From positions 1,088,001 to 1,152,000 of the forward strand of contig CAVXKA010000002.1 of NCBI GenBank assembly GCA_963762255.1: a stretch of 64,000 nt of DNA. The letters run 5' to 3'. The number at the start of each line of letters is the position of its first letter. The first letter of the stretch is position 1. The position numbers and the translations under genes are program-made. The notes beneath the pieces were generated by a model that saw only the letters and a program-made list of their open reading frames with translations, made no database searches and was not told where the DNA came from. Below are positions 1 through 64,000 of this stretch, piece by piece. This DNA is from Candidatus Eiseniibacteriota bacterium. GTDB taxonomy: Bacteria > Eisenbacteria > RBG-16-71-46 > JABDJR01.

Positions 1-68
1 CTCGTGCTCAGCAGGCGAAGATTGCTGAGCACGACCAAGGCGATCGCGGCGTCGATCCAGTCTCTCAT
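1..68 (-). CDS. hyfE: N-terminus of a HyfE-like membrane subunit (runs off the window)
   Basis: Manual translation from ATG at 68 gives MRDWIDAAIALVVLSNLRLLST. It is hydrophobic and follows the hyfB- and hyfC-like genes in the usual order. Confidence 0.6.
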   Translation of the reverse strand, partial: MRDWIDAAIALVVLSNLRLLST

Positions 69-104
69 CCAATCGCTCCCGTTTCTCCGTTTCCCGGCCG
101 CCGT

Positions 105-1019
105 CTACTGGAGTACCAGCATGAGGGCAAGGCAGGAGAGAACCACAGCGGCCACCAGAAGCTGGGGCACCCGATTGAGCCGCACCCTTGCAAACGCCGA
201 CTCGACGCAGCCCGTAGCGATCCCCAGCAGCACCATTCCGGCCAGAGCCGCTCCAAGGTCGACCGCGACCCGACCGGTGCGGACCGGTAGCGCGATACCG
301 ACGACAAGCGCTCCCAGCGTCCACAACTTGAGCGCCCCAGCGTATTGCACGAACGCCAGATCGGGTCCCCCGTGGTCCAGGATCATCACCTCGTGGGTCA
401 TGGTCAACTCGAGGTGGGTGTTGGGATCGTCGAAGGGGATCCGGGCGTTCTCGGCCAGGTACACCACGAAGAACGCGCAGGCGATCAGGAGTAGCGGCAG
501 ACCGCCACCGGGTCCGAAATCGAACAGCCGCACCGCGGCGTAACCGTCCGAAAGCGAGTAGCTGCCCGCGCGCCGGGCCAGGGCGGCAAGTCCCACCAGC
601 ACCGCCGGCTCGGCCAGAGCCGAGAAAGTGGCCTCGCGGCTCGCCCCCATGCCCTCGAAGCTCGAGCCGGTGTCCAAGGCCGCGAGCACCATGAAGAACT
701 TCATCACTCCGAGAAGGTATGTGAAGAGCAGGAGATCGCCGGGAAAAGAGACGACGGCGCGCACTCCGGCAAACGGCACGAAGAGCAGCGAGGCACCCAC
801 GGCGGAGAGACCGATCAGTGGTCCGGCGCGGAACACCCAGGTCGTGGTCCGGCTGTAGACCGCCCCTTTGCGGAGCAGCTTCCACAGGTCGAAGTAGGGT
901 TGAAGCATCGGCGGACCATGACGGCCGGCGAAGATCGCCTTGGTCCGCCCGATGACGGCGAGCAAGAGCGGGGCGAGAAGCATCGCCGCGAGCAGGTGGA
1001 CGATTCCGGCGAGGTTCAT
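105..1019 (-). CDS. hyfC: HyfC/HycD (NuoH-like) membrane subunit of a group-4 hydrogenase or Ehr complex
   Basis: Motifs GPPMLQPYFDLWKLLRK, ALDTGSSFEGMGASRE and ENARIPFDDPNTHLELTM; multiple TM helices. Confidence 0.88.
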   Translation of the reverse strand: MNLAGIVHLLAAMLLAPLLLAVIGRTKAIFAGRHGPPMLQPYFDLWKLLRKGAVYSRTTTWVFRAGPLIGLSAVGASLLFVPFAGVRAVVSFPGDLLLFTYLLGVMKFFMVLAALDTGSSFEGMGASREATFSALAEPAVLVGLAALARRAGSYSLSDGYAAVRLFDFGPGGGLPLLLIACAFFVVYLAENARIPFDDPNTHLELTMTHEVMILDHGGPDLAFVQYAGALKLWTLGALVVGIALPVRTGRVAVDLGAALAGMVLLGIATGCVESAFARVRLNRVPQLLVAAVVLSCLALMLVLQ

Positions 1020-1022
1020 GGC

Positions 1023-3041
1023 TCAGCCCAGCTTCCAGACCAGAAGCACGAGGAGCGTCAGGGCGATGTAGAGGACATAGCGCTGCAATTGCCCGCTCTG
1101 CAGCCACCGATGCTTCGAGAGAAGCCTGCCGACGCCGGTGAAGAGAGGCTCATACACTCTCTTGGTCATCGGATCCGGAGTGTGGGTGGACAGGGTGGAT
1201 TCCGCGGGAAACAGACCGCGGGGCGGCGAAAAGACCCGATGGGTCCGAAGGGCGAAGTGGAAGAGACTCGTGAGAGGTTGCGCGAATCCGGAAGCCGTGT
1301 ACTGCATACGAGCGTTCGGGGCGGCATAGCCGCAGTCCCAGGTCACGGCCGTCCTCGTGGGTCTCCCGGCCAGAAGCAGCCGCCGCAGAATGACCAGCGC
1401 GCCCAACATCAGCAGGAACGCTGCCGCGCCAAGAACGACCATGCGCAGCGGAGCCGCGGCCAATGCCGGCGTCACCAGATCGGCCGAAGTGAGGCCCGCT
1501 GCGGAAACCACGACACCGTGCATTCCGCTGATCACGACGGGACCGAGCAAACCGATCGCAACGCAACCGGCTCCCAGCAGGACCATCGGAAGGCGCATCG
1601 TCCAGCCCACTTCGACCGCGTCGGCCGCGCTGGAACTCCGGGGCTCGCCGAGAAACGCGATGCCGAACGCCTTGGCAAAGCACGCCGCAGCGAGACCGCC
1701 GATGAGGGCAAGTGCGCCCACCGCGATGGCCCCTGCCGCCGCCCCGGCGGGGCCGAGGGCGACGATGCCGTGAAGCGCTCCGAGGTAGATGAGGAACTCG
1801 CTCACAAAGCCGTTGAAGGGCGGCAACCCGCTGATGGCCGCCGAGCCGGTCAGGAACAGCGCGCCCGTCCACGGCATCTTCTTGAGCAGCCCTCCGAGGC
1901 GGTCGATCTCGCGGGTGTGGGTAGCGTGCGCGACGGCGCCCGCGCCGAGGAAGAGCAGCCCTTTGAACAGGGCGTGATTCGCGACGTGCAGGATGGCACC
2001 GCCGAATCCGAGATAGGCCATCGCCGGAAGGTCGTAGCTCTTGCCCAGAAGGCCAACGCCGAGTCCCAACGCGATGATGCCGATGTTCTCGACGCTGTGG
2101 TAGGCAAGCAATCGCTTGAGGTCATGCTGAGCGAGAGCGAAGAGGACACCCAGGAGCCCGGAGGTCACGCCGATGCCGAGAAGAGTCCACCCCCACCAGA
2201 GAGGCGGCGGTCCCAGAAACACCAGCGTGCGAACCAGTCCGTAGATCCCCGTCTTGATCATGACCCCGGACATCACGGCCGACACGTGGCTGGGGGAAGC
2301 CGGGTGCGCCTCGGGCAACCAGACATGCAACGGCATGAAACCGGCTTTCGTGCCGAAACCGACTACGGCGAGGAGGAAGGCGATGCCCGCCGTTCTGCCG
2401 GAGCCCGCCCCGATTCCGAATGCGTCGAAGTCCAGGGATCCGGAGGACTGCCCGAGGATCAGAAAGAGTACCAGCAGGGCGGCGGTGCCCAGGTGCGTGG
2501 CGATGAGATAGATTCGGCCGGCCCGTCGCACTTCCTCGGCCTCGTCTTCGAACACGACGAGGAAGTAGGAGGCCAAGGCCATGACTTCCCACGCGATGAG
2601 GAACAGCATGCCGTTCCTCGCGACCAGGACCAGCACCATGCTGGCCACCAGGGTGTTGAAGAAGAACCAGCAGGCCCCCAGGTTTTTCTTCCCGCTCCAC
2701 GCCCTGAGATAGCTCCCGCCGTAGACAGCGGCCAGGGATGAGAGCACCAGGACCGGCAGCATGAAGAACGCCGAGACCTGATCGACGCCGAGAGCGAACG
2801 ATCCCGCCGGAATGCTCCAGGGGGCCTGGAGTCGGATGGCCCTGCCGCTCACCAGAACCTCGACCGCCGCGAGAAGTCCGCCGATCGATCCGGCCAGGAG
2901 TCCCGCCAGGGCCAGTCCCGTCGAGAGGCGTTCCCGCCGATGGGTCAGAGCCGCAAGGATCCCGCCGGCCAGGATGATGCAGAGCGAAGCGAGGAGGGCG
3001 GCCATGGCCCACCCGATCCCGGGACCGTGCTCGGCGATCAT
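1023..3041 (-). CDS. hyfB: HyfB/HycC antiporter-like (NuoL/M family) membrane subunit
   Basis: Motifs GFGTKAGFMPLHVWLPEAHP, DLKRLLAYHSVENIG, NHALFKGLLFLGAG and TWDCGY. Confidence 0.9.
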   Translation of the reverse strand: MIAEHGPGIGWAMAALLASLCIILAGGILAALTHRRERLSTGLALAGLLAGSIGGLLAAVEVLVSGRAIRLQAPWSIPAGSFALGVDQVSAFFMLPVLVLSSLAAVYGGSYLRAWSGKKNLGACWFFFNTLVASMVLVLVARNGMLFLIAWEVMALASYFLVVFEDEAEEVRRAGRIYLIATHLGTAALLVLFLILGQSSGSLDFDAFGIGAGSGRTAGIAFLLAVVGFGTKAGFMPLHVWLPEAHPASPSHVSAVMSGVMIKTGIYGLVRTLVFLGPPPLWWGWTLLGIGVTSGLLGVLFALAQHDLKRLLAYHSVENIGIIALGLGVGLLGKSYDLPAMAYLGFGGAILHVANHALFKGLLFLGAGAVAHATHTREIDRLGGLLKKMPWTGALFLTGSAAISGLPPFNGFVSEFLIYLGALHGIVALGPAGAAAGAIAVGALALIGGLAAACFAKAFGIAFLGEPRSSSAADAVEVGWTMRLPMVLLGAGCVAIGLLGPVVISGMHGVVVSAAGLTSADLVTPALAAAPLRMVVLGAAAFLLMLGALVILRRLLLAGRPTRTAVTWDCGYAAPNARMQYTASGFAQPLTSLFHFALRTHRVFSPPRGLFPAESTLSTHTPDPMTKRVYEPLFTGVGRLLSKHRWLQSGQLQRYVLYIALTLLVLLVWKLG

Positions 3042-3043
3042 CC

Positions 3044-3754
3044 CTACACACTCTCCGAGCCGGGCAGCGACTTCCCATGAATCCCGCTGTCTCCCGCCCG
3101 CCTCACCGCGTTCAGAATCTCCTCGCGCGTCGCTTGCCTAGCCAGGAGCGCTCTGAATTCCTGGTCGCGCAGCGCGTAGACAAGTCGCGAGAGCAAGTGA
3201 AGATGGGCGCGCACGGCGGGGCTGAGGATCGTGAACAGGGTATTGACGGGCTGGCCATCGATGGCGTTGAAGTCGATCTCGTGCTCCAGGAAACACAGGG
3301 CGACGGTCGGCTTCGGGATGTGCATCACGATCGGATTGCGCACGTGCGGGATGGCAATGCCGTCGCCCACCCCCGTCGAGGCGAGCGATTCACGCGCGAG
3401 GATCATCTCGAAGAGGAACTGCCGGTTGACCTCGTCCGGCAGCCTCATCAGATCCACAACCGCTTTCAGTACCGACGCCTTATCGGTGCCCGCGACCCGA
3501 TAGTGGATCCCTCCCGCCTCCAGGGCATCCGCCAAGGCGGGCAGGGGGACTCGAAGCGCATCCGCCGGATCGTCGAAGATCTCGGGAGATACGTTGATCT
3601 GGCGGGCGGTGGCCCACTCGAGCAGCTCCGCCCGGTTGAACCGGTAGAGCTCGTTGATCCGGTAGGCTGGGAGCTTGCCCTCCTTGATCCAGCGGTAAAC
3701 GGTCTTCTCGGACACGCTGAGAAGGCGGGCGGCCTCCTTGACCCCGAGTTGCAT
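3044..3754 (-). CDS. Excisionase-type HTH fused to a PTS EIIA (PtsN/Fru-type) domain
   Basis: N-terminal VKEAARLLSVSEKTVYRWIKEGKLPAYRI (HTH_17-like); C-terminal RESLASTGVGDGIAIPHVR with the phospho-accepting His. Confidence 0.88.
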   Translation of the reverse strand: MQLGVKEAARLLSVSEKTVYRWIKEGKLPAYRINELYRFNRAELLEWATARQINVSPEIFDDPADALRVPLPALADALEAGGIHYRVAGTDKASVLKAVVDLMRLPDEVNRQFLFEMILARESLASTGVGDGIAIPHVRNPIVMHIPKPTVALCFLEHEIDFNAIDGQPVNTLFTILSPAVRAHLHLLSRLVYALRDQEFRALLARQATREEILNAVRRAGDSGIHGKSLPGSESV

Positions 3755-3787
3755 GCCTCTCGCTCCCTGTCATACCTGAACGACGTC

Positions 3788-3839
3788 GGACATTTTGAGA
3801 CAGATCGATAATTGTGTCCACGAATGTCCATATGGTCAA
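3788..3839 (-). promoter_or_regulatory. Sigma70-like promoter of the HTH-EIIA/hyf operon with an overlapping dyad operator
   Basis: Minus strand: TTGACC (3834-3839), 17 nt, CACAAT (3811-3816). Dyad GGACATT(3788-94)..AGACA(3798-3802) / TGTCC(3815-19)..AATGTCC(3823-29). Confidence 0.6.
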
Positions 3840-3988
3840 GCGCTTCTCGCACCTCGGGCGATGCCACGTCCCGCCGGGATTTGCGGACGGCGGAGGTTCG
3901 ACGCACCGCGCCGGCGCCGGTAGAATCCGGCGAGGACGTCTTGGGGTCGTCTCCGCTTCACAGGTGCGTTCACTCGAATGGGGTACTC

Positions 3989-4354
3989 GTGCTCAAGAAG
4001 AAACTGATCGTCGTCGGCGACAACGTGATGGTCCGCCCCGAGACCAAGGGGAAGACCCGCGCGGGGCTCTACCTGCCGCCGTCGGTGATCGATTCCGACG
4101 CGGTCATGGGCGGTTGGGTGGTGCAGGTCGGCCCCGGCCTCGCGATCCCCGACATGGCGAACTGGGACGAGGAGCCCTGGAAGCGCCGCGAGCAGCGCCC
4201 CCGCTACATCCCGCCGCAGGCTCAGGACGGCGACTTCGCGATCTTCATGCGCAAGGCGGCGGTCGAGATCACCTTCGAGGACGAGAAGTACCTCATCGTT
4301 CCCAACGGCGCGGTGCTCGCGCTGGTGAGGCAGGACCTGGCAGAGGAGCTCTAG
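3989..4354 (+). CDS. GroES/Cpn10-family co-chaperonin paralog
   Basis: LIVVGDNVMVRP..KTRAGLYLP..VVQVGPG..KYLIV; GTG start at 3989 is inferred. Confidence 0.8.
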   Translation: MLKKKLIVVGDNVMVRPETKGKTRAGLYLPPSVIDSDAVMGGWVVQVGPGLAIPDMANWDEEPWKRREQRPRYIPPQAQDGDFAIFMRKAAVEITFEDEKYLIVPNGAVLALVRQDLAEEL

Positions 4355-4555
4355 CCCGGCGCCCGGGAGTCGCGCGACGTCCCGGATCGGCGCGGCGAGC
4401 GGGAATCCGGCCGCACCCGCGGGTCGCGCCGCGCCCCGCAGATTTCCCTTTGCCCTCGCCCCCACCGGCCCTACGATGTTTCCCGCCTTCGGCAATCCGG
4501 GCCCCGACCCCGGCTCGGCCTTGGCCCCTATCGGCACGCATGCGCACAACGCGCC

Positions 4556-6589
4556 ATGGAGGGCACGACGATTTCCAGGAAGCCTTGGACCATCCGTAAT
4601 TCCATCGAGCTCTACAACGTCGAGGGGTGGGGCAGCGGCTACTTCGGCATCAACGAAGCCGGCCAGGTCATGGTGAACCCCACCCACGATCCACAGGTGG
4701 GGTTCGACCTCTACGACCTCGCCCTCGACCTGCACCAGCAGGGAGTGGGCCTGCCGATCCTCGTCCGCTTCTCGGACATTCTGAAATCGCGCATCCAGAC
4801 CCTGCAACAGTCCTTCATGGCCGCCATCGGCGAGACCGGCTACACGAACCGCTACACGCCGGTCTACCCGATCAAGGTCAATCAGCAGCGACACCTGCTC
4901 CAGGAGATCGTCGAGCACGGGCGCGAGTATGGCGTGGGTCTCGAGGCGGGTTCCAAGCCCGAGCTGCAGGCGGTGCTGGCGCTGACCGAGGACACCTCCC
5001 ACATCATCGTGTGCAACGGCTACAAGGACGAGGAGTACATGCGCCTCGCCCTGATGGGGCAGAAGCTCGGCCACCAGGTGTTCATCGTTCTCGAGATGGT
5101 CCAGGAAGTGGACACCCTACTCAAGGTGGCGCGCGAGATGGACGTGGTCCCCACCGCCGGCGTGCGCATCAAGCTCGCCTCGGCGGGGTCCGGCCGCTGG
5201 GCGGAGAGCGCGGGCGAGAAGAGCAAGTTCGGGATGAACCCGTCGCAGCTCGTGCGGCTCTGGGACAAACTGCGCGCGGCGGGGTGCGAGGACATCCTCA
5301 AGCTGGTGCACTTCCATCTGGGCTCGCAGATCCCCGACATCCGCACGATCAAGGTGGCGCTCTCCGAGGCGGCCCGCTACTACGTGGAGCTGATCAAGAT
5401 CGGGGCCAAGATCACCCACGTGGACGTGGGGGGCGGCCTCGGCGTGGACTACGAGGGCTCGCGCTCGGCACGCGCTTCCAGCACCAACTACTCCCTGCAG
5501 GAGTACGCCAACGACATCGTCTACACCCTGCGCGACGTCTGCATCGAGAACGAGGTGCCGATGCCCCACATCATCACGGAATCGGGGCGGGCGCTCACCG
5601 CGCACCATGCGATGCTCCTCATGAACGTGATCGACGTGGAGAGCCAGCTCGTGGCTCCCACGATTCCGGTGGATCCCGAGAACGATCATCAGGTGCTGGT
5701 GACGCTCTGGGAGAGCTTGAACGAGGTCTCGGGGCGCAGCCTCCGCGAGGTCTACCACGACGCGATCTTCGCCAAGGAGAAGGCGCGCGACCTGTTCAAC
5801 TCCGGTGTGCTCGACTTGCGCGAGCTGTCGCGGGCGGAGCAGATCTTCCTGCAGATCATGGACGCGATCCTGCGCACCGCGGATCCGCAGGCGCACGACG
5901 ACATCGTGGCCGAGGTCTCGGAGGTGCTCACCGACCGCTACTTCTGCAACTTCTCGCTCTTCCAATCGCTCCCCGACAGTTGGGCCATCGACCACCTCTT
6001 CCCCATCATGCCCATCCACCGTCTGGACGAGGAGCCGATGCGCCGCGGCACGCTGCAGGACATCACCTGCGACTCGGACGGCCGCATCGACAACTTCGTG
6101 GGCGGACGGCGCATGAAGCACTCGCTCGACCTGCACGCGCTGCGTCCGGGCGAGCCGTATATCCTGGGCGTGTTCCTGACCGGCGCCTATCAGGAGATCC
6201 TGGGCGATCTCCACAATCTCTTCGGCGACACCAACGCGGTGCACATCCGCATGCGCGACGACGGCAGCTACGAGGTGACCGAGGTCGTCCACGGCGACAC
6301 CGTGACCGAGGTGCTGGAGTACGTGCAATTCCATCCCGCCGATCTCGTCTCCACCTTCCGGCGCAAGGTCGCGCGCGCGGTGGATCTGACCCGCCAGGAG
6401 GCCAACACCTTCATCGCCGACTACATGGAGGGGCTGGACGGCTACACCTACCTGGAGTCGCCGATCGAGATGGACATGGACGACGACGAGGAGACGAACG
6501 GGTACGAGGCGCCACCCAAGGCCGACAACGGCGGGAAGTGCGAGGAGAAGGTGCCGCCCAGCTCCGCGGGGATCCCGCGGAACCGGTAG
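4556..6589 (+). CDS. speA: Biosynthetic arginine decarboxylase
   Basis: Motifs VYPIKVNQQ, GLEAGSKPEL, CNGYKD, HFHLGSQI, DITCDSDG and GAYQEILGDLHNLFGDT. Confidence 0.96.
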   Translation: MEGTTISRKPWTIRNSIELYNVEGWGSGYFGINEAGQVMVNPTHDPQVGFDLYDLALDLHQQGVGLPILVRFSDILKSRIQTLQQSFMAAIGETGYTNRYTPVYPIKVNQQRHLLQEIVEHGREYGVGLEAGSKPELQAVLALTEDTSHIIVCNGYKDEEYMRLALMGQKLGHQVFIVLEMVQEVDTLLKVAREMDVVPTAGVRIKLASAGSGRWAESAGEKSKFGMNPSQLVRLWDKLRAAGCEDILKLVHFHLGSQIPDIRTIKVALSEAARYYVELIKIGAKITHVDVGGGLGVDYEGSRSARASSTNYSLQEYANDIVYTLRDVCIENEVPMPHIITESGRALTAHHAMLLMNVIDVESQLVAPTIPVDPENDHQVLVTLWESLNEVSGRSLREVYHDAIFAKEKARDLFNSGVLDLRELSRAEQIFLQIMDAILRTADPQAHDDIVAEVSEVLTDRYFCNFSLFQSLPDSWAIDHLFPIMPIHRLDEEPMRRGTLQDITCDSDGRIDNFVGGRRMKHSLDLHALRPGEPYILGVFLTGAYQEILGDLHNLFGDTNAVHIRMRDDGSYEVTEVVHGDTVTEVLEYVQFHPADLVSTFRRKVARAVDLTRQEANTFIADYMEGLDGYTYLESPIEMDMDDDEETNGYEAPPKADNGGKCEEKVPPSSAGIPRNR

Positions 6590-6610
6590 CTGGAGCTTCG
6601 CGAGGACCGA

Positions 6611-7738
6611 TCAGGCCGGGATCTTGACGCCGAGCCGCAGGGCCGTCGCCTCGAGTGCGGGGAGATCCACGGTGACCCCCAGCGGCGCGAGCGAAGTCGT
6701 GAGATCCCTCGCGTCCCGCCATAGCGTGCGCGCGGCGCCCGCGAAGCCCAGCCTCCACGTGTCGATCAGACTCTCCGCGCGGAATCCCGCCCGCATGAGA
6801 TCGAGTGCCTCGTGCGGTTCGGGGCGGAACTCGTGGATCGCGATCTCCGGATGCTCGCGGCGCACCCGCTCCCGCGTCGCGCGATGCTTGACCGTCGCGC
6901 TGATGCGCGCCATCTGATCCATGATCGCGGCCACGCCGAGATCGGCCACGCCCGGCGCGTGCGGGGTCGCTTGTCCCCCACCCCGGTCCGTTTCCTTCGC
7001 GCGGTACGGCACGAGCGGGCTCACGACGAGAATCGCGCGCGTCCCTTCGATCGCCGCGAGGTCCATGTGCGCGGGGTCCACGATCTGGCCGTCGATCAAA
7101 TGACGGCTCCCGATCCGCACCGGTTCGAAGTACATGGGGATCGTGGTCGAGGCGCGCACGGCGAGCGAGACAGGGGCCGACGTATCGTGGCCCGGCCCGT
7201 AGACGGCGCGCCCGCCGGAATCGAGGTCGCTCGCGGTGATGAGGAGCGGCGCGAGGAGCGCGTCGAAGCGATCGGCGCGGTTGTGCAGGGCCGCCGCGCG
7301 CTGGATCAGGGCGCCGATCCCGACGTTCGAGAAGAATCCGCCGGGGAGCAACGCTTGCAGGTCGTACACGACGTCCGCGAAGTCGGCCCGGCGATGCCCT
7401 CCGCCGCCTCGCACGACCCGCGGGAGCGCACGCACCGCGCGGCCGAACCCGCGCGCGTGGCGTCGCCAGGGCATACGGGAGAGCTCCCTCACGCGCGGGG
7501 CGAGCGGATGGCCCTTCTCGGAGAGCGCGCGGAGAGCCTCGGCGGGGTCCACGCCCAGCGCGAGCATCGCTCCCGCCACCGCGCCGCAGCTCGTGCCGAC
7601 GATGACGCGAGAGCGAGCGGCGGTCCATCCGGAGAGCGCCGTCTCGAGCGCGGCCACCGCGCCGAACTCGTAGAACGCGCCCGGGAAGCCACCTCCGGAG
7701 AGACAGAGCGCGATCGGGCTGCGGGGTTCCGCGCTCAT
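6611..7738 (-). CDS. Patatin-like phospholipase
   Basis: LCLSGGG oxyanion motif, GTSCG nucleophile elbow and a DG catalytic motif (LIDGQ). Confidence 0.85.
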   Translation of the reverse strand: MSAEPRSPIALCLSGGGFPGAFYEFGAVAALETALSGWTAARSRVIVGTSCGAVAGAMLALGVDPAEALRALSEKGHPLAPRVRELSRMPWRRHARGFGRAVRALPRVVRGGGGHRRADFADVVYDLQALLPGGFFSNVGIGALIQRAAALHNRADRFDALLAPLLITASDLDSGGRAVYGPGHDTSAPVSLAVRASTTIPMYFEPVRIGSRHLIDGQIVDPAHMDLAAIEGTRAILVVSPLVPYRAKETDRGGGQATPHAPGVADLGVAAIMDQMARISATVKHRATRERVRREHPEIAIHEFRPEPHEALDLMRAGFRAESLIDTWRLGFAGAARTLWRDARDLTTSLAPLGVTVDLPALEATALRLGVKIPA

Positions 7739-7751
7739 GGCGGCGTCGCCG

Positions 7752-9932
7752 CTACTCCTCCCGCGCCACCGGGTAGAGTCGCCAACGCTCGTCGAAGAAG
7801 GGCGTACGCCGGTAGAACCACTGGAGCCTGGCGCGCGGGTTACCTGTGAACTCGGGTCCGGCCACGGCGAGCGTGTCCAGGAACGCCTTGGCCAGTGGGG
7901 GGTCCTCGGCGAGCATGCGCGAGGCCATCGGCTCCATCACGTAGGGCTCCACGTACTCGGGATTATTGAGCACGGATAGGAAAAATCCCCACTGGAAGAA
8001 CGACTCGGGCGATGCGGGCTCCAACAGCAGCACGGCAAGATCGCCGAGCGGCTGATCGGTCGGGACGCGCACCGAACCCGCGGGAAAGGTTTCAGTGCGC
8101 AGCTCCGCCTTCGGCGTCCCTGTCACCCGCGCGTGCCCCTCCGAGGGCTCGGCCTCGATGGCCGCGTCCTCGACGCGGTACATGCTCACCGCGATCTCGC
8201 GCGGCTCCGTGATCTCTTCCAGGCGCACGCCGTGCTGCTTCAGTCGCTCGATCACCTCCGGCCACCCGGCGGGAATCCAGTAGGCCTTGGGGCGCGTCGC
8301 CACGAGGTCCGGCTGCGTGTACGCGATGACCGGCGCGCGAATCGTGTCCGGCTCGCCGAGCCATTGCACCGCCAACCCACCCGACACCGCCGAGGGCGCC
8401 ACCCGCGAGCGCACACCGAGGAGCGTGACCATCTCCGGCGGCCCGTCCGGGCGCTTCCAGTTGAGCGGGATCGTGCGCCGGCGCGCGGCGCGATCCTCTT
8501 CGGTCGCCCGCTTCAGCTCGCGGCCGTGCTCGGCCAGGGTGCGTAGCGCGGACTCCAGCAGCACGTAGGTTCCGAGCACGCGCTGCGCGTACGGTTTGAG
8601 CGAGTGGTTCTCCACGAGCACGGTAGCGAGGTGGCGAGCGTCGCCATAGCCGTGCGAGAGCCGGACGCCGCTCGTGCCGACCCAGATCCCATCGGCGAGG
8701 CTGCGATCATTCACCGCGAAGATGAGGGGCCCGGGGACGTGCCCCATCGCGATGAGGTCCTGCCGGGCGGTGGGAGTGAACACGCCGTCCAGCCAGGCCG
8801 CAATGTTGGGCGAGTACGCGTGGGGGCCGTTGTAGCCCCAGGTGACGTCGTACTGGTAGTCGACCCCGTCGGTGACGTGAACGTCGATGTAGAGGTCGGG
8901 CTCCCACGCGTCGAGCACGCCCACCAGGGCCGCCGTCTCCGGCGCGTCGAGCTTGCCGAAGTCACGGTTGAGGTTCAGGTTTCGCGCCGTGGTGCGCCAC
9001 CCCGTCTCCACCGGGCCCCGCTGGTTGATGCGGCCGTTCGAACCGAAGCGATCGTGCCCCTCCACGTTGAGGATGGGGACGAAGAGGAAGTTCGCGCCGT
9101 CGAGGAGCGCGCGCTGGGTGCCCTTCACGGTCATGTCGCGCAGGAGCATCATCCCGGCGTCCTTGCCGTCCAGTTCGCCCGCGTGGATGGCACACTGAAC
9201 GAGGAGCGCGGGCTTGGCGGACTTGCTCACGGCCTCGGCCGTGAACGCATGATCCGCCGAGGCCACCACCATCCACACGTCGCGCCCGGTTGCGCTCTTG
9301 CCGATGGAGAGCATGGTGAGTTCCGGGGACGCGTCGCAGAGCTTGCGCAGCCAGGCCACTGTTTCGTCGGTGGTCGGCGTGACGTCGAGACCGCCCTTTT
9401 CGAACGGCGTGGCCCATGGATCGCTTGCGGGCAGCAGGAGCCGTTTGCTGGCGCCGTTCCAGGGGAGCGCGGGGGGAAGGATCGGCTCCGCGGCGGGGTT
9501 GCCGCCGACGTATAGCGTGTGCCCTCGTGACGTCGTCTGCGCCCCGCCCGATGATGTCGGTTGCGCGCTCAGCGGCACCGCGACGGCAAGCAGAAGCGAG
9601 CCAAGGAGCGCAAGCAACAGCGCGAGCGGCGAGGAGGGAAGCGAGATCAACGGTTTCTTGGGATGGCGTCGGAAGAGAAGGATGGTGCGGCCCAGCACCT
9701 GCACAAGCAGAGAGCCGCTGCGCTCCTCCAGCGCCGCCGCCGCCTCGTGGCGATCCACCGGACAGGTGTCGAGCACCTTGAGCTTGATGAGCTCCGCATG
9801 CTCGTGCGCGTCGACGATCGCCTGGAGGATGTCCTCGGAGACTCCCTGCTTACCGATATAGATCGTGGCTTTGAGTCCGTTGCCGAGCGCGCGCAGGGCC
9901 CGCTTGTCGGCGCCGGTTAAGGTCATTGACAT
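7752..9932 (-). CDS. YhbY/CRM RNA-binding domain in frame with a signal/TM segment and an M14 zinc carboxypeptidase
   Basis: aa 1-100 are YhbY-like (IGKQGV, HAELIKLKVL, VQVLGRTILLFR). A hydrophobic stretch follows, then IHAGELDGK, NLNRDF and DVH (M14 zinc motifs). Confidence 0.8.
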   Translation of the reverse strand: MSMTLTGADKRALRALGNGLKATIYIGKQGVSEDILQAIVDAHEHAELIKLKVLDTCPVDRHEAAAALEERSGSLLVQVLGRTILLFRRHPKKPLISLPSSPLALLLALLGSLLLAVAVPLSAQPTSSGGAQTTSRGHTLYVGGNPAAEPILPPALPWNGASKRLLLPASDPWATPFEKGGLDVTPTTDETVAWLRKLCDASPELTMLSIGKSATGRDVWMVVASADHAFTAEAVSKSAKPALLVQCAIHAGELDGKDAGMMLLRDMTVKGTQRALLDGANFLFVPILNVEGHDRFGSNGRINQRGPVETGWRTTARNLNLNRDFGKLDAPETAALVGVLDAWEPDLYIDVHVTDGVDYQYDVTWGYNGPHAYSPNIAAWLDGVFTPTARQDLIAMGHVPGPLIFAVNDRSLADGIWVGTSGVRLSHGYGDARHLATVLVENHSLKPYAQRVLGTYVLLESALRTLAEHGRELKRATEEDRAARRRTIPLNWKRPDGPPEMVTLLGVRSRVAPSAVSGGLAVQWLGEPDTIRAPVIAYTQPDLVATRPKAYWIPAGWPEVIERLKQHGVRLEEITEPREIAVSMYRVEDAAIEAEPSEGHARVTGTPKAELRTETFPAGSVRVPTDQPLGDLAVLLLEPASPESFFQWGFFLSVLNNPEYVEPYVMEPMASRMLAEDPPLAKAFLDTLAVAGPEFTGNPRARLQWFYRRTPFFDERWRLYPVAREE

Positions 9933-9975
9933 GGCGGTAGGCTAGCATATCGCGGAGGGGAAGATGACACCTCGG

Positions 9976-11259
9976 CTAATTGCCGGCGAACCTCCCCAAC
10001 TCCGCGCGCAGGGCCTCTTCGAGATTGGGAAAAGCGTAGCGGAAGCCCAGATCTTGAAGTCTTGCCGGCCGCACGTCCGCTCCTTCGAGAATGAGCGCGT
10101 CCCCCATCTCGCCCAACGCGGCGCGAATCACCGCCGCGGGCACGCGTAAGAGCACCGGCCGCCGCAGCACACGGCCCAGCACGCGCGCGAACTCCCTCTG
10201 GGACACCGGGCGCGGCGCGGTCGCGTTGACCGGCCCACGCAGCCGGGCGTCGAAGAGCGCGGTGAAGAAGAGTCCCAGCAGATCGTCGAGCGCGATCCAG
10301 CTCAACACCTGCCGCCCGTCTCCCATGATCGCGCCCCCACCCGCGGAGAAGACGGGAGCGAGGCGCGCAAGCATTCCCCCATTCCCCGCGAGCACGACCC
10401 CGATGCGGGGATGCACGACGCGGATGCCCGCGGCATCGGCGGGCGCGGCCGCGTCTTCCCACGCCCGCGCGAGGTCGGGGAAGAACCCCTCACCCTGGGC
10501 GGACGTTTCGGTGAGCGGCTCGTCGCCGCGGTTGCCGTAGAAGCCGACGGCGGAAGCGGAGATGAGAACGCCCGGGGGGTGCGCCAACGCGGCCAGCGTG
10601 CGGCAGAGGAGCGCGGTGCCCTCGGTGCGACTGCGCCGGAGAAGTTCCTTGCGAGCGGGCGTCCAGCGTCCCTCGCCCACGCTGGCTCCGGCGAGATTCA
10701 CCACGGCGTCGAACCCTTCGAGAGCGGCGGCGTCGATCTCTCCGCGTTCGGGATTCCAGGCGATCGCTCGCTCGCCCGGGCGCACCGCCCGGCGCACCAA
10801 CGGGACGACCTCGTGCCCGCCGGCGGTGAGGAACGCGGTCAGTGCGGTGCCGATCATCCCCGAGGCGCCCGTCATGGCCACGCGCAGCGGTCGGTCGAGC
10901 CGCGCGTCACGATGGCGCGTGAGATCCTCGCGAGTCCGGCGATGGCGAAACGCGAAGGTGCGTTCCAGCGCCCGCCGCACCGAGCGCCCGGCGGCGAACT
11001 CGCCCAGCGCGCCCAGCGGAAGCACGTAGTCGATCGTGTCCTCCAGCGTGCTCGCGCTCTCCCCTTCAGGCAGGAAGCGGTGCGCGTGAGCCCAACGCAC
11101 GAAAGGGCCCCGCACGTGCTCGCCCACCGGCCCGATGGATCTCCAGGGCGGGGTGAGCCGCGCGAACGCGCCGGGGCGCGCGTGCCAGGCGGCCAGGTCC
11201 TCGGCGGGGACCGGCATCGTGGAGCGCAGGACGAAGACGTTCCCGTGGTCGGTTCGCAT
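9976..11259 (-). CDS. TIGR01777-type NAD-dependent epimerase with a shortened SRPBCC N-terminal domain
   Basis: WHARPGAFARLTPPW..GPFVRWAHAH, then TGASGMIG, NLAG, ASAVGFYG and GPVNATAP. Confidence 0.85.
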   Translation of the reverse strand: MRTDHGNVFVLRSTMPVPAEDLAAWHARPGAFARLTPPWRSIGPVGEHVRGPFVRWAHAHRFLPEGESASTLEDTIDYVLPLGALGEFAAGRSVRRALERTFAFRHRRTREDLTRHRDARLDRPLRVAMTGASGMIGTALTAFLTAGGHEVVPLVRRAVRPGERAIAWNPERGEIDAAALEGFDAVVNLAGASVGEGRWTPARKELLRRSRTEGTALLCRTLAALAHPPGVLISASAVGFYGNRGDEPLTETSAQGEGFFPDLARAWEDAAAPADAAGIRVVHPRIGVVLAGNGGMLARLAPVFSAGGGAIMGDGRQVLSWIALDDLLGLFFTALFDARLRGPVNATAPRPVSQREFARVLGRVLRRPVLLRVPAAVIRAALGEMGDALILEGADVRPARLQDLGFRYAFPNLEEALRAELGRFAGN

Positions 11260-11282
11260 GTCGCGCCATTATAATCGCGCGC

Positions 11283-12332
11283 GTGTCCGCCCCCGCGCTC
11301 AGTTCATCCATCGAACGATTCCTCATCCCGTGGACCCGACTCGACTGGCCGCTCGCCTGGCCCGAGATCTTCGGGCGGACGGCTCCGCTCGGCCTGGAAT
11401 TGGGCTTCGGAAACGGCGAGTTCCTGGAGGGGCTTGCCCCCGCGCATCCGGAATTGAACTGGGTCGGCATCGAGATCTCGTGGGCGTCGGTGCAGCGGCT
11501 GGTGAAGCGCGCCGAGGCGCACCGCCTCGACAACGTGCGCGCGATCCAGGGGGACGGCGCGTTCGTGCTCGAGCATCTCTTCGCCTCGCGCGCCGTCGAT
11601 CGCGTCTTCATCAACCACCCGGACCCGTGGCCGAAGAAGCGCCACTACGGGCGTCGACTGATCCAGCCCGCGTTTCTGGATCTTCTGGCGCGCCGACTCG
11701 TCCCCGGCGGCGAGGTCACCATCGTCACCGATCACGCCGGGTACGCGGAGTGGATCGCTGAAGCGCTCGAGGGGCAACGCGCGCTGCGCCCCGCTTTCGG
11801 AACCACGCGGGTCGACGAGCTTCCGGGCCGCGCGCGCACCAAGTACGAACGCAAAGGGGTCGAGGCGGGCTCGCGCATCAACTACTTCGTCTGGCGGCGC
11901 GAGGGCGAAGGCGGTCCCGAGCCCCCGCATGTGGAGAACACCGATACCATGCCCAACGTCATGCTCGAAGGACCGGTCTCTCTCTCCGCGCTCTTTCCCG
12001 AGTTCGCGCCGCGAATGTGGGAGACGGAGTACCGAGGCATCCGCGTGATCGTCCAGTTCGAGCAGGCCTACGTCCGCGCCGACGCGCGCGAGTGGCTGAT
12101 CGAGGCGCGCATTCAGGAGGGAACGTTCGTGCAGCACGTGGCGATCTCGGTGGCGTCCCGCCCGGAAAGCCGGCTCTTGGTGAAGCCGGCCTCGGTTGGC
12201 TCCCCGCGCCCGACCTGGGGCGTGAAGGAGGCGGTGCGGCTGACCGCGGAGCTGGTGCTGGCCGCGCACCCGGGGCTCGCCGTGCACTCGTCTTCCGTGG
12301 GGGACCCCGCCGGCCTCGAGGGTGTAGACTAG
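11283..12332 (+). CDS. trmB: tRNA (guanine-N7)-methyltransferase with a C-terminal extension
   Basis: Motifs LELGFGNG, GIEI, PDPWPKKRH, TD..YA and TKYERK. Confidence 0.9.
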   Translation: MSAPALSSSIERFLIPWTRLDWPLAWPEIFGRTAPLGLELGFGNGEFLEGLAPAHPELNWVGIEISWASVQRLVKRAEAHRLDNVRAIQGDGAFVLEHLFASRAVDRVFINHPDPWPKKRHYGRRLIQPAFLDLLARRLVPGGEVTIVTDHAGYAEWIAEALEGQRALRPAFGTTRVDELPGRARTKYERKGVEAGSRINYFVWRREGEGGPEPPHVENTDTMPNVMLEGPVSLSALFPEFAPRMWETEYRGIRVIVQFEQAYVRADAREWLIEARIQEGTFVQHVAISVASRPESRLLVKPASVGSPRPTWGVKEAVRLTAELVLAAHPGLAVHSSSVGDPAGLEGVD

Positions 12333-12368
12333 AGGCGTTCACCCCCACATCCCGCGGGAGAAGAAGCC

Positions 12369-13058
12369 ATGAAACTCCGCGGCTCAGTGTCGATGTCTGT
12401 CGCCTGTCTCTGCGTGTTCGTCGGTGCAGCGACTCCTCCGGCTGCCGCTGACGAGGTTATCATCCTTGAACCCGGATACGTGATCACCTCTCCCGTCAGC
12501 CTTCCCGGCTACACGATCTACACAGGCACCTCGCTCCAGGTGGTCGGCCACGTCCAGGAGTTCGTGGGTCCATTCGCGGATCTCAACCACCGTCCCCACC
12601 CGGAATTCACCTACGTGCTCTCGGGATTCGTTTGTACGGAGGAGTACTTCTGGGATGACTTCATCAACGATATCGGGGGATGGCTTGCCGAGTTCACCGA
12701 TGGCGAACTGAGCATCTACCGGGACATCTCTACCACCGCGCGTTTCGACGATCCTAGAACGTTTTCCGACGGGGAAGAACTCTTCGAAGCGGTCTGCTCC
12801 AACTTCCTGCTGGGCTGGATCCCCAATGCGCCACTCCCGGGACTCGTGTTCACCGGCGGTTCCCTCTTCGATCGGGTGAGTGCGAACGGGACTGGTTATC
12901 GGGGCATCGTCGCGGGGGAACTCGACGAGGGCACGATCCCAGCGGACATGCTGGCCTTGGGCTACCGGGCCGTTTACACCGGGACGGTCCAGGTCAGCTT
13001 CCCGGTCCCCGTCCAATCCACCACTTGGGGACGGCTCAAGACCCTCTACGATCACTGA
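12369..13058 (+). CDS. Secreted hypothetical protein with a C-terminal TWGxxKxLY tail
   Basis: Signal-peptide-like N-terminus; ends VPVQSTTWGRLKTLYDH. Confidence 0.75.
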   Translation: MKLRGSVSMSVACLCVFVGAATPPAAADEVIILEPGYVITSPVSLPGYTIYTGTSLQVVGHVQEFVGPFADLNHRPHPEFTYVLSGFVCTEEYFWDDFINDIGGWLAEFTDGELSIYRDISTTARFDDPRTFSDGEELFEAVCSNFLLGWIPNAPLPGLVFTGGSLFDRVSANGTGYRGIVAGELDEGTIPADMLALGYRAVYTGTVQVSFPVPVQSTTWGRLKTLYDH

Positions 13059-13217
13059 TCTCCGCTCCCCGCCGGAAGTTGCCGCGCCCGGCCTCGGCGC
13101 GTGCCGCCAGGCTGAGAATCGTGCAGATTCTGGGTGGTCAAGAACCCCTATTTATGAGAAAAATATGGGGTTACGCCGATCCAAAACCACGCTCTCAACC
13201 GCCTCGGAGACGACCGC

Positions 13218-13760
13218 ATGCGCGATGCCGTGTTGAAGCTCTGGCCCGAACTCACCTGGATCAAGAACGAGAACCTGCGCGAGCGCGTGACCGTGACTTG
13301 GGAGCGTGCGTTCGAGCGGAGTCCGCTCACGCCGCAGGATCTCGAGACGATCCCCTTCACATTGCTCGTGCCCAACTGTCCTGTCACCTTCATGGCCCAC
13401 AAGCGGTGTGTGGTGCACATTGCGCGCCGCTCCGCCGAGGCCATGACCGAGTTCATGGGCACCGCGTTGCCGATCGACATGGACATCCTGATCGCGGGAG
13501 CGATCCTCGCCGATGTGGGGAAGCTCCTCGAATACGAGACGGTCGACGGCAAGGCCCGCCAGAGCCGGCGCGGCCAGTTGCTACGCCACCCGTTCACCGG
13601 CGCGGCGCTGGCCATGGAGTGCGGGGTTCCGGACGCCGCGTGCCACATCATCGCGACTCACTCCGAAGAAGGAAACCTCGTCAAGCGCACCACCGAGGCC
13701 TTGATCGTTCACCACGCCGACTTCATGAGCTATCTCCCCTTCAAGAACCTGGCCGGCTGA
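13218..13760 (+). CDS. HD-superfamily metal-dependent phosphohydrolase-like protein
   Basis: H..(V)VH, GAILADVGK (HD altered to AD), RHPFTG, HIIATHS and HHADF. Confidence 0.8.
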   Translation: MRDAVLKLWPELTWIKNENLRERVTVTWERAFERSPLTPQDLETIPFTLLVPNCPVTFMAHKRCVVHIARRSAEAMTEFMGTALPIDMDILIAGAILADVGKLLEYETVDGKARQSRRGQLLRHPFTGAALAMECGVPDAACHIIATHSEEGNLVKRTTEALIVHHADFMSYLPFKNLAG

Positions 13761-13805
13761 TCCGCGCGGCCGCGATCTCGTGACGACAGAGGAGGACTTC
13801 CCCAG

Positions 13806-15203
13806 ATGACCGCCAAGGACAACGGCCAAGTCGCCGGCACCGTCACCGCCAAGATGGCCGCCTGGGCCGCCGGGCTGCGCTACGAGGACCTCTCTTCAGC
13901 CGCCGTGCGCGAGGCCAAGCGCTTCCTGCTCGACTCGCTGGGCTGCGCGCTCGGGGGGTATCTGCAGCACGATGTGCGCATCGCGCTCGAAGTGCTGGAT
14001 GAGATCGCGGGCCAGGGCTCCGCTACCGTGATCGGCTCCGGAAAGCGGATGGACCCGGTCTCCGCGTCGCTCGCCAACGCGCTCATGATCCGCGTCATGG
14101 ACTACAACGACATCTACTGGAAGCAGGATCCCTCGCACCCTTCCGATCTCATCCCCGCCGCCATGGCCTGCGGGGAACGGCAGGAAAGCGACGGCCGGGA
14201 GCTTCTGCTCGGCATCGCCCTCGGTCACGAGTTCGAGATGCGGCTCTGCGAGGCTGCGCTGCCCGGCATCCGCGAGCGCGGCTGGCACCACGCGACGCTG
14301 ACCGCCTTCGCCGCGCCGATCGTGGCCGGACGCGCGCTCGGCCTCAACGCCGAGCAGATCCAGCACGCGATCGGCATCGGGGCGAGCCGCCACGCCACCT
14401 ACGGCGCCGCGGTGGCGGGCAAGCTCACCATGATGAAGAACACGGTGGACCCGATGGCCACCCAGAGCGGCGTGCTGGCCGCTCTCCTGGCCGAGAAGGG
14501 ATACACCGGCCCCGAGCACGTGATCGAAGGCAAGGAGGGCATCGTCCACTGTCTCGGCCCGGAGTGGGATCTGGAAGTGCTCACCGACAGGCTCGGCGAG
14601 TCATGGCGCATCACGCAGTGCGGCATGAAGGCCTTCCCCACCGAGGCGCTCACCCACGCCCCGATCTCGGCGGTTCTCGACCTCGTGCGCGAACACGACC
14701 TGAAGCCGGACCAGGTGGACAAGATCCACATCCGCTCGCTCGCCCGCGCCGCCGACATCCTGGCCGATCCGAGCAAGTACGATCCGCACAGCAAGGAGAC
14801 CGCCGACCACTCCCTCCCCTACGTGATCGCGGTCGCGCTCGTGGACCGGCAGGTAACGCCGCTCCAGTTCACCGACGAGAAGATCCAGGACCCCACGATC
14901 CGCGCCCAGCTCCGCAAGGTGGAGGTGGTGGCGGACCCGCAGATCGAACAGGTGTTCCCGGTGCTGCAGCGCGTCGTGGTTTCGATCCACACGACGTCGG
15001 GCAGGTCCTACATGAAACAGCTCGACTTCCCGAAGGGCGATCCGCGGAACCCGCTCACCGATGCCGAGATCGAAGCCAAGTTCGACTCCCTCGCCGAGCC
15101 GGTGATGGACGCGGCCGCGCGCGCGAGGGTGAAGGACGCCGTGTGGAACCTGGAGAAGGAAGGATCGATCCGCAACTTCATGGCGCTGTTGAAATCGCGT
15201 TGA
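13806..15203 (+). CDS. prpD: MmgE/PrpD family protein (2-methylcitrate dehydratase-like)
   Basis: Motifs LDSLGCALG, RVMDYNDIY, SHPSD, ETADHSLPY and PKGDPRNP. Confidence 0.88.
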   Translation: MTAKDNGQVAGTVTAKMAAWAAGLRYEDLSSAAVREAKRFLLDSLGCALGGYLQHDVRIALEVLDEIAGQGSATVIGSGKRMDPVSASLANALMIRVMDYNDIYWKQDPSHPSDLIPAAMACGERQESDGRELLLGIALGHEFEMRLCEAALPGIRERGWHHATLTAFAAPIVAGRALGLNAEQIQHAIGIGASRHATYGAAVAGKLTMMKNTVDPMATQSGVLAALLAEKGYTGPEHVIEGKEGIVHCLGPEWDLEVLTDRLGESWRITQCGMKAFPTEALTHAPISAVLDLVREHDLKPDQVDKIHIRSLARAADILADPSKYDPHSKETADHSLPYVIAVALVDRQVTPLQFTDEKIQDPTIRAQLRKVEVVADPQIEQVFPVLQRVVVSIHTTSGRSYMKQLDFPKGDPRNPLTDAEIEAKFDSLAEPVMDAAARARVKDAVWNLEKEGSIRNFMALLKSR

Positions 15204-15258
15204 TCGAATCGCGGGCGAATCCGCCGGCGCCGGCCGGAGCCCGCCGAGGAGGTCCGTC

Positions 15259-17203
15259 ATGGGCCAGACCGTCGTCGAGAAGATCACTCAGCATCACCTG
15301 TCGGGCTCGCGGCCGCCGCGGGCGCTGCGCGCCGGAGACTTCGTCTCCATTCGCCCGCGCCACGTGCTGACCCATGACAACACGTCGGCGGTGATGAAGA
15401 AGTTCGCCGGCCTCAAGGCGGGGCGCGTACACGATCCCCGGCAACCGGTCTTCGCGCTGGATCACGACATCCAGAACCGCTCGGCGGAGAACCTCGAGAA
15501 GTACAGCAGAATCCAGGCCATGGCCGAGGACCAGGGGATCGACTTCCATCGCGCGGGGACCGGCATCGGCCACCAGATCATGGTGCAGGAAGGCTACGTG
15601 GTGCCGGGCTCGTTCGTTGTCGCCTCCGACTCCCACGCCAACATGTACGGCGCGCTCGGCGCGGTGGGCACGCCGGTGGTCCGCACCGACGCCGCCGCGA
15701 TCTGGGCCACCGGACACTTCTGGTGGCAGATCCCCCCCACCGTGCAAGTCGTGCTGAACGGCGAGTTGCCTCCGGGGGTGACCGGAAAGGACGTGATCAT
15801 CGCCCTGTGCGGCCTCTTCAATCGGGAGGAAGTGCTGAACACCGCGGTGGAGTTCACCGGCCCCGGTGTCACGTCGCTCAACATCGAGGCGCGGCTCACC
15901 ATCGCGAACATGACCACGGAGTGGGGGGCGCTGGTAGGCTGGTTCCCGGTGGACGACGTGACGCTGCGCTACATGGACCGCGTCCACGCCATCCTCGCCG
16001 AGCGGGGCATCGAGCGCTTCTCGCGAGCCCACCTCCAGGCATGGAGCACGAACTCGCCGCGGCCCGACACCAGCGCGGTGTATGCCGCGCGCATCACCTT
16101 CGATCTGAGCGAACTCACCCCGCACGTGAGCGGCCCCGACACCGTGCAGGCCATGTCCACACTGGCCGACATCGCCGAGAAGAAGATCGCGATCCAGAAG
16201 GCCTACATCGTGTCGTGCGTGAACTCTCGATGCAAGGATCTCGAGGCCGCGGCACGGGTGCTGGAGGGGAAGCGCGTGGCTCCGGGCGTGGAGCTCTACG
16301 TCGCGGCGGCGAGCAGGGCCGCACAGAAGATGGCGGAGAAGCGCGGCGCATGGCAGACGCTGCTCGCCGCGGGAGCGAAGCCGCTTCCGCCCGGCTGCGG
16401 GCCGTGCATCGGTCTAGGCGCCGGCCTCCTCGCCGCGGGCGAGGTCGGGATCTCCGCTACCAACCGGAATTTCAAGGGCCGCATGGGTTCCCGGGACGCC
16501 CAGTGCTACCTGGGGAGTCCGGAGACGGTGGCTGCCTCCGCGGTGGCCGGCTTCATCACCGGCGCCGCTTCGTGGACCGCCCGGCCGCTCACGCGCCGCA
16601 TCGAGGTCTTCGAGAGCGCGACGCCACCCGCCGGCGAGCGCATCGAGATTGTCGAGGGCTTCCCGGAACGCATTCGCGGCCGGCTCGTCTTCCTGCCCCA
16701 GGACAACCTCAACACCGACGGGATCTACGGCAAGGACTACACCTACCGCGAGGACATGACCCGCGAGGCGATGGCCCGCGTGGTCATGGAGAACTACGAC
16801 CCCGGCTTCGCGGGGGCGACGCGGGCCGGCGACGTGGTGGTGGGCGGATTCAACTTCGGGACGGGCTCGAGCCGCGAGCAGGCGGTGACCGCGCTGCAGG
16901 CCAAGGGCATTCCGATCGTGGTGGCGGGAAGCTACTCGCAGACCTATCTGCGCAACGCGTTCAACAACGGCTACATGTGCATCGAGAGTCCCGCGCTGGT
17001 CAAGGCGCTCAAGGAGCGCTTCGCGGGACGCCCGGAGAAGACGATCATCCCGGGCGACGAGATCGAGGTGGATTTCACGATCGGGCACGCTCATCTGGGC
17101 CGGGCAGACGTTCCGTTTCCCGCCCTTGAGCCGCGTGCCGCAGGAACTGGTCGTGGCGGGAGGTATCGAGAACCTCGTCCGCCGCAGCTTGGCGCAGGCA
17201 TAG
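15259..17203 (+). CDS. lysF: Single-chain homoaconitase/aconitase-family hydratase (fungal Lys4/LysF-like), with frameshift(s) near 17085-17130
   Basis: THDN, GIGHQ, DSH, SCVNSR, CGPCIG and TNRNFKGRMG, fused to the small-subunit motifs NTDGIY and NFGTGSSREQA. The natural end PQELVVAGGIENLVRRSLAQA* lies in another frame (TAG 17201-17203). Confidence 0.82.
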
Positions 17204-17216
17204 GGAGGAATCGAGC

Positions 17217-18410
17217 ATGGCGCGCTATACCGTGGTGACGATGCCGGGGGATGGGATCGGGAAGGTGGTTCTTCCCGAGTCGGTGCGGGTCCTCGATGCG
17301 GTCGGGTTCGACGCCGAGTACGTGCACGGCGACATCGGCTGGGACTTCTGGATGAGCGAGGGCAACGCGCTGCCCGAACGCACCGTGGAGCTGCTGGCCA
17401 AGCACAAGCTCGGGCTTTTCGGGGCGATCACCTCCAAGCCCAAGGGAGACGCCGACGCGCGAACTCCGCCCCGAGCTGCGCGGCAAGGGACACACCTACT
17501 TCAGCCCCATCGTGGGCATGCGGCAGCGGTTCAACCTCGACATCTGCCTGCGCCCGTGCCGTTCCTTCCCGGGCAACCCGCTCAACTTCATCCGGCGCAC
17601 GATGGACGGCGGCTTCGAGGAGCCGGTGGTGGACACCGTGATCTTCCGGCAGAACACCGAAGGGATGTACTCGGGCGTCGAGTGGACCGATCCCGCCGCC
17701 CGCCGTCCGCGATGCCTTCGCCTCGCATCCCAAGTTCAAGCCGTTCAGCAGCACGCCCGGCCCCGATCTCGCGATTTCGACGCGCATCATCACGCGTGCG
17801 CGCCACCCGGCGCATCCTGCGGGCCGCGTTCGAGTACGCGCGCAAGTACGACTACAAGTCGGTGACGGTGTGCGAGAAGCCGAACGTGCTGCGCGAGACC
17901 TCCGGGATGATGGAGGAGGAGGCCAAGGACGTCATCCAGCGGGATTTCCGCGACATCCAGCTCTGGTCCACCAACATCGACGCGCAGATGATGTGGCTCA
18001 CGAAGAACCCCGAGGACTACGGGGTGCTGGTCGCGGAGAACCTCTTCGGCGACATCGTCTCCGACGCGTTCGCGGGACTGGTGGGCGGGCTGGGATTCGC
18101 CTGCTCCGGCAACATCGGCGACGAGGTCGCGGTGTTCGAGCCCACGCACGGGTCGGCTCCCAAGTACGAGAAGCTGGATCCGCCGATCGTGAACCCGATC
18201 GCCATGATCCTCTCCGCGGCGATGCTGCTCGACCACGTCGGCGAGATCGACAAGGCCGAGCGCGTGCGCGATGCGGTGGCGGCGGTCGTGCGCGAGGGGA
18301 AGGTACGCACCTACGACATGATGCGTCTCACCGGCGGACCCAAGTCGATTGCGAACGGCGCGGCGACCTCGATTCAGATGACGGACGCGATCCTCGCGCA
18401 CCTGAAGTAG
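17217..18410 (+). CDS. Isocitrate/isopropylmalate/homoisocitrate dehydrogenase family protein with internal compensating frameshifts
   Basis: PGDGIG..LFGAITS. The middle segment (MRQRFNLDICLRP, RQNTEGMY) is in another frame, followed by KPNVL, NLFGDIVSD, GGLG and FEPTHGSAPKY. Confidence 0.85.
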   Translation: MARYTVVTMPGDGIGKVVLPESVRVLDAVGFDAEYVHGDIGWDFWMSEGNALPERTVELLAKHKLGLFGAITSKPKGDADARTPPRAARQGTHLLQPHRGHAAAVQPRHLPAPVPFLPGQPAQLHPAHDGRRLRGAGGGHRDLPAEHRRDVLGRRVDRSRRPPSAMPSPRIPSSSRSAARPAPISRFRRASSRVRATRRILRAAFEYARKYDYKSVTVCEKPNVLRETSGMMEEEAKDVIQRDFRDIQLWSTNIDAQMMWLTKNPEDYGVLVAENLFGDIVSDAFAGLVGGLGFACSGNIGDEVAVFEPTHGSAPKYEKLDPPIVNPIAMILSAAMLLDHVGEIDKAERVRDAVAAVVREGKVRTYDMMRLTGGPKSIANGAATSIQMTDAILAHLK

Positions 18411-18468
18411 ACCGCGGGCGGAGCGGACGGTTCTCGACGCCCGGCGCGGCCGGGCAAGGAGGCAGGCG

Positions 18469-19671
18469 ATGACGGCGGCAGCCACGGTCCTCGGACACGG
18501 CGAAGCGGGACGGCGGGGAGCCGATGTCCGCTCGGATCTCTTCGTGGCGATCGACGTGCGGGACGCGGGGCCGCTCGATCTGGACGTGCGATCCAAGGTC
18601 GAAGTCATGTACGGCGCCGATCTGCGCGCGCAGGCGAAGCAGGTGCTGGCCGACCTCGGCGTCGAGCACGGCACGGTCGTGATCGAGGATCAGGGCGCGC
18701 TCCCGTTCGTGATGGCGGCCCGCATCGAAGCCGCGGTGCGCCGCGCAGGGGCGGGGAAGGAGAGAAGATCCCTCCCCAAGACCGCGGCCGCGCCGACGAT
18801 CACGACCCGCGACCGCCTGCGCCGCTCCCGCCTCTACCTTCCCGGCGCCGAGCCCAAGTTCCTGGTCAACGCGAAGCTCCACGGAGCGGACGCGCTCATC
18901 CTCGACCTCGAGGACTCGGTGCATCCCGCCGAGAAGGACGGCGCGCGGCTCATCGTGCGCAACGCGCTCCGCGCGGTCGACTTCGGCGGTTGCGAGCGCA
19001 TGGTGCGCATCAATCAGGGCCCGCTCGGACTGGAGGACCTGGACGCGATCGTGCCCGAAGCGCCGGATCTGATCCTCATCCCCAAGACCGAGACCGCGGA
19101 GCACGTGAAGGAAGTCGACGAGCGCATCCGCAACATCCTTGCCCACGACGGACTCGCCCACTCGATCTGGCTCATGCCGATCCTGGAGTCCGCGCTCGGG
19201 ATCGAGAACGCGTTCGCGATCGCCTCGGCATCTCCCCGCGTGGTCGCGCTGACGATCGGGCTCGAGGACTACACCGCCGATCTCGGCGTGGTGAAGACCC
19301 CCGAGGGCGCGGAGACGCTCTACGCGCGGCAGCGCCTGGTGAACGCGGCCAAGGCCGTGCACATCCAGGCCATCGACTCCGTGTACGGCGATGTCGACGA
19401 TCTGGACGGGCTGCGCGCCTGGGGGCTGCGGTCGCGGGCGATGGGCTTCGAGGGCATGGGCTGCGTACACCCGCGCCAGATCTCGGTCATCCACGAGGCG
19501 TTCGCGCCGACCGCGGAGGAGATCGCGAAAGCGGAGCGCATCGTGGCCGCGTTCGACGAGGCCAAGGCGAAGGGGTTGGGTGTGGTGAGCCTGGGCTCCA
19601 AGATGATCGACCCGCCGGTGGTGAACCGCGCGCTCAAGCTGGTCGAGCGCGCGAGGAGGATGGGGCGATGA
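18469..19671 (+). CDS. citE: Citrate lyase acyl-carrier (CitD-like) fused to the beta subunit (CitE)
   Basis: N-terminal RSD..SKVEVMYG..IEDQGALPFVMAARIEAAV (CitD-like), then RRSRLYLPG, LDLEDSV, HPRQI and KMIDPP. Confidence 0.88.
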   Translation: MTAAATVLGHGEAGRRGADVRSDLFVAIDVRDAGPLDLDVRSKVEVMYGADLRAQAKQVLADLGVEHGTVVIEDQGALPFVMAARIEAAVRRAGAGKERRSLPKTAAAPTITTRDRLRRSRLYLPGAEPKFLVNAKLHGADALILDLEDSVHPAEKDGARLIVRNALRAVDFGGCERMVRINQGPLGLEDLDAIVPEAPDLILIPKTETAEHVKEVDERIRNILAHDGLAHSIWLMPILESALGIENAFAIASASPRVVALTIGLEDYTADLGVVKTPEGAETLYARQRLVNAAKAVHIQAIDSVYGDVDDLDGLRAWGLRSRAMGFEGMGCVHPRQISVIHEAFAPTAEEIAKAERIVAAFDEAKAKGLGVVSLGSKMIDPPVVNRALKLVERARRMGR

Positions 19672-21270
19672 CCGCGAAGAAGGATCTGGTCGAAGAACGC
19701 GGCGGGACGCATGGTGCCGGCTGTGGTGAACGGCCGCGAGCAGACGCCCTACAAGGGCGTGAACAAGCACGTGCCGCAAGGCGCCAAGCACGGGCCTCCG
19801 ATCCGCTCCTGCGCTGACTTCCCGGCGAACGGCGACAAGCGCGCCCCCGATCTCGAAACCGCGCTCAAGCTCTGCGGTCTGCGCGACGGCATGACGATCT
19901 CCAACCACCACCACCTTCGCAACGGCGACGTGACCGCGCTGGCCGCGCTGCGAGGCCGCGGAGCGACTGGGGGCCAAGGACCTGATGTGGTTCCCCAGCG
20001 CCTCCTTCCCGTCGCAGGCGGCGGTCATCGACCTCATGGATCGCGGCGTGGTGCACCACATCGAGGGGAGCATGAACGGGCCGCTCGGCGAGTACTGCTC
20101 CCGCGGAAAGATGCGCGGGCATGGGCGTGCTGCGCTCGCACGGCGGGCGCTGGCAGGCGATCCAGGACGGCGAGGTGCACATCGACATCGCGGTCATCGC
20201 CGCGCCCACCGCGGACGCGTTCGGCAACGCCGACGGCTCGCACGGGCCGTCCGCGTGCGGCTCGCTGGGCTTCGCGCTCGCCGATTCGATCTACGCCGAC
20301 AAGGTGATCGTCGTCACCGACAACCTGGTGCCGTTCCCGTGCATCCCCTGGCAGATCCAGGGGAACAACGTCGACGTGGTGGTGCAGGTGGACTCGATCG
20401 GCGACCCGGCCAAGATCGTCTCCGGCACGACCCAGATCACCAAGAGCCCGGATCGGCTGCTGATCGCGGAGCAGATCGCCCAGTTCATGCGCGACGCGGG
20501 GATCATGCGCGACGGGTTCTCGCTCCAGGCCGGCGCGGGCGGGATCTCGCTCGCGTTCGTGGCGTACCTGCGCGAGATGATGCGCAGGAGACACGTGAAG
20601 GCGCGCTTCGTCCGCGGCGGCTCCACACGCGTACCTGGTGGAGATGCTCGAGGAGGGGCTCACCGACTATCATCCTGGACGGCCAGACCTTCGACCTCGA
20701 CGGCGGTGCGCTCCATCGCGAGCGACCCGCGGCACGTCGCCACCTCGCCGTTCACCTCCTACAACTACCACGGCAAGGGCAACTTCGCGTCGATGGTGGA
20801 CGCGGTCGTGCTGGGCGCCACCGAGGTGGACGTGAACTTCAACGCCAACGTGGTCACCCACTCGCGACGGGCTGCTGCTGCACGGCATCGGCGGCTGGCA
20901 GAACTGCCTCTTCGCCGGGTGCACGATCCTCGCCGTGCCGTCCTTCCGCGACCGCATCCCGGTCATCGTGGATGAGGTGACCACTCTGGTGGGACCGGGC
21001 GAGCTGGTCGACGTGGTCGCCACCGAGCGCGGCATCGCCATCAACCCGCGGCGCAAGGACCTGCTCGACGCGGTGAAGGGGTCGAGCCTGCCGATCCGGC
21101 CGATCGAGGAGATCAAAGCGGAGGTCGAGCGCATGTGCGGCAAGCCCGCGCGGCCCAAGCGCACGACCGAGCCGGTGGCGGTGGTCAAGTGGGTGGACGG
21201 CACCGTCATCGACACGGTGTGGAAGGTCGGCGACGACGTGCGGCCGATGACGACCGAGGGCGGGGAGTAG
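19668..21270 (+). CDS. citF: Citrate lyase alpha subunit (CoA/ACP transferase), broken by several single-base frameshifts
   Basis: Segments across frames: GLRDGMTISNHHHLRNGD, LRSHGGR, ACGSLG, SIGDPAKIVSGTT, QAGAGG, GATEVDVNFNANVVTH, DVVATERGIAINP and DGTVIDTV. Confidence 0.85.
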
Positions 21271-21276
21271 ATCCCC

Positions 21277-22002
21277 CTACTCCTGCCCCAGGATCCCTCC
21301 CAGCAATCCGCCGCCTCGGCCCCCGCCGGTCGCGCCGCCGCGAGGCAGCTTCGGCACGAGCCAGGAGAGGAACGCCTGGCTGCTGCGCGTCTGCATGTAC
21401 AGCGTGCCGCTCCCGCGGAACTCGCAGACCAGCCCTTCCCCGGAGAGGACCGTGGACTTCCAGTTCCCCACCCGGCGCACCTCGAAGTCGAGCCCGGCGG
21501 TGAAGCCGACCACGTGGCCGGTGTCGACGATGTACGGGGCGCCCGAGATCTGCACCTGATGGATGGCGCCGTAGCTCGAGAAGATCAGCGGCCCGCGGCC
21601 GGCGGCCTTCAAGAGGAAGAGCCCCTCGCTTCCGAAGAAGGTCTTCGCGCCACCCCAGCTCGCGTCCACGGTCAACTCCGGGCTGGCGGCGAGGAACGAT
21701 CCCGACTGCAGGTAGAACGCCTCGCCGGTCATCTCGATCGAGGTAATGTCCCCGGGCAGAGACGGAGCCAGGGTGATCTCCCCCGGCCCGCCCTTCGAGA
21801 CGAAGGTGTTGAAGAAGAGCGACTCGCCGCCCAGCACCGTGCGCTTGAGCGCGCCCATGAGCCCGCCCTTCATCCCGGTCGCAATCTCGAGGTTGGCCGA
21901 CATGCTGACCATCGCGCCCCCCTCGGCCTGGATGACCTCTTCGGGGGCAAGCGAGACGATGGCGAGCGAGTAGGACGGCTGGTACTTGATGTCGATTTTC
22001 AT
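21277..22002 (-). CDS. TIGR00266/AIM24 family protein
   Basis: Motifs AEGGAMVSMS, GGESLFFN, GSEGLF, VDTGHVV and SGEGLVCEFRG. Confidence 0.88.
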   Translation of the reverse strand: MKIDIKYQPSYSLAIVSLAPEEVIQAEGGAMVSMSANLEIATGMKGGLMGALKRTVLGGESLFFNTFVSKGGPGEITLAPSLPGDITSIEMTGEAFYLQSGSFLAASPELTVDASWGGAKTFFGSEGLFLLKAAGRGPLIFSSYGAIHQVQISGAPYIVDTGHVVGFTAGLDFEVRRVGNWKSTVLSGEGLVCEFRGSGTLYMQTRSSQAFLSWLVPKLPRGGATGGGRGGGLLGGILGQE

Positions 22003-22006
22003 GGTG

Positions 22007-25000
22007 TTACTCCGTCCCTTGCATCTCGTTCTGGAACGCGTCGCGAGTGCGCTGGCGCACCGGCCCGAACTGCGGCTTCACCGGAGGTTGCTCCTGGTGG
22101 AGCTTCATCACTTCGGTGATGGCCCGCTCCAACTGCGTGTCGACCCCCCTGGCCACGTCGGGAGGCATGTTCTGCACGACGATGTCCGGATCCACGCCGT
22201 GGTTCTCGATGGTCCAGCCGCCGTCCGGTTCCCACCAGGCGAACTCGGGCTGCGTCACCATGCCGCCGTCCACCAGGGTCTTGTCGCCGCGAATGCCGAC
22301 CACGCCGCCCCAGGACCGCATGCCGATCACGGGCGCCAACTTCAGCCGCTGGATCGCCGCGGGGAAAATGTCCCCGTCCGAGCCCGCGAACTCGTTGGTG
22401 AGGACGACAAAGGGGCCGTTCAACACGCGGCTCGGATACGTGAACACGCCGCCGCCGCGCGCCCGGTCGAAGCTCACTACCTCGCGCCGTAACCGCTCGA
22501 CCATCATCTGGGAGACCGAGCCGCCGCCGTTCCAGCGCGCGTCCACGACCATCCCCTCCTTGTCGAGCTGTGGGTAGAACCAGGTGTTGAACCGGATGAG
22601 GCCGTTCTGCCCCATGTCCGGGATGTGGATGTAGCCGATCTTGCCGCCGGTCTTCTCCGCGACGAACTCGCGGTTGCGCCGGACCCAGTCGACGTAGCGA
22701 AGGTCCGCTTCGCTCCCGATCGCCGTCACCACCACCTCGCGCGCACCGTCCTTGGCGTTGCGCGAGTTCACGGTGAGGACGACCTCCTTGCCCGCCATGT
22801 TGTCGAAATAGGAGTAGAACGATCGGCCGGCCTCGAACGGCCGGTGGTTGACGGCCAGGATGTAATCGCCTTCCTTCACCCCCGCGCCGGCGACGGTGAG
22901 TGGGGACACCGCATTGTCGGCCGGGTCGCCGCGGTAGATGCGTTCGATCCGGTACGCGACCCCCTCGGGTTTCACGTCCGCCCCCAGAAGCCCGATCGAC
23001 ACCTGCGGCACCTTCACGCCGGGGTCACCGCCCCAGGTGTAGGTGTGCGAGTTGTTCAACTCGCCGATCAACTGCCCGATCAGATCCTGCAAGTCGCCTC
23101 GGGTGGACAGGCGCGGCAGGAGGGTCGCGTACTGATCCCCCATCGCCTTCCAGTCCAGGCCGCCCATCGCGGCGTCCCAGAAGAAGTCGCGCTGCTCGCG
23201 CCAGGCCTCCCAGAAGATCTGATCCCACTCCTCGCGGGGATCGAGTTCGATGACCAGGTCGTCCATCTTCACCATGGCCTCGCTCAGGTCCCCTGGCGGG
23301 CTTCCGGCATCCACGACGAAGATCTTGCCCTTCTCCTTCATCACCGCGATCTTCCCCCCCTTGGCGGCGACGGCGTAGGTGGCCACCCCCTCCATGAAGG
23401 GCTTCGCTTCCTTCTTCTCCAGGTCGAAGGACATGAGGGTGTTGTCGGGTCCGCCCTCGCCGCCCCCATCCGACATCTCGGCGAACCCCTTCACCGGCAC
23501 GTTCAGATAGAACACGTTCTTGGCGGTGGCGCCGAGGCCGAAGTAGTTCCCGATGGGGACATCAAGGACAAGCACGCGTTCGGCGATCCCGTCGAAATCG
23601 ATAGCGATCGGCTCGGGGGGCTTCTTCTCCTCGTCTTTCTTCCCGTCATCCTTCTTGGCATCGTCCGCCTTCTTGGCGTCCTTCTTCTCCGCATCCTCGT
23701 CGGGAGGAAGGCCCTCGAGGTTCGCGAAGGGGTTCTTCACGTCCTTGCGCAGGGTCACCAGATAGGGCCGCGTGTTCTTGGCCTCCACGTTGTCCCAGTC
23801 CATCGTGCCCAGGAGCGGGTTCGTGTTGCGGTGGCTCAGGAAGTACAGATAGCGGCCGTCGGGATCCCATGCCGGCGAGTAGTCGTCGGTCATGGGACCG
23901 GTGATCTCGTGAACGCTCGACTCCTTGGCGTCGTAGACGTAGATCGACGCGTAGTCGGTGGGGAGCACCTTGGAGTAAGCCAGCCAGCGGCCGTCCGGGC
24001 TCCACGTGTAGTCGCGGATCTCGGCCTGGGAGCTGCGGTCCACCTTCTTCGGCGCGCCGCCCTCGGCGGGCATCACGTAGAGCGTCTGCGTCTCGTCCGC
24101 GTAGGCCACCCACTTGCCGTCGGACGACATGCGGGGCGGGAAGTACCAACCTCGCTCCGATGCCGGCTTCACCACCTTGGGCTCGCCGCGACCCCACGCG
24201 TCCGTCATCCGCATCTCGAGTTCGTGCGGCGCGTCGGTCACGTAGATGACACGCTTGCCCTCGTTGTCGAAGCTCGCGAAGTTCTCGCGCGCGCCGGTAC
24301 CGCGGGTGACCGGCAACGTCACGCCGTCCTTCACCGGCACCGAGAAGATCTCGCCGCGGGTCACCACCGCGAGCCGATCGCCGTCCGGGGAAAGGTCGAA
24401 CCAGGTGAGACTCTGCGCGGCGTCGGGGTAACGGGAGCGCGTGAGCACGCGGTCGCTCGGCAGGACGACGTCGATCCGGCGCACGGCGTCGGTGCCCGGA
24501 TCGAAGACGTTCAAGTCGGCGGCCAGCGTGAAGGCGATGCGGCCGTCGGGCCCCATCCCCGGCCAACGCGCGTCCCAGTCCTCGAAGTCGGTATGACGTT
24601 TGAGATCGCTTCCGTCCGGCAGGATCGACCAGACGTTGGCGGTGCCGCCCTGGTCGCTCAGGTAATAGATGCGCCCGGCATGCCACATCGGAAACGCGTT
24701 GCTTCCGTCGAAATTGGTGATCTTCTTGAAGTCGGCCTTCCTGGGATCGCCCACCCAGATGTCGGGGGCCGTGCCGCCCCGGTACCGCTTCCAGGTGGCG
24801 TTCTCCCACGACTTGCGATTGAACGCCCACATGCCGGTCTGCGGATCGATGTCGAGTCGAACCGCCCACCCGAGCGGGAGCTTCTCGGGGTCGCCCCCCG
24901 ACACCGGCACCTGGAACAGCTCGGGCGAGCGATAGCCGGCGGATCGGAAGCTGCGGAAGATGACCGCCTTCCCATCGGGAGTCCACCCGACGACCTCGTC

Positions 25001-25336
25001 CCCGAAGGGATGCCAGGTGAGACGACGCGGCTCGCCACCATCGGCCGAGATCACGTAGACGTCGCTGTTGCCGTCGTACTGGCCGGTGAAGGCGATCCAC
25101 TTCCCGTCGGGGGAGAAGTTCGCGAAGTACTCGTTGCCGGGGTGCGTGGTAAGGCGCCGAGCGATACCGCCCTGGTCCGAGACGATCCAGAGATCGGCCT
25201 CGGCGGAGAAAACGATGCGGTCGCCGTAGATGTCGGGGTACCGGAAGTACGCCGCTGTCCCCGCCGCCTGCGCACTGCAGGCGGCGAGGGTGAGCGCGAC
25301 ACAGCCGAGAATACAAAGAGAGAGACGGAGTCTCAT
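22007..25336 (-). CDS. Tricorn protease (S41B) with signal peptide
   Basis: PD40 beta-propeller repeats, WKRYRGG, PDZ region, GYIHIPDM, RWNGGG, NEFAGSDGD and IGMRSWGGVVGI. Confidence 0.92.
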   Translation of the reverse strand: MRLRLSLCILGCVALTLAACSAQAAGTAAYFRYPDIYGDRIVFSAEADLWIVSDQGGIARRLTTHPGNEYFANFSPDGKWIAFTGQYDGNSDVYVISADGGEPRRLTWHPFGDEVVGWTPDGKAVIFRSFRSAGYRSPELFQVPVSGGDPEKLPLGWAVRLDIDPQTGMWAFNRKSWENATWKRYRGGTAPDIWVGDPRKADFKKITNFDGSNAFPMWHAGRIYYLSDQGGTANVWSILPDGSDLKRHTDFEDWDARWPGMGPDGRIAFTLAADLNVFDPGTDAVRRIDVVLPSDRVLTRSRYPDAAQSLTWFDLSPDGDRLAVVTRGEIFSVPVKDGVTLPVTRGTGARENFASFDNEGKRVIYVTDAPHELEMRMTDAWGRGEPKVVKPASERGWYFPPRMSSDGKWVAYADETQTLYVMPAEGGAPKKVDRSSQAEIRDYTWSPDGRWLAYSKVLPTDYASIYVYDAKESSVHEITGPMTDDYSPAWDPDGRYLYFLSHRNTNPLLGTMDWDNVEAKNTRPYLVTLRKDVKNPFANLEGLPPDEDAEKKDAKKADDAKKDDGKKDEEKKPPEPIAIDFDGIAERVLVLDVPIGNYFGLGATAKNVFYLNVPVKGFAEMSDGGGEGGPDNTLMSFDLEKKEAKPFMEGVATYAVAAKGGKIAVMKEKGKIFVVDAGSPPGDLSEAMVKMDDLVIELDPREEWDQIFWEAWREQRDFFWDAAMGGLDWKAMGDQYATLLPRLSTRGDLQDLIGQLIGELNNSHTYTWGGDPGVKVPQVSIGLLGADVKPEGVAYRIERIYRGDPADNAVSPLTVAGAGVKEGDYILAVNHRPFEAGRSFYSYFDNMAGKEVVLTVNSRNAKDGAREVVVTAIGSEADLRYVDWVRRNREFVAEKTGGKIGYIHIPDMGQNGLIRFNTWFYPQLDKEGMVVDARWNGGGSVSQMMVERLRREVVSFDRARGGGVFTYPSRVLNGPFVVLTNEFAGSDGDIFPAAIQRLKLAPVIGMRSWGGVVGIRGDKTLVDGGMVTQPEFAWWEPDGGWTIENHGVDPDIVVQNMPPDVARGVDTQLERAITEVMKLHQEQPPVKPQFGPVRQRTRDAFQNEMQGTE

Positions 25337-25368
25337 GGTCCAACCTCGCTCTGAGGGGCTCGAAGAAC

Positions 25369-27525
25369 CTAGGGCTTCTTGAAGACCGCCGGATCCACGC
25401 CGGAGTTGACCTTGACCGAGGTCAGGGTCACGCTGATGAACGGCTCTCCGTCGTAGAGGATCCGCGTGCTATACGCGACTTGGATTCCGCCGACGGGCTT
25501 GTACCCGCCGAGCATCTCCTGGGCTGTGACCGGACCGCCGGTTATCTCCGACTTGGTCTTGTAGTCCATGCGCACGACGAGATGGCTCTGCTTGTCGACG
25601 TAGACCTTCCATCCTTCGACGAGCGGGTTCTGGATGAGAACGACGTCGGCGGGGAATCCCTCCACGTCGACCGGCTCGGCCAGCGCCTGTGCCTTGACCT
25701 TGGACGGATCGCGCAAGAGCGTGGTGAGATCCCGTGCCTGCTCCTGTCGAGCGGCGGCGATCGCCTCGGGGGGCATGTCCTCCACCCCGCGCGGCGACTC
25801 CAACCAGCCTGTGTCCCCGCAGATGCACTGCGTGGCCGAGCCCATGGGCGTGTTCTGCACCGCGCGCACGCAGTCGGGGAGGAGCTTCACGATGCTCTGG
25901 GTGAGCTTGATCTCCATCCCCTGCACCGCGACCACCGCCTCGGCGTCCACCGAGATGTCCTTCAACGTCTGGAGCGCCTTGCCGCCGGTTGCCTCGGCCG
26001 CCTGACGCAGGATTTCCTGCCCGCGGACGAAGTCCGCTTCGCTCGCCTTGGGGGCTTCGTCACCGGGCGCCGGCGGGATCGTGATGTCGATCTCCTTGTA
26101 GGCGCCGGCTTCGGCCTTGAGGGCCGCACCGAACTTGCTTTCCTCACCCACCACGATGGTGGCCATCTGCGACGGCGGGACCACCTTCCGCTTGGCCGCA
26201 TCGAGGACCTTCGGCCCGTCCAGGCTCTGGACCGCCGCCTGGTACTTCTGCAGGAAATCGTGGGGATAGCCGTAGTATTCGTACTGTCCGATACGGTTCA
26301 GCACGCTTCCCTTCGAGGAGAGCGCGAAGACCAGCGAGTTCAGGATGGTGTCCTTGCCGCGCTGGATTTCCTCGGGGGTGAACGGCTCCTGGATGGAGCG
26401 ATCCACCTCGTGCTTGATGTACTGCAGCGTCTTGGCCGTCGAATCGGTCTGGGTCAGGGCGTAAAAGAACTCGCCGCCGGGATAGGCCATGCCCGCACCG
26501 GATGCGGAGCCAGTGGCGTAAGCAAGGCCGCGCTTGGTGCGGATCTCGCCGAAGAGACGGCTCGAAAGCCCGCCGCCCATGATCTCGTGATAGACCTGCA
26601 TCGCAGCGTAGTCGGGGTCGTCCATCTTCATGCCGACCTGGGCCAGCACGACCGCGCTGTTCGTCGTGTTGGTCTTGTCCGCGACGAAGGTCCCGGTCAC
26701 CGCCTTCGGGTTCATGTCCGGCTCGGGCGGGAGCGGCTTGGTCGACTTCGGCCAGTCGCCGAAGCACTCGCCGAGGAGCTTCTTCATCTTCGCGGTCTCG
26801 AAGTCGCCGTACACGGTCATGATGACGCGGTCGGGATGGAAGAACTCCGCGTGGAACGCCTGCAGGTCCGTGCGGGTGATGGCCTCGATGGTGGCGTACT
26901 CGGTATGCCGCGCGAACGGATGGTCCTTGCCGTAGATCAGCTTGGGGATCTCACGGCCCAGGATCGAAAGCGGCTCGTCGTTGCGGCTCGCGATCGCGGT
27001 GCGCTCCTGCTTCCGGGCCAGGTCGATCTTGTCCTCTGGGAACGCCGGCTGGCGAAGCACCTCGCTCAGGATGTGCATCCCCTCGTCGGTGTCCTGGCTC
27101 AGAACGGACATCGTGGCGAACCCCTGGTTGCCGCCGATGTTGACTTCGACGGACGCGCCGAGCGACTCCAGTCGCTCGTCCAGCGCATCGCCGGCCATGA
27201 CGGTGGTTCCGCCGCTGCGCATCACCTCGCCGGTGATGGAGGCGAGACCGACCTTGTCCTTGGGGTCGTACATCGAACCCACGCGGACGATCGCCTGCGC
27301 GTCGACCAGCGGGAAGTCGTGATCCTCGAACAGGAAGAACACCATGCCGTTCGGAAGCACGAACTTCTCGGGCTCGATCGTCTGAATCGGGTTCAGGGCC
27401 GGAGTCGGAATGTCCTTGGGATCGACCCACGGACCTTCCGCCGCGCCCACCGCACCGGCCAGCGCCCCCACACCGAGGGCCGTCGCCAGCACCAGCAACA
27501 TCGTCTGCTTCTGGAAGAAACTCAT
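25369..27525 (-). CDS. M16 peptidase partner subunit (no HxxEH) with a C-terminal beta-rich extension
   Basis: LPNGM..EDHDFPLV, LESLGASV and SSRLFGEIRTKRGLAY; signal peptide. Confidence 0.85.
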   Translation of the reverse strand: MSFFQKQTMLLVLATALGVGALAGAVGAAEGPWVDPKDIPTPALNPIQTIEPEKFVLPNGMVFFLFEDHDFPLVDAQAIVRVGSMYDPKDKVGLASITGEVMRSGGTTVMAGDALDERLESLGASVEVNIGGNQGFATMSVLSQDTDEGMHILSEVLRQPAFPEDKIDLARKQERTAIASRNDEPLSILGREIPKLIYGKDHPFARHTEYATIEAITRTDLQAFHAEFFHPDRVIMTVYGDFETAKMKKLLGECFGDWPKSTKPLPPEPDMNPKAVTGTFVADKTNTTNSAVVLAQVGMKMDDPDYAAMQVYHEIMGGGLSSRLFGEIRTKRGLAYATGSASGAGMAYPGGEFFYALTQTDSTAKTLQYIKHEVDRSIQEPFTPEEIQRGKDTILNSLVFALSSKGSVLNRIGQYEYYGYPHDFLQKYQAAVQSLDGPKVLDAAKRKVVPPSQMATIVVGEESKFGAALKAEAGAYKEIDITIPPAPGDEAPKASEADFVRGQEILRQAAEATGGKALQTLKDISVDAEAVVAVQGMEIKLTQSIVKLLPDCVRAVQNTPMGSATQCICGDTGWLESPRGVEDMPPEAIAAARQEQARDLTTLLRDPSKVKAQALAEPVDVEGFPADVVLIQNPLVEGWKVYVDKQSHLVVRMDYKTKSEITGGPVTAQEMLGGYKPVGGIQVAYSTRILYDGEPFISVTLTSVKVNSGVDPAVFKKP

Positions 27526-27575
27526 GCCTCTGTCCTCTCGGCGATTCGATTTCCGGGTGGTCGGGTGGATGCGGC

Positions 27576-29076
27576 TCATGACTGGGGCTTCCTCATGACG
27601 CCGACCACGCGATTGCCGGGCCGGAACGCTTCCTCGGCTGCGGCCTTCACGTCCGCGGCGGTCACCGCGTCCAGGTTATCCAGGTAGCGGAAGAGCTTCG
27701 CCGTAGTCGCCCCGCATTCCCTCGTAGGTGGCAAGCTGACCGGCAAGCCCCGAATTGGAGCGCAGGCCTCGCACGAACTCCGCCCGCTGCATGGTCTTCA
27801 CCTTGGCCAATTCCTCGGCGGTCGGACCGTCCTTCGCCAGCCGGGACAGCTCTTCGTAGACCGCCGCCTCGACCGCTTCGGGAGTTGAGTCCTTGGAGAC
27901 GATGCCCTGAACGGCAAGGAGGGTCGGGTACTTGTCGCCGATGATGCCGACACCGGCTCCCGCCTGGGCGGCGATCTTGTCCTGCTTCACCAGCCGCTGG
28001 TAGATGCGGCTCGAGCGGCCGCCGCCGGCGATGTCGGCAAGAAGCTGATTGGCGAACCACTTGGGATCGCGCGAGCCGGGAATGTGGTAGCCGATGAGCA
28101 CGATCGGGAGCGCGTCTTCTTCGCGGATCACGCGCACCTCGGCCTCATGCCGCGGCTCTACCGTGCGGAGCGGCGGCGGAGCCTCGCCGGCGTGAACGCC
28201 GGAGAAGTACTTCTCGGCGAGGCGCTTCACCTCGGCGAACTTCACGTCCCCCACCACCGCGATCGTGATGTTGGAGGCGACGTAGTTCCGGTTGAAGAAG
28301 CTCTGGGCGTCATCGCGGGTGATCCGCTTGAGATCGGACGCGTTGCCGATCACCCCGCCGATGCCGTAGGGGTGCGCGTCGAACGAGGCGGCCAGCCAGT
28401 CGAAGAAGAACCGACCGGTCGGGCTCGACTCCTGGAAGCGACGCTCCTCGTAGACCACGTCGCGCTCCGTGTAGTACTCGCGCAGGACCGGGTTGGTGAG
28501 GCGGTCCCCCTCCATGCGCGCCCACAGCTCGAAACGGTTCGACGGAAGGCTGTAGTAGTACTGCGTGAAGTCGGTCCAGGTGCTGGCGTTGAGGCCCACC
28601 GCACCGCGCTCCTCGAGGATCTTGGAGTACTCGTTGTTGACGACGTACTTGCGTGCCTCGTCGCGGGCCTTCTTGTATGCGTCTTCGAGCTGGGCGAGCC
28701 GGGTCGAGTCCGTGTCGACACCCTTGTCCATCTCGCGGGACACCGCGTCCCACGCGGCGTCTTCCGCAGCCATGGCCTTCTTCTCCGCCGAGATGTCGGT
28801 CGTGCCGATGGTCTCGGTGCCCTTGAACGCCATGTGCTCGAACATGTGGGCGACACCGGTGATGCCCGGCACTTCGTCCACGCCTCCGGCATCGACGTAG
28901 GTCCAGAACGAGAAGACGGGCGCGTCGTGGCGCTCCAGAACGAGGAAGGTCAGGCCGTTGGGAAGCGTGAACTTCTTGACCTGGGACTCGAGGTCTTTGA
29001 ACCCCGCGGCGCCGGCCGGTCGTGCCGCGACGAGCAGCGCGGCCAGGGCGCACACGGAGAGCAGGCGAAACCGCAT
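27576..29076 (-). CDS. M16 zinc peptidase, catalytic subunit (frameshift near 27700)
   Basis: AHMFEHMAFKGT (HxxEH) and NAST..DFT.Y. The C-terminal LDAVTAADVKAAA is in a shifted frame ending at 27576. Confidence 0.88.
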
Positions 29077-29357
29077 GGATGGGCCTCCGGATAGAGATTG
29101 CGTGCCGAACGATGTGGGACTGGGGGGGTAAGGACGAAGCATTCTAGCGCCCGGGGGCGAGGTGAACAAGGCAGGAGTGGTGGGGGCCTGCAGCCCTGGC
29201 GCCTCTGCCGCCCCGTGGCGCGGCAAGCGCTCGCCGGCTAGACGCAAGGGTGGGGTATACTCTCCGAGGAACCCGTCCAGAGGCAGGTATGCGGTCGCAT
29301 GGCCCTGGTCAGGTTCTAAGGGCGGAAGGCGCTCCGGCGTCGATTTCGGAGAAAGCA

Positions 29358-29555
29358 ATGAGCACTGGATTCCCGGCAGGATGGGACGAAGCACGCGTGC
29401 GCCGAGTCCTCGCCCACTACGAGTCGCAGACCGACGAGGAATCGGTGGCAGAGGACGAGGCGACGTATGAAGATGTGTCCGTCACACTGATGGAGATCCC
29501 GGTCGAGCTCGTCCCCGCCGTCCGCCACTTGATCTCAGAACGCAAGCGCGCCTGA
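29358..29555 (+). CDS. Small conserved hypothetical protein (possibly antitoxin-like)
   Basis: FPAGWDEARVRRVLAHYESQTDEESVAEDEA..EIPVELVPAVR; GGAGA RBS upstream. Confidence 0.6.
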   Translation: MSTGFPAGWDEARVRRVLAHYESQTDEESVAEDEATYEDVSVTLMEIPVELVPAVRHLISERKRA

Positions 29556-29565
29556 CGCGCCGACC

Positions 29566-30567
29566 CTACAGCCGCCGCGTCCCCCCCGCGGTGACGTGCT
29601 TGAACACCGCCTCCAGCGTGTTGTCCAGCGTATGCACGCCGCGCACGGGAACGCCGGTGCCGACCACCAGCGCGGCTAGCTCACGATACGCGGTCTCCGG
29701 GTGATCGGTGACGAACTCCAGTCGGTCGGGCGCGGTGACCTTGAGTTCACGCACATGGGGCAGGCCAAGGAGCGCGGCCCCGAGCGCCCGCGGGTCGTCC
29801 GCCGAGACCTCCACGCGATGCGGATGGCGGTCGCGAAGGTCGCGCAGAAGATCCTCGATCTTGCCGAAGCCCAGGAGCCGGCCGTGCGCAAGGACACCGA
29901 CCCGGTCGGTGAGGCTCTCCACTTCGTGCAAGACATGCGAGGAGACGAGCACGGTGCGCCCGCTCTTCCCCAACACTTCGATCGCGTCGGAGAGCTCGCG
30001 GCGGCTCGGCGGGTCCACGCCAAGGAACGGCTCGTCCAATAGCACCAACTCCGAATCGTCCGCGAGCGCCAGCCCGAGCTTCAACCGCTGACGCATGCCG
30101 CGCGACCATGTCCGCACGCGGCGGTTGCCGTCGGCGGTGAGATGAATCACGTCGAGCGCGTGCGCGGCGAGTTGGCGCGCGGCACGGCGGTCGTGACCGC
30201 GGGCCAGAAATGCGATCTCCAGGTTGCGCCGCCCGGAGAGCTCGTCATGGAAGCACTGCGTCGCGGGCACGAGTCGAATGCGCGCGCGGATCGAAGCATC
30301 CGCGAAGCTGTTCCCCCCCAACACCACCGCGCGCCCCTCCTGCGGCGCGATGAGACCCGTGAGCACGCGCATGAGCGTGGACTTGCCGCTCCCGTTGGGG
30401 CCCACGATGCCGGTGATGCCGGGGCGCAGCGTGAGCGACACGTTGCTCAAGCCCACCACCTCGCCGTAGAAAACGCTCACATCGGTGAGGACGATTGGGT
30501 CGCCGGTGAACGGCGCTCTTGCAGACGGCGTGCGGCGGTCGACGCCGCTGTTCAACGCCGCGCTCAC
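29566..30567 (-). CDS. ABC transporter ATP-binding protein
   Basis: GPNGSGKST, SRGMRQR, LLDEP and SSH. Confidence 0.92.
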   Translation of the reverse strand: MSAALNSGVDRRTPSARAPFTGDPIVLTDVSVFYGEVVGLSNVSLTLRPGITGIVGPNGSGKSTLMRVLTGLIAPQEGRAVVLGGNSFADASIRARIRLVPATQCFHDELSGRRNLEIAFLARGHDRRAARQLAAHALDVIHLTADGNRRVRTWSRGMRQRLKLGLALADDSELVLLDEPFLGVDPPSRRELSDAIEVLGKSGRTVLVSSHVLHEVESLTDRVGVLAHGRLLGFGKIEDLLRDLRDRHPHRVEVSADDPRALGAALLGLPHVRELKVTAPDRLEFVTDHPETAYRELAALVVGTGVPVRGVHTLDNTLEAVFKHVTAGGTRRL

Positions 30568-31394
30568 GGGATCATCTCCTTGCGCACGGCGCGCAACGTC
30601 ACCAGCGTTCCGAGCGCGCCGTAGACGGCCAGGACCGCGGCACCCGCCACGCCTCGGATCGGCTCGCGGTCCCCGAAGAGAGCGCGCAAGAGTTCCACGG
30701 CCGCGTTGCCTGGCCCGGCTCCGTACGCGTCTTCCTGCCAGATCCCTTCGACGATGGCGTCGGGCACCACGAACACCGCCAGCGCGAGCAGTAGAGCCCA
30801 ACGAGCGCGCCGCGTCGCCGCGCTCGGCCCCACCGACGCACCCGCGTAACCCATGGCGATGAAGAGCGCGGCCACGCCCACCTTGAGCATCAGCATCACG
30901 GACTGCCCGGTGCCGATCTGATCCCCCATCACCCCTTGCCGTAGCACCGCGATAAGAATGCCGGGCAGGAACATGAGCAGGAACGTGGGGATCGCCACCG
31001 CAAGGAGCTTCCCCCAGGTGTAGTGCCACGGCAGCACCGGACGCACCGCGTAGAGGTAGAGCACGTCCTCGGCGCGGTCGCGCGCCACCAACGGCGTCCC
31101 CAAACCCAGCGCCAGCAACATGACCGGCATCGCCTGGATCATGAGCATCCGCAGGACGGGATCCCAGCCGAGATCGACGCCCACGGCCTTCTTCGCCATC
31201 ACGCGAACGACGAGGATGATGCCCATGACGAGCGGCGGCAGAAGACTCCCCAGGAAAAAGAGCCGCACCATGCGCCCGCGGAACGCGATCCCCACTTCGC
31301 GGCGAGCGATGGCCCGGATCACGTGTGCGTGGCTCGGCGCCTTGCCGGGGCGGTGCGTGCCGCCGTTCGCGACGGCGAGAGTGCTAGGTGACAC
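30564..31394 (-). CDS. ABC-2 type permease
   Basis: About six TM helices, LYAVRPV motif, located between ATPase genes. Confidence 0.75.
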   Translation of the reverse strand: MSPSTLAVANGGTHRPGKAPSHAHVIRAIARREVGIAFRGRMVRLFFLGSLLPPLVMGIILVVRVMAKKAVGVDLGWDPVLRMLMIQAMPVMLLALGLGTPLVARDRAEDVLYLYAVRPVLPWHYTWGKLLAVAIPTFLLMFLPGILIAVLRQGVMGDQIGTGQSVMLMLKVGVAALFIAMGYAGASVGPSAATRRARWALLLALAVFVVPDAIVEGIWQEDAYGAGPGNAAVELLRALFGDREPIRGVAGAAVLAVYGALGTLVTLRAVRKEMIP

Positions 31395-32310
31395 GGGCCC
31401 GCTCCATCGCGGAGAGCACCGCGTCTTCGAGGGTGGCGGTCTGTCGTTCGAGTCGGCGCACCTCGGCGCCCGCCTCCGCGACCGCGCGCCAGAACGGCAT
31501 GAGATCGCCGTCGGGTCCGGTCATGAACACGATGCGCCCGGGCTCGCGTTCGCTCACGCGATACCCCACCGTTTCGAGGCGGGCGGCCAGCTCCGCGCCC
31601 AGACCCTCGCCCTGCGCTTCCAATATCTGCGATTCGGGGCCGAGAAGCTTGCCCACCGGCCCATAGAACGCCACGGAACCGCCTTCGAGCAAGAGCATCT
31701 CGTCGCAGAGCATTTCCGCGTCGTGCAGCACGTGAGTGCTGAAGATGATGCGCCGCCCCTCGTCGCGCAGCTCGCGAATGAGATTCAAGAGCTGCATGCG
31801 TCCGGGTGGATCGAGGCCGACGGTCGGCTCGTCGAGGATCAAGATCTCGGGATCGTGGACGAGGCTCATGGCGAGCTTGCATCGCTGGCGCATGCCGGTC
31901 GAGTAACCGACCGTGGGACGGTAGCGCTCTTCGCCGACATCGAGCGCGTCCAGTGCGCGGTGCGCCCGCCGAAGCGCCTCGCGGCGCGCGAGCCCGCTCA
32001 AGCTTCCCGCGAAGACCACCGCTTCCACGCCCGATCCGCCGGGGAACACGCCTGCCTGCTCGGCCATCACGCCCGCCCGCGCACGCACTTCCATGGCACC
32101 CGCGGGAAGATCGAGGCCGAGCACTCGCACGCGCCCGCTCTTGGCACGCAACACGCCCAAGAGCGCGCCGATCAACGTCGACTTGCCCGCGCCGTTCGCT
32201 CCAACCAGTCCGATAGCCCGCCCGCCCAGCGTCGCTGTGATGCCGGTCAGCACCGGGCGCCCGCCGCGGTCGAGGTGTACGTCCTGGAGCTCGATCCACG
32301 CCGTGCTCAT
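31384..32310 (-). CDS. ABC transporter ATP-binding protein
   Basis: GANGAGKST, YSTGMRQR, ILDEPT and STH. Confidence 0.92.
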   Translation of the reverse strand: MSTAWIELQDVHLDRGGRPVLTGITATLGGRAIGLVGANGAGKSTLIGALLGVLRAKSGRVRVLGLDLPAGAMEVRARAGVMAEQAGVFPGGSGVEAVVFAGSLSGLARREALRRAHRALDALDVGEERYRPTVGYSTGMRQRCKLAMSLVHDPEILILDEPTVGLDPPGRMQLLNLIRELRDEGRRIIFSTHVLHDAEMLCDEMLLLEGGSVAFYGPVGKLLGPESQILEAQGEGLGAELAARLETVGYRVSEREPGRIVFMTGPDGDLMPFWRAVAEAGAEVRRLERQTATLEDAVLSAMERARVT

Positions 32311-32317
32311 GCGCGCC

Positions 32318-33061
32318 TCAACACAGCTCACCCAGCGACTTACGGGTGAAGAGAATCGCCGTCGCCGCCGTGGCGACGACACCGATCGCCACCAGCACGA
32401 GCGAAGACACGAGCATGGACGGCTCGGGGGGCGTCACCGAGACCGGCAAATGGATGTCGATGACGCGGTCGGCGAGAACGCTCAAGTGATAGGAAGGCGA
32501 GAGTCGGCGCAGCGCGAAGGGGATCTGCCCCATCGGCTGGTCGAGCACGAAGTAGAACGCAAGGCCGCCGATCAACCCGCGCCGGTTGGCGACGTGGATG
32601 AGACCGAAGATGCCTGTGTAGGCGAACGCGCCCAGCACCATGGCCAGGATTTCGCGGCCGTAGTTCTCGAGACCCGCCCCGCCGAGGATTCGCGTGGCCA
32701 GCATGAGCGTGCAGGCGCCTGCGGCAAGGAGCCCCGCGGTCATGAGCGTGCGCACGACCGCAAGCACCGGCCGCGGCACGGGACCGAGAAGTTGGTAGAG
32801 CAGCGTGCGCTGGCGGACGCCGTCGCGCAGCGGCATCTCGCCGAAGAGGACCGCCGCCACCGGGATGCCGGGAACGATGAGCGAGAGGCGGATGGACTCC
32901 AGCGCGCCGGCGAACATCCCGGGTGCGATCTCGCCCAGAAACATGGCGAGACCGGCGAGCCCGATATAGATGAAGCCGAAGAGAATCGAGAGCTTGAACC
33001 CGCGCGTTGCGAGCATGGGAGCGAGGTAAGCGCGGTAGGCGATCGTGGCAGGGCGGGTCAT
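32318..33061 (-). CDS. ABC-2 type permease
   Basis: Multiple TM helices, RTLLYQLLGPVPR motif, operon context. Confidence 0.72.
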   Translation of the reverse strand: MTRPATIAYRAYLAPMLATRGFKLSILFGFIYIGLAGLAMFLGEIAPGMFAGALESIRLSLIVPGIPVAAVLFGEMPLRDGVRQRTLLYQLLGPVPRPVLAVVRTLMTAGLLAAGACTLMLATRILGGAGLENYGREILAMVLGAFAYTGIFGLIHVANRRGLIGGLAFYFVLDQPMGQIPFALRRLSPSYHLSVLADRVIDIHLPVSVTPPEPSMLVSSLVLVAIGVVATAATAILFTRKSLGELC

Positions 33062-33801
33062 GGGCGCGTCTCGCCGTCGCCGGCGGGCTCGCCGCCCGGC
33101 GCCACTCCGCCCTGTGGACCCGTCGCGCGTCCGAGCACTTCGTTCAGCCACGCGCCCACGTCCGCGATCTCTTCCTCGCAGACGTGGTGCTCCATCGGGT
33201 ATTCCGCCCATCGCACGTCGTAGCCCATCGCGCGAAGCCGGTCGCGGGAGTGACGACCGCGCGCGAAGGGCACCATGGGATCGAACGTGCCGTGCGCCTG
33301 GAAAATCGGGGTGGCCGCGTTGGCCTCGGCGCGCTCCGCCTCCGTCGCCTGCTCATCCATCAGATACGTGGACAGCGCGAGGATGCCGGCCAGCCGCTTC
33401 GAATAACGAAGTCCTAGATGAAGCGCGATGGCGCCCCCCTGCGAGAACCCGGCGAGCACGATGCGCCCGGCGGGGACACCGCGCTCTTCCTCGTGCGTGA
33501 GGAGAGCGGTAACCGCTTGCGTGCTGCGCAGGATCCCCTCTCGATCCGGTTGGGCGGCCAGGTCAGGGCTCAAGATGTCGTACCACGCGGGCATCACGAA
33601 TCCGCCGTTGATGGTGACTTGAATGGCCGGCGCGTGGGGGAAGACGAATCGAGTGCGCAGCGCCGGGTCGAGGCCCAGGTGTGGCACGATCGGCTCGAAG
33701 TCGTAGCCGTCGGCCCCGAGACCGTGGAGCCAGACCACCGCGGTTCGCGCGGGGCCGTCCAGCGGCTCGATTTCAAGGGCGGGCAGGAGGTCGCTCGTCA
33801 T
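33058..33801 (-). CDS. Phospholipase/carboxylesterase (Abhydrolase_2)
   Basis: WLHGLGADG, MPAWYDI, GFSQGG, HGTFD and MEH. Confidence 0.92.
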   Translation of the reverse strand: MTSDLLPALEIEPLDGPARTAVVWLHGLGADGYDFEPIVPHLGLDPALRTRFVFPHAPAIQVTINGGFVMPAWYDILSPDLAAQPDREGILRSTQAVTALLTHEEERGVPAGRIVLAGFSQGGAIALHLGLRYSKRLAGILALSTYLMDEQATEAERAEANAATPIFQAHGTFDPMVPFARGRHSRDRLRAMGYDVRWAEYPMEHHVCEEEIADVGAWLNEVLGRATGPQGGVAPGGEPAGDGETRP

Positions 33802-34039
33802 CGCAGCTCCGGATAGAGAAGGTGCAGACAATAGCGAAGCCTCCGCGTTCGTGCCAGCCGGTGGTGGTGCGGCCGCCGAACAGCGCCGCGCATGGGGGGC
33901 AGTACGGCGGGGCACCGGCCGGGGTTGCGGCGGTTTCGCGCCCGATGTGCGGCAGTTTCGCCCCCGATTCGCGGCAGTTTCGCCCCCTGTGCGCGGCGGC
34001 TGACGCGCAGCGGGGCTCTACATTGGGTATGCTCATCCC

Positions 34040-34711
34040 ATGTTCCGCGACCCCATCTTCGACTCGCTCCCCGCGCTCGAGGCCCAGATCGAAGCCGCTC
34101 TCGCCGCCCCCTTGCCCGGCGAGGACGCGCAGATCGTCATGGCCCCCTCGCCGCGGCCCACGCACGAGTGGAACCTCGAGAACGCCCGCACCGCCGCGGC
34201 CCTCCTCGTACTCTATCCTCGACTCGACCGGCCCCATGTCCTTCTGACGCTGCGCAGTCACAACCTTCCGTACCATCGCGGGCAGGTATCGTTGCCGGGC
34301 GGCATGGTGGAGCCGGGCGAGTCACCGGTTGCGGCGGCACTGCGAGAGGCCTATGAAGAGGTCGGCCTCGACCCGACGTCGGTGGAAGTGCTCTGCGATC
34401 TCACCCCGGTGTTCATCCCGGTGACCGGGTTCATCCTGCATCCGTTCGTCGCGGTGGCGCGGCGGGCGCTCACCTTCACGCCACACGAGGCGGAAGTGGC
34501 GCGGGTGCTCGAGATTCCGCTCGAGCACCTCGCCGATCCCGCGACGCAGTGCGTGGAGTCGCGTGTCATTGCCGGTGAGTCGCGTCGCGTGCCCTACTTC
34601 CTCGTGGACGAAGAGAAGCTCTGGGGCGCGACGGCAATGATCCTCGCCGAGTTCATGACGCTGCTCGGGTTTCCACCGATCGCGGGAGATGAACCGACCC
34701 CGGCTAGTTGA
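34040..34711 (+). CDS. Nudix CoA pyrophosphatase (NudL-like)
   Basis: LTLRS...HRGQVSLPGG, ALREAYEEVG and LWGATA. Confidence 0.9.
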   Translation: MFRDPIFDSLPALEAQIEAALAAPLPGEDAQIVMAPSPRPTHEWNLENARTAAALLVLYPRLDRPHVLLTLRSHNLPYHRGQVSLPGGMVEPGESPVAAALREAYEEVGLDPTSVEVLCDLTPVFIPVTGFILHPFVAVARRALTFTPHEAEVARVLEIPLEHLADPATQCVESRVIAGESRRVPYFLVDEEKLWGATAMILAEFMTLLGFPPIAGDEPTPAS

Positions 34712-34885
34712 GACCCTGTCTCGACACGCATCAATTGGCAGGTGCGCTCGATTGCTCCCTGCGCTATCCTGCCCAACGGTCACGGCTTTCACGCCGTTGC
34801 CACCGGGTGAGGATGGGAACCATCCGTCGAAGCTCCCGTGAGGCATTCGAAGGTGCTTCGGGGTCGCGCGGGATGACAGGGAGGC

Positions 34886-36205
34886 ATGACGATGGGAAGA
34901 CGGGTTCCTGGGGAATTGCTCGCGGTGCTCGTATTGTTGGGTCTCGGCACCGCCATGATTACGCCTCGGGGAGCGGAGGCAATACGTCTCCAAGGCACGA
35001 GCAGCACAGCCTTCTACTCCCAAGAGGTCAGCAAGAGCGGAGTCGGCGATGATTTCGAGAACCGGACGAGGGCCTTTGAAAGGCTCCGGTTCGACGTTCT
35101 CGAACTCGGAACCCAGAGCCTCTCTTTCCACGGTTCACTGACCGCGCGCAACGATCTGTCTCACCAGAGCCTCGGCGAGACGCGGACGCGGCTGTACCAC
35201 GGGTACCTCGAGTACCGCCCCCATCCGACGGGAACCAGGAAGCTCGCCTTCCAGTCCCGCCTCGGTCGGCAGTGGGTGACAGCAGGCGTCGGCACGGGAA
35301 CCCTGGACGGCCTCCTCGTGCAGTTCGATCGCCCCGAGTGGGGCGGCGTGACCGTCTACGGCGGAACGCTTGGGATCGACTCCCGCGAGCAGTTGCGGTT
35401 CGACTCGCCGGATGACTCCCGGCGAATCGGCGCGGAGCTGCGCATCCGCCCACGAGTGAGCGAGACGGTCTCCCCCGAGATCAAGGCAAGCTTTGCCGAC
35501 ACGCGCCGGAACGACATGGAAGAATCGCGGCGTCTCGGGCTGCGGGGCGCGCTCCGATTCCGCCGCCAGCTCCAGCTCTGGACGGAACTTCGCCACGACT
35601 TCGTTCTGGATCGGACCTACGGCACCGCTGCAGGATTCGAGTACTTCAGGGCGGCCAGGTACCTGCGCGTCTGGGGCGAGTACAACCGAAGGACCGCAGC
35701 CCTCCCGGCAACGTCCTTCTTCGCCTTCTGGGACTCGAAGCCGGTCACCCAGATGCGCGGCGGTGTCGGGTTCGGGATCGCCGGACCCTATCGCGCGAAC
35801 CTCGAGGTCAACCGGACCGAACTCAAGAGCGAGACGGCCGACGAAGGCTCCTCGACCGAGCACGCCAACGTCTACCGTGTCGTGCTGCAGCGGAACGCCA
35901 TCCAACTGGGAGCGCGATTCGAATCCGGCTTCGCCGGCGACCGGGTCGGCCTCGTGGCCTCTGCGACCCACCGCATCGGCGAGCGGTGGGATCTCCTCGC
36001 CGACCTCGGGTGGCAGACCTATGACTGGGGAGAGACCGATCTCACCGAGAACCACGTCGCGTCAGGGATCTTCGCCGCCACCTTCAAGGCGACCCCGACT
36101 ACCCACATCACCGGGCAGCTCGAAACGCTGAACAACTGGGATCTGAAGCAGGATGTCCGCTTCCTGCTTCGAATCGACAAGCGTTTCCGCCTGGGACGTT
36201 CTTGA
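34886..36205 (+). CDS. Predicted outer-membrane beta-barrel (porin of a porin-cytochrome conduit)
   Basis: Signal peptide, amphipathic beta-strand pattern, RLGRQ motif and terminal RF; lies directly upstream of multiheme cytochromes. Confidence 0.7.
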   Translation: MTMGRRVPGELLAVLVLLGLGTAMITPRGAEAIRLQGTSSTAFYSQEVSKSGVGDDFENRTRAFERLRFDVLELGTQSLSFHGSLTARNDLSHQSLGETRTRLYHGYLEYRPHPTGTRKLAFQSRLGRQWVTAGVGTGTLDGLLVQFDRPEWGGVTVYGGTLGIDSREQLRFDSPDDSRRIGAELRIRPRVSETVSPEIKASFADTRRNDMEESRRLGLRGALRFRRQLQLWTELRHDFVLDRTYGTAAGFEYFRAARYLRVWGEYNRRTAALPATSFFAFWDSKPVTQMRGGVGFGIAGPYRANLEVNRTELKSETADEGSSTEHANVYRVVLQRNAIQLGARFESGFAGDRVGLVASATHRIGERWDLLADLGWQTYDWGETDLTENHVASGIFAATFKATPTTHITGQLETLNNWDLKQDVRFLLRIDKRFRLGRS

Positions 36206-36218
36206 GGGGAGATCGACC

Positions 36219-37247
36219 ATGAAAAGCATCACTATCTATAGGACGGGCTGGGTCGCCCTCGCCCTCCTCGCTATGACCGGCCTCTTCGTCGCCGTCGGCG
36301 CAGCCGACGTTCCCTTCTCTCACATGACGCATCGGGAGGCGGGCGCCGAGTGCGCCACCTGTCATCCGAACGCAGCCACGAGCAAGTCGGGCTCAGACCC
36401 GTTGCTTCCCGCGGCCCAGGCCTGTCTGGACTGTCACTCCCAGGAGGACCTGACCGGTTGGGGCGGAGTGCCCGTGGTGGTCGCGAAGAGCGGCTTCCCC
36501 CGTTTCTCCCATGAGGCCCACCTGACTCTGACCAAGGGCGATTGCACGCCGTGCCACGGCGCGCTCACCGATCCGAAGCTCGTCGAAACCGACCAGGGGG
36601 CCCTCGGCCACGCGGCGTGTTTCGACTGCCATGACGGCCGCACCGCCGAGGATCGATGCGAGACCTGTCACGCCGACCTCAGCGTGCTCCGGCCGATCGA
36701 TCACGGCCCGGAATACCAGCACACCCACCAGTTCTCAGCTCGTGGAGCATCGGGGGAGTGCGAGTCGTGCCACCGTCAGAGCGAGCAGTGCAGCCAGTGC
36801 CACCAGGGAGAGAACGTTCTCTTCCTGACGCACGATCGGAACTATCTGTTCACGCACCCTCTTGACGCGCGGAAACACGAGACCGATTGCGCCTCGTGCC
36901 ACGACACGGAGTCCTTCTGCAACGACTGCCACGCCCGTGAGGGGATCGCGCCGGAGAATCACGCCGACGACTGGATCTCCGGACTCAACCGGCACGCGGT
37001 GGAGGCCCGCCGGGACATCGCCTACTGCGCCGGGTGCCACTCGCAGGGCGAGCCGCTCTGCGTCGGCTGTCACCGCGACGCGAATCCGGGCCGCGGCAAC
37101 GATCGCAGCATCCACGGCAGCGGATTCAGCGACTACGACGTCAAGGGCCCGTGGCACGAAGACGATGCCTATTACTGCTTCGACTGCCATACGAAGGCCA
37201 ACGCGGCGGACCGGTTCTGCCAATACTGCCACGGCCAGGAGGACTGA
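36219..37247 (+). CDS. Periplasmic multiheme cytochrome c (13 CxxCH; c3/c7-like FSH..H repeats)
   Basis: Signal peptide; CxxCH motifs counted by hand = 13. Confidence 0.92.
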   Translation: MKSITIYRTGWVALALLAMTGLFVAVGAADVPFSHMTHREAGAECATCHPNAATSKSGSDPLLPAAQACLDCHSQEDLTGWGGVPVVVAKSGFPRFSHEAHLTLTKGDCTPCHGALTDPKLVETDQGALGHAACFDCHDGRTAEDRCETCHADLSVLRPIDHGPEYQHTHQFSARGASGECESCHRQSEQCSQCHQGENVLFLTHDRNYLFTHPLDARKHETDCASCHDTESFCNDCHAREGIAPENHADDWISGLNRHAVEARRDIAYCAGCHSQGEPLCVGCHRDANPGRGNDRSIHGSGFSDYDVKGPWHEDDAYYCFDCHTKANAADRFCQYCHGQED

Positions 37248-37273
37248 GCGCGGTCGGGATGGGATGGGAGGGA

Positions 37274-37306
37274 GTCAATTTGGATAAGCGTTATCGTGTA
37301 TTGACC
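37274..37306 (+). promoter_or_regulatory. AT-rich imperfect dyad ending in a TTGACC box, upstream of the Sec-cytochrome gene
   Basis: GTCAAT-ttg-GATAA-gcg-TTATC-gtgt-ATTGAC. Confidence 0.4.
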
Positions 37307-37362
37307 ACGAACGTACGGCCGCAGAATAGTGGCGAACGGACCCGAGACAAGGACGGGAAACT

Positions 37363-38745
37363 ATGTCGATACTAGGAAACTGCCGCGAACGTCACTCGGC
37401 GACGCCGACGACCCTCGTTCTCTTCCTGCTCGTCGCCGCCGCCCTCGCCATCTTCGCCGGCTGCGCCGTCGACAACGACGGCGGCACCCGACCCATTACC
37501 GGCCTGGCTGCGGACTGCAAGGGATGCCACACCGACAAGGACATGCTCGTAGCAACAGCCGCCCCCGATACGTCGACGGGGTCCGAGTCATCGGGAGAGG
37601 GGTGAGGCGGGGAAGTACCTCCGTTGGAGGTATGGGAAAAGTACCAGGTCTCGAGTGCGTTCTTCGCCGACGCTCACGGCGCCTTCTCCTGCACGAGCTG
37701 CCACGGGGGTCAAACCGGCATCAATACCAAGGAAGCAGCGCATGTCGGAATGGTCATCGATCCTTCGGCGGGTGACTCCCCTGCATGCCGGTCCTGTCAC
37801 CTGGGCATCGTGACCAATCACGCCGCCAGTCTCCATGGAACGCAGAACGGCTACATGACCCAGTTCGCGATCCGGACGGGACAGGCGCAGCCGTCGGCAC
37901 AGGTCGAGGCGATGTTCACCGCGCGCTGCTCCGGCTGCCATACGTCATGCGGCCAGTGCCATATCAGCCGACCCACCTCGGTGGAGGGAGGCCTGGTAAA
38001 CGGGCACGTGATCGCACGCAGGCCTTCCCAGACCGACAACTGCACGGCCTGTCACGGAAGCCGCGTCGGGGATGAGTTCCGAGGCCACAATGAAGGCATC
38101 GCCCCCGACGTCCACTACCTCAGGGGGAAGACCTGCTTCGCCTGCCACACCGGAACGGAGCTGCACGGCGACGGGACCACACCGGCGGGCCGCTACGACG
38201 CTCCCGGCGCCCCGGAGTGCACCGACTGTCACCCCGAGGTGTTGACCGACACCGAAAACACGCAACACGACATCCACACGGGGACCGTCGCCTGCCAGGT
38301 CTGTCATTCCGTGGAGTACAAGAATTGCTATAGCTGCCACGTAAAGCTGGATTCGCAGGGGATCCGATTCCCGTCGCGGATGGATTTCCGCATCGGCCGC
38401 AATCCCAACCCGACCGCGGACCGTCCGTGGAGCTACGTTGTGGTGCGGCACATCCCCATCGCTCCCGACAGCTTCGAGCCCTGGGGAGTGAGCCTGCCCC
38501 AGTATGCGGCCACGCCCACGTGGCGGTACGCGACGCCGCACAACATTCAGAAGCGTACGCCCCAGAACGCCACCTGCGATGCCTGCCACGGGGTCCGGGA
38601 CCTGTACCTGACTCCGGAGTACGCCGACACACTGATCGAGGCAGGTCTCATGTTCCAGGAGGAGATCCAGGCGAACGACGGCATCTTCGTTCGCCAGTTG
38701 CCAGAGAACACGGCCCTGTTTATGGGCCGCCGGGAAGGAGAATAG
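37363..38745 (+). CDS. Multiheme cytochrome c lipoprotein (11 CxxCH) with an in-frame TGA, probably selenocysteine
   Basis: ORFs 37363-37605 and 37624-38745 share a frame and are separated only by TGA 37603-37605 (..SGEG-U-GGEVPPLEVWEK). Lipobox FAGC; SECIS-like hairpin follows the TGA. Confidence 0.8.
37616..37632 (+). promoter_or_regulatory. Putative bacterial SECIS element
   Basis: TACCTCC-GTT-GGAGGTA: perfect 7-bp stem with a GU-containing apical loop 17 nt after the UGA. Confidence 0.65.
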
Positions 38746-38749
38746 TGAG

Positions 38750-39769
38750 ATGAAGAAGGTTGTACAGCTGGCCCTGATGGGGCTGGCACTCGCTGGATTG
38801 CTGACCGCCTGCGGAGGCGACGACTCGGATCCGACCCCGGTCGATCAATTCGAGATCGTGCGCACCTCGCTTGACACGTACCTGTCCTCGGCGGGGATGG
38901 CCCCGACCACGACCGCCCAGGTGCTGTTCGACAACCTGAACGACGGCAACACGGCCAATGACCCGTACGTGCTCAGCGTGCGCACCACGGACGACTATGC
39001 CAAGGGGCATGTCGCCGGTGCCCACAACATCAACTGGCGTCTGATCGGCAACGCCACGAATCTGGCAACGCTGCCCACGGACAAGCAGATCGTGGTCTAT
39101 TGCTACACGGGTCACACCGGCGCCGTAGCCACCACCTGCTTGAACGCCATGGGCTACAACGCGGTCAACATGAAGTTCGGAATGTGCGCCTGGACCCGGG
39201 ACGCCACCGTGCGGGCCACCACCGCTTTCCGGGAGGTCGAGGACTCTCACGACTACCCGACGGAGACCACGGCCAACGCGCTGACCCAGACCTATAACCT
39301 GCCGGAATTGAATGTGACCACCTCGCGGGACGAGGACGAGATCGTCCGGGCTGCGGCGGAGGACTACGCGGCGGACGCGACCGTCTCTCCGACGATCACC
39401 GCCCAGACCGTCTTCGACAACATCAACGACGGCAACACCGCCAACGACTACTTCATCCTGAGCGTCCGCTCGGCCGCCGACTACGCGAAGGGACACATCC
39501 CCGGCGCGTACAACATCCCCTACAAGGAGATCGCGAAGGTCGAGAACCTAAGGAAGCTCCCCACCGATAAGACGATCGTCGTCTATTGCTACACCGGTCA
39601 TACCGGCGGCACTGCGACGACCGCCCTGCGGATGCTCGGCTATCAGGCCGTCAACATGAAGTTCGGGATGACGGCGTGGACGCGGGATGCGACGGTGCGG
39701 GCCACCACCGCCTTCCGGGAAGTCGAGGACTCCCACGACTACCCGTTCACCACCGGGGTTAACCCCTAG
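38750..39769 (+). CDS. Tandem double-rhodanese (sulfurtransferase) lipoprotein
   Basis: Lipobox LTAC; two near-identical domains, each with GH(V/I)xGA and VVYCYTGHTG (active-site Cys). Confidence 0.9.
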   Translation: MKKVVQLALMGLALAGLLTACGGDDSDPTPVDQFEIVRTSLDTYLSSAGMAPTTTAQVLFDNLNDGNTANDPYVLSVRTTDDYAKGHVAGAHNINWRLIGNATNLATLPTDKQIVVYCYTGHTGAVATTCLNAMGYNAVNMKFGMCAWTRDATVRATTAFREVEDSHDYPTETTANALTQTYNLPELNVTTSRDEDEIVRAAAEDYAADATVSPTITAQTVFDNINDGNTANDYFILSVRSAADYAKGHIPGAYNIPYKEIAKVENLRKLPTDKTIVVYCYTGHTGGTATTALRMLGYQAVNMKFGMTAWTRDATVRATTAFREVEDSHDYPFTTGVNP

Positions 39770-39785
39770 TCCGTTCCTGACGGCG

Positions 39786-39853
39786 GCGGCCGGCGTTTCC
39801 CCGAGGGGCCTGATCAGCATCCCCCGCGGAGGCGCCGGCCGCTTCCTTTTCTT
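39786..39853 (+). terminator. Rho-independent terminator
   Basis: GCGGCCGGCG...CGCCGGCCGC stem followed by TTCCTTTTCTT. Confidence 0.65.
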
Positions 39854-39892
39854 GCCGCCACCCCGACCCACCCTCTACCCGCCGACCGGCCC

Positions 39893-40552
39893 CTACCTCC
39901 CCCGCTTCGCCCCTCTGACGAACGCCGCATAGAACACGAGGCACCCCAGCGCGAATCCTGCCACGTAGGGAACGATCGGGAACCCCGAAGCCGCTCCCCC
40001 TCCGGTCATCCGTGTCCCGGCGATAAGGAACGACGCCAGGAGCAGCCCGAACGACGCCAGCGCCCCCGCCCACAGCCACCAACGCATCCGCGGTCGCCCG
40101 CCGCAGTCGCTGAAGTGCATGATCCACGCACCCGCCACCACCAGGCTCAATGCGATCAGCACCGCCGTCCAGACCGGCCCAAGCCACGGCGACGGCAACA
40201 GGAAGAGCACGTCCCACGTGCCCAGGCTCTCCGGCCAGCCGATCGCGGCGCGAAGGCCGAGGTAGTAGACGATGTCCCACACGCCGAATACGACGCAGAA
40301 CGCGCCGAATCGCGCCCACGCGCGCCGTCGCGCCAGCATGGCCACGGTGAAGAGCATGAGGATCGTGGCCGCCTCGCGCGCCGTCTCCACACGCATGACA
40401 TGGTTCTCGGGGAGTACCAGGGGAAATAAGAAACCCCTGGGGAAGTAGAGCGCGCGTAGGTAGACCACGACCGCGGCTTCGACAATGCCGAATCCGATCC
40501 CGAAGAGGATCAGCCAACCGAGGTCGCGTCCGGTTCGGCGGGGGCTCGTCAT
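39893..40552 (-). CDS. Conserved integral membrane protein
   Basis: VEAAVVVYLR, REAATILML, WDIVYY and WDVLFLLP; multiple TM helices. Confidence 0.75.
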   Translation of the reverse strand: MTSPRRTGRDLGWLILFGIGFGIVEAAVVVYLRALYFPRGFLFPLVLPENHVMRVETAREAATILMLFTVAMLARRRAWARFGAFCVVFGVWDIVYYLGLRAAIGWPESLGTWDVLFLLPSPWLGPVWTAVLIALSLVVAGAWIMHFSDCGGRPRMRWWLWAGALASFGLLLASFLIAGTRMTGGGAASGFPIVPYVAGFALGCLVFYAAFVRGAKRGR

Positions 40553-40574
40553 GCTCCCAACTCTATCAGCCCTT

Positions 40575-43500
40575 CTACTTGAGCAGCACGACCCTCTGCG
40601 ACTGCGAAGCCGTTCCAGCGCGCAAGTGCACGAAGTACACGCCCGGCGGGAGATCGCCGGCGTCGAAGCGCAGGGTGTGGAGACCCGCGGCCTCACGGCC
40701 TTCCGCCAGTGTTCGCACCTGGCGGCCGCGCACGTCTAGAACGCGCAGGGTGACCGGGGCCTCGGCCGACAACTCGTAGGAGAGCAGCGCGGAAGAGCCG
40801 AACGGGTTGGGCGCAGCGGGCAAGAGCCGAAGTACCGGTCGGGCCTCGTCCCGCCCGGGCACCGCGGTGGTCGAAAGAGGGAACGCATACCACTCGGCCG
40901 CGTCGAGGTTGCCGTCGCCGTTACCGGCCGGTGCTTGCGCGGTCAGCGCTCCGCCGTCCGCGGTGCCGTAGCGGGCCACGGCCACGTAGACGGTGGCCGG
41001 TATGCTTCCCAACTCGCCGGCGAGGTCGAGCGTGCCTTCGAGAATGCTCCCCGCCGACACCGCCGTCGCCCCCTGTTGGTCGAACCAGCCGCACCAGTTG
41101 TTGCCGCTCTCGTTGCCGATGAAGGCCGCCCAGTTCGCGACCTGACCCGACTTCGCCCACGGCGCGCCACGCAGCGCGAGCTGCGAGCCCGCGACGAGGA
41201 TGAACACGTCGTTGCCCACTCCGCTTGCGGCCTGCGACGCCATGTAGAGCTGGCTGCCGTTCCAATCCAGGTAGAGATTCACGCCCGCGTTGCTCGAAAC
41301 AAGTTCCGCCGACGCGTCGAGCTGCCCGTCCATGGTGTACGTGGTGGGGGGCGTTCCTCCGGAGACGGTCACGTGCCAATCCGACCCGCTGTTGTTGTCC
41401 CAGGTGCCGTCGTCGTAGTGAAGGACAAAGTCGAGCACGGTCACTGCCTGCGCGGGATCGTTGAACGGTCCCAGCGTGATGGTGAGGTCGCTCCCCGAAA
41501 CCGTCATCGGTGTCTCGACCGCCGGACCGGTGCCGTTGTACAGCGTCGTGCCGGCGGGCCGGTACGCCGCGATCGGCAAACCGAACGAGTTCACGCCCCA
41601 GTGGAGCTTGCAGGGCGCCGTGGTCCCTGCCACCGTGATCGTGATCGTGTTGTCTTCGGTCGGCGCGGTGGGGACCCAAGACACGCCGCCTCCGCCCGTG
41701 CTTCCGCCCTCGCCCACCCACACATGCTGGATCGGCGAGCGGCTCACGTTGCCGTGGATGTCCGTCGCCTCCACGTAGTAGTCGAGCAGCGTGTCGGTGA
41801 GCCCGGTGATCTGCGCGGCGTAGCGCTGGGCGCGGTAGAGCGGCATCGGGTTCGTCCGTGAGGCGATGTCGCTCGCGGTGCACGCGACCGAACTCCAGGC
41901 ACCCACTCCAGACCCGCCGGCATACGTGTCATTCGCCGCCGACGACACCGGCAGCACCCCGTCCGCGTCCGCGCGGTATTTGAGCGCGACCGATCCCAGC
42001 CCGCTCACGTCGTAGACGTAGGTCCACACCTCGAAGTCGCTCGGTTGGGCGATCCCCCACTCGGTGCCGCCCGGGTTGTAGGGCTCGCGCTGGGGGATGA
42101 AGATCGAAGGCCCGGTCAGGTCGGTCTGCCCGGCAATGACCGGCTGCGCGTACTGCACCGCCTGGTTGGCGGCGCGGGTCGGGTGCGAGTCCCAGATCCC
42201 GTCCTGCGCGCCGTCCCAGTACCAGTAATCGCTCGCCTCCGCGTTGAGCATGTATTTCCACGCGTTCACCGTGCCCGCCGCCAGCGGGTTCACCTGCTCC
42301 GCGGTGAAGACGATGTTCTTGGCCGCGGTCACCACCGCCCAACTGTTTCGGTCCGGGCTGTAGCCGTCGGTGGCGGGGTCGCCCAGCCACTTCTTGAACT
42401 CGGGATCGCCGTTGTCGGCGCCGCTCCAGCTCCCGTTCTCGACGTGGATCACGTCGCTCGACGCGGGCGGGAACATCTCGAGATAGTCCTCCACCGTCGT
42501 GCACACGAAGCGCGACGGGTTCGCGGAGAGCCAGTCCACGAACGCCTGGAAGTTGCTCCCGTAGTAGCTGTCCGTGCCGCCGCCGTAGTTGTCGCCGTCG
42601 TGGTGGAGCACGATCAGGAGCGGATGCGTCGGGTCGGTGTTGTAGGACTCGAGCTGGCTCATCACGGTGTCGTAGAGGAGCGCGCCGAATCCCCCGCGGC
42701 CATCCTCGTTGCCCATATAGCGGTCGGCGGGGACCGCGACGATGCTCGACACCGCCCCCGTTGCCGGGTCGCGGTACTCGACGATGTGCGGTTTGTGTCC
42801 CCACGCGCCCGAGATCTTGGTCGGAGCCCAGAGGTTGGTGAGCTGCACCCAGTCGTTGGGGTTCGGGTTGCGGATGTCCGCGCCGTTGGGCTCGTAGAGA
42901 TTGCCGGCCGTGCTGAACGGATAGCCGGCGGCGGCGCGGTCGAAGTGAGCGTTGTCGATCAACACCCACTCGATACCCTCGGCGGCCAGAGCCGGGATCA
43001 TGCGCGGTGTGAAAGCGTTCTCGGGAGGAAACATGCCGCGCGAGTAGGCACCGGGGAAGTTCGCGGCCATGGTCGTCTTGTGCGATTGGATCTGCTTGCG
43101 CAGGTCGATGGTGTCGATGAGCCCCATGAGCGGGTGGTGGTAGCCGAAACCGACCAGATCCATGCGCGGGTTGCCGAGCGCTGTGCTCTGCGACTTGGCG
43201 TAGTTCCAATTCCCCTTCCACCCGATGAAATTACCGTTGCCCGCCGCCTCCAGGTTGTTGAGGTTCTCGATCAACGACCCCGTCAGGCTCACCTGCGCGC
43301 CGAAGTGTCCCATCCCCGCGTTGATCCCCTTCTGCACGGCGTCTTTGGGCCAGCTCGTATAGGGACCGGTCCGCTGATTGTGGATGTCCACCACCGAGTA
43401 GCTATAGCGCGCATTGGCGTCGGTCACGAGCAGCGACTCGTAAGGCCAGTAGATCGGCTGGTGCATGTGCCAGAGGAAGGCGATATAGATGGGGGGGGTG

Positions 43501-43610
43501 GTTGCGGGCACCTGCACCGGCGGGGCGGGGGCGGGCGCGGCGTCAGCCGGCAGGGTCCGGGCCGGGGAGATCAGAAGGGCGGCGAGAAGCAATAGCCAAG
43601 TGTAGCGCAT
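40575..43610 (-). CDS. Secreted GH57-like glycoside hydrolase with carbohydrate-binding modules and a FlgD-Ig/T9SS-like C-terminal domain
   Basis: WHMHQP, FPPE and HDGDN; LHWG..WDNNSGSDW (CBM-like); C-terminal PNPF..LDVRGRQV..GVYFVHL. Confidence 0.8.
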   Translation of the reverse strand: MRYTWLLLLAALLISPARTLPADAAPAPAPPVQVPATTPPIYIAFLWHMHQPIYWPYESLLVTDANARYSYSVVDIHNQRTGPYTSWPKDAVQKGINAGMGHFGAQVSLTGSLIENLNNLEAAGNGNFIGWKGNWNYAKSQSTALGNPRMDLVGFGYHHPLMGLIDTIDLRKQIQSHKTTMAANFPGAYSRGMFPPENAFTPRMIPALAAEGIEWVLIDNAHFDRAAAGYPFSTAGNLYEPNGADIRNPNPNDWVQLTNLWAPTKISGAWGHKPHIVEYRDPATGAVSSIVAVPADRYMGNEDGRGGFGALLYDTVMSQLESYNTDPTHPLLIVLHHDGDNYGGGTDSYYGSNFQAFVDWLSANPSRFVCTTVEDYLEMFPPASSDVIHVENGSWSGADNGDPEFKKWLGDPATDGYSPDRNSWAVVTAAKNIVFTAEQVNPLAAGTVNAWKYMLNAEASDYWYWDGAQDGIWDSHPTRAANQAVQYAQPVIAGQTDLTGPSIFIPQREPYNPGGTEWGIAQPSDFEVWTYVYDVSGLGSVALKYRADADGVLPVSSAANDTYAGGSGVGAWSSVACTASDIASRTNPMPLYRAQRYAAQITGLTDTLLDYYVEATDIHGNVSRSPIQHVWVGEGGSTGGGGVSWVPTAPTEDNTITITVAGTTAPCKLHWGVNSFGLPIAAYRPAGTTLYNGTGPAVETPMTVSGSDLTITLGPFNDPAQAVTVLDFVLHYDDGTWDNNSGSDWHVTVSGGTPPTTYTMDGQLDASAELVSSNAGVNLYLDWNGSQLYMASQAASGVGNDVFILVAGSQLALRGAPWAKSGQVANWAAFIGNESGNNWCGWFDQQGATAVSAGSILEGTLDLAGELGSIPATVYVAVARYGTADGGALTAQAPAGNGDGNLDAAEWYAFPLSTTAVPGRDEARPVLRLLPAAPNPFGSSALLSYELSAEAPVTLRVLDVRGRQVRTLAEGREAAGLHTLRFDAGDLPPGVYFVHLRAGTASQSQRVVLLK

Positions 43611-43764
43611 CACAAACCCCCGTTGGACCGGTCCAAGCCACGTAGACATGGGCCCGAAACGTGGTTCATTATACCCTACGCAGGCTCGGAAGTGTCTCGC
43701 CGGATGATGGCTCCCGGGGCCTTACAGCTAGGATGGAGACACCCCCCCTGCGGAGGTTACCGCG

Positions 43765-44178
43765 ATGCCCCTCGTCATTCGCCGCGTCGACTACTACTAC
43801 ACCACCGTGCACGATCGGCCCGGCGAGGGGTTCAGGCTCCTGGCGCGGCTCGCCGAGGCCGACGTGAACCTGCTGGCCTTCAACGCCGTGCCGATGGGAC
43901 CCGGGCACACCCAGCTTGTCCTCTTCCCGGACAAGCCGGCGCTGCTCAACAAGCTCGCCGAGGCGGAGGGCTTCGTCTTGCAGGGGCCCTTCGGCGCGCT
44001 CCTCATCCAGGGAGACGACCACCTGGGCGCGCTCGCCGCCGTCCACGAGCGGCTCTTCGCCGCCAACGTCAACGTGTATTCGTCGAGCGGAGTCGCCGAC
44101 CACGGGGGAGCCTTCGGCTGCGTCCTCTATCTGCGGCCGGAGGATCTTGACGCGGGGATCAAGGCGTTAGGGGCGTAG
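43765..44178 (+). CDS. ACT-domain protein
   Basis: DRPGEG..L..ADVNL and DHLGALA..L..ANVNV tandem ACT pattern. Confidence 0.7.
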   Translation: MPLVIRRVDYYYTTVHDRPGEGFRLLARLAEADVNLLAFNAVPMGPGHTQLVLFPDKPALLNKLAEAEGFVLQGPFGALLIQGDDHLGALAAVHERLFAANVNVYSSSGVADHGGAFGCVLYLRPEDLDAGIKALGA

Positions 44179-44217
44179 GTCGGGGGGACGGGCCGGAGCG
44201 ACCCACCGGCACCTCGC

Positions 44218-44973
44218 CTACTCCCGGTGGATAGCCAGCGGTCCCCATGCCTGGCCCGTCGGCATGACCTCCACGCTGTTCACGTTGACATGCGCGGGGA
44301 GGTTCACCACCCAGTGCACGATCTCGGCGATGTCCACCCCGGTCAGCGGCTGCGTCCCGGTGTAGACCTTGTCCGCGCGCTCCTTGTCCCCCTTGAAGCG
44401 CACCACCGAGAACTCGGTCTCGGCGAGCCCCGGCTCGACATCGGTCACGCGGATGTTCTTCCCCAGAAGGTCGGCGCGCAGGTTGCGCGTGAACTGGGCC
44501 ACGAAAGCCTTGGTCGCGCCGTAGGCGTTCCCGCCGGGATAGGGCCAGGCGCCCGCGATCGAACCCACGTTCACGACATGGCCGCGCTGGCGCTCCACCA
44601 TCCCGGGGAGGATCGCCCGCGTGCAGTACATGAGCCCCTTGATGTTGGTGTCGACCATCGTCTCCCAGTCGTCGAGGTCCGCCGACTGCGCGGGCTCGAG
44701 CCCCAGCGCGAGCCCGGCGTTGTTGACGAGCACGTCCACTTCGGCGAAGCGGGCGGGCAGCGCGCTTAGCGCCTCGAAGACCGCGCGCCGATCGCGCACG
44801 TCCAGGGGGATGGTGAGTACCTGGGCGCGGCCCGCGAGAGAGGCCTTCACCTCTTCGAGTCGCCCGGCGCGACGGCCGACGAGCACGAGCCGGCGGCCCT
44901 CGGCGCCGAAGCGCTCCGCGCATGCGCGCCCGAAACCGGACGTGGCCCCTGTGATAAGGACGGTTTGCATCAT
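44218..44973 (-). CDS. YdfG-like NADP-dependent short-chain dehydrogenase
   Basis: TGATSGFG, NNAGLALG, YGATK and EPGLAETEFS. Confidence 0.92.
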   Translation of the reverse strand: MMQTVLITGATSGFGRACAERFGAEGRRLVLVGRRAGRLEEVKASLAGRAQVLTIPLDVRDRRAVFEALSALPARFAEVDVLVNNAGLALGLEPAQSADLDDWETMVDTNIKGLMYCTRAILPGMVERQRGHVVNVGSIAGAWPYPGGNAYGATKAFVAQFTRNLRADLLGKNIRVTDVEPGLAETEFSVVRFKGDKERADKVYTGTQPLTGVDIAEIVHWVVNLPAHVNVNSVEVMPTGQAWGPLAIHRE

Positions 44974-45075
44974 GGCTGAATCTCCTGATCGGGGGACGCT
45001 ACCTTCCGCCCCGCCTTGGGTTGGATTACTGTAGAGTGCCTCGTCGGCCCCTGCCAACCAAGGAGACCGCTGCCC

Positions 45076-47157
45076 ATGGCGTCCGACAACACGAATTCTT
45101 CGGAGGGCCTCGTCCCGCCCCCCGATATCAACCCCCGTCGGGAACCCGCTCTCGACTTCCCCGATCGCGATCTGGGCGGCATGTCCCCCGCGGACTACGA
45201 AGCGATCGGATTCATGGCCGGGCTCGAGGTACACCAGCAACTCCTCACGCGGAGCAAGCTCTTCTGCCGGTGTCCCTCCGGGCACTACGTCACCCACTGC
45301 GACGCCGAGGTGCTCCGCCACATGCGCCCCACCTTGAGCGAGCTGGGCGAGTACGACGGCACGGCCCTCATGGAGTTCAAGACCCACAAGGAGATCGTCT
45401 ACCTGCTCGAGCGTGGCACGGTCTGCACGTACGAGATGGACGACACGCCGCCGTTTCCGATCGACGAGGAAGCGGTCAAGGTCGCGCTCGAGGTTGCGCT
45501 GCTCTTCAACTTGAACCTGGTCTCCGAACTGCACGTGATGCGCAAGCAATACCTCGACGGATCGATCCCGACCGGGTTCCAGCGCACCGCGATGCTGGGA
45601 CTGGCCGGGGCCATCCCCTTCCGCGTGCCCGCACTGGGGATCGATCGCGAGCTGCGCATTCGCCAGCTCTCGCTCGAAGAGGATTCCTGCCGCGAAGTGT
45701 CGGACGTCGGCCATCGCATCACGTTTCGCACCGACCGGCTCGGCATGCCGCTCACCGAGGTCGTGACAGAACCCGATTTCCGCACCCCGCTCGAACTTCA
45801 GGCCGGCGGGCGGCTGATCGCCAATGTCACGCGGACGAGCGGGAAGGTGCGCCGAGGCGTCGGCGCGGCCCGCCAGGACGTCAACGTATCGGTGGCGGGC
45901 GGGCGCCGCGTCGAGATCAAGGGCGTGCCCCATCACCGCGGGCTGCCCGCGCTGGTGCACATCGAGGGCTTCCGCCAGTTGAACCTGCTCCGGGTGAAGG
46001 CCGAACTGGAGCGCCGCGGCGTGAAGTCCGAGACCCTCGTGATCCCCGAAGGGGCCAAGGCGTGGGACACCTCGCCCTTGGTGATCGACGCAAGCTCGGC
46101 GCTTCGCCGCTCCGAATACGCGCCGCTCCGCGACGTCCTGGATCGCGGCGAGATGGCCGCGGCGCTACGGCTCCCCGACTTCGGCGGGTTGCTCACCCGC
46201 CGCACGCAACCCGGGGTGACCTTCGCCAACGAACTCGCCGACCGCGTGCGGGTCATCGCCTGCCTCACCGCGCGCCCGTTCATGATCCACTCCGACATCG
46301 AGGGCTACGGGCTGAGCCACGCCGAGTGGCGCCAGTTGCGCACATCGCTTCGCGCCGCGCCGGGGGACTCGCTGATGGTGCTGTGGGGCCCCGAGCGCGA
46401 CGTCGACACCGCAGTTCGCGAGGTATTCATCCGCGCGCGCGAGGCGCTGGCCGGCGTTCCCGCCGAGACCCGCCAGGCCTACGCGGACGGCACCAACGGA
46501 TTCGAGCGCATCCTCCCCGGCGCGGATCGCATGTACCCCGACACCGACACGCCTCCGCTCCCGATTCCCGACGCGTGGGTCGACGCGATCCGCGTCCATC
46601 CCGCGGAGAGGACGTGGGAGAAGGAGGATCGCTACCGGGCGCTGGGGCTCGACGCTTTCGCCTCGGCGCGGCTCGCCGCAGCCCCCTGGTCCGCGGTCTT
46701 CGACGCCGTCGCCCCCTCCGCGGGCGAACCGGCCCGCCGCCTCGCCTTCGGGCTGGAGAAGCGCGTCCCCCACTTCCGTCGCCGCAGGGTGCTCGACGGC
46801 CTCCCCGCTGCCGACCGCATCGCCTGCGCCGTACGCGCTCTGGAACGCGGGGAGATGCGCGCCGAGGCCTTCGAATCCGCATTCGATCGGCTCATCGAGA
46901 ATCCGTCGCAGCCGGCGGACGCGATCCTCGCCGCCTACCGCGCGACCGCGGGCGACACGGCCAACCTCGGCCGCGCGGTCGCGGATGTCGCCTCGCGCGC
47001 CTCCATCATGGCCGGCAAACCCGCCGAGGCCGTGATGCGATGGGCGATGGGAGAGATTCTTCCCCCCTTCCTCGGCCGCGTGAGTCCGGAGGACGCCGGC
47101 GCGCGGCTGCGCGAGGCCCTGAAGCCCCTTCTGGAGAACACCGCCCATGTCCGATGA
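45076..47157 (+). CDS. gatE: Archaeal-type Glu-tRNA(Gln) amidotransferase subunit E
   Basis: GLEVHQQL..KLFC, RPTLSELGEYD, RKQYLDGSIPTGFQRT, EEDSCR, DRLGMPL, RQDVNVS and PGADRMYPDTD, with the GatE-type insertion. Confidence 0.88.
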   Translation: MASDNTNSSEGLVPPPDINPRREPALDFPDRDLGGMSPADYEAIGFMAGLEVHQQLLTRSKLFCRCPSGHYVTHCDAEVLRHMRPTLSELGEYDGTALMEFKTHKEIVYLLERGTVCTYEMDDTPPFPIDEEAVKVALEVALLFNLNLVSELHVMRKQYLDGSIPTGFQRTAMLGLAGAIPFRVPALGIDRELRIRQLSLEEDSCREVSDVGHRITFRTDRLGMPLTEVVTEPDFRTPLELQAGGRLIANVTRTSGKVRRGVGAARQDVNVSVAGGRRVEIKGVPHHRGLPALVHIEGFRQLNLLRVKAELERRGVKSETLVIPEGAKAWDTSPLVIDASSALRRSEYAPLRDVLDRGEMAAALRLPDFGGLLTRRTQPGVTFANELADRVRVIACLTARPFMIHSDIEGYGLSHAEWRQLRTSLRAAPGDSLMVLWGPERDVDTAVREVFIRAREALAGVPAETRQAYADGTNGFERILPGADRMYPDTDTPPLPIPDAWVDAIRVHPAERTWEKEDRYRALGLDAFASARLAAAPWSAVFDAVAPSAGEPARRLAFGLEKRVPHFRRRRVLDGLPAADRIACAVRALERGEMRAEAFESAFDRLIENPSQPADAILAAYRATAGDTANLGRAVADVASRASIMAGKPAEAVMRWAMGEILPPFLGRVSPEDAGARLREALKPLLENTAHVR

Positions 47158-48535
47158 CAGCACCAAGGGCTACCGCGAACCGTGTGTCGGCGTGATGCAG
47201 CGCTTCGGGATCCGCGTGTGGAGCATCGTCTTTGCCCGTACCACGCGCGGCGACTTCCGCGGACTCGTGCTCCCCCGCTCCGAAACCTCGGATCCGTTTC
47301 ACATCGTATTGAAGCTCAACACCGGCTACAACGTGGGGATCCGCTCCGATACGATCCTAGAAATGCGCGAAGAAGGCTATAAAGAGGCGATCTACAAGAT
47401 CCCGGAGAAAGCGTTTCCGGTGGATCCCAAGAAACCGCGCGTGCGACTGCTGGGAACCGGCGGCACGATCGCCTCGCGCCTCGACTACCGCACCGGCGCG
47501 GTCATCCCGGCCTTCAGCCCCGGCGAGCTCTACGGCTCCGTGCCCGAGCTCGCCGACATCTGCAATCTCGAGACGCTCAAGCTCTTCGGCGTGTTCTCCG
47601 AGAACATGGGACCGGAGCAGTACCTGGAACTCGCGGAGAAGGTCGGCGAGGCCATTCGCGAGGGTTTCGCGGGGGTCGTGGTCGGGCACGGCACCGACAC
47701 CATGCACCACACCGCGGCGGCGCTGAGCTTCATGGTGCAGCGCCCGCCGGTGCCCATCATCATGGTGGGGAGCCAGCGCTCCTCGGACCGGCCCTCTTCC
47801 GACGCCGCGCAGAATCTCATCAACGCCACGTGGGCCGCGGCCGGCGGCCCCATCGCCGAAGTCATGGTGTGCATGTTCGGCCCCACGTCGGACCGCTACA
47901 ACCTGCTCCACCGCGGAACGCGCGTGCGCAAGATGCACAGCTCCTATCGGAGCACCTTCCGCACCATCGGCGACATCCCGCTGGCGATGGTCGAGAACGG
48001 CAAGGTCACTCCGCTCAAGACCGATTACGCCCGCCGCCGCGACGACCGCGAGGCGGAGGTGTTGGCCCGATTCGAGGAGAAGATCACGCTTCTCTACTAC
48101 TATCCCAACATGCTCCCCGACCTGATCGACGCGATCGTGGACAAGGGGTACAAGGGGATCATCATCGCGGGGACGGGGCTGGGGCACGTGAATCGCAAGA
48201 TCTACCCCGCGATCGAGCGCGCGCACAAGGCGGGCGTGCTCATGTTCATGACGCTGCAGACCCTGTGGGGCTTCGTGCAAATGCAGGTGTACGAGACCGG
48301 ACGCGAAATCCTGGGCCTCGGGGTGATCCCGCTCGCCAACATGCTCCCCGAGGTCGCCTACATCAAACTGGGCTGGGCGCTGGGCGTCCATCCCGACGAT
48401 CCGGAAGCGGCGATCGCCCTCATGAAGCAACCCATCGCGGGAGACATGACCGAGCGCGAGCCCCACGACGGGTACTTGATCTTTCAGGGCGGGGTGCCGG
48501 AGATCCAGGACTTCCTGGCCCACGCCTGGAAATAG
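47147..48535 (+). CDS. gatD: Archaeal-type Glu-tRNA(Gln) amidotransferase subunit D
   Basis: N-terminal KLNTGYNVG domain, TGGTIASRLDYRTGAV, HGTDTM, GSQRSSDRPSSD and RKMHSSYR. Confidence 0.9.
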   Translation: MSDDSTKGYREPCVGVMQRFGIRVWSIVFARTTRGDFRGLVLPRSETSDPFHIVLKLNTGYNVGIRSDTILEMREEGYKEAIYKIPEKAFPVDPKKPRVRLLGTGGTIASRLDYRTGAVIPAFSPGELYGSVPELADICNLETLKLFGVFSENMGPEQYLELAEKVGEAIREGFAGVVVGHGTDTMHHTAAALSFMVQRPPVPIIMVGSQRSSDRPSSDAAQNLINATWAAAGGPIAEVMVCMFGPTSDRYNLLHRGTRVRKMHSSYRSTFRTIGDIPLAMVENGKVTPLKTDYARRRDDREAEVLARFEEKITLLYYYPNMLPDLIDAIVDKGYKGIIIAGTGLGHVNRKIYPAIERAHKAGVLMFMTLQTLWGFVQMQVYETGREILGLGVIPLANMLPEVAYIKLGWALGVHPDDPEAAIALMKQPIAGDMTEREPHDGYLIFQGGVPEIQDFLAHAWK

Positions 48536-48583
48536 GTCGGAGCCCAACCGCGAAACGGTGGCGCATCGCAGAGCTGGGAGGGT

Positions 48584-48793
48584 GTGAATATGCGGCGGTC
48601 TCTGTTCGAATTCGCGATCGTGACCGCCGGAAGCAAGATCGCCCAGCGCACCTTCGCGGACCGAAACCTCCCGCACGCCAGCTCGCTCGCGCTGATGCTC
48701 GCGGTCGGGATCCTCGTGCCGTCCATCGCGTCGATCGCGCTGAACCGGCGGCGGGAATCCCCGGCGCTTCGCCAGGCGGGGACCGGCGTATGA
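48584..48793 (+). pseudogene. C-terminal remnant of a PotB-like permease
   Basis: GSKIAQRTFADRNLPHASSLALML resembles the last loop and TM helix of PotB. Its stop overlaps the potC start (ATGA). Confidence 0.55.
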
Positions 48794-49560
48794 GACGGAG
48801 CCGCTTTCCCCTCGTGGTGACCGCCCTCGTCATGCTCTTCTTCTACTTGCCGGTGTTCGTGCTGGTGCTGAATTCGTTCAACGCATCCCGGTTCGGCGGC
48901 GCGTGGGAGGGGTTCACCCTCGACTGGTACCGAAGGCTGTGGTCGGCGCGCGAGGTGTGGCACGCCCTGCGCAACACGCTCTTGATCGCGGTGGGCGCCA
49001 CCGCCGTCTCCACCGTGATCGGCACGACCGCCGCGTTCGCGCTCCACCGGTACTCGAGCCGGCTTCAACAGATCCACTACTTGCTCATCTACTCGCCCCT
49101 CATCGTCCCCGAGATTCTCATGGGGATCAGCCTGCTCCTCTTCTTCGTGGCCATCGGCTTCAAGTTGGGGATGATCACCATCTTCATCTCCCACATCACC
49201 TTCTGTATCAGCTACGTCACCATGGTGGTGCTGGGCCGGTTGCAGGACTTCGACTGGTCGCTCGTCGAGGCCTCCCACGACCTGGGGGCGGGGCCGGGTC
49301 AGACCGCGCGGCGAGTGCTGCTGCCCCTCCTGGCCCCCGGCATCGCCGCCGGGGCGCTCCTCGCGTTCACCCTGTCCCTCGACGACTTCGTGATCACGTT
49401 CTTCGTGGCGGGACCGGGTTCCACCACCCTGCCCTTGCGCATCTACAGCATGATCAAGCACGGCTCCCCGCCGCTCATCAACGCGCTCTCCACCCTTCTC
49501 ATTCTTCTCACCTTCACCACCGTCTGGCTCAGCCAGCGCCTCATGGGGGAAAAACGATGA
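48790..49560 (+). CDS. potC: Spermidine/putrescine ABC permease
   Basis: FTLDWY, PEILMGISL, EAA loop (LVEASHDLGA), SLDDFVITFF and TLPLRIYS. Confidence 0.9.
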   Translation: MRRSRFPLVVTALVMLFFYLPVFVLVLNSFNASRFGGAWEGFTLDWYRRLWSAREVWHALRNTLLIAVGATAVSTVIGTTAAFALHRYSSRLQQIHYLLIYSPLIVPEILMGISLLLFFVAIGFKLGMITIFISHITFCISYVTMVVLGRLQDFDWSLVEASHDLGAGPGQTARRVLLPLLAPGIAAGALLAFTLSLDDFVITFFVAGPGSTTLPLRIYSMIKHGSPPLINALSTLLILLTFTTVWLSQRLMGEKR

Positions 49561-50606
49561 AGCGAGCGATCTTCCCAGTCACCCTACTTGCCGCGGGGAT
49601 CGCCCTCGCCGCCGGCTGCGGCTGCGGCGGCGGTGGCGGCAACCGCGTGCTCAACGTCTACACCTGGGCCGACTACATCAAGCCGGAAGTGGTCCAACGC
49701 TTCGAGCAGGCGGAGCAGTGCCGCGTGGTGATCGACACCTTCGACTCCAACGAGGCCATGTATGCCAAGCTGAAGGCGGGTGCCTCCGGGTACGACATCA
49801 TCACGCCGTCGAGCTACATGGTGAACATCATGGCCGGGCAGGATCTCCTTCAGCCGCTCGACCGCGCGCGTCTCCCTAACCTCGCCAACGTCGATCCCGA
49901 GTACTTGACCATCGCCCTCGACAAGGAAATGAAGTGGAGCGTGCCCTACATGCTCACGAACTCGGGGATCGCCTACCTCAAGAGCAAGGTGGAGAATGTC
50001 GAGCCCACCTGGGCGGTGTTCGATCGCGCCGATCTCAAGGGGCGCATGACCATGCTCAACGACATGCGCGAGACGGTCGGGGCCGCGCTCAAGTTCCTGG
50101 GCTACAGCCTCAACACCACCGACGACGCGCAACTGGCGGAGGCCCGCGACGTCGTGATCCGCTGGAAGCACAACCTGGCCAAGTTCGAGAACGAGCAGTA
50201 CAAGAGCGGAATCGCGTCGGAGGAGTTCCTGCTCGTCCACGGATACAACGGAGACATTCTCCAGGCTCAGGCGGAGAACCCGGACATCGTGTTCGTCGCG
50301 CCCCGCGAGGGCATCTCCGTGGCCTGCGACGACCTGGTGATCCCCAAGGACGCCAAGCAGGTGGATCTGGCCCACAAGTTCATCAACTTCCTGCACGAAC
50401 CGGAGGTGGCGGCCGAGAACAGCGTGTTCATCACCTACCTCTGCCCGAACCGCGCAGCCTACGATCTGCTCCCCGCCGAGTTCCGCGACAACCCGGCATG
50501 GACGCTGGACCCTGAGACACGGGCGCGGAGCGAGGTGATCGTGGACCTGGGCGCGGATAACGCGAAGTACACGAAGATCTGGGACGAGATCAAGGCGGCG
50601 CAGTGA
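49557..50606 (+). CDS. potD: Spermidine/putrescine-binding lipoprotein
   Basis: LNVYTWADYI, FDSNEAMYAKL, GYSLNT and PREG...D. Confidence 0.9.
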   Translation: MKRAIFPVTLLAAGIALAAGCGCGGGGGNRVLNVYTWADYIKPEVVQRFEQAEQCRVVIDTFDSNEAMYAKLKAGASGYDIITPSSYMVNIMAGQDLLQPLDRARLPNLANVDPEYLTIALDKEMKWSVPYMLTNSGIAYLKSKVENVEPTWAVFDRADLKGRMTMLNDMRETVGAALKFLGYSLNTTDDAQLAEARDVVIRWKHNLAKFENEQYKSGIASEEFLLVHGYNGDILQAQAENPDIVFVAPREGISVACDDLVIPKDAKQVDLAHKFINFLHEPEVAAENSVFITYLCPNRAAYDLLPAEFRDNPAWTLDPETRARSEVIVDLGADNAKYTKIWDEIKAAQ

Positions 50607-50635
50607 CCGCGTTGCAGACAAGGGAGGATGTGAAC

Positions 50636-51991
50636 ATGCGGCGGTTCTTGCATAACTTCGCGATCATGATCGTGGCGGCGCTTCTCGTGCCGCCGATGAC
50701 GTGCGGCTGGGCGGCGGCGGCAGAGGACGCGGATGCCTCGGCCGCGGAAGGCATGACCGAGGTGAAGCCTTTGGTCTGGTCGGGCACGGTGAACCTGGGG
50801 ACCTTCCTCGCCCACCGGGCCTTCTTCGGCGGAGATCCCTACTTCGGGTCGAAGCCCGAGGACACCGATTTCGGCTGGATGGAGGGCTATGCCCGGCTCC
50901 AGCTCGACGTCGCTCCGGCGCCTTGGATGTCGGCGAGCGTGGGTGCGGCCGTCTTCGGCACCGGGGCCACCGACTACTACGGGCTCCGCAACGACGGCTC
51001 GGTACTGCTTGACCGGGCGCAAGTGAGCTTCCCGAGCATCGGGGACTCCGACTTCTCGCTCGCGGTCGGCCGCCAGGACATCCTGATCGGCGACGGGTTC
51101 ATCATCGGGGACGGCTACATCGATCACGAGGGCGCGCTCTGGACCATGCCGTTCAGCTTCTTCGACGCGGTGCACGCCGACTACGAGGCGGGCTCCCTGC
51201 ACGTCACGGCCATGGGCGCGCTCCTGTCGTCGACCTTCTCCGGGGAGATCCCCGACCCCGAGGATCCCGAGAGCGTGGTCGAGGTGGAGCCGGACGGTGA
51301 GTTGGTCGGTCTGGACGCGGCCTACGCCTGGGGCGAGCGCGCCTCGGCGGGGCTCGGCGTCTTCCGGCGCAGCGATCGAGGTGACACCGACAACGACGCC
51401 GCCATCGTGGCCCTGCGCGGCAGCGCGGCGCTGACGGGGGTGACGTTCGCCGGTGAACTGGGAATCGAGGCGGGCAAGATCCAGGGGACCGACCTCCGGG
51501 GATATGCCTACCACGTGGACGCTACCCACACCTTTTGCGAGGAGAGCGAGACCTACGCCAAGGCCTCGTACCTGTTCTTCTCCGGCGACAAGGCGGACAC
51601 CGAGAAGAACGAGGGCTACTACCCGTGGTTCTACCGATGGAACGACTGGTCGCAGTACTACGTGGGGGACATCGTGGGTTCGACCATGATCCTCAACTCG
51701 GACGCGCGCATCATGGTTCTGGAAGGAGGGTACAAACCCGCCGAGGCGTGGGGACTGCGGCTGCTCCTGCACCGGATGGACCTCGACACCGGAAGCAGCA
51801 TCGGCGGGCTCCCGTCAGGAACAGGCCGGCACTTCGCGGATGAGGTGAACGTTGTGGCGGACTACACGCTGAACGACGCGTGGTCGTTCTGGGCGATGAC
51901 GGCCTTTGCGAAGCCCGGGGAGGCGGCCAAGGCCGCGTATGGCGACGACGACGCCACCGAGCTGTTCCTGAACGCGACGTTCAGCTTCTAG
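50636..51991 (+). CDS. Outer-membrane beta-barrel (alginate-export-like)
   Basis: Signal peptide, VGRQDILIGDGFII, FSGD and terminal ATFSF. Confidence 0.7.
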   Translation: MRRFLHNFAIMIVAALLVPPMTCGWAAAAEDADASAAEGMTEVKPLVWSGTVNLGTFLAHRAFFGGDPYFGSKPEDTDFGWMEGYARLQLDVAPAPWMSASVGAAVFGTGATDYYGLRNDGSVLLDRAQVSFPSIGDSDFSLAVGRQDILIGDGFIIGDGYIDHEGALWTMPFSFFDAVHADYEAGSLHVTAMGALLSSTFSGEIPDPEDPESVVEVEPDGELVGLDAAYAWGERASAGLGVFRRSDRGDTDNDAAIVALRGSAALTGVTFAGELGIEAGKIQGTDLRGYAYHVDATHTFCEESETYAKASYLFFSGDKADTEKNEGYYPWFYRWNDWSQYYVGDIVGSTMILNSDARIMVLEGGYKPAEAWGLRLLLHRMDLDTGSSIGGLPSGTGRHFADEVNVVADYTLNDAWSFWAMTAFAKPGEAAKAAYGDDDATELFLNATFSF

Positions 51992-52012
51992 ACCATGCGG
52001 ACCGGTTGAGCC

Positions 52013-53000
52013 ATGCCCACCAACGTCCCGCCCCAGTACCGCAGCGCGGAAGCCCGCTACCGCGCGGCCACGACGCCCGAGGACAAGCTTGCCGCGTTGG
52101 AAGAGATGCTGCGCATCATGCCCAAGCACAAGGCCACGGACAAGCTCCAGGCCGACGTCAAGTCCCGCATCTCCAAGCTCCGCCAGCAGGAGCAGTACGT
52201 CGAAGAAGCACGGCGGCACCCATAGCCACATGGTGCCGCGCGAGGGGGCGGGACAGGTGGTCCTGGTGGGCCCTCCCAACAGCGGAAAGTCCTCGCTCCT
52301 GGCGGAGCTGACCCATGCGGAGCCCAAGATCGGCGAGTTTCCCTTCACCACGCTGGAGCCGTTGCCGGGAATGATGGCGTTCGAGGACGTCTCGATCCAG
52401 CTCATCGACCTGCCTCCCGTCTCGCGCGACCACGTCGAGCCGTGGATCTACGATCTCGTCCGGCGCGCCGATCTGCTGTGGATCGTGGTCGAGAGCGCAG
52501 CCTCCCTGGACGGAATCGAACTATGCCGCTCGCTCCTGGAGGCGAAGCGCATCGAGGCGCAGCCGCCGTTGACGGCGGCGCCTGACGGCGCCGATCCGGC
52601 GACCACGTACAAGCCGGCGCTCCTCGTCCTTACCGGATTCGACAAGCCGGAGAGCGAGGAGAACCTTGCGCTCCTGCGCGAGTTGATCGAGATCCCATGG
52701 CCGTGCCATGCGGTTTCCGTCCGCGACGGGCGCGGACTCGAGGAGCTGCGCAGAGCCACCTTTGACGCGCTCGATGTGATCCGCGTCTACACCAAGGAGC
52801 CGGGCAAACACCCGGACATGGAGAAACCGTTCACGCTGCGTCGCGGGTCCAATGTGGGGGACCTGGCCGCCACCATCCACCGCGACATCGCCCAGCAGCT
52901 CCGCTTCGCGAAACTGTGGGGCAAGGGCGTCTTTGACGGTCAGCCGGTGCAGTGCGATCATGTCCTCAGCGACGGCGATGTGGTGGAGCTTCACTTGTGA
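52013..53000 (+). CDS. DRG/OBG-family GTPase with a TGS domain (frameshift near 52195)
   Basis: MPTNVPPQY..PKHKATDKLQA in one frame. GPPNSGKSS, FPFTT, DLP and the TGS domain (RVYTK..DGDVVEL) are in the next. Confidence 0.85.
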
Positions 53001-53047
53001 TTCTCTCTCACCCTGCGGCAGTATTCGCGGGATCCAAGGAGTCGAAC

Positions 53048-54403
53048 ATGAAACGGAGACGCGGCGCGTCGGCGGTGCTTCTGGCGCTGTTCGCGATAGT
53101 CGGGTGGGGATGTGGAAGCAATAGCGTCACCCCTGCGCCCATCTTGACCACGGGGGACTTCGTGGTGGTGGCGTGGAACGATCTGGGCATGCACTGCCTC
53201 AATCCCACCTACGATCAGGCGGTCATCCTCCCGCCCTACAACACGGTGTGGGCCCAGGTGATCAGGCGGGGGAACCCGCCCCAGATCCAGACGGCGAACA
53301 TCACGGTCGACTATCGGATACTCGGCAACACGTACTCCTATGGAAAGACCGATAGTCATGGCGGGGTGTTCGCGCAGTTCTGGGACAACATGCAGCACCT
53401 CTTCGGCGCGTCGCTTCCCCACGACCGGGGGCTGAACCTGGAGGATCCGAGCCTCCACAACGGTCTCTCCGGCACCATGAAGTCCGCCGGTGACCACTTC
53501 CAGGTGAACGGGATTCCGCTGGTGCCGGTGAGCGATGCCGGCGTCTGGAACCCGTACCAGGTGGCCGAGATCGCCGTGCTGAACGCAGCGGGCGACACCC
53601 TGGCCAAGACCCGGTGCACGGTGCCCACTTCGGACGAGCTCAATTGCGCCAAATGCCACGCGCAGAACGGCACCGGGACCAGTTCCATCGGGGGCGGCAC
53701 CGCCGATGTGTTCAAGAACATTCTGTCCGTCCATGATGCGCTCCAGCAGACGACCCTGGCGGCGGACGCGCCCGTTCTGTGCGCCTCGTGCCACGCGAGC
53801 CCGGCGCTGGGGACGCCGGCCCCCACCGATCCCGGCATGTACCTCTCCGCGGCCATCCACGGCTTCCACGTCGGCAGGAACGCAGACTGCTACGACTGCC
53901 ACCCCGGCGGCACGACGAGCTGCAATCGCAGCATCGCACACACCGCGACCGGTGGGAACTGCACGACCTGCCACGGAGCGTTGGATCAGGTGTCTTCCTC
54001 GATCCGCACCGCCGGCCGCGTGCCGTGGGTGCAAGAGCCCAAGTGCTCGGACGCCGGCTGCCATACGGCCACGCAGGACGTGGACACGGGATCCACGCTC
54101 TACCGCAACGCCAAGGGGCACGGCGGCGTCTACTGCGCGGGCTGCCACGGGAGCCCGCACGCCATGGTCCCGAGCAGCGAAGCCGCCGACAACTACCAGG
54201 CGATCCAATACCAGGGAAGCCACCGGGTCAGCACGCTGGGGAGCTGCCATGCCTGCCACGGCAACTCGCAAGGGGAAGGCTTCGGGGAGTTTGGCGAGGA
54301 GCACGGCCCGGGCGGAAGGTCTTCGGCGTGCAACATCTGCCACACCGAGGTACCGGACAACCACTCCGCGGCGCCGCACTCCTTCACCTGGAGGAGGCGC
54401 TGA
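53048..54403 (+). CDS. Multiheme cytochrome c lipoprotein (7 CxxCH + 1 Cx4CH)
   Basis: Lipobox GWGC, N-terminal AWNDLGMHC domain; heme motifs counted by hand. Confidence 0.88.
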   Translation: MKRRRGASAVLLALFAIVGWGCGSNSVTPAPILTTGDFVVVAWNDLGMHCLNPTYDQAVILPPYNTVWAQVIRRGNPPQIQTANITVDYRILGNTYSYGKTDSHGGVFAQFWDNMQHLFGASLPHDRGLNLEDPSLHNGLSGTMKSAGDHFQVNGIPLVPVSDAGVWNPYQVAEIAVLNAAGDTLAKTRCTVPTSDELNCAKCHAQNGTGTSSIGGGTADVFKNILSVHDALQQTTLAADAPVLCASCHASPALGTPAPTDPGMYLSAAIHGFHVGRNADCYDCHPGGTTSCNRSIAHTATGGNCTTCHGALDQVSSSIRTAGRVPWVQEPKCSDAGCHTATQDVDTGSTLYRNAKGHGGVYCAGCHGSPHAMVPSSEAADNYQAIQYQGSHRVSTLGSCHACHGNSQGEGFGEFGEEHGPGGRSSACNICHTEVPDNHSAAPHSFTWRRR

Positions 54404-54450
54404 CCCCCCGCGGGGCGCGGAGGCGCTGATCGGATCGCGACACGACCCCT

Positions 54451-54492
54451 GAAAAGAGAACGCCCCGGCCGATCCTGCGATCGACCGGGGCG
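54451..54492 (-). terminator. Rho-independent terminator downstream of pntB
   Basis: CGCCCCGG..GATC-CTGC-GATC..CCGGGGCG hairpin with TTCTCTTTTC on the minus strand. Confidence 0.6.
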
Positions 54493-54538
54493 CGCTGATC
54501 CGCCAGGACCCCGCTCGCGCGGGGCGCCTATGCAAGGG

Positions 54539-55942
54539 CTAGTGCATTCCCCCCTCGCCCGCCAACGACTTCACGATCTCTCCCACGACCGCCTTGGCGT
54601 CGCCGAAGAGCATGTAGGTGTTGTCGGCGAAGTAGAGCTCGTTCTCGATGCCGGCAAACCCCGGGTTCATGGTTCGCTTGATCGCGAAGCAGGTCCGGGC
54701 TTTGTCGGCGTCGATGATCGGCATACCGAAGATGGGGCTCGACTTGTCGTGGCGCGCCGCGGGGTTCACGACGTCGTTGGCGCCGATCACCAGGACCACG
54801 TCCGCCTGCGGCATGTCGTGGTTGATGTCCTCCATCTCGACGAGCTTCTCGTAGGGGATCTCCGCCTCGGCGAGCAGCACGTTCATGTGGCCCGGCATGC
54901 GCCCGGCCACCGGGTGAATGGCGAAGCGCACGTCCACCCCGCGCTTGGTGAGCTGCTCGTAGAGTTCCTTGACCCGGTGCTGGGCCTGGGCGACCGCCAT
55001 GCCGTAGCCGGGGACGATCACCACGAGGCTCGCCTGCTCCATGATCTGAGCCGCCCCTTCCGGGGTCTCGCTCTTGGCCACCTTCTTTTCGCCTCCGCCC
55101 GCTGCTGCCTGCACCTGCCCGAAGGCGCCGAACAGCACGTTGGAGAACGAGCGATTCATCGCCTTGCACATGATGATCGCGAGGATCAGGCCGGAGGATC
55201 CGTCGAGGGCGCCCGCAGTGATGAGCAGCTTGTTGTCGAGCACAAAGCCCATGGCTACCGCGGAGAGACCAGCGTACGAGTTCAGGAGCGCGATCACGGT
55301 CGGCATGTCCGCCCCGCCGATCGGGATGATGAGGAGCACGCCGAAGAGTAACGACAGCCCGATGATCGCGGGGAAGAGAGGGGCGAACCTGATCGGGTCG
55401 ATGACGATCAGGACTCCGAACACCAGCGCCACCGCGAACAGTAGGAAGTTGCTCTGGTTCTGGAACTTGTAGGTGACCGGGCGCTGCGGGATCCACTTGA
55501 CCTCTTGGAGCTTGCCGGCCGCCATCAAGCTGCCGGTGAAGGTCAGGAACCCGAGGATGATCTCCACGATAATGGCGGTCGCGCGGAACGCAGTGAGACT
55601 TTCCGGGCCCTCACCGAGCTTCAGATAGAACTCCGCCGCTCCCACCAGACCGGCGGCCAACCCGCCGAAGGCGTGGGACAACGCGGTCCGCTGCGGCACC
55701 GCGGTCAGGGGCACCTTGGACAGCGGAATGCCCACCACAAAGCCGAGGGCGATGGCGAGGGCGATCCATCCCCAGTTCACGAGATGCGGGTCGAGCATCG
55801 TGCCGACGATGGCCAGGAGCATCGCAGCCACGCCGGCAAGCACGGAGCGCCGGGCGGTTTTGGGAGTGTTCATCCACTGGAGCGAGAAGATGAACAGCGC
55901 GGTCGAGATCAGATAGACGAACTGGGTGAGTTGCGCTCTCAT
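54539..55942 (-). CDS. pntB: NAD(P) transhydrogenase beta subunit
   Basis: IGGADMP..LNSY, MNRS, PGYGMAVAQAQ, HPVAGRMPGHMNVLLAEA and GANDVVNP. Confidence 0.96.
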   Translation of the reverse strand: MRAQLTQFVYLISTALFIFSLQWMNTPKTARRSVLAGVAAMLLAIVGTMLDPHLVNWGWIALAIALGFVVGIPLSKVPLTAVPQRTALSHAFGGLAAGLVGAAEFYLKLGEGPESLTAFRATAIIVEIILGFLTFTGSLMAAGKLQEVKWIPQRPVTYKFQNQSNFLLFAVALVFGVLIVIDPIRFAPLFPAIIGLSLLFGVLLIIPIGGADMPTVIALLNSYAGLSAVAMGFVLDNKLLITAGALDGSSGLILAIIMCKAMNRSFSNVLFGAFGQVQAAAGGGEKKVAKSETPEGAAQIMEQASLVVIVPGYGMAVAQAQHRVKELYEQLTKRGVDVRFAIHPVAGRMPGHMNVLLAEAEIPYEKLVEMEDINHDMPQADVVLVIGANDVVNPAARHDKSSPIFGMPIIDADKARTCFAIKRTMNPGFAGIENELYFADNTYMLFGDAKAVVGEIVKSLAGEGGMH

Positions 55943-56334
55943 GATTTCTTCGGCCCCTGCGTCTTGAACATCTTGAGCATGCGTTCCGTGATCAGGAAGC
56001 CGCTGACGATGTTGGTCATCGACGCGAACAGCGCCACGCCGCCCATGATCGTGATGTAGGTGGGGTGCTTGGTGCCGGTGATGAGGATGGAGCCGATCAC
56101 CGCGATGGCGGAGATCGCGTTGGTGAGCGACATCAGCGGGGTGTGCAGGAGTCTCGAGACACGGGTGATCACCCCGAGGCCGATGAACGTCGACAGCATG
56201 AAGACGAACACCATGGTCATGAAGTCAAAACTGGACGCTGCGTGGCCGGCCTCGGCTGCTTCCGCGGCCAGAGCGGGTGAGGCCCACCCCGCTAGCAGCA
56301 GACCGCTCATCACGAGTCGGTTGGGCTGTTTCAT
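55939..56334 (-). CDS. pntA: NAD(P) transhydrogenase alpha subunit, membrane part (PntAb)
   Basis: LHTPLMSLTNAISA and NIVSGFLITERMLKMFK. Confidence 0.92.
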   Translation of the reverse strand: MKQPNRLVMSGLLLAGWASPALAAEAAEAGHAASSFDFMTMVFVFMLSTFIGLGVITRVSRLLHTPLMSLTNAISAIAVIGSILITGTKHPTYITIMGGVALFASMTNIVSGFLITERMLKMFKTQGPKKS

Positions 56335-56650
56335 ATCGCCTTTTTCCTCCCCTGGGTCTAACTAGAGACGGAAGTTTGTATCATCCCCCGCCCGATCTGC
56401 CAACCCATGAATTGACTTATCCATACAGGGTTCGAGGGGGGCGCTCAGGAGCGATTTCAGAGGTTTGCGGAGGCCGAGATTCGCGTCAAGTGGAGGGGCA
56501 TCTTCGTGCAGTGGGCACCGTTTGGTGGACACGAACCTACGACTCCCTGCCGGCGCTTCATTGGCTCTGACTGGTCGTTCACCCGGTCCGTGGGGCGCGG
56601 GGTAGTTTTCGAGTAGGCACAATCGTCTCCCGTGGGAGGCGTGAGGCTGC

Positions 56651-56794
56651 ACCCCAGTCCGGGCGGGTCTATATCCCTATGAAATCAATGGGTTTCGGCG
56701 GATCAGTGTTGCGGCCGAAATCGTCCCCAGGCGGCGATTGTGCCCACTCGAAGGGTGGTTTTCGAATGGGAATGAAACATACGTTGCCCCCCCT
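56651..56794. repeat. ~144-bp imperfect direct repeat, copy 1
   Basis: Aligns end to end with 57584-57726; 36-nt identical core at 56716-56751. Confidence 0.9.
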
Positions 56795-56965
56795 GGGCGG
56801 TGACTGTCAGGCGGTAACCGTCCCTGCACAGATTGGGTAGCACAGACGGCCGCATGGGCGGGCCACCGCGCTACATCCGGCAGCGCCCCCCTGCTCGGCT
56901 ATCGGCGCGTCGTGCTCGGCGCGTACGCAATGAGCAATTGTCGGGCTCGGGCTTCGATGAAGCTG

Positions 56966-57397
56966 CTACGCGCGTGGCGGCGCGGGAACAAGGCCATAGC
57001 GCGCCATGACCGCGAGGAGCTGCGTGCGATCCGGCGGCCCGGGAGCATTGATAACGGCCGCCACATCCCTGAAATACTGCGCGCCGATGTCGGGCGTCAG
57101 TACGATGAGTGCACGAGCGGTCTCTTCATGGGGATTGCTGAACGCGTGCACCGCGCCTCTAGGAGTGTGCATCCAGTCACCCGGACTGAGATCCCGCATC
57201 ACATCGTTGACAGAGTAGCGTAGCACTCCGCCAAGGGCATAGATGCACTCCTCGTTGTACGAGTGGCTGTGGGGCGGTGGGACGTTCGATCCTGGCGGAA
57301 TCGTGAGTTCAAAGACGCCCATCCCGCCCTGACCTGCGCCATCGATCAAGTAGCTAACTTCGAGTTGACCGATCCTAATGGGTTCCGGTTGCGTCAT
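56966..57397 (-). CDS. Cupin-domain protein
   Basis: PPPHSH..EE and PRGAVHAFSN. Confidence 0.88.
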   Translation of the reverse strand: MTQPEPIRIGQLEVSYLIDGAGQGGMGVFELTIPPGSNVPPPHSHSYNEECIYALGGVLRYSVNDVMRDLSPGDWMHTPRGAVHAFSNPHEETARALIVLTPDIGAQYFRDVAAVINAPGPPDRTQLLAVMARYGLVPAPPRA

Positions 57398-57583
57398 TGT
57401 CTTATCCTCGGTGGACTTGTGGATGATTGAAACGGCGATCAACGTCACGCGGCTGAACCCCAAGCGTGCTGTCTACCCCCCAGAGATACGGACCATTCCT
57501 CGAAACAGGGGGCCGTCCCACCCTTGCGGGTCGGCAGTCCCCCGGAGCTCTATTCGCCACAAGGGGAGCGGGGGCAAGCTTCT

Positions 57584-57726
57584 ACCCCAGTCCGGGTGCC
57601 CCTATATGTGTTTGAAATCAATGGGTTTCGGGGATCACCGTTACGGTCGAAATCGTCCCCAGGCGGCGATTGTGCCCACTCGAGGGCCGGTTTTCGAATG
57701 GACATGAACTGTGCGTTGCCCCCCCT
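57584..57726. repeat. ~143-bp imperfect direct repeat, copy 2
   Basis: Aligns with 56651-56794; identical core at 57648-57683. Confidence 0.9.
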
Positions 57727-57991
57727 CGACTCGCGGGGCTGCGCCTCGCGGTCAGACCGTCGAGCTCGGTCCGCAAGGGCGGTCCGTGGTCAAGAATGAA
57801 GGGATGCGAACTTACGACTCCCTGGACGCGGACAACTGGTGGCAATCACTAGGTATAGCGCCGACTGCGCGAGGAGAACCGGTGCCGGGGGACTGCTGAG
57901 CTTGTACACTAGAATCAACCCGGATCGCCCTAGCGTAGGATGTGGCTACCGATCGGCGCGGGCCGGCCGTCGGAGATGACGGGAGCGACGG

Positions 57992-58705
57992 ATGCTGAAG
58001 AGTGGAAGAGCAATAGTGGACGGCCACCAAGCGCGGAGAAGACTGCAGGGCAGGAGTGACTCGGCATCGCTATTCGCCGGTCCGCTACGCATGCTCCGCA
58101 TAGGCGCGTTTGCCCTCGCCGGACTGCTTCTCAGCCCCTCGACTTCATCCTGTTCGCCGCCCAAGGAAGTCCTGCCTGAAATCTCTCAGGGCCAAGCCCC
58201 CATCGCGTTTGCCGGCAAGGTGATTGACGTTGTGGATGTGGCTCCTACCGAGGCCAATCCCCGCGTACGTCCGTATTCGATCGCCACGGTCGCCGCACTG
58301 TCCAGAGCGGCTGGGGACATGCCCGACACACTCCACGTGCTTCAACGAAACGTTGTCTGGTGGAGTCGCGGCCGTCTCAAGGTTGTCGTACATGACGCTG
58401 ATTGCGTCCTCTTCGTCGGCGATCAGATTGCTGTCGTGGCCACTCCTTCCCCACCCGGCGAGCGTTTCCCATGGAACGCAGTCGGCCCAGTGTGGATTCC
58501 CGACTATCTTCGGATCATCCTGGAATCCGCCGATGACGCTGACCAAGGGTTGTACGGGGTCACCATCGGCCCAACTGGCGAGACTGAGCCGGGGCCGGAA
58601 GCGGTGGGCAGGCCGGTTAGGACATTCATTCAGCGCCACTACGAACCGGTCGGTATCTCCCTCTCCGAGTTCCTCCAATCCTGCGAGGCTCAATACTCGA
58701 GGTGA
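57992..58705 (+). CDS. Hypothetical exported protein (start uncertain, possibly ~58091)
   Basis: Long ORF with a hydrophobic signal-like segment; lower GC than the backbone. Confidence 0.5.
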   Translation: MLKSGRAIVDGHQARRRLQGRSDSASLFAGPLRMLRIGAFALAGLLLSPSTSSCSPPKEVLPEISQGQAPIAFAGKVIDVVDVAPTEANPRVRPYSIATVAALSRAAGDMPDTLHVLQRNVVWWSRGRLKVVVHDADCVLFVGDQIAVVATPSPPGERFPWNAVGPVWIPDYLRIILESADDADQGLYGVTIGPTGETEPGPEAVGRPVRTFIQRHYEPVGISLSEFLQSCEAQYSR

Positions 58706-58776
58706 GGCGTTGATCTGCTGCGGGGCGTGAAACTGACCCCAGACTTGGTCCGCTGGACCCGAATCTCCTGAGGGTA

Positions 58777-59100
58777 GTTCCCCTTGACCCCGTCGCGTCT
58801 CGGCTGCCCAATGGGGTCTGGAGGTTCACGCAATGTCGCACCTATCGCCCCCGACGCTGACCCGCTCGGAACAGCAATCCCTGCTTGAGGTCTCGGCCTC
58901 GCACCCGCGGGACCACCTGGTGTTCAGCCTTGCGCTGGGAACCGGACTGAGATTGTCGGAGATCGTCGGCCTGAACGTGGGCGACGTGTTCACGCCGGAT
59001 GGCAGGCCACGTTCCCGCATCCGCCCCCGCCGCGAGATCGCCAAGGGCGGCCACGCCGGCGACGTGTTCCTGCCCCGACGCGCTGGGGCCGAAGCGCAAG
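58777..59100 (+). pseudogene. 5' fragment of a small tyrosine recombinase, with its promoter
   Basis: MSHLSPPTLTR..ALGTGLRLSEIVGLNVGD..AKGGHAGDVFLP, closely similar to 60484 onward. Shared upstream TTGACC-17-CCCAAT; truncated near 59100. Confidence 0.88.
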
Positions 59101-59177
59101 ACTACCTGGTTACGCGACCCACACGACGTGAGCGAAGCGCATCTCCCATGCGGGGCCAGGGGTAAAGGGGTAAGGGG

Positions 59178-60299
59178 TCAAGGCGTAACGGTCCTGGCTA
59201 CACGGAACCCGAGGCTGTAGTAGCTGCTCGCCGGGTAGAAGGTGCCCCGGCCCGCGCACCGGAGGTAGTACGTGCCGGTGAGGTCCCACGAGCCGCCACG
59301 AAGCACCCGGTAGGTCTCGCTCACCGGGCCAGCCGGATCCACCGTCGGGCTCCCTTGACTCCCCGCCGGATACGTGGCGTACCAGTCCCAGCACCACTCC
59401 CACACGTTCCCATGCACGTCGTACAGCCCCCATGCGTTGGCTTGCTTCCCCTTCACGTCATGCGTCTGACTCCCCGAGTTGGCGAAGTACCACGCCGCCC
59501 GCGCCAGATCGCTCTCCGCCTCCCCCGACCAGTACCGCGTCGTCGTCCCCGCACGGCACGCGTACTCCCACTCCGACTCCGTAGGCAACCGGTACCCGTT
59601 CGCAGCCCGATTCCACGTCACCGTGCTCCCGCTCACCGTGTAGGCCCGCGTCAGCCCCGGCTCCCTGTCCGTCAGCGCGTTGCAGTAGTTCACCGCATCA
59701 AACCACGTCACCTGTTCCACCGGGCGCTGCGCCCCCTGGTGGTAGCTCGGGTTCGTCCCCATCACCGCTTGGTATTCCGCCTGCGTGACCTCCGCCTCCC
59801 CCAACAAGAGCGGCTTCGTGATCCTCACCCAATGCTGTGTCTCGTGGCTGTCTCCTCCCTCGCTCGTCGGGCTCCCCATCTGGAACATCCCAAGTTCTAT
59901 GCGGACGAATCCCAGCGGAACCGGGGCCACGATCGCCACCGTCGCCGTCCCGCTCTTAGTGGGATCCGCCTGACTCGTCGCCCGCACCGTCGCCGTGGCC
60001 GGATTCGGCACCGTCGCCGGGGCCGTGTAGAGTCCGGTGGGCATGATCGTCCCCCGATCTGCTTCATCCACCGACCACGCTACTCCAGTGTCTGGCGTCC
60101 CCGTCACCGTCGCCGTGAACTGCTGTGTCTGACCGACCTGCACGCTCACCGTCGCGGGCTCCACGCTCACCACCACGGGCTTGCTGGGGTCATCGCCGCC
60201 ACAACCCAACGACACCGTCAGCAGGGCGAGTGGGATGAGAAACCACCGGTGGAGAGTCGAACCGGGCAGAAGGCCCGAAAGAACCCGTGTGAGGCGCAT
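59178..60299 (-). CDS. Lipoprotein with an Ig-like domain and an FGE-sulfatase (C-type-lectin fold) domain; probable DGR target
   Basis: Lipobox LGC; Thr/Val-rich Ig-like repeat; FQMGS, EVTQ, RLPTESEWEYACRAG, GNVWEW and RVLRGGSW...GFRV. Confidence 0.88.
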   Translation of the reverse strand: MRLTRVLSGLLPGSTLHRWFLIPLALLTVSLGCGGDDPSKPVVVSVEPATVSVQVGQTQQFTATVTGTPDTGVAWSVDEADRGTIMPTGLYTAPATVPNPATATVRATSQADPTKSGTATVAIVAPVPLGFVRIELGMFQMGSPTSEGGDSHETQHWVRITKPLLLGEAEVTQAEYQAVMGTNPSYHQGAQRPVEQVTWFDAVNYCNALTDREPGLTRAYTVSGSTVTWNRAANGYRLPTESEWEYACRAGTTTRYWSGEAESDLARAAWYFANSGSQTHDVKGKQANAWGLYDVHGNVWEWCWDWYATYPAGSQGSPTVDPAGPVSETYRVLRGGSWDLTGTYYLRCAGRGTFYPASSYYSLGFRVARTVTP

Positions 60300-60483
60300 C
60301 GCACACCACCTGTGGTTGAGGATTGCGGCCCTGACCTGTGGACAGCGGTCGTGAAGGATGCAGGGAAGTCGAACGTACTCCGCGAATCCCCCAGAATCAA
60401 GCAGGCAGGTGCTTCACTGGCGCTCGGTTCCCCTTGACCCCGTCCCGTCTCGGCTCCCCAATGTGGCCAGGAGGAACCGACCT

Positions 60484-61067
60484 ATGCCATACCTTTCGCC
60501 CCCCACGCTGACGCGGGCCGAGCAGGCGGCGCTGCTGCGCGTGTCAGGCGTTCAACCCCGCGACCAGGTGATCTTCTCCCTCGCATTGGGAACCGGACTT
60601 CGTTTGTCGGAAATCGTCGGCCTCAACGTGGGGGGCGCGTTCACAGCGGACGGCAAGCCGCGCAGTCGTATCAGGCTGAGGAAGGAGATCGCCAAGGGTG
60701 GCCGCGCCGGCGATGTGTTCCTGCCCGACGCGCTGGGGCCGAAGCTCGTGAGGTCCTGGCGGTACAAGGTGCGATCGGGCGAATCGCTGTCGCCGACCGC
60801 ACCGCTGTTCGCCAACCAGTCCGGCCACCGATCTCCAAACGCCGCGTCCAAATGGCATTCAAGACCTGGCAGCAGCGCGCGGGGTTCGACCGGATCTACG
60901 GGTTTCACGCATTGCGCCACAGCGCGGTCACGAATGTCCACCGTGCGTCGCGCGACCTCTTCCTGGCCCAAAGATTTGCAAGGCATGCCAGCCCCCTCAC
61001 CACCACCATCTACTCGCATGTATCAGATGAAGAGCTCTTCGACGGCATCCGAACCCTGAGCTGCTGA
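60484..61067 (+). mobile_element. Small (~194 aa) catalytic-domain-only tyrosine recombinase with one frameshift near 60830
   Basis: GTGLRLSE (R), AKGG (K), HALRH, RHAS (H) and TTIY (Y). Promoter-like TTGACC(60434)-17-CCCAAT and AGGAGG RBS. Confidence 0.88.
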
Positions 61068-61292
61068 CCGACAGGAGGACGCAAGGGAGATTCAAGATCG
61101 ATCGTGTCCGCATTCGCAACTTTAGAATCCACCCTGCGTTCCGCGTCTTGGAGAATGGCCACGCATCGAAGTCCGTGGCGAGAGTGAAGTAATACGACTA
61201 AAATAGTTGCAGTCAACGCTCTCCACGGGGCAGCTCAGCGAGCGGAACCCCGTCTCTCGTGCAATCACCCAATGCGATCGGAGGGTCCGGCG

Positions 61293-61922
61293 ATGAGTTC
61301 TCTGCTACCGGCTTCCACCATCCAGCGCGTCGTTCGGCATTTCGGCGTAATGACCCTCGTTCTTCTCGGCACGATTGCCCTGCCCGTTGCGTCTGGAGCC
61401 CAGCCATGTCCCCTCCCACCGCAGTACACAAACAGCGCCAGCGTGATGGTAGGTGACCTTCGGTTCATCCTCGCCACGGAGACCTACCTGTACGCCGTCG
61501 GCGATCCGGTCAGCATCATCATGACCGTGGAGAACACCGGCTCCGGTTCAGTGACCATTCCGAATCCCTCGATGATCTCGCCGCTTCAGGCGCTATGGGT
61601 AGTTGCCGATACGTGCGCTACCTTTTACGTGGACGACTGCCCTTCCGTCTCGCCGTTCTATTGGCCTCAGAGCCACTACTACTTCGGGGTGTCGATCGTC
61701 CTCGCTCCCGGCGAATGCCGCACCTACACGCAGACCTGGAACGGTGTGCCATGGCAGGGCGGGACTGCACAGCCGGGTTTCTATGCCGTTCTTGGCGGCA
61801 TGAGCAGGGGGTCGACACTATTCATGCCCCAAGGCGGCGTCCGGCTCCCGATTCAGATCGGTGAACAGGGTGTACCTACGGACCAGCGCACTTGGGGAGC
61901 GATCAAGTCGCTGTACCGGTAG
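61293..61922 (+). CDS. Secreted Ig-like protein with a C-terminal TWGxxKxLY tail
   Basis: Signal peptide; YAVGDPVSIIMTVENTG..LAPGE..W; ends VPTDQRTWGAIKSLYR. Confidence 0.75.
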   Translation: MSSLLPASTIQRVVRHFGVMTLVLLGTIALPVASGAQPCPLPPQYTNSASVMVGDLRFILATETYLYAVGDPVSIIMTVENTGSGSVTIPNPSMISPLQALWVVADTCATFYVDDCPSVSPFYWPQSHYYFGVSIVLAPGECRTYTQTWNGVPWQGGTAQPGFYAVLGGMSRGSTLFMPQGGVRLPIQIGEQGVPTDQRTWGAIKSLYR

Positions 61923-61989
61923 CCAGTCTCGGCAGGACTGCGCATCGCGATCGCACCGTGCAGCGCAAGTTGGGCTATGCGCCGAAGGT

Positions 61990-62097
61990 CTGTCCGCGAC
62001 GTAGCGGTTCGCGAGGTACGCGTCGCCGTTGACTACGACCGTGTACACCCACGTCGGCGACGAAAAACTCATGCAGGGGATTCGCGGGCTGGGGTGC
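61990..62097 (+). pseudogene. 3' remnant of the tyrosine recombinase gene (copy 2)
   Basis: Translates to *RFARYASPLTTTVYTHVGDEKLMQGIRGLGC. Confidence 0.88.
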
Positions 62098-62114
62098 TTA
62101 GGGAGCAACCACAG

Positions 62115-62345
62115 TCAGCCCGATCCACCCAGGGTCCAGACCTCGCGTCCGCTCTTGAGGTGCTTCTTGTGGATACTCACGTCGTCGGCCCCCTCCGCCT
62201 CGGCAATCGAGCGGAGCTCGGCGATGTCCTCGGGACTGCCGTCGCAGAATCCCATCGGCCGCGGATTATTGGGCAGGTTGAGCTGGACTTTGAACTCGCC
62301 ACGGTCCCAGCGAGTCTGCGTGGCATTGTTGTAGGGGTGGATCAT
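62115..62345 (-). CDS. Small hypothetical protein
   Basis: MIHPYNNATQTRWDRG..KSGREVW, with host-like codon bias. Confidence 0.55.
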   Translation of the reverse strand: MIHPYNNATQTRWDRGEFKVQLNLPNNPRPMGFCDGSPEDIAELRSIAEAEGADDVSIHKKHLKSGREVWTLGGSG

Positions 62346-62452
62346 GATGTTGCGGAGTCTAAGCGACCGCAGCTTCGAGAGCCAGACCTGAGCGTCGGGC
62401 ACCGCGATCGGGTGTATCCTGAGTCCCCACGCCCCTGAGGTCGGAGGTCGAC

Positions 62453-62617
62453 ATGTCCGTGTATGAGTTCACCTGCCAGGAATGCCGGAAGAAGTTTCAG
62501 GTCGTAAGGCCGATCACCGAGTACAACCCCAAGACCGTGCGCTGCCCGAAGTGTAGAAGCAAGAACGTGAAGCGGAGTTGGGGAGCAGTTCAGGTCCACA
62601 CTTCTAAGAAGAGCTGA
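62453..62617 (+). CDS. FmdB-family zinc-ribbon protein (absent from the ORF track)
   Basis: MSVYEFTCQECRKKF..CPKCRS..TSKKS, 54 aa; GGAGG RBS. Confidence 0.85.
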   Translation: MSVYEFTCQECRKKFQVVRPITEYNPKTVRCPKCRSKNVKRSWGAVQVHTSKKS

Positions 62618-62640
62618 GGGACGCTCCGTCTGTGGCTTGG

Positions 62641-62728
62641 CCTGTTCCTCGCCTAGCGATTCGCAAGGCACGCATCGCCGCTCGCCCCGACCGTGTACAC
62701 GAATCCCTCGGACGAAGAGCGGTTCGGG
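62641..62728 (+). pseudogene. 3' remnant of the tyrosine recombinase gene (copy 3)
   Basis: Translates to LFLA*RFARHASPLAPTVYTNPSDEERFG. Confidence 0.85.
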
Positions 62729-63054
62729 GGGACCCCTAAACGGACGTGCCAGCAAGTCGCCCACCCCGGACCGGACCGAGTATCCCGGCTTGAACCACGT
62801 GCCGAGTGCCTCAAGAAGATGGCTATTACCAGCAAAGCGCGCTAGTGTCCTTGACTGTATGGTGCGCTTGGTGCACATGGTGAAGTCTTCTCGAAGCGAT
62901 TCGGATCAGTCCAAACCCGCCTCCCGAACCCTCGCCTCGTCCCCAGTGTTTCCATGTTGACGAGGCTCATCGGTTCGTTGCTCGGATACTCCGGCCACGC
63001 CGATGGTCCGACTTTCGGCGGGCGATCTCGCACCGCACGTCTGGAGAAGTTCTA

Positions 63055-63327
63055 ATGACTAAGAAGATCTACGTGGGCAACCTGCCCTTCGACGCCACCG
63101 ACGACGCGGTTCGAGCGTTGTTTGCTCCTCACGGTGAGGTTACTTCCGTCAATCTCATCACGGACCGCGAAACGGGCCGGCCCCGTGGCTTCGGCTTCGT
63201 GGAGATGGAGAACGGCATCGCCGAGGCGATTCTTGCGCTCAACAACACCACCATGGGTCAACGCAACCTGACGGTCAACGAGGCTAAGCCTCGTGAGGAC
63301 CGGGGCGGCGGCGGCTCGCGCTGGTAG
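63055..63327 (+). CDS. RRM RNA-binding protein
   Basis: RNP2 IYVGNL, RNP1 RGFGFVEM and a Gly-rich tail. Confidence 0.95.
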   Translation: MTKKIYVGNLPFDATDDAVRALFAPHGEVTSVNLITDRETGRPRGFGFVEMENGIAEAILALNNTTMGQRNLTVNEAKPREDRGGGGSRW

Positions 63328-63334
63328 TTTCCAG

Positions 63335-63370
63335 GGCCCCCCGGTCACGAACCGGGGGGCCTGTCTTTTC
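63335..63370 (+). terminator. Rho-independent terminator
   Basis: GGCCCCCCGGT-CACGA-ACCGGGGGGCC followed by TGTCTTTT. Confidence 0.75.
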
Positions 63371-63394
63371 CTCACAAGCACGCCCGTCAAGTAG

Positions 63395-63538
63395 GCGGTC
63401 ACTGCCGTTTATCGGATGTCCCGCGACATCTTCCTCGCGCAGCGCCTCTCGAGGCACGCATCGCCTCTGACGACCACCGTATACACCCACATCGGCGACG
63501 AAGAGCTCATGCAGGGCATCCGCACTTTGAACTGCTAG
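63395..63538 (+). pseudogene. 3' remnant of the tyrosine recombinase gene (copy 4)
   Basis: Translates to AVTAVYRMSRDIFLAQRLSRHASPLTTTVYTHIGDEELMQGIRTLNC*. Confidence 0.9.
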
Positions 63539-63761
63539 CCGCCTACCGCCGGTGGTACGATTGATGGTCCTGAGTGGTGACGAGCTTCATTGCTGCCCAC
63601 CGATTCCCCCAGGTTGGGGCATCACTCGGGAACGCCGGGCCTAGCTCACGCGGGGCCCGTTCGTTTTGCCAGCGACTGGCTCACGGTGGAGAGATTCGGG
63701 AGGTTCGTTTAGCTGCCTGCTGTTCAGTTCAACACTGGACGGCTCATCCAAGGGCCACAGT

Positions 63762-64000
63762 CTATCTGAATGCGCTGCCATCCCCACTAAGCCGCCCGCC
63801 AAGAGCAGTCACGATTGCCGTCCCGATGATCCAGAGGATGACTAGGGCGGGAATGCTCGCGATAGCCCACTTGATCATGAACGCGACCATGCTCCCGAAC
63901 GGCATCTTGATGTCAACGACAGTCACTTCATTGCCTCGAGAATCGATCGTGACGACTGCATGTCCTGGTGCTTCGGATTGCCGGCGAAACGCCTTAGCCA
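63762..64000 (-). CDS. Small membrane protein (5' end outside the window)
   Basis: Manual translation gives ..EVTVVDIKMPFGSMVAFMIKWAIASIPALVILWII..; the frame is open to the window edge. Confidence 0.65.
   Translation of the reverse strand, partial: AKAFRRQSEAPGHAVVTIDSRGNEVTVVDIKMPFGSMVAFMIKWAIASIPALVILWIIGTAIVTALGGRLSGDGSAFR

Follow-up and report, generated by a model that had tools for sequence, protein, structure and literature searches.

An in-frame UGA in a gene for an 11-heme lipoprotein cytochrome appears to encode selenocysteine in a rhodanese-associated family that annotation divides in two

The stretch of DNA analyzed here, hereafter the window (64,000 nucleotides of a Candidatus Eiseniibacteriota genome), contains a gene, 37363-38745, that on comparative grounds almost certainly encodes one protein with genuine selenocysteine (Sec) decoding of an in-frame UGA. 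Judging from homologous loci, it forms the core of a module of two genes, for the Sec cytochrome and a tandem-rhodanese lipoprotein, that is distributed over at least ten phyla. Taken as a whole, the observations are very probably best explained by a single gene for an 11-heme Sec lipoprotein that operates with a rhodanese module as a reductase of sulfur or selenium. The features on which this reading is built are collected in Table 1.

Table 1. Features of the Sec cytochrome locus (positions in the window)
Feature	Position	Strand	Basis
439-aa protein, possible outer-membrane beta-barrel	34886..36205	+	Atlas leads
13-CxxCH cytochrome, 364 aa, N-terminal hydrophobic segment	36153..37247	+	Pfam Cytochrome_C7, c3_2, MtrC/MtrF II-IV
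11-heme lipoprotein cytochrome c, 460 residues	37363..38745	+	Read-through translation; stop TAG 38743-38745
N-terminal segment: signal peptide, lipobox FAGC (Cys34), heme 1 C52-K-G-C-H56	37363..37602	+	Translation
In-frame UGA, predicted Sec, residue 81	37603..37605	+	Column conservation; Cys in homologs
SECIS-type hairpin, 8-bp stem including outer G-U pair, GUU loop	37615..37633	+	Geometry and covariation
Lipoprotein with two rhodanese domains, loops CYTGHTG (Cys118, Cys280)	38750..39769	+	Pfam PF00581, 2 stretches, E 6.5e-33
Terminator-like hairpin and T-run	39828..39846	+	Consensus scan; 59 nt past rhodanese stop

The Predicted Read-Through Protein

The original prediction described an 80-aa ORF with a lipobox and one CxxCH motif, continued in the same frame by a ten-heme ORF devoid of a signal peptide, and both were found exactly where it had placed them. 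The ORF at 37363-37605 comprises 80 codons and closes at the TGA at 37603-37605. As read from the sequence, its N-terminus consists of a basic n-region, a hydrophobic stretch, a lipobox-like FAGC and a single CKGCH, and the remainder of the segment is a variable acidic and Ser/Thr-rich stretch that leads to G-E-G. Past the TGA, the frame stays open to the TAG at 38743-38745, and the read-through product of 460 residues contains 11 CxxCH motifs. The earliest start codon of translation table 11 past the TGA, TTG 37624, yields a 373-aa product (N-terminus MEVWEKYQVSS) in which reading of the sequence reveals no hydrophobic leader. Since c-type hemes are attached outside the cytoplasmic membrane, a ten-heme segment that has no signal of its own needs the upstream signal segment. 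All 11 related loci, and the majority of the wider set of listed loci, have an upstream segment in which a hydrophobic leader is accompanied by a Cys and by a CxxCH motif.

Conservation within the protein was assessed in an alignment of 64 homologs (alignment A4), which includes 51 of the 62 complete ORFs of 400-560 aa listed, those with doubtful starts and a few near-duplicates being omitted. All 11 heme motifs are invariant, as is the lipobox Cys34 (64 of 64 rows). Conservation reaches at least 90% at G78, G80, U/C81 and G82 and is complete at G83, while the 15-20 residues preceding G-E-G-U-G-G are variable. Except for U/C81, the 64 sequences share no conserved Cys beyond the lipobox and the heme motifs, and only 10 free His are conserved at ≥90%, against 11 invariant heme motifs. 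The original prediction took GEG-U-GG for a flexible linker, which falls short: from its conservation, the motif looks like a functional site, namely a glycine-flanked loop between heme 1 and heme 2.

Conservation of the UGA Column

Strong matches to the protein (45-100% identity) occur in 11 of 41 related genomes, each with exactly one TGA, and the TGA column is identical in all 11, within the motif G-[ED]-G-U-G-G. A wider set of 80 homologous loci represents about ten phyla, among them Eisenbacteria, Phycisphaerae, Calditrichota, KSB1, Chloroflexota, Actinomycetota, Gemmatimonadota, and Ignavibacteria. In this set the column holds TGA in 76 cases, Cys in two (TGT and TGC), Gly in one and Arg in one, and neither TAA nor TAG was found there among the homologs compared. 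The original prediction called for a check for a conserved TGA or a Cys at this position, and the comparison bears it out. Cys also occupies the column in four of nine full-length database proteins and in 14 of the 35 distant representatives that span it; the other 21 have neither Sec nor Cys, in a part where the alignment is less certain. Trp is found in three database homologs (P0108, P0136, and P0124). In a quick tree, Cys forms appear at no fewer than three places among Sec forms. A Sec or Cys residue is not universal in the family, four of the 80 close loci being without Sec.

Contigs from three public sequencing runs, belonging to two studies and representing strains 95-99% alike, span positions 37603-37605, and none of the 40 differences listed between them and the window falls on these positions (16 further differences lie outside the listing). 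A base-call error, the possibility of which had been raised at the outset, is excluded because the TGA is conserved across independently assembled genomes and is present in the contigs of other runs. None of the runs covers as much as half of this DNA, and nothing about habitat follows from the small shares covered. Likewise, the single 38-nt piece (90-95% likeness) recovered from one RNA run is uninformative on expression.

Selenocysteine Machinery

The Sec machinery on which the original prediction depended was found in its entirety. The genome encodes selA (541 bits), selB (366 bits) and selD (386 bits), all above their cut-offs, along with a tRNA-Sec (67.5 bits, above cut-off) that ARAGORN reports as tRNA-SeC with anticodon TCA; selD itself carries one in-frame TGA. 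SelA also scores above its cut-off in all 11 related genomes with the TGA form and in the five genomes sampled from distant phyla. It is present in 39 of the 41 relatives, whether or not they carry the cytochrome gene, so that co-occurrence does not discriminate. The assembly is of the metagenome type, with 3 contigs and a completeness of 93.6%. A candidate second TGA-containing cytochrome, suggested by weak HMM matches at ~880 kb of G000:C3, was rejected, as the region offers no credible cytochrome frame.

A Covarying SECIS-Type Hairpin

Immediately 3′ of the UGA, the arms G-UACCUCC (37615-37622) and GGAGGUA-U (37626-37633) enclose the loop GUU (37623-37625), 17 nt from the UGA and inside the codons for V-P-P-L-E-V-W. 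The bSECIS model places the apical loop 16-37 nt from the UGA and has a G followed by G or U opening this loop, according to a recent selenoproteome review (PMC13188914); with its small apical loop GUU and its spacing, the hairpin conforms to that geometry. Its fold as a single sequence is unremarkable (z = -0.94; 36 of 200 shuffles equal or better), and a scan of 37500-37760 against Rfam returned no matching model, the one match being at chance level (E 2.6).

The comparative signal is stronger. The alignment includes 74 of the 76 TGA loci, L050 being left out for an extra stop and L064 for its divergent context. Over the 75 homologous sequences aligned, the helix is paired in 85.1% of cells, as opposed to 42-53% in slid controls, and five of its eight pairs vary on both sides. 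Cells in which both sides have changed number 29, versus 7.0 ± 2.1 in shuffles, and not one of 500 shuffles reaches any of the five covariation measures. At pair 21-35, for instance, GC (36), AU (14), CG (8), and GU (6) alternate, a pattern which means that a synonymous third codon base covaries with the choice of Val, Ala, or Gly five codons further on. Part of the conservation of the hairpin lies at the protein level, given that it overlaps the conserved peptide V-P-P-L-E-x-W. The non-Sec loci L077, L045, and L079 fold at -5.1, -6.0, and -4.6 kcal/mol, respectively (Sec-form mean, -11.5), and the Cys-form locus L063 retains all eight hairpin pairs; these four loci are too few to conclude from. 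Hence the SECIS-like hairpin claimed just 3′ of the UGA lies where it had been drawn, fits the bacterial model and covaries in homologs. With the machinery present, the TGA column conserved, and Cys in homologs, the single selenoprotein of ~460 aa that was originally predicted is strongly supported.

Alternative Readings of the UGA

Three other readings of the UGA deserve consideration. It is very improbable that the TGA is a true stop separating an 80-aa one-heme lipoprotein from a 373-aa ten-heme protein translated by reinitiation at TTG 37624. A TTG or GTG does occupy that codon, within the hairpin loop, in 63 of 75 homologs, and gene callers output exactly this split; however, the other 12 homologs have CTG, TTA, or CTC there, only eight of the 75 have an in-frame ATG within 16 codons, and the downstream product would have no signal peptide despite its ten c-type heme motifs. 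Cys in place of the stop in homologs, the conservation of the frame, flanking motif and covarying hairpin, and a locus (L082) whose single frame includes the cytochrome, its upstream segment and rhodanese domains also argue against two proteins. A second reading, in which near-cognate tRNAs or a reassignment of the codon (codes 4 or 25) would place Trp, Cys, Gly, or Arg at the UGA without selenium, would agree with the Trp of the three database homologs and with the Gly and the Arg found at one locus each. Nevertheless, this reading is hardly credible: TGA is the commonest stop in the 64-kb window, where it closes 27 of 47 long frames, and it ends 18 of the 76 TGA-form family genes themselves, whereas the complete Sec system, a covarying hairpin of SECIS geometry and Cys as the commonest substitute all point to Sec. 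Lastly, the probability that the TGA results from a sequencing or assembly error, or marks a recent pseudogene, is negligible. The metagenome-type assembly and the extra stop of L050, two codons upstream of its TGA, could be invoked in its favor, but the TGA recurs in many phyla, at 76 of 80 loci that were assembled independently, the 11 relatives have one TGA per gene, the contigs of three runs span the site without a listed difference, and the 11 heme motifs are intact.

The Rhodanese Partner and the Gene Neighborhood

Selenocysteine insertion being the preferred reading of the UGA, the surroundings of the gene provide the main indications of its function. A rhodanese gene accompanies the cytochrome at 70 of the 80 loci, where it is adjacent and on the same strand in 63 cases, fused in frame in six, and elsewhere in the locus in one. 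At locus L082, the Sec cytochrome is encoded in a single frame together with a signal peptide, six rhodanese domains and a transmembrane anchor. Both active-loop positions of the window rhodanese, Cys118 and Cys280, are invariant in 47 sequences. This pattern makes a functional coupling of the Sec cytochrome to the rhodanese likely.

The remaining partners vary with lineage. The 13-CxxCH cytochrome has a homolog at 12 of the 80 loci and the 439-aa protein at only two, with a different barrel-like family at 14; outside Eisenbacteria, both are mostly replaced by other partners. The 439-aa protein has no Pfam or NCBIfam match, and its nearest named Atlas clusters are outer-membrane beta-barrels (0.91-0.92), which serve as leads only. 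A gene for a 4Fe-4S protein lies directly downstream of the Sec cytochrome at 28 of the 80 loci; L055, for instance, has the order rhodanese, Sec cytochrome, 4Fe-4S protein, and cytochrome b561. Neither sox nor dsr genes turned up among the conserved neighbors. Downstream of the window rhodanese, the terminator-like hairpin is a likely operon end, on weak evidence, as the consensus scan of the region gave 6 sites where 3.4 were expected.

Proposed Function and Its Alternatives

From neighborhood and analogy, the chances are about even that the Sec cytochrome is the catalytic subunit of a rhodanese-fed reductase of sulfane sulfur or selenium. In such a scheme, which rests on comparison for its first step, the hairpin that lies 17 nt past the UGA would recruit SelB. 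The rhodanese cysteines would then ferry sulfane sulfur (as persulfide or polysulfide), or its selenium equivalent, to the cytochrome, where the selenolate of U81 would attack the delivered sulfur or selenium. The resulting Se-S(Se) adduct would be reduced by electrons of the heme chain, with release of sulfide or of selenide/Se(0). The electron supply would be lineage-specific: in the window it could consist of the 13-heme cytochrome and the putative outer-membrane barrel, while in Dehalococcoidia the link to the quinone pool may be made by a TAT-exported 4Fe-4S protein together with a b-type cytochrome. A bolder and quite improbable proposal is that U81 serves as the sixth (distal) ligand of the one heme without a conserved His, and that its Gly-flanked loop lets it leave the iron and accept sulfane sulfur or selenium directly from the persulfide of a docked or fused rhodanese. 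If true, such ligation would provide a natural His/selenolate-ligated heme and would define a new and widespread class of respiratory chalcogen reductases, independent of both molybdopterin and MccSep.

Two other roles can be envisaged for a protein of this kind. On the one hand, the selenoprotein could oxidize rhodanese-delivered thiosulfate, sulfide-derived persulfide or a similar compound and, as TsdA or SoxAX do, send the electrons inward. Indeed, the sequence holds nothing that fixes the direction of the reaction, and the authors of the MccSep study note that MccSep chemistry may relate to a reverse TsdA/SoxAX reaction (PMC13510729). An oxidative role is nonetheless unlikely, considering that sox and dsr are missing from the conserved neighbors seen and that the 4Fe-4S and cytochrome b pair resembles the electron-input modules of anaerobic reductases. 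On the other hand, the protein could be the outer lipoprotein of a porin-cytochrome conduit for extracellular electron transfer to minerals or electrodes. The gene order of such conduits fits the window, in which the gene follows a barrel-like protein, itself without a family match, and a 13-heme cytochrome, although this arrangement is not conserved across the family; homologs have Pfam MtrC/MtrF II-IV matches. A conduit role is, however, quite improbable: the low counts of either barrel-like family stand against the 70 loci with a rhodanese, six of them fused. Moreover, many carriers are labelled Chloroflexota or Actinomycetota, in whose examined loci no barrel was found, and a conserved Sec would have no evident role in plain electron hopping.

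Comparison with Known Systems

A precedent for the proposed reductase is MccSep, a Sec-containing multiheme cytochrome that reduces polysulfide and selenite (PMC13510729). Like the window gene, that of MccSep (ExtKL, GSU2937-2936 of Geobacter sulfurreducens, NF040886) encodes a multiheme cytochrome c selenoprotein and was long annotated as a pair of ORFs. Both proteins have the Sec in a Gly-containing loop, D-G-U-P in MccSep and G-E-G-U-G-G in the window protein (PMC13510729), both have Cys-type homologs and a SECIS-like hairpin after the UGA, and both clusters include a rhodanese-like protein and an outer-membrane barrel, which is putative in the window (PMC13510729, PMC5877670). There are also clear differences. 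MccSep is a soluble periplasmic tetramer with 5 hemes, whereas the window protein is an 11-heme lipoprotein; the Sec of MccSep is residue 325, in a C-terminal Ig-like domain, and that of the window protein is residue 81, before heme 2; MccSep has a conserved heme-ligating Cys239, whereas the window protein is without a second conserved free Cys; and MccSep is found mainly in Desulfobacterota and Nitrospirota (PMC13510729), the window family in Chloroflexota, Actinomycetota, Eisenbacteria, Calditrichota, Phycisphaerae, and others. A sequence relation to MccSep is not detectable: even at E ≤ 1, the NF040886 HMM (cut-off 250 bits) does not match the window locus, its best match in the genome (20.5 bits) being located elsewhere, and NF040886 was absent from the hmmscan matches at E ≤ 0.01.

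The extHIJKLMNOPQS cluster of Geobacter (PMC5877670) brings together the kinds of parts that are neighbors in the window, where a barrel-like protein and a large periplasmic multiheme cytochrome are encoded next to the Sec cytochrome and the rhodanese lipoprotein, although the proteins of the two clusters are not orthologs. In a scan at E ≤ 0.01, the rhodanese protein had 18 family matches and the barrel none, with no Ext family among them; the sole Ext match, to ExtM (NF040943; cut-off 800 bits), covers 64 residues with a score of 26.7 bits and was rejected. Other candidate identities were also discarded. The GSU2204 family CXXCH selenoprotein (NF041027) was not among the E ≤ 0.01 matches in an NCBIfam scan of the read-through protein, and the hypothetical protein DG model (NF049953; cut-off 130 bits), whose GUxG motif fits, had no match at the locus at E ≤ 1; this model is 172 positions long. 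Octaheme tetrathionate reductase (OTR), for which a 2026 selenoproteome review gives Sec-containing members, resembles the window family as a multiheme cytochrome that acts on sulfur compounds, a presumed activity for the latter, and that includes some selenoproteins (PMC13188914). An OTR identity was rejected, as TIGR04315 scores 9.3 bits at the window locus with a cut-off of 375; a true OTR without an in-frame stop lies elsewhere in the genome (C2:612215-613459, 549 bits).

With respect to mechanism, the His/Cys-ligated heme enzymes TsdA and SoxAX, like thioredoxin reductase with its Gly-Cys-Sec-Gly arm, have a chalcogen nucleophile that is placed beside a heme, on it, or on a flexible arm flanked by Gly, and parallels to TsdA/SoxAX and to the thioredoxin reductase arm are drawn by the MccSep authors (PMC13510729). 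No sequence relation of these proteins to the window protein is expected.

Sud of Wolinella succinogenes is an exported rhodanese-type protein that carries polysulfide sulfur on Cys to the membrane-bound respiratory reductase Psr, a molybdopterin enzyme. In Aquifex, rhodanese-like proteins supply sulfur to sulfur-reducing enzymes (PMC6378623). The likeness to the window resides in an exported rhodanese-type protein that carries sulfur to a respiratory reductase, a role that is putative in the window. In contrast to the molybdopterin reductase of the Sud-Psr system, the putative catalytic subunit in the window is a multiheme selenoprotein, and the carrier of the window family, unlike those of Sud-Psr and Aquifex, is a tandem rhodanese, up to six-fold and sometimes fused.

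Annotation, Extent, and Significance of the Family

Gene callers were predicted to split the gene, and they do: the window's own product in databases is the 373-aa protein, and of the 32 family representatives that do not reach the Sec column, 24 start 4-10 residues past it. Such fragments are entered as “hypothetical protein” or under a wrong name, either sulfurtransferase or nitrate/TMAO reductase-like cytochrome. Because of the cut at the UGA, nearly every database entry lacks both the putative catalytic residue and the export signal. The family comprises at least 596 stretches in a collection with one genome per species, and 221 clusters (50% identity) score E ≤ 1e-30. Our literature searches found no description of this cytochrome family.

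Multiheme cytochrome selenoenzymes were only just shown to be working enzymes, with MccSep in 2026 (PMC13510729). From sequence comparisons, the window locus apparently represents a second multiheme cytochrome selenoprotein family, unrelated to MccSep and larger. Its recognition would correct many annotations and fill a gap in selenoproteome catalogues. The near-obligate pairing with a rhodanese and the occasional fusion of the two make the reductase hypothesis directly testable with two recombinant proteins. The family would also offer a concrete candidate for the respiration of sulfur, polysulfide, or selenium in uncultured lineages that abound in sediment and groundwater and whose electron acceptors are poorly known.

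Reading Frame and Annotation of the Cytochrome Gene

The original prediction, a hidden 11-heme lipoprotein read through an in-frame UGA, was right in its essentials and the finding is real; for the decoding of this UGA as selenocysteine (Sec), the support is about as strong as can be had from sequence analysis. The product of the ORF upstream of the codon has a basic n-region followed by a hydrophobic stretch, a lipobox-like F-A-G-C (Cys34) and a single heme motif (C52-K-G-C-H56), and the frame stays open past the TGA, giving a product of 460 residues with 11 CxxCH motifs in which the UGA is residue 81 (U81). Under translation table 11, the only start of the downstream ORF is a TTG, and the resulting product (MEVWEKYQVSS at its start), read from the sequence, has no hydrophobic leader, as had been claimed for this ten-heme ORF. 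Since c-type heme is attached outside the cytoplasmic membrane, a ten-heme protein without a leader would not be viable. At the potential restart codon, 63 of 75 sequences have TTG or GTG and the other 12 have CTG, TTA or CTC; only eight of the 75 offer an in-frame ATG within 16 codons. As its sequence reads, the region encodes one protein, not two.

Features of the cytochrome locus (window coordinates)
Feature	Position	Strand	Remarks
Read-through gene	37363-38745	+	closes at TAG 38743-38745
Upstream ORF	ATG 37363 to TGA 37603-37605	+	window sequence
Downstream ORF	from TTG 37624	+	
Hairpin G-UACCUCC / GUU / GGAGGUA-U	37615-37633	+	UGA-to-loop distance 17 nt
Two-rhodanese-domain lipoprotein	38750-39769	+	downstream gene; Pfam E 6.5e-33
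1,024-aa ORF	40575-43649	-	just past the operon

Gene callers do split the gene, as foreseen: the database entry for the window product is a 373-aa protein, the 120 best homologs are mostly of 350-376 aa and cover 75-81% of the query, and 24 of the 32 family representatives that fall short of the Sec column start just past it, at query residues 85-91 (MPPLEAWEK..., LEVWQK...). The database names of the homologs include "hypothetical protein," "thiosulfate/3-mercaptopyruvate sulfurtransferase" and "nitrate/TMAO reductase-like tetraheme cytochrome c subunit"; among these names, no source calls any family member a selenoprotein.

Conservation of the UGA Codon

Strong matches were found in 11 of 41 related genomes, that of the window included (E <= 2.3e-81; 45-100% identity), each with exactly one TGA; five weaker matches proved to be other, stop-free cytochromes. 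The TGA occupies the same column in all 11 relatives, within G-[ED]-G-U-G-G-x-V-x-P-L-E-x-W, and their upstream segments all comprise a signal peptide, a lipobox Cys and heme 1. A one-genome-per-species scan returned at least 599 pattern matches, at least 596 of them genomic stretches encoding relatives, and 221 clusters at 50% identity reach E <= 1e-30. Among the best 80 of these at least 596 loci, the Sec column holds TGA in 76, Cys in two (TGT, TGC), Gly in one and Arg in one, under labels that include Eisenbacteria, Phycisphaerae, Calditrichota, KSB1/Deferribacteres, Dehalococcoidia, Anaerolineae, Chloroflexia, Actinomycetota/Acidimicrobiia, Gemmatimonadota, Ignavibacteria and others. Nine full-length database proteins have Cys four times at the column and otherwise W, P, P, G or a deletion, and among 35 50%-identity representatives spanning it Cys is commonest (14) and the others vary, in a part of the alignment that is less certain. 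In a quick, unrooted maximum-likelihood tree, which gives no direction of Sec-Cys change, at least three changes are required to account for the Cys forms, each of which is placed among Sec forms, and the three forms with neither residue make up one clade.

Several individual homologs deserve mention. Trp stands at the Sec column of the full-length proteins P0108, P0124 and P0136 (e.g., G-E-G-W-G-S) and might reflect either a genuine TGG codon or a TGA rendered as Trp by a gene caller using code 4 or 25. The Gemmatimonadota-labelled locus L050 has an extra stop two codons upstream of its TGA and is perhaps a pseudogene or wrongly assembled. The two Cys-form loci, L063 and L077, encode almost identical proteins (branch lengths 0.027 and 0.021) in MAGs labelled Actinomycetota and Calditrichota, which suggests a binning or labelling inconsistency. 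The L077 genome contains selA; none was found in the L063 genome, which may be incomplete.

Sec Machinery and Other Readings of UGA

The assembly (4.14 Mb, 3 contigs, 93.6% complete) encodes all four components on which the prediction depended: selA (541 bits), selB (366 bits), selD (386 bits) and tRNA-Sec (67.5 bits) exceed curated cut-offs, and ARAGORN calls a tRNA-SeC with anticodon TCA. The selD match, outside the window (L010, G000:C2:839989-843921), contains one in-frame TGA, so that SelD of this genome is probably itself a selenoprotein.

A reassigned genetic code is excluded, because TGA otherwise acts as an ordinary stop, closing 27 of the 47 open frames of at least 400 codons in the window and terminating 18 of the 76 TGA-form family genes. 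As to the base call, three further public sequencing runs, from two studies and 95-99% alike, have contigs that cross the TGA, and none of the differences listed falls on it, 16 further differences lying outside those listed.

The SECIS-Like Hairpin

The predicted hairpin with a GU loop has the geometry claimed. The bSECIS model, as summarized in a review, calls for an apical loop that is small, lies 16-37 nt from the UGA and opens with G and then G/U (PMC13188914), and the window element, with its 17-nt spacing and GUU loop, fits it. The fold is unexceptional on the window sequence alone (z = -0.94; 36 of 200 shuffles as stable), and the case for a SECIS therefore rests on comparison with other sequences. 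In the 11 relatives, 81.8% of helix cells are paired vs. 40-53% in slid registers; in 75 sequences (the window and 74 of 76 TGA loci, leaving out L050 for its extra stop and the divergent L064), the figure is 85.1% vs. 42-53%. Both-sided changes occur in five of eight pairs, with 29 such cells vs. 7.0 +/- 2.1 in shuffles, and none of 500 shuffles attained even one of the five measures, a test inflated by the kinship of the sequences and applied to a helix that overlaps a conserved peptide. The most informative pair, columns 21-35 (GC 36, AU 14, CG 8, GU 6), couples a synonymous third codon base with the second base of the codon choosing Val, Ala or Gly in L-E-x-W, a coupling not accounted for by protein selection by itself. 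Seven TGA forms that break register have alternative hairpins (-8 to -12.5 kcal/mol), and the Cys-form L063 keeps all eight pairs in a perfect hairpin.

The Sec Motif and the Heme Ligands

The prediction had placed Sec in a flexible linker, a description that does not hold: in a 64-sequence alignment, conservation of at least 90% is seen at G78, G80, U/C81 and G82 as well as at E89 and W91, G83 is invariant, and the residues from heme 1 up to G78 are variable. None of the 11 heme motifs varies, and only ten free His are at least 90% conserved (H105, H127, H158, H215, H251, H268, H302, H305, H363, and H393), so that, by counting, one heme would have no conserved His partner. Beyond the lipobox and heme cysteines no other Cys is conserved in this alignment, and U81 would be the sole other conserved candidate ligand or nucleophile.

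The Rhodanese Partner and Its Surroundings

A rhodanese homolog accompanies the cytochrome in 70 of the best 80 loci, directly upstream in 36, directly downstream in 27, fused in frame in six and elsewhere in one; it is not present in ten, several of them on short contigs and one the Arg-form L079. In L082 (an Anaerolineae MAG contig, 3016-7653, + strand), one frame of about 1,500 codons encodes a signal peptide followed by six near-identical rhodanese domains in tandem, the Sec cytochrome (G-E-G-U-V-G), two more heme motifs and a C-terminal membrane anchor; the other fusions are L069, L076, L081, L104, and L108. Neither of the two rhodanese active-site cysteines varies among 47 sequences (loops CYTG[HQ]T[GAS]).

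Other partners vary by lineage. Among the best 80 loci, the barrel-like protein of the window has homologs in two and the 13-heme cytochrome of the window in 12. Another barrel-like protein is found in 14 loci, a membrane-anchored cytochrome with 7 hemes in 25 and, immediately downstream, a TAT-signal 4Fe-4S protein in 28; in L055 a cytochrome b561-type protein comes next. The Sec cytochrome plus rhodanese is thus the invariant core, joined to differing electron-supply chains. CcmF and CcmE each occur in 13 of these loci; Ccm genes adjoin the module in about 13 (L055, L058, L059, L111 and other Dehalococcoidia), where the upstream flank encodes CcmF and CcmE by Pfam and a CcmA-like ATPase and a membrane protein by reading alone, and the Sec cytochrome may be a principal Ccm client there. 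In the window, the ORF on the opposite strand past the operon resembles, by eye, a carbohydrate-active enzyme that is secreted and carries a sorting-type domain at its C-terminus.

Relation to Known Cytochrome Selenoproteins

The table of a 2026 review contains three cytochrome-type selenoproteins, ExtKL (NF040886), the GSU2204 family (NF041027) and octaheme tetrathionate reductase (OTR, TIGR04315) (PMC13188914). Against NCBIfam at E <= 0.01, the read-through protein matched ExtM (26.7 bits; cut-off 800) and NrfB and nothing else; NF040886 matches nothing at the locus when run at E <= 1, and TIGR04315 reaches 9.3 bits against a cut-off of 375. The GUxG motif of NF049953 fits, yet its HMM has no match at the locus. 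A PDB-wide profile search gave only weak and local similarity (best 28pb_A, E 1.7e-5, then NrfB and NrfA). A 2022 review has ExtKL as its single cytochrome entry, the deep-Sep paper does not mention the word cytochrome, and among the papers listed by literature searches on Sec multiheme cytochromes, rhodanese and Chloroflexi there was no description of an eleven-heme Sec cytochrome, which may still be listed in recent catalogues or supplementary tables.

A true OTR gene lies elsewhere on the same contig (L123, G000:C2:610715-614959; full length, 549 bits, no in-frame stop), and the organism thus has a second multiheme sulfur-compound enzyme. A candidate second Sec cytochrome (G000:C3, about 880,100-883,300; L122 and L127, weak multiheme HMM matches with one TGA) gave no credible cytochrome frame when read in six frames with TGA as U. 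The Geobacter ext cluster, as described, has like kinds of parts, namely the rhodanese ExtH, the porin ExtI, the Sec cytochrome ExtKL and large cytochromes (PMC5877670), but its proteins are not orthologous to those of the window, whose locus looks like a parallel solution rather than a member.

Proposed Mechanism

The function and mechanism put forward for the window cytochrome are hypotheses. Sulfane sulfur, or selenium, would be held as a persulfide on the rhodanese active-site Cys; from its loop flanked by Gly, U81 would attack the rhodanese-borne sulfur, and the Se-S adduct would then be reduced by the heme chain. The cytochrome has no second conserved Cys, and so the resolving thiol may come from the rhodanese. 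A comparable carrier is Sud, the polysulfide-sulfur transferase of Wolinella. Rhodanese-like proteins are described as feeding sulfur to sulfur-reducing enzymes in Aquifex (PMC6378623). The proposal parallels the working model for MccSep of Geobacter sulfurreducens, which reduces polysulfide and selenite and in which U325, on a D-G-U-P loop, takes two conformations beside a His/Cys heme (PMC13510729). The family described here is a new family-level variant of the multiheme cytochrome selenoenzymes, a kind established very recently.

Follow-up and report, generated by a model that had tools for sequence, protein, structure and literature searches.

A polar array of recombinase gene tails and unrelated small genes in a Candidatus Eiseniibacteriota genome: a possible way of collecting genes

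Results

Recombinase gene pieces and small genes at the locus

We analyzed a 64,000-nucleotide stretch (the window) from the genome of a Candidatus Eiseniibacteriota bacterium, a metagenome bin assembled into three contigs of 1.0-1.7 Mb. On its + strand, the window contains one full-length tyrosine recombinase gene, a promoter with an orphan 5' fragment of such a gene, three 3' ends of the gene (tails) and a fourth stub; unrelated genes lie between these pieces (Table 1). The first-pass annotation had reported five recombinase pieces, all of which were found at essentially the same coordinates and on the + strand. The fourth stub was not in its list.

Table 1. Positions of recombinase gene pieces, cargo genes and repeats in the window
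Feature	Position	Strand	Evidence or relation
R190 repeat, copy 1	56603..56797	+	nhmmer E=3e-59
R190 repeat, copy 2	57545..57730	+	nhmmer E=3e-52
Promoter-like leader of 5' fragment	58777..58832	+	TTGACC box, GGAGG ribosome site
Orphan 5' fragment	58833..59110	+	profile nt 1-277 (~aa 1-86), nhmmer E=3.8e-57; PF00589 27.4 bits
Cargo, 373-aa lipoprotein, Big_2 + FGE-sulfatase	59178..60299	-	PF03781 E=1.6e-46, PF02368
Promoter-like leader of full gene	60427..60483	+	
Full-length tyrosine recombinase gene	60484-61067	+	nhmmer profile 1-585, E=3.5e-137
Cargo, 216-aa predicted secreted protein	61272..61922	+	paralogue C1:71078-71725, 95% identity
Tail 1	61933..62108	+	clear homology 61998-62098 = profile 483-583 (nhmmer)
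Cargo, 95-aa ORF	62115..62402	-	paralogue C1:71742-71998, 94.6% identity
Cargo, FmdB-family zinc ribbon protein, 54 aa	62453..62617	+	PF09723 E=5.8e-12
Tail 2	62638..62732	+	profile 471-565, nhmmer E=9.1e-14
Cargo, RRM RNA-binding protein, 90 aa	63055..63327	+	PF00076 E=2.4e-19
Tail 3	63394..63537	+	profile 441-584, nhmmer E=2e-26
Conserved spacer	63539..63662	+	also after recombinase stop at C1:467925 and C1:613226
Tail 4 stub	about 63663-63700	+	~profile nt 462-501, alignment
Backbone start, small membrane protein ORF	63762..64000	-	continues beyond window end

A full-length gene is expected to have 585 nt and 194 codons. Alignment and a two-frame reading revealed that one base is missing after 60830 in the window gene, shifting the frame at codon 116/117. 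Related contigs carry an extra C behind 60830, and the 1-nt deletion is private to the window gene. The encoded protein consists of a catalytic domain alone; the N-terminal domain is absent. Pfam Phage_integrase (PF00589) is matched by both halves of the gene and is its sole Pfam domain, with PF16795 absent. These matches, together with the catalytic residues, place it in the tyrosine recombinase superfamily: R40, K71, H142, R145, H146, H168 and Y177 are the same in all 24 members aligned. The promoter stretch ahead of the 5' fragment (58777-58824, 48 nt) is 90% identical to that ahead of the full gene (60427-60474), and the coding stretches behind them (58833-59075 and 60484-60726) are 72% identical. 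Sequence comparison also found that the CTTGAC box is conserved ahead of full recombinase genes in other phyla.

All three tails cover the RFARHASPLTTT.Y segment and are 65-81% identical to one another over 86 nt. Their E-values of ~1e-14 to 1e-26 and their recurrence elsewhere exclude a chance origin. Tails 1 and 2 both have a TAG at codon 163. In tail 1, His168 is replaced by Tyr, and the C-terminal part of tail 2 is degenerate. His168 is lost in the C1:613 tail as well, so neither that tail nor tail 1 could rebuild an active gene. Tail 3 begins directly after the Arg145-His146 codons, and its frame is open as far as the stop. Of the tails in the window, it is both the best preserved and the farthest from the full gene. 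Tail 3 plus the spacer downstream matches the 3' ends of two copies on contig C1, C1:467 and C1:612, at 87-90% identity; the spacer itself is 91-95% identical among these copies over 140 nt 3' of the stop codon. Between tail 4 and the tail at C1:613350-613475, homology ends after the Arg167 codon.

The genes between the pieces had been described as unrelated small genes. They encode an FGE-sulfatase lipoprotein, two proteins of no known family, an FmdB-family protein and an RRM protein. A paralogue of the lipoprotein (72% identity) is placed equally upstream of an intact recombinase copy at C1:1408173-1408757. The FmdB protein scores 49 bits on TIGR02605 (cut-off 31.3). The 216-aa protein had no match in a Pfam and NCBIfam scan, and the 95-aa ORF belongs to no known family in domain scans. 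A perfect 11-bp, terminator-like hairpin lies behind the RRM gene (63335-63361). It is the sole strong hairpin in 61000-64000. In line with the array lacking attC sites that the first-pass annotation proposed, no attC-like hairpin and no Rfam match were found in this region. Further backbone, at C2:1152157-1153106, is paralogous to C1:613900-614598 and C1:619481-619737.

Other recombinase loci in the same genome

A profile search found four full-length recombinase copies plus fragments in the genome. The pieces are not scattered genome-wide. They occur at few loci, and each of the five tails found lies behind a recombinase gene in one of two arrays. Both arrays have the same polarity, with 5' fragments upstream, then the full gene, then tails. 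A ~190-nt non-coding repeat, R190, lies upstream of every recombinase locus here and on the same strand; it has no Rfam match. Partial R190 copies are present further downstream at three of these loci.

Some copies record rearrangements. In the paralogous block at C1:70914-71998, the gene and tail 1 have been removed by deletions with 3-nt microhomology at the junctions; the stretch missing at tail 1 is 176 nt long. The C1:612 copy is C1:1408-like and then C1:467-like from near nt 515.

The position of cargo also differs in the one available comparison, which is based on short-read contigs: a related organism has the same cargo block at a different tail. The contigs of runs X1 and X3 have the order gene, tail-3-type end, spacer, tail, 95-aa ORF, FmdB, tail 2, RRM, an order inferred from 30-nt overlaps between contigs equal in depth. 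In the window, the block of 95-aa ORF, FmdB, tail 2 and RRM precedes tail 3, and it is 93-96% identical to the X1/X3 block. No recent event has been caught, since identity between a tail and its neighboring gene nowhere exceeds 86%.

Recurrence of the layout in other genomes

Our census covered 78 loci of other genomes in addition to this genome, with 68 full genes found. The sampled records are labelled Eisenbacteria, Acidobacteriota, Gemmatimonadota, Nitrospirales and others. Across phyla the layout keeps its polarity: of the orphan tails, 37 are downstream and 2 upstream of the full gene closest to them. For 5' fragments, 6 are upstream and 2 downstream. Every census fragment (51/51) is on the strand of the gene, and at least one downstream tail is present in 23 of the 61 records with a full gene. 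Downstream remnants comprise 37 tails, 2 5' fragments and 3 internal pieces.

The spacing corresponds to single genes. Between gene and tail or between successive tails there are 33 gaps, with a median length of 706 nt, and most contain one gene. The inserted units span 0.2-2.9 kb, and in 26 of the gaps at least one ORF passes a crude GC3 filter. The cargo is diverse, with Pfam matches to unrelated families in 14 of 30 ORFs scanned; families found elsewhere include Rieske (twice), globin, cold-shock, RRM, serpin, TonB receptor, GNAT and HTH_17. No recombinase domain was found in the cargo, neither in the window nor among the 30 ORFs from other loci. At many loci, tails lie within 0-74 nt of the ends of cargo genes. 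In G000, G003 and the related contigs, the gene is followed by a ~140-165-nt spacer and a tail with no gene between. Several records have tandem full genes a few kb apart, and at a G006 locus the backbone copy retains an internal piece (nt 77-393) and not a tail.

The recombinase family is large, strongly conserved and horizontally spread across phyla. It numbers 2498 proteins at E<=1e-10, and nearly all of the best 120 are 194 aa long.

Breakpoints and the search for a recombination site

The first-pass annotation had suggested that the end of the recombinase gene may be, or adjoin, a recombination site, and had proposed to look for a common left breakpoint of the tails. Such a breakpoint was not found: tails start anywhere from profile nt 297 to 530, only a subset of them near nt 433-441, and the 5' fragments in the census have right ends ranging over nt 88-277. 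This wide spread argues against a single crossover point. The subset includes well-preserved tails of three lineages, which begin at gene nt 436, 438 and 441. In the relative G038, the Arg-His codons of the small recombinase gene are directly followed by an inserted element with three tyrosine recombinase genes, and in G021 such a trio lies between two tails that both start just after these codons. Some apparent end points lie at the edges of blocks conserved in all copies, so clustering can be spurious.

Inside tails, at nt ~486-524, are five structural breakpoints that distinguish paralogues or related contigs. Three involve related contigs, which join 63677 to 62040, diverge after 63459 and, in one case, lack 62683-62761 in tail 2. 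The other two are the loss of homology between tail 4 and its paralogue behind Arg167 and the switch near nt 515 in the C1:612 copy. The stretch of nt 486-524 is the most alike between copies (80-100%), and homologous recombination would therefore also be expected there. A conserved DNA core at the 3' end of the gene was not seen either: in the tail region of 41 full genes, synonymous sites vary as much as those outside it. A search of both strands of this region revealed neither dyad symmetry nor a conserved fold.

Comparison with known systems

Integron integrases (IntI) have ~320 aa and an extra domain near the active site. Their attC sites are imperfect palindromes that fold as hairpins, one at each cassette end. 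The integrase gene is transcribed away from the array, and attI and Pc lie between gene and array. The locus resembles integrons in that a tyrosine recombinase gene adjoins an array that extends in one direction and consists of single genes, unrelated and often unknown, each linked with a repeat prone to recombination, and in cargo whose position may differ between relatives. However, what is repeated here is the 3' coding end of the recombinase gene and not a folded attC, transcription of the recombinase gene runs towards the array, and both strands carry cargo. The enzyme, with 194 aa, no IntI-specific insertion and no N-terminal domain, agrees with the earlier view that this is not a classical integron. 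Identity with IntI was rejected (TIGR02249, 47 bits against a cut-off of 265; PRK15417, 22 against 435).

The best sequence matches of the family profile are the XerA structure 5hxy (E=2.4e-15) and also XerD, IntI4 and XerH. The protein shares with Xer recombinases the full catalytic set of Arg, Lys, His-x-x-Arg-His, His and Tyr. Xer resolvases are two-domain proteins with one copy per genome, whereas this protein is a catalytic domain only, aligning to positions 95-259 of 263 in the XerA model, and its gene occurs in several copies and spreads horizontally between phyla. A role as Xer chromosome-dimer resolvase was rejected on scores of 72, 69 and 51 bits (cut-offs 220, 335 and 330) and on the four full-length copies. 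In shufflons, alternative 3' segments in inverted orientation are exchanged by inversion; invertible 3'-end switching of this kind was rejected, with all 51 census fragments in direct orientation.

tRNA genes serve as integration targets, and prophage e14 in icd is an integrating element that replaces the 3' end of its target gene. Islands in tRNA genes and e14 share with our locus an intact gene, inserted DNA and a displaced direct copy of the 3' end, and serial insertion gives several displaced copies. Tails 1-3 lie in this way downstream of the full gene, and tail 3 with its spacer matches the 3' end and the downstream flank of two other copies. In contrast to these elements, the recombinase gene is its own target here, units measure 0.2-2.9 kb, and no integrase was found in the inserted DNA of the window or among the 30 cargo ORFs scanned from other loci.

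In suicidal integrases of the SSV type, the recombination point is inside the integrase ORF and hybrid genes form by exchange of N and C parts; PMC8371274 states that they are known from archaea alone and names PF16795 for them. Breakpoints here cluster within the gene or tails, at nt 433-441 and ~486-524, with end points that are not unique. SSV-type integration, however, splits the gene and leaves its C and N parts at opposite element ends. Here a full gene is kept with 5' fragments upstream and tails downstream, the opposite order, and gene splitting was rejected on this order. Only PF00589 is found, and the hosts are bacteria. The trio in G038 and G021 consists of adjacent overlapping genes for 404-416, 309-315 and 425 aa with inverted end repeats, and is likened to RIT elements (recombinases in trio) by the description in PMC3414803. 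The trio proteins match only general Xer-type models, all below cut-offs. The trio is a guest in the small recombinase gene of relatives and is absent from the window and the genome.

Discussion

The first-pass annotation read the locus as a candidate integron-like gene-capture system. Clustering, polarity, single-gene gaps, diverse cargo, the lack of attC-like structures and an enzyme unlike IntI all stood. A single common breakpoint did not, and no conserved core was seen. We tentatively favor a model, close to an even call and on the lower side of it, in which units of tail plus cargo are stacked by recombination within the recombinase gene's own 3' end. DNA exchange would take place in the 3' third of the gene itself. 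A circle carrying a copy of the 3' end and one or two genes would recombine with the resident recombinase gene; the incoming 3' end would complete the gene, and the old one would be displaced downstream as an orphan tail. Repeated rounds, or recombination at existing tails, would build same-strand units of gene and tail behind the recombinase gene, and later recombination between tails could move cargo blocks from one tail position to another. We infer that the small recombinase would catalyze the exchanges at the 3' end or the tails, that circular pieces of tail and cargo would exist, and that the exchanges would be site-specific and not driven by homology, and likewise the route by which the first tail-plus-cargo units would arise. 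Several points do not sit easily with this model. The window gene is frameshifted, and tails 1 and 2 have stop codons. Tail 3 is the farthest yet least decayed, and therefore a poor fit to simple serial insertion beside the gene. Stacking alone does not account for the upstream promoter and 5' fragments, for which a second process is needed.

The array could instead have a passive history, in which complete elements, each with a recombinase gene, integrated in tandem at a hot spot, possibly R190, and decay left the tails as scars. Fragments would result from random deletion and from RecA-type exchange between similar copies. The variable end points of fragments, the microhomology deletions on contig C1, the internal fragment in G006, the decayed tails with stops and a lost catalytic His, the breakpoints in the most similar stretch and the tandem full genes in several records all fit such a course of events. 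So does the arrangement of R190, full ahead of each locus and partial further downstream of three, which is comparable to islands with att duplications. Random deletion, however, should leave remnants on both sides, and the observed downstream remnants are almost only tails, with few tails upstream. Decay also fits poorly with the recurrent arrangement of gene, spacer and tail without an intervening gene, and with tails that abut the ends of cargo genes at many loci. We consider this passive history, the main rival of the stacking model, rather unlikely.

It is improbable that the conserved 3' region is a mere target, into which other recombinases or elements insert and bring a replacement 3' end, with the small recombinase uninvolved. 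The trio's precise insertion behind the Arg-His codons (G038) and its place between two tails (G021) suit this explanation, and 3'-end replacement by integrating elements is a known pattern. However, the trio is absent from this genome, the stretches between tails contain no recombinase gene, and the units are far smaller than self-sufficient elements. An assembly artefact, in which repeated tails caused a chimeric join, is very improbable: the genome is a metagenome bin and no public run contains more than 14% of the stretch's sampled words, but the tails, only 65-81% alike, have diverged beyond what would confuse an assembler, there are only three long contigs, independent contigs from other runs keep the internal order 95-aa ORF, FmdB, tail 2, RRM, tail 3, and dozens of other assemblies have the same layout.

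The array layout recurs in several soil-bacterial phyla, and it may represent an undescribed way of collecting genes.

Results

Pieces of the recombinase gene in the window

The first-pass annotation had proposed that serial integration at the end of a tyrosine recombinase gene leaves an array of recombinase tails (orphan 3' ends of the gene), each with unrelated cargo genes, and no attC sites. All of the recombinase pieces on which this proposal rested were recovered on the + strand by ORF listing, repeat finding and profile searches, together with one more stub (tail 4). One base is missing from the full gene behind position 60830, and its product is therefore split over two frames. An extra C at 60830/60831 is present in related contigs from two public sequencing runs, so the frameshift is private to this assembly and arose either by mutation or through an error in assembling the reads. 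None of the public runs holds the stretch; the best one contains 0.14 of the words sampled from it. With neither a tRNA nor a tmRNA reported by ARAGORN for the window, a tRNA-type target is absent. An Rfam scan of 50000-64000 gave nothing at E<=0.1.

Positions of recombinase pieces, cargo genes and associated repeats. Plain numbers are window positions; C1 and C2 are contigs of this genome unless another genome is named.
Feature	Position	Strand	Remark
Second leader copy with first 277 nt of gene	58777-59110	+	
Promoter-like leader of full gene	60427-60483	+	
Full recombinase gene	60484-61067	+	ORF listing, profile search; frameshifted
Tail 1	61998-62098	+	
Tail 2	62638-62732	+	
Tail 3	63394-63537	+	
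Tail 4 stub	about 63663-63700	+	overlooked in first-pass annotation
FGE-sulfatase/Big_2 lipoprotein		-	cargo in window
216-aa protein			cargo in window; no known family
95-aa ORF		-	cargo in window; no known family
FmdB zinc ribbon protein			cargo in window, after 95-aa ORF
RRM protein	63055-63327		cargo; terminator-like hairpin behind
Intact recombinase copies	C1:467341-467925; C1:1408173-1408757		
Second full-length frameshifted copy (n=2 with the window gene)	C1:612638-613225		
Isolated internal piece, 55-60 nt	C1:1410217-1410276	-	
Isolated internal piece, 55-60 nt	C2:1428107-1428169	+	
Paralogous block	C1:70914-71998		matches 60427-62368
R190 copies	56603-56797; 57545-57730		
R190 copies	C1:462931-463121; C1:604820-605012; C1:631281-631476; C1:1412639-1412832(-); C2:1427747-1427942		
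Partial R190 copies	C2:1160036-1160102; C1:633595-633662; C2:1435918-1435999; C1:491448-491498		
Three-recombinase element, 3.4 kb	L056 7446-10830 (genome G038, C1); L061 5951-9362 (genome G021, C4)		loci in relatives

Copies elsewhere in the genome

In the whole genome (3 contigs, 4.14 Mb) the recombinase pieces are clustered; the scatter that the first-pass annotation had named as the contrary outcome was not seen. Besides the full-length copies there are 3 promoter-plus-5' fragments, 5 tails (stub included) and 3 isolated leader pieces. A second array, on C1, runs with the polarity of the window array: two 5' fragments (607952 and 611272) precede a full copy (612638), which is followed by a tail (613362). 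Both isolated internal pieces span gene nt ~200-260, EIAKGGRAGDVFLPDALG; their ends are alike, their flanks are unrelated, and each is ~90% identical to all recombinase copies. Codons 68-73, the one site of slightly lowered synonymous variation across phyla, belong to this part of the gene too.

Retained in the paralogous block on C1 are the leader, 27 nt from the very end of the recombinase gene, a gene for the 216-aa protein that is 95% identical to the window copy, and part of the 95-aa ORF. It lacks the recombinase gene, 117 nt behind the gene and a 176-nt stretch bearing tail 1. The recombinase-derived DNA was lost through three separate deletions while the cargo remains, and microhomology at the junctions is at most 3 nt. 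Directly upstream of this block lies a tandem array (C1:68853-69698, period about 140 nt, 85-87% identity), probably a gene for a repeat-domain protein. Another repeat of ~80 nt (76-85% identity) occurs once in the island at C2:1157551-1157639, 5.5 kb past the window end, and some 25 times in C1:1538895-1556023 (17 kb), with a spacing of roughly 0.6-1 kb; C1:835020-840761 carries it as well.

The enzyme and its family

The intact paralogue has 194 amino acids, and Xer-type recombinases align with it in their C-terminal catalytic domain only (positions 95-259 of 263 in the XerA model); the N-terminal DNA-binding domain is absent. It scores far under every curated cut-off, including those of the integron integrase models. 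The nearest solved structures by sequence are XerA, a XerC-like protein, XerD, IntI4 and XerH. Of 2763 candidates, 2498 proteins belong to the family at E<=1e-10. The best 120 are nearly all exactly 194 aa long, with 68-86% identity, and the catalytic residues are all invariant in 24 aligned members. Most database members lie on contigs of 0.7-5 kb, a size typical of repeats. Judged by record titles, close relatives are found in Candidatus Eisenbacteria (including kin of the window's organism), Acidobacteriota, Gemmatimonadota, Verrucomicrobiia, Nitrospirales, Chloroflexi and Myxococcota, and the recombinase gene therefore moves between phyla.

Tails and cargo across genomes

Taking 41 full genes as the basis of a DNA profile, we mapped every fragment at 78 loci on one-genome-per-species contigs plus this genome, with locus overlaps removed. 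The census holds 68 full genes. Relative to the nearest one, 37 orphan tails lie downstream and 2 upstream; 5' fragments lie upstream in six cases and downstream in two. All 51 fragments share the strand of the gene (51/51), and at least one downstream tail is present in 23 of the 61 records having a full gene. A further 24 fragments, in records without a full gene, were left unplaced. The tail-bearing layout is a general, cross-phylum feature of this large recombinase family.

The 33 gene-to-tail or tail-to-tail gaps have a median length of 706 nt (range 77-2893), and 26 of them contain at least one ORF by a crude GC3 filter. In many cases the end of a + strand cargo gene lies 0-74 nt from the next tail. 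We scanned 30 of the 37 gap ORFs, omitting the seven shortest. Fourteen of these 30 matched Pfam families, which share no common theme: Rieske (twice), globin, cold-shock, RRM, CPXCG, TonB receptor, HEAT, Lcl_C, serpin, trypsin-like, GNAT, HTH_17 and HSDR_N are among them. The two Rieske ferredoxins are in different records, and an RRM gene is cargo both in the window and in an Acidobacteriota record (L079 6991-7335(-)); small proteins that bind RNA or act in redox chemistry may thus travel repeatedly as cargo. The 216-aa cargo protein has a match in 4 of the 8 genomes of the family, this genome counted. The other three matches, at 35-51% identity, have no piece of the recombinase gene nearer than about 1.5 kb. 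In metagenome contigs, 103 pattern matches to this protein yielded 0 confirmed ones.

Breakpoints, a guest element and a moved cargo block

The first-pass annotation had suggested aligning the tails to find a common left breakpoint, and no single one was found. Tail starts spread over profile nt 297-530 (positions within the 585-nt gene), with two near-complete copies starting at nt 105 and 142 as exceptions; weak tails were probably clipped by the aligner. The right ends of 5' fragments fall at nt 88-277. Well-preserved tails of three lineages begin at nt 436, 438 and 441, directly behind the Arg145-His146 codons, and others begin at nt 297-404. We dropped an argument for a crossover at the Arg-His codons based on 97% identity between the window gene and the C1:612 copy over nt 330-438 and lower identity beyond, because a sliding profile showed this block to be 86-100% alike in all pairs, so that the fall in identity only marks where a conserved block ends.

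A second cluster, of five breakpoints, falls at nt ~486-524. Three of them are seen in related contigs, where 63677 is joined to 62040, 62683-62761 is missing, and the sequence parts from tail 3 after 63459. Tail 4 parts from its paralogue directly after the Arg167 codon. The C1:612 copy equals the C1:1408 copy at 100% over nt 471-515; past nt 515 and across the spacer it resembles the C1:467 copy instead, at 86-100%. The gene end, spacer, tail and backbone at C1:612 are collinear with tail 3, spacer, tail 4 and backbone in the window.

The three-recombinase element of two relatives bears on the Arg-His boundary. In G038, inverted repeats bound a set of three tyrosine recombinase genes that adjoin and overlap one another, with element ends rich in GGCATAA repeats, and the element sits in the small recombinase gene exactly behind the Arg-His codons. 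The G021 version is 85-89% identical and lies between two outward-facing tails that start at the Arg-His point. The G038 element appears to agree with RIT elements as described in the literature (PMC3414803). This genome lacks the element.

Runs X1 and X3 each yielded two contigs with a 30-nt overlap and like depth (76 and 77; 120 and 113), 93-96% identical to the window. Their order is gene middle, tail-3-type end, spacer, tail, 95-aa ORF, FmdB, shortened tail 2, RRM and another tail, beyond which the next 1.5 kb are dissimilar. The window has the block that runs from the 95-aa ORF to RRM ahead of tail 3 and the spacer, and one and the same cargo therefore occupies two tail positions relative to the same backbone. 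As short-read contigs of other organisms, these are suggestive of a moved cargo block, not proof of one.

Comparison of the same-genus loci of G004 and G006 gave no clean pair of an occupied and an empty site; the loci differ by indels, and an internal fragment occurs once. In other phyla, repeats within the genome that surround the gene are too heterogeneous to delimit element ends.

The R190 repeat

R190, a non-coding repeat of ~190 nt, stands ahead of the small recombinase gene at a distance of 0.3-6 kb and always on the gene's strand. It precedes every locus in this genome, and the arrangement is the same in G004 and G006. Its last ~67-83 nt are repeated further downstream, like island att duplications. 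In the 3' part, two arms form a 10-bp inverted repeat around an 8-nt spacer, and ~110 nt upstream there is a third arm that matches them; in G006 the arms differ in a compensating way. Rfam gave no match, and nhmmer found no copy outside the Eisenbacteria relatives. Judged by these sequence features, R190 could be the real attachment site of the element or a structured RNA.

Discussion

Our analysis points, tentatively, to an active origin of the arrays. Tail-plus-cargo units would insert into the 3' end of the recombinase gene, and tails would exchange with one another; the two together are the account we prefer, at a little under even odds. Insertion and exchange predict the 37-to-2 polarity of the tails and downstream remnants that are almost tails only. 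They also fit the Arg-His boundary, the guest element found there and the moved cargo block.

A more specific form of this proposal is possible, though we regard it with some doubt: a counterpart of the integron without attC, in which a minimal tyrosine recombinase, no more than a catalytic domain, docks at the 3' coding end of its own gene, and captured genes carry a copy of that gene end. It would be the first recombination site within a recombinase gene in bacteria. Such a system, if the doubtful case for it holds, would span Acidobacteriota, Gemmatimonadota, Eisenbacteria, Nitrospirales and further phyla of soil and sediment. Recombination sites inside a recombinase gene are known from archaea only, according to a 2021 review (PMC8371274), and no published description of such tail arrays was found in a limited full-text literature collection. 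By none of the defining features open to assessment is the system an integron, in line with the earlier statement that it is not a classical one. In the way it would work, it comes closest to an integron and to elements whose insertion replaces the 3' end of a target gene.

Several observations count against a dedicated site in the tails. Synonymous-site conservation marking a DNA-level core is absent, as variation in the tail region equals that elsewhere (the sole dip across phyla is slight, at codons 68-73). No dyad symmetry or conserved fold was found at the tails; RNAalifold energies for 41 full genes, 7 segments and both strands were no better than column shuffles. Codon 163 is TAG in tails 1 and 2, His168 is gone from tail 1 and from the C1:613 tail, and tail 3 is the best preserved yet lies farthest from the gene. 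Identity between a tail and the neighbouring gene never exceeds 86%, one G006 locus retains an internal fragment and not a tail, and some apparent end points fall at edges of conserved blocks. Finally, nt 486-524 is the stretch most alike between copies.

As an aside on codon 163, TAG replaces Gln163 (CAG/CAA) in 3 of 12 orphan tails aligned (window 62003-62005, window 62654-62656 and G013 L065 about 2990). This recurrence is either coincidence or selection against tail translation.

The likeness of copies at nt 486-524 means that homologous recombination would also be favoured there, which bears on a reading in which tandem elements decay passively and exchange by homology. Random decay, however, fails to predict both the 37-to-2 polarity and downstream remnants that are almost all tails, and we consider this origin less likely than insertion and exchange, though the strongest of the rivals. 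The recombinase gene might instead be a target of other recombinases; the element of G038 lies inside such a gene, the three-recombinase element is absent from this genome, and we judge this reading improbable. An artefact is very improbable indeed. A small share of the probability is assigned to none of these readings.

If the tails are scars only, the polar pattern (37 to 2) would still need an explanation, and would still be useful in marking a mobile-element family that is widespread, lacks annotation and breaks up short-read assemblies. If they are working sites, they would represent a second, independent bacterial route to ordered stacks of captured genes. This route would operate in poorly studied phyla that are dominant in soils, and its enzyme would be among the smallest known tyrosine recombinases. 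Such a system would be attractive for studying how genes move through soil communities and as a recombination tool of compact size, and bacteria would join archaea in having a recombinase gene that bears its own attachment site.
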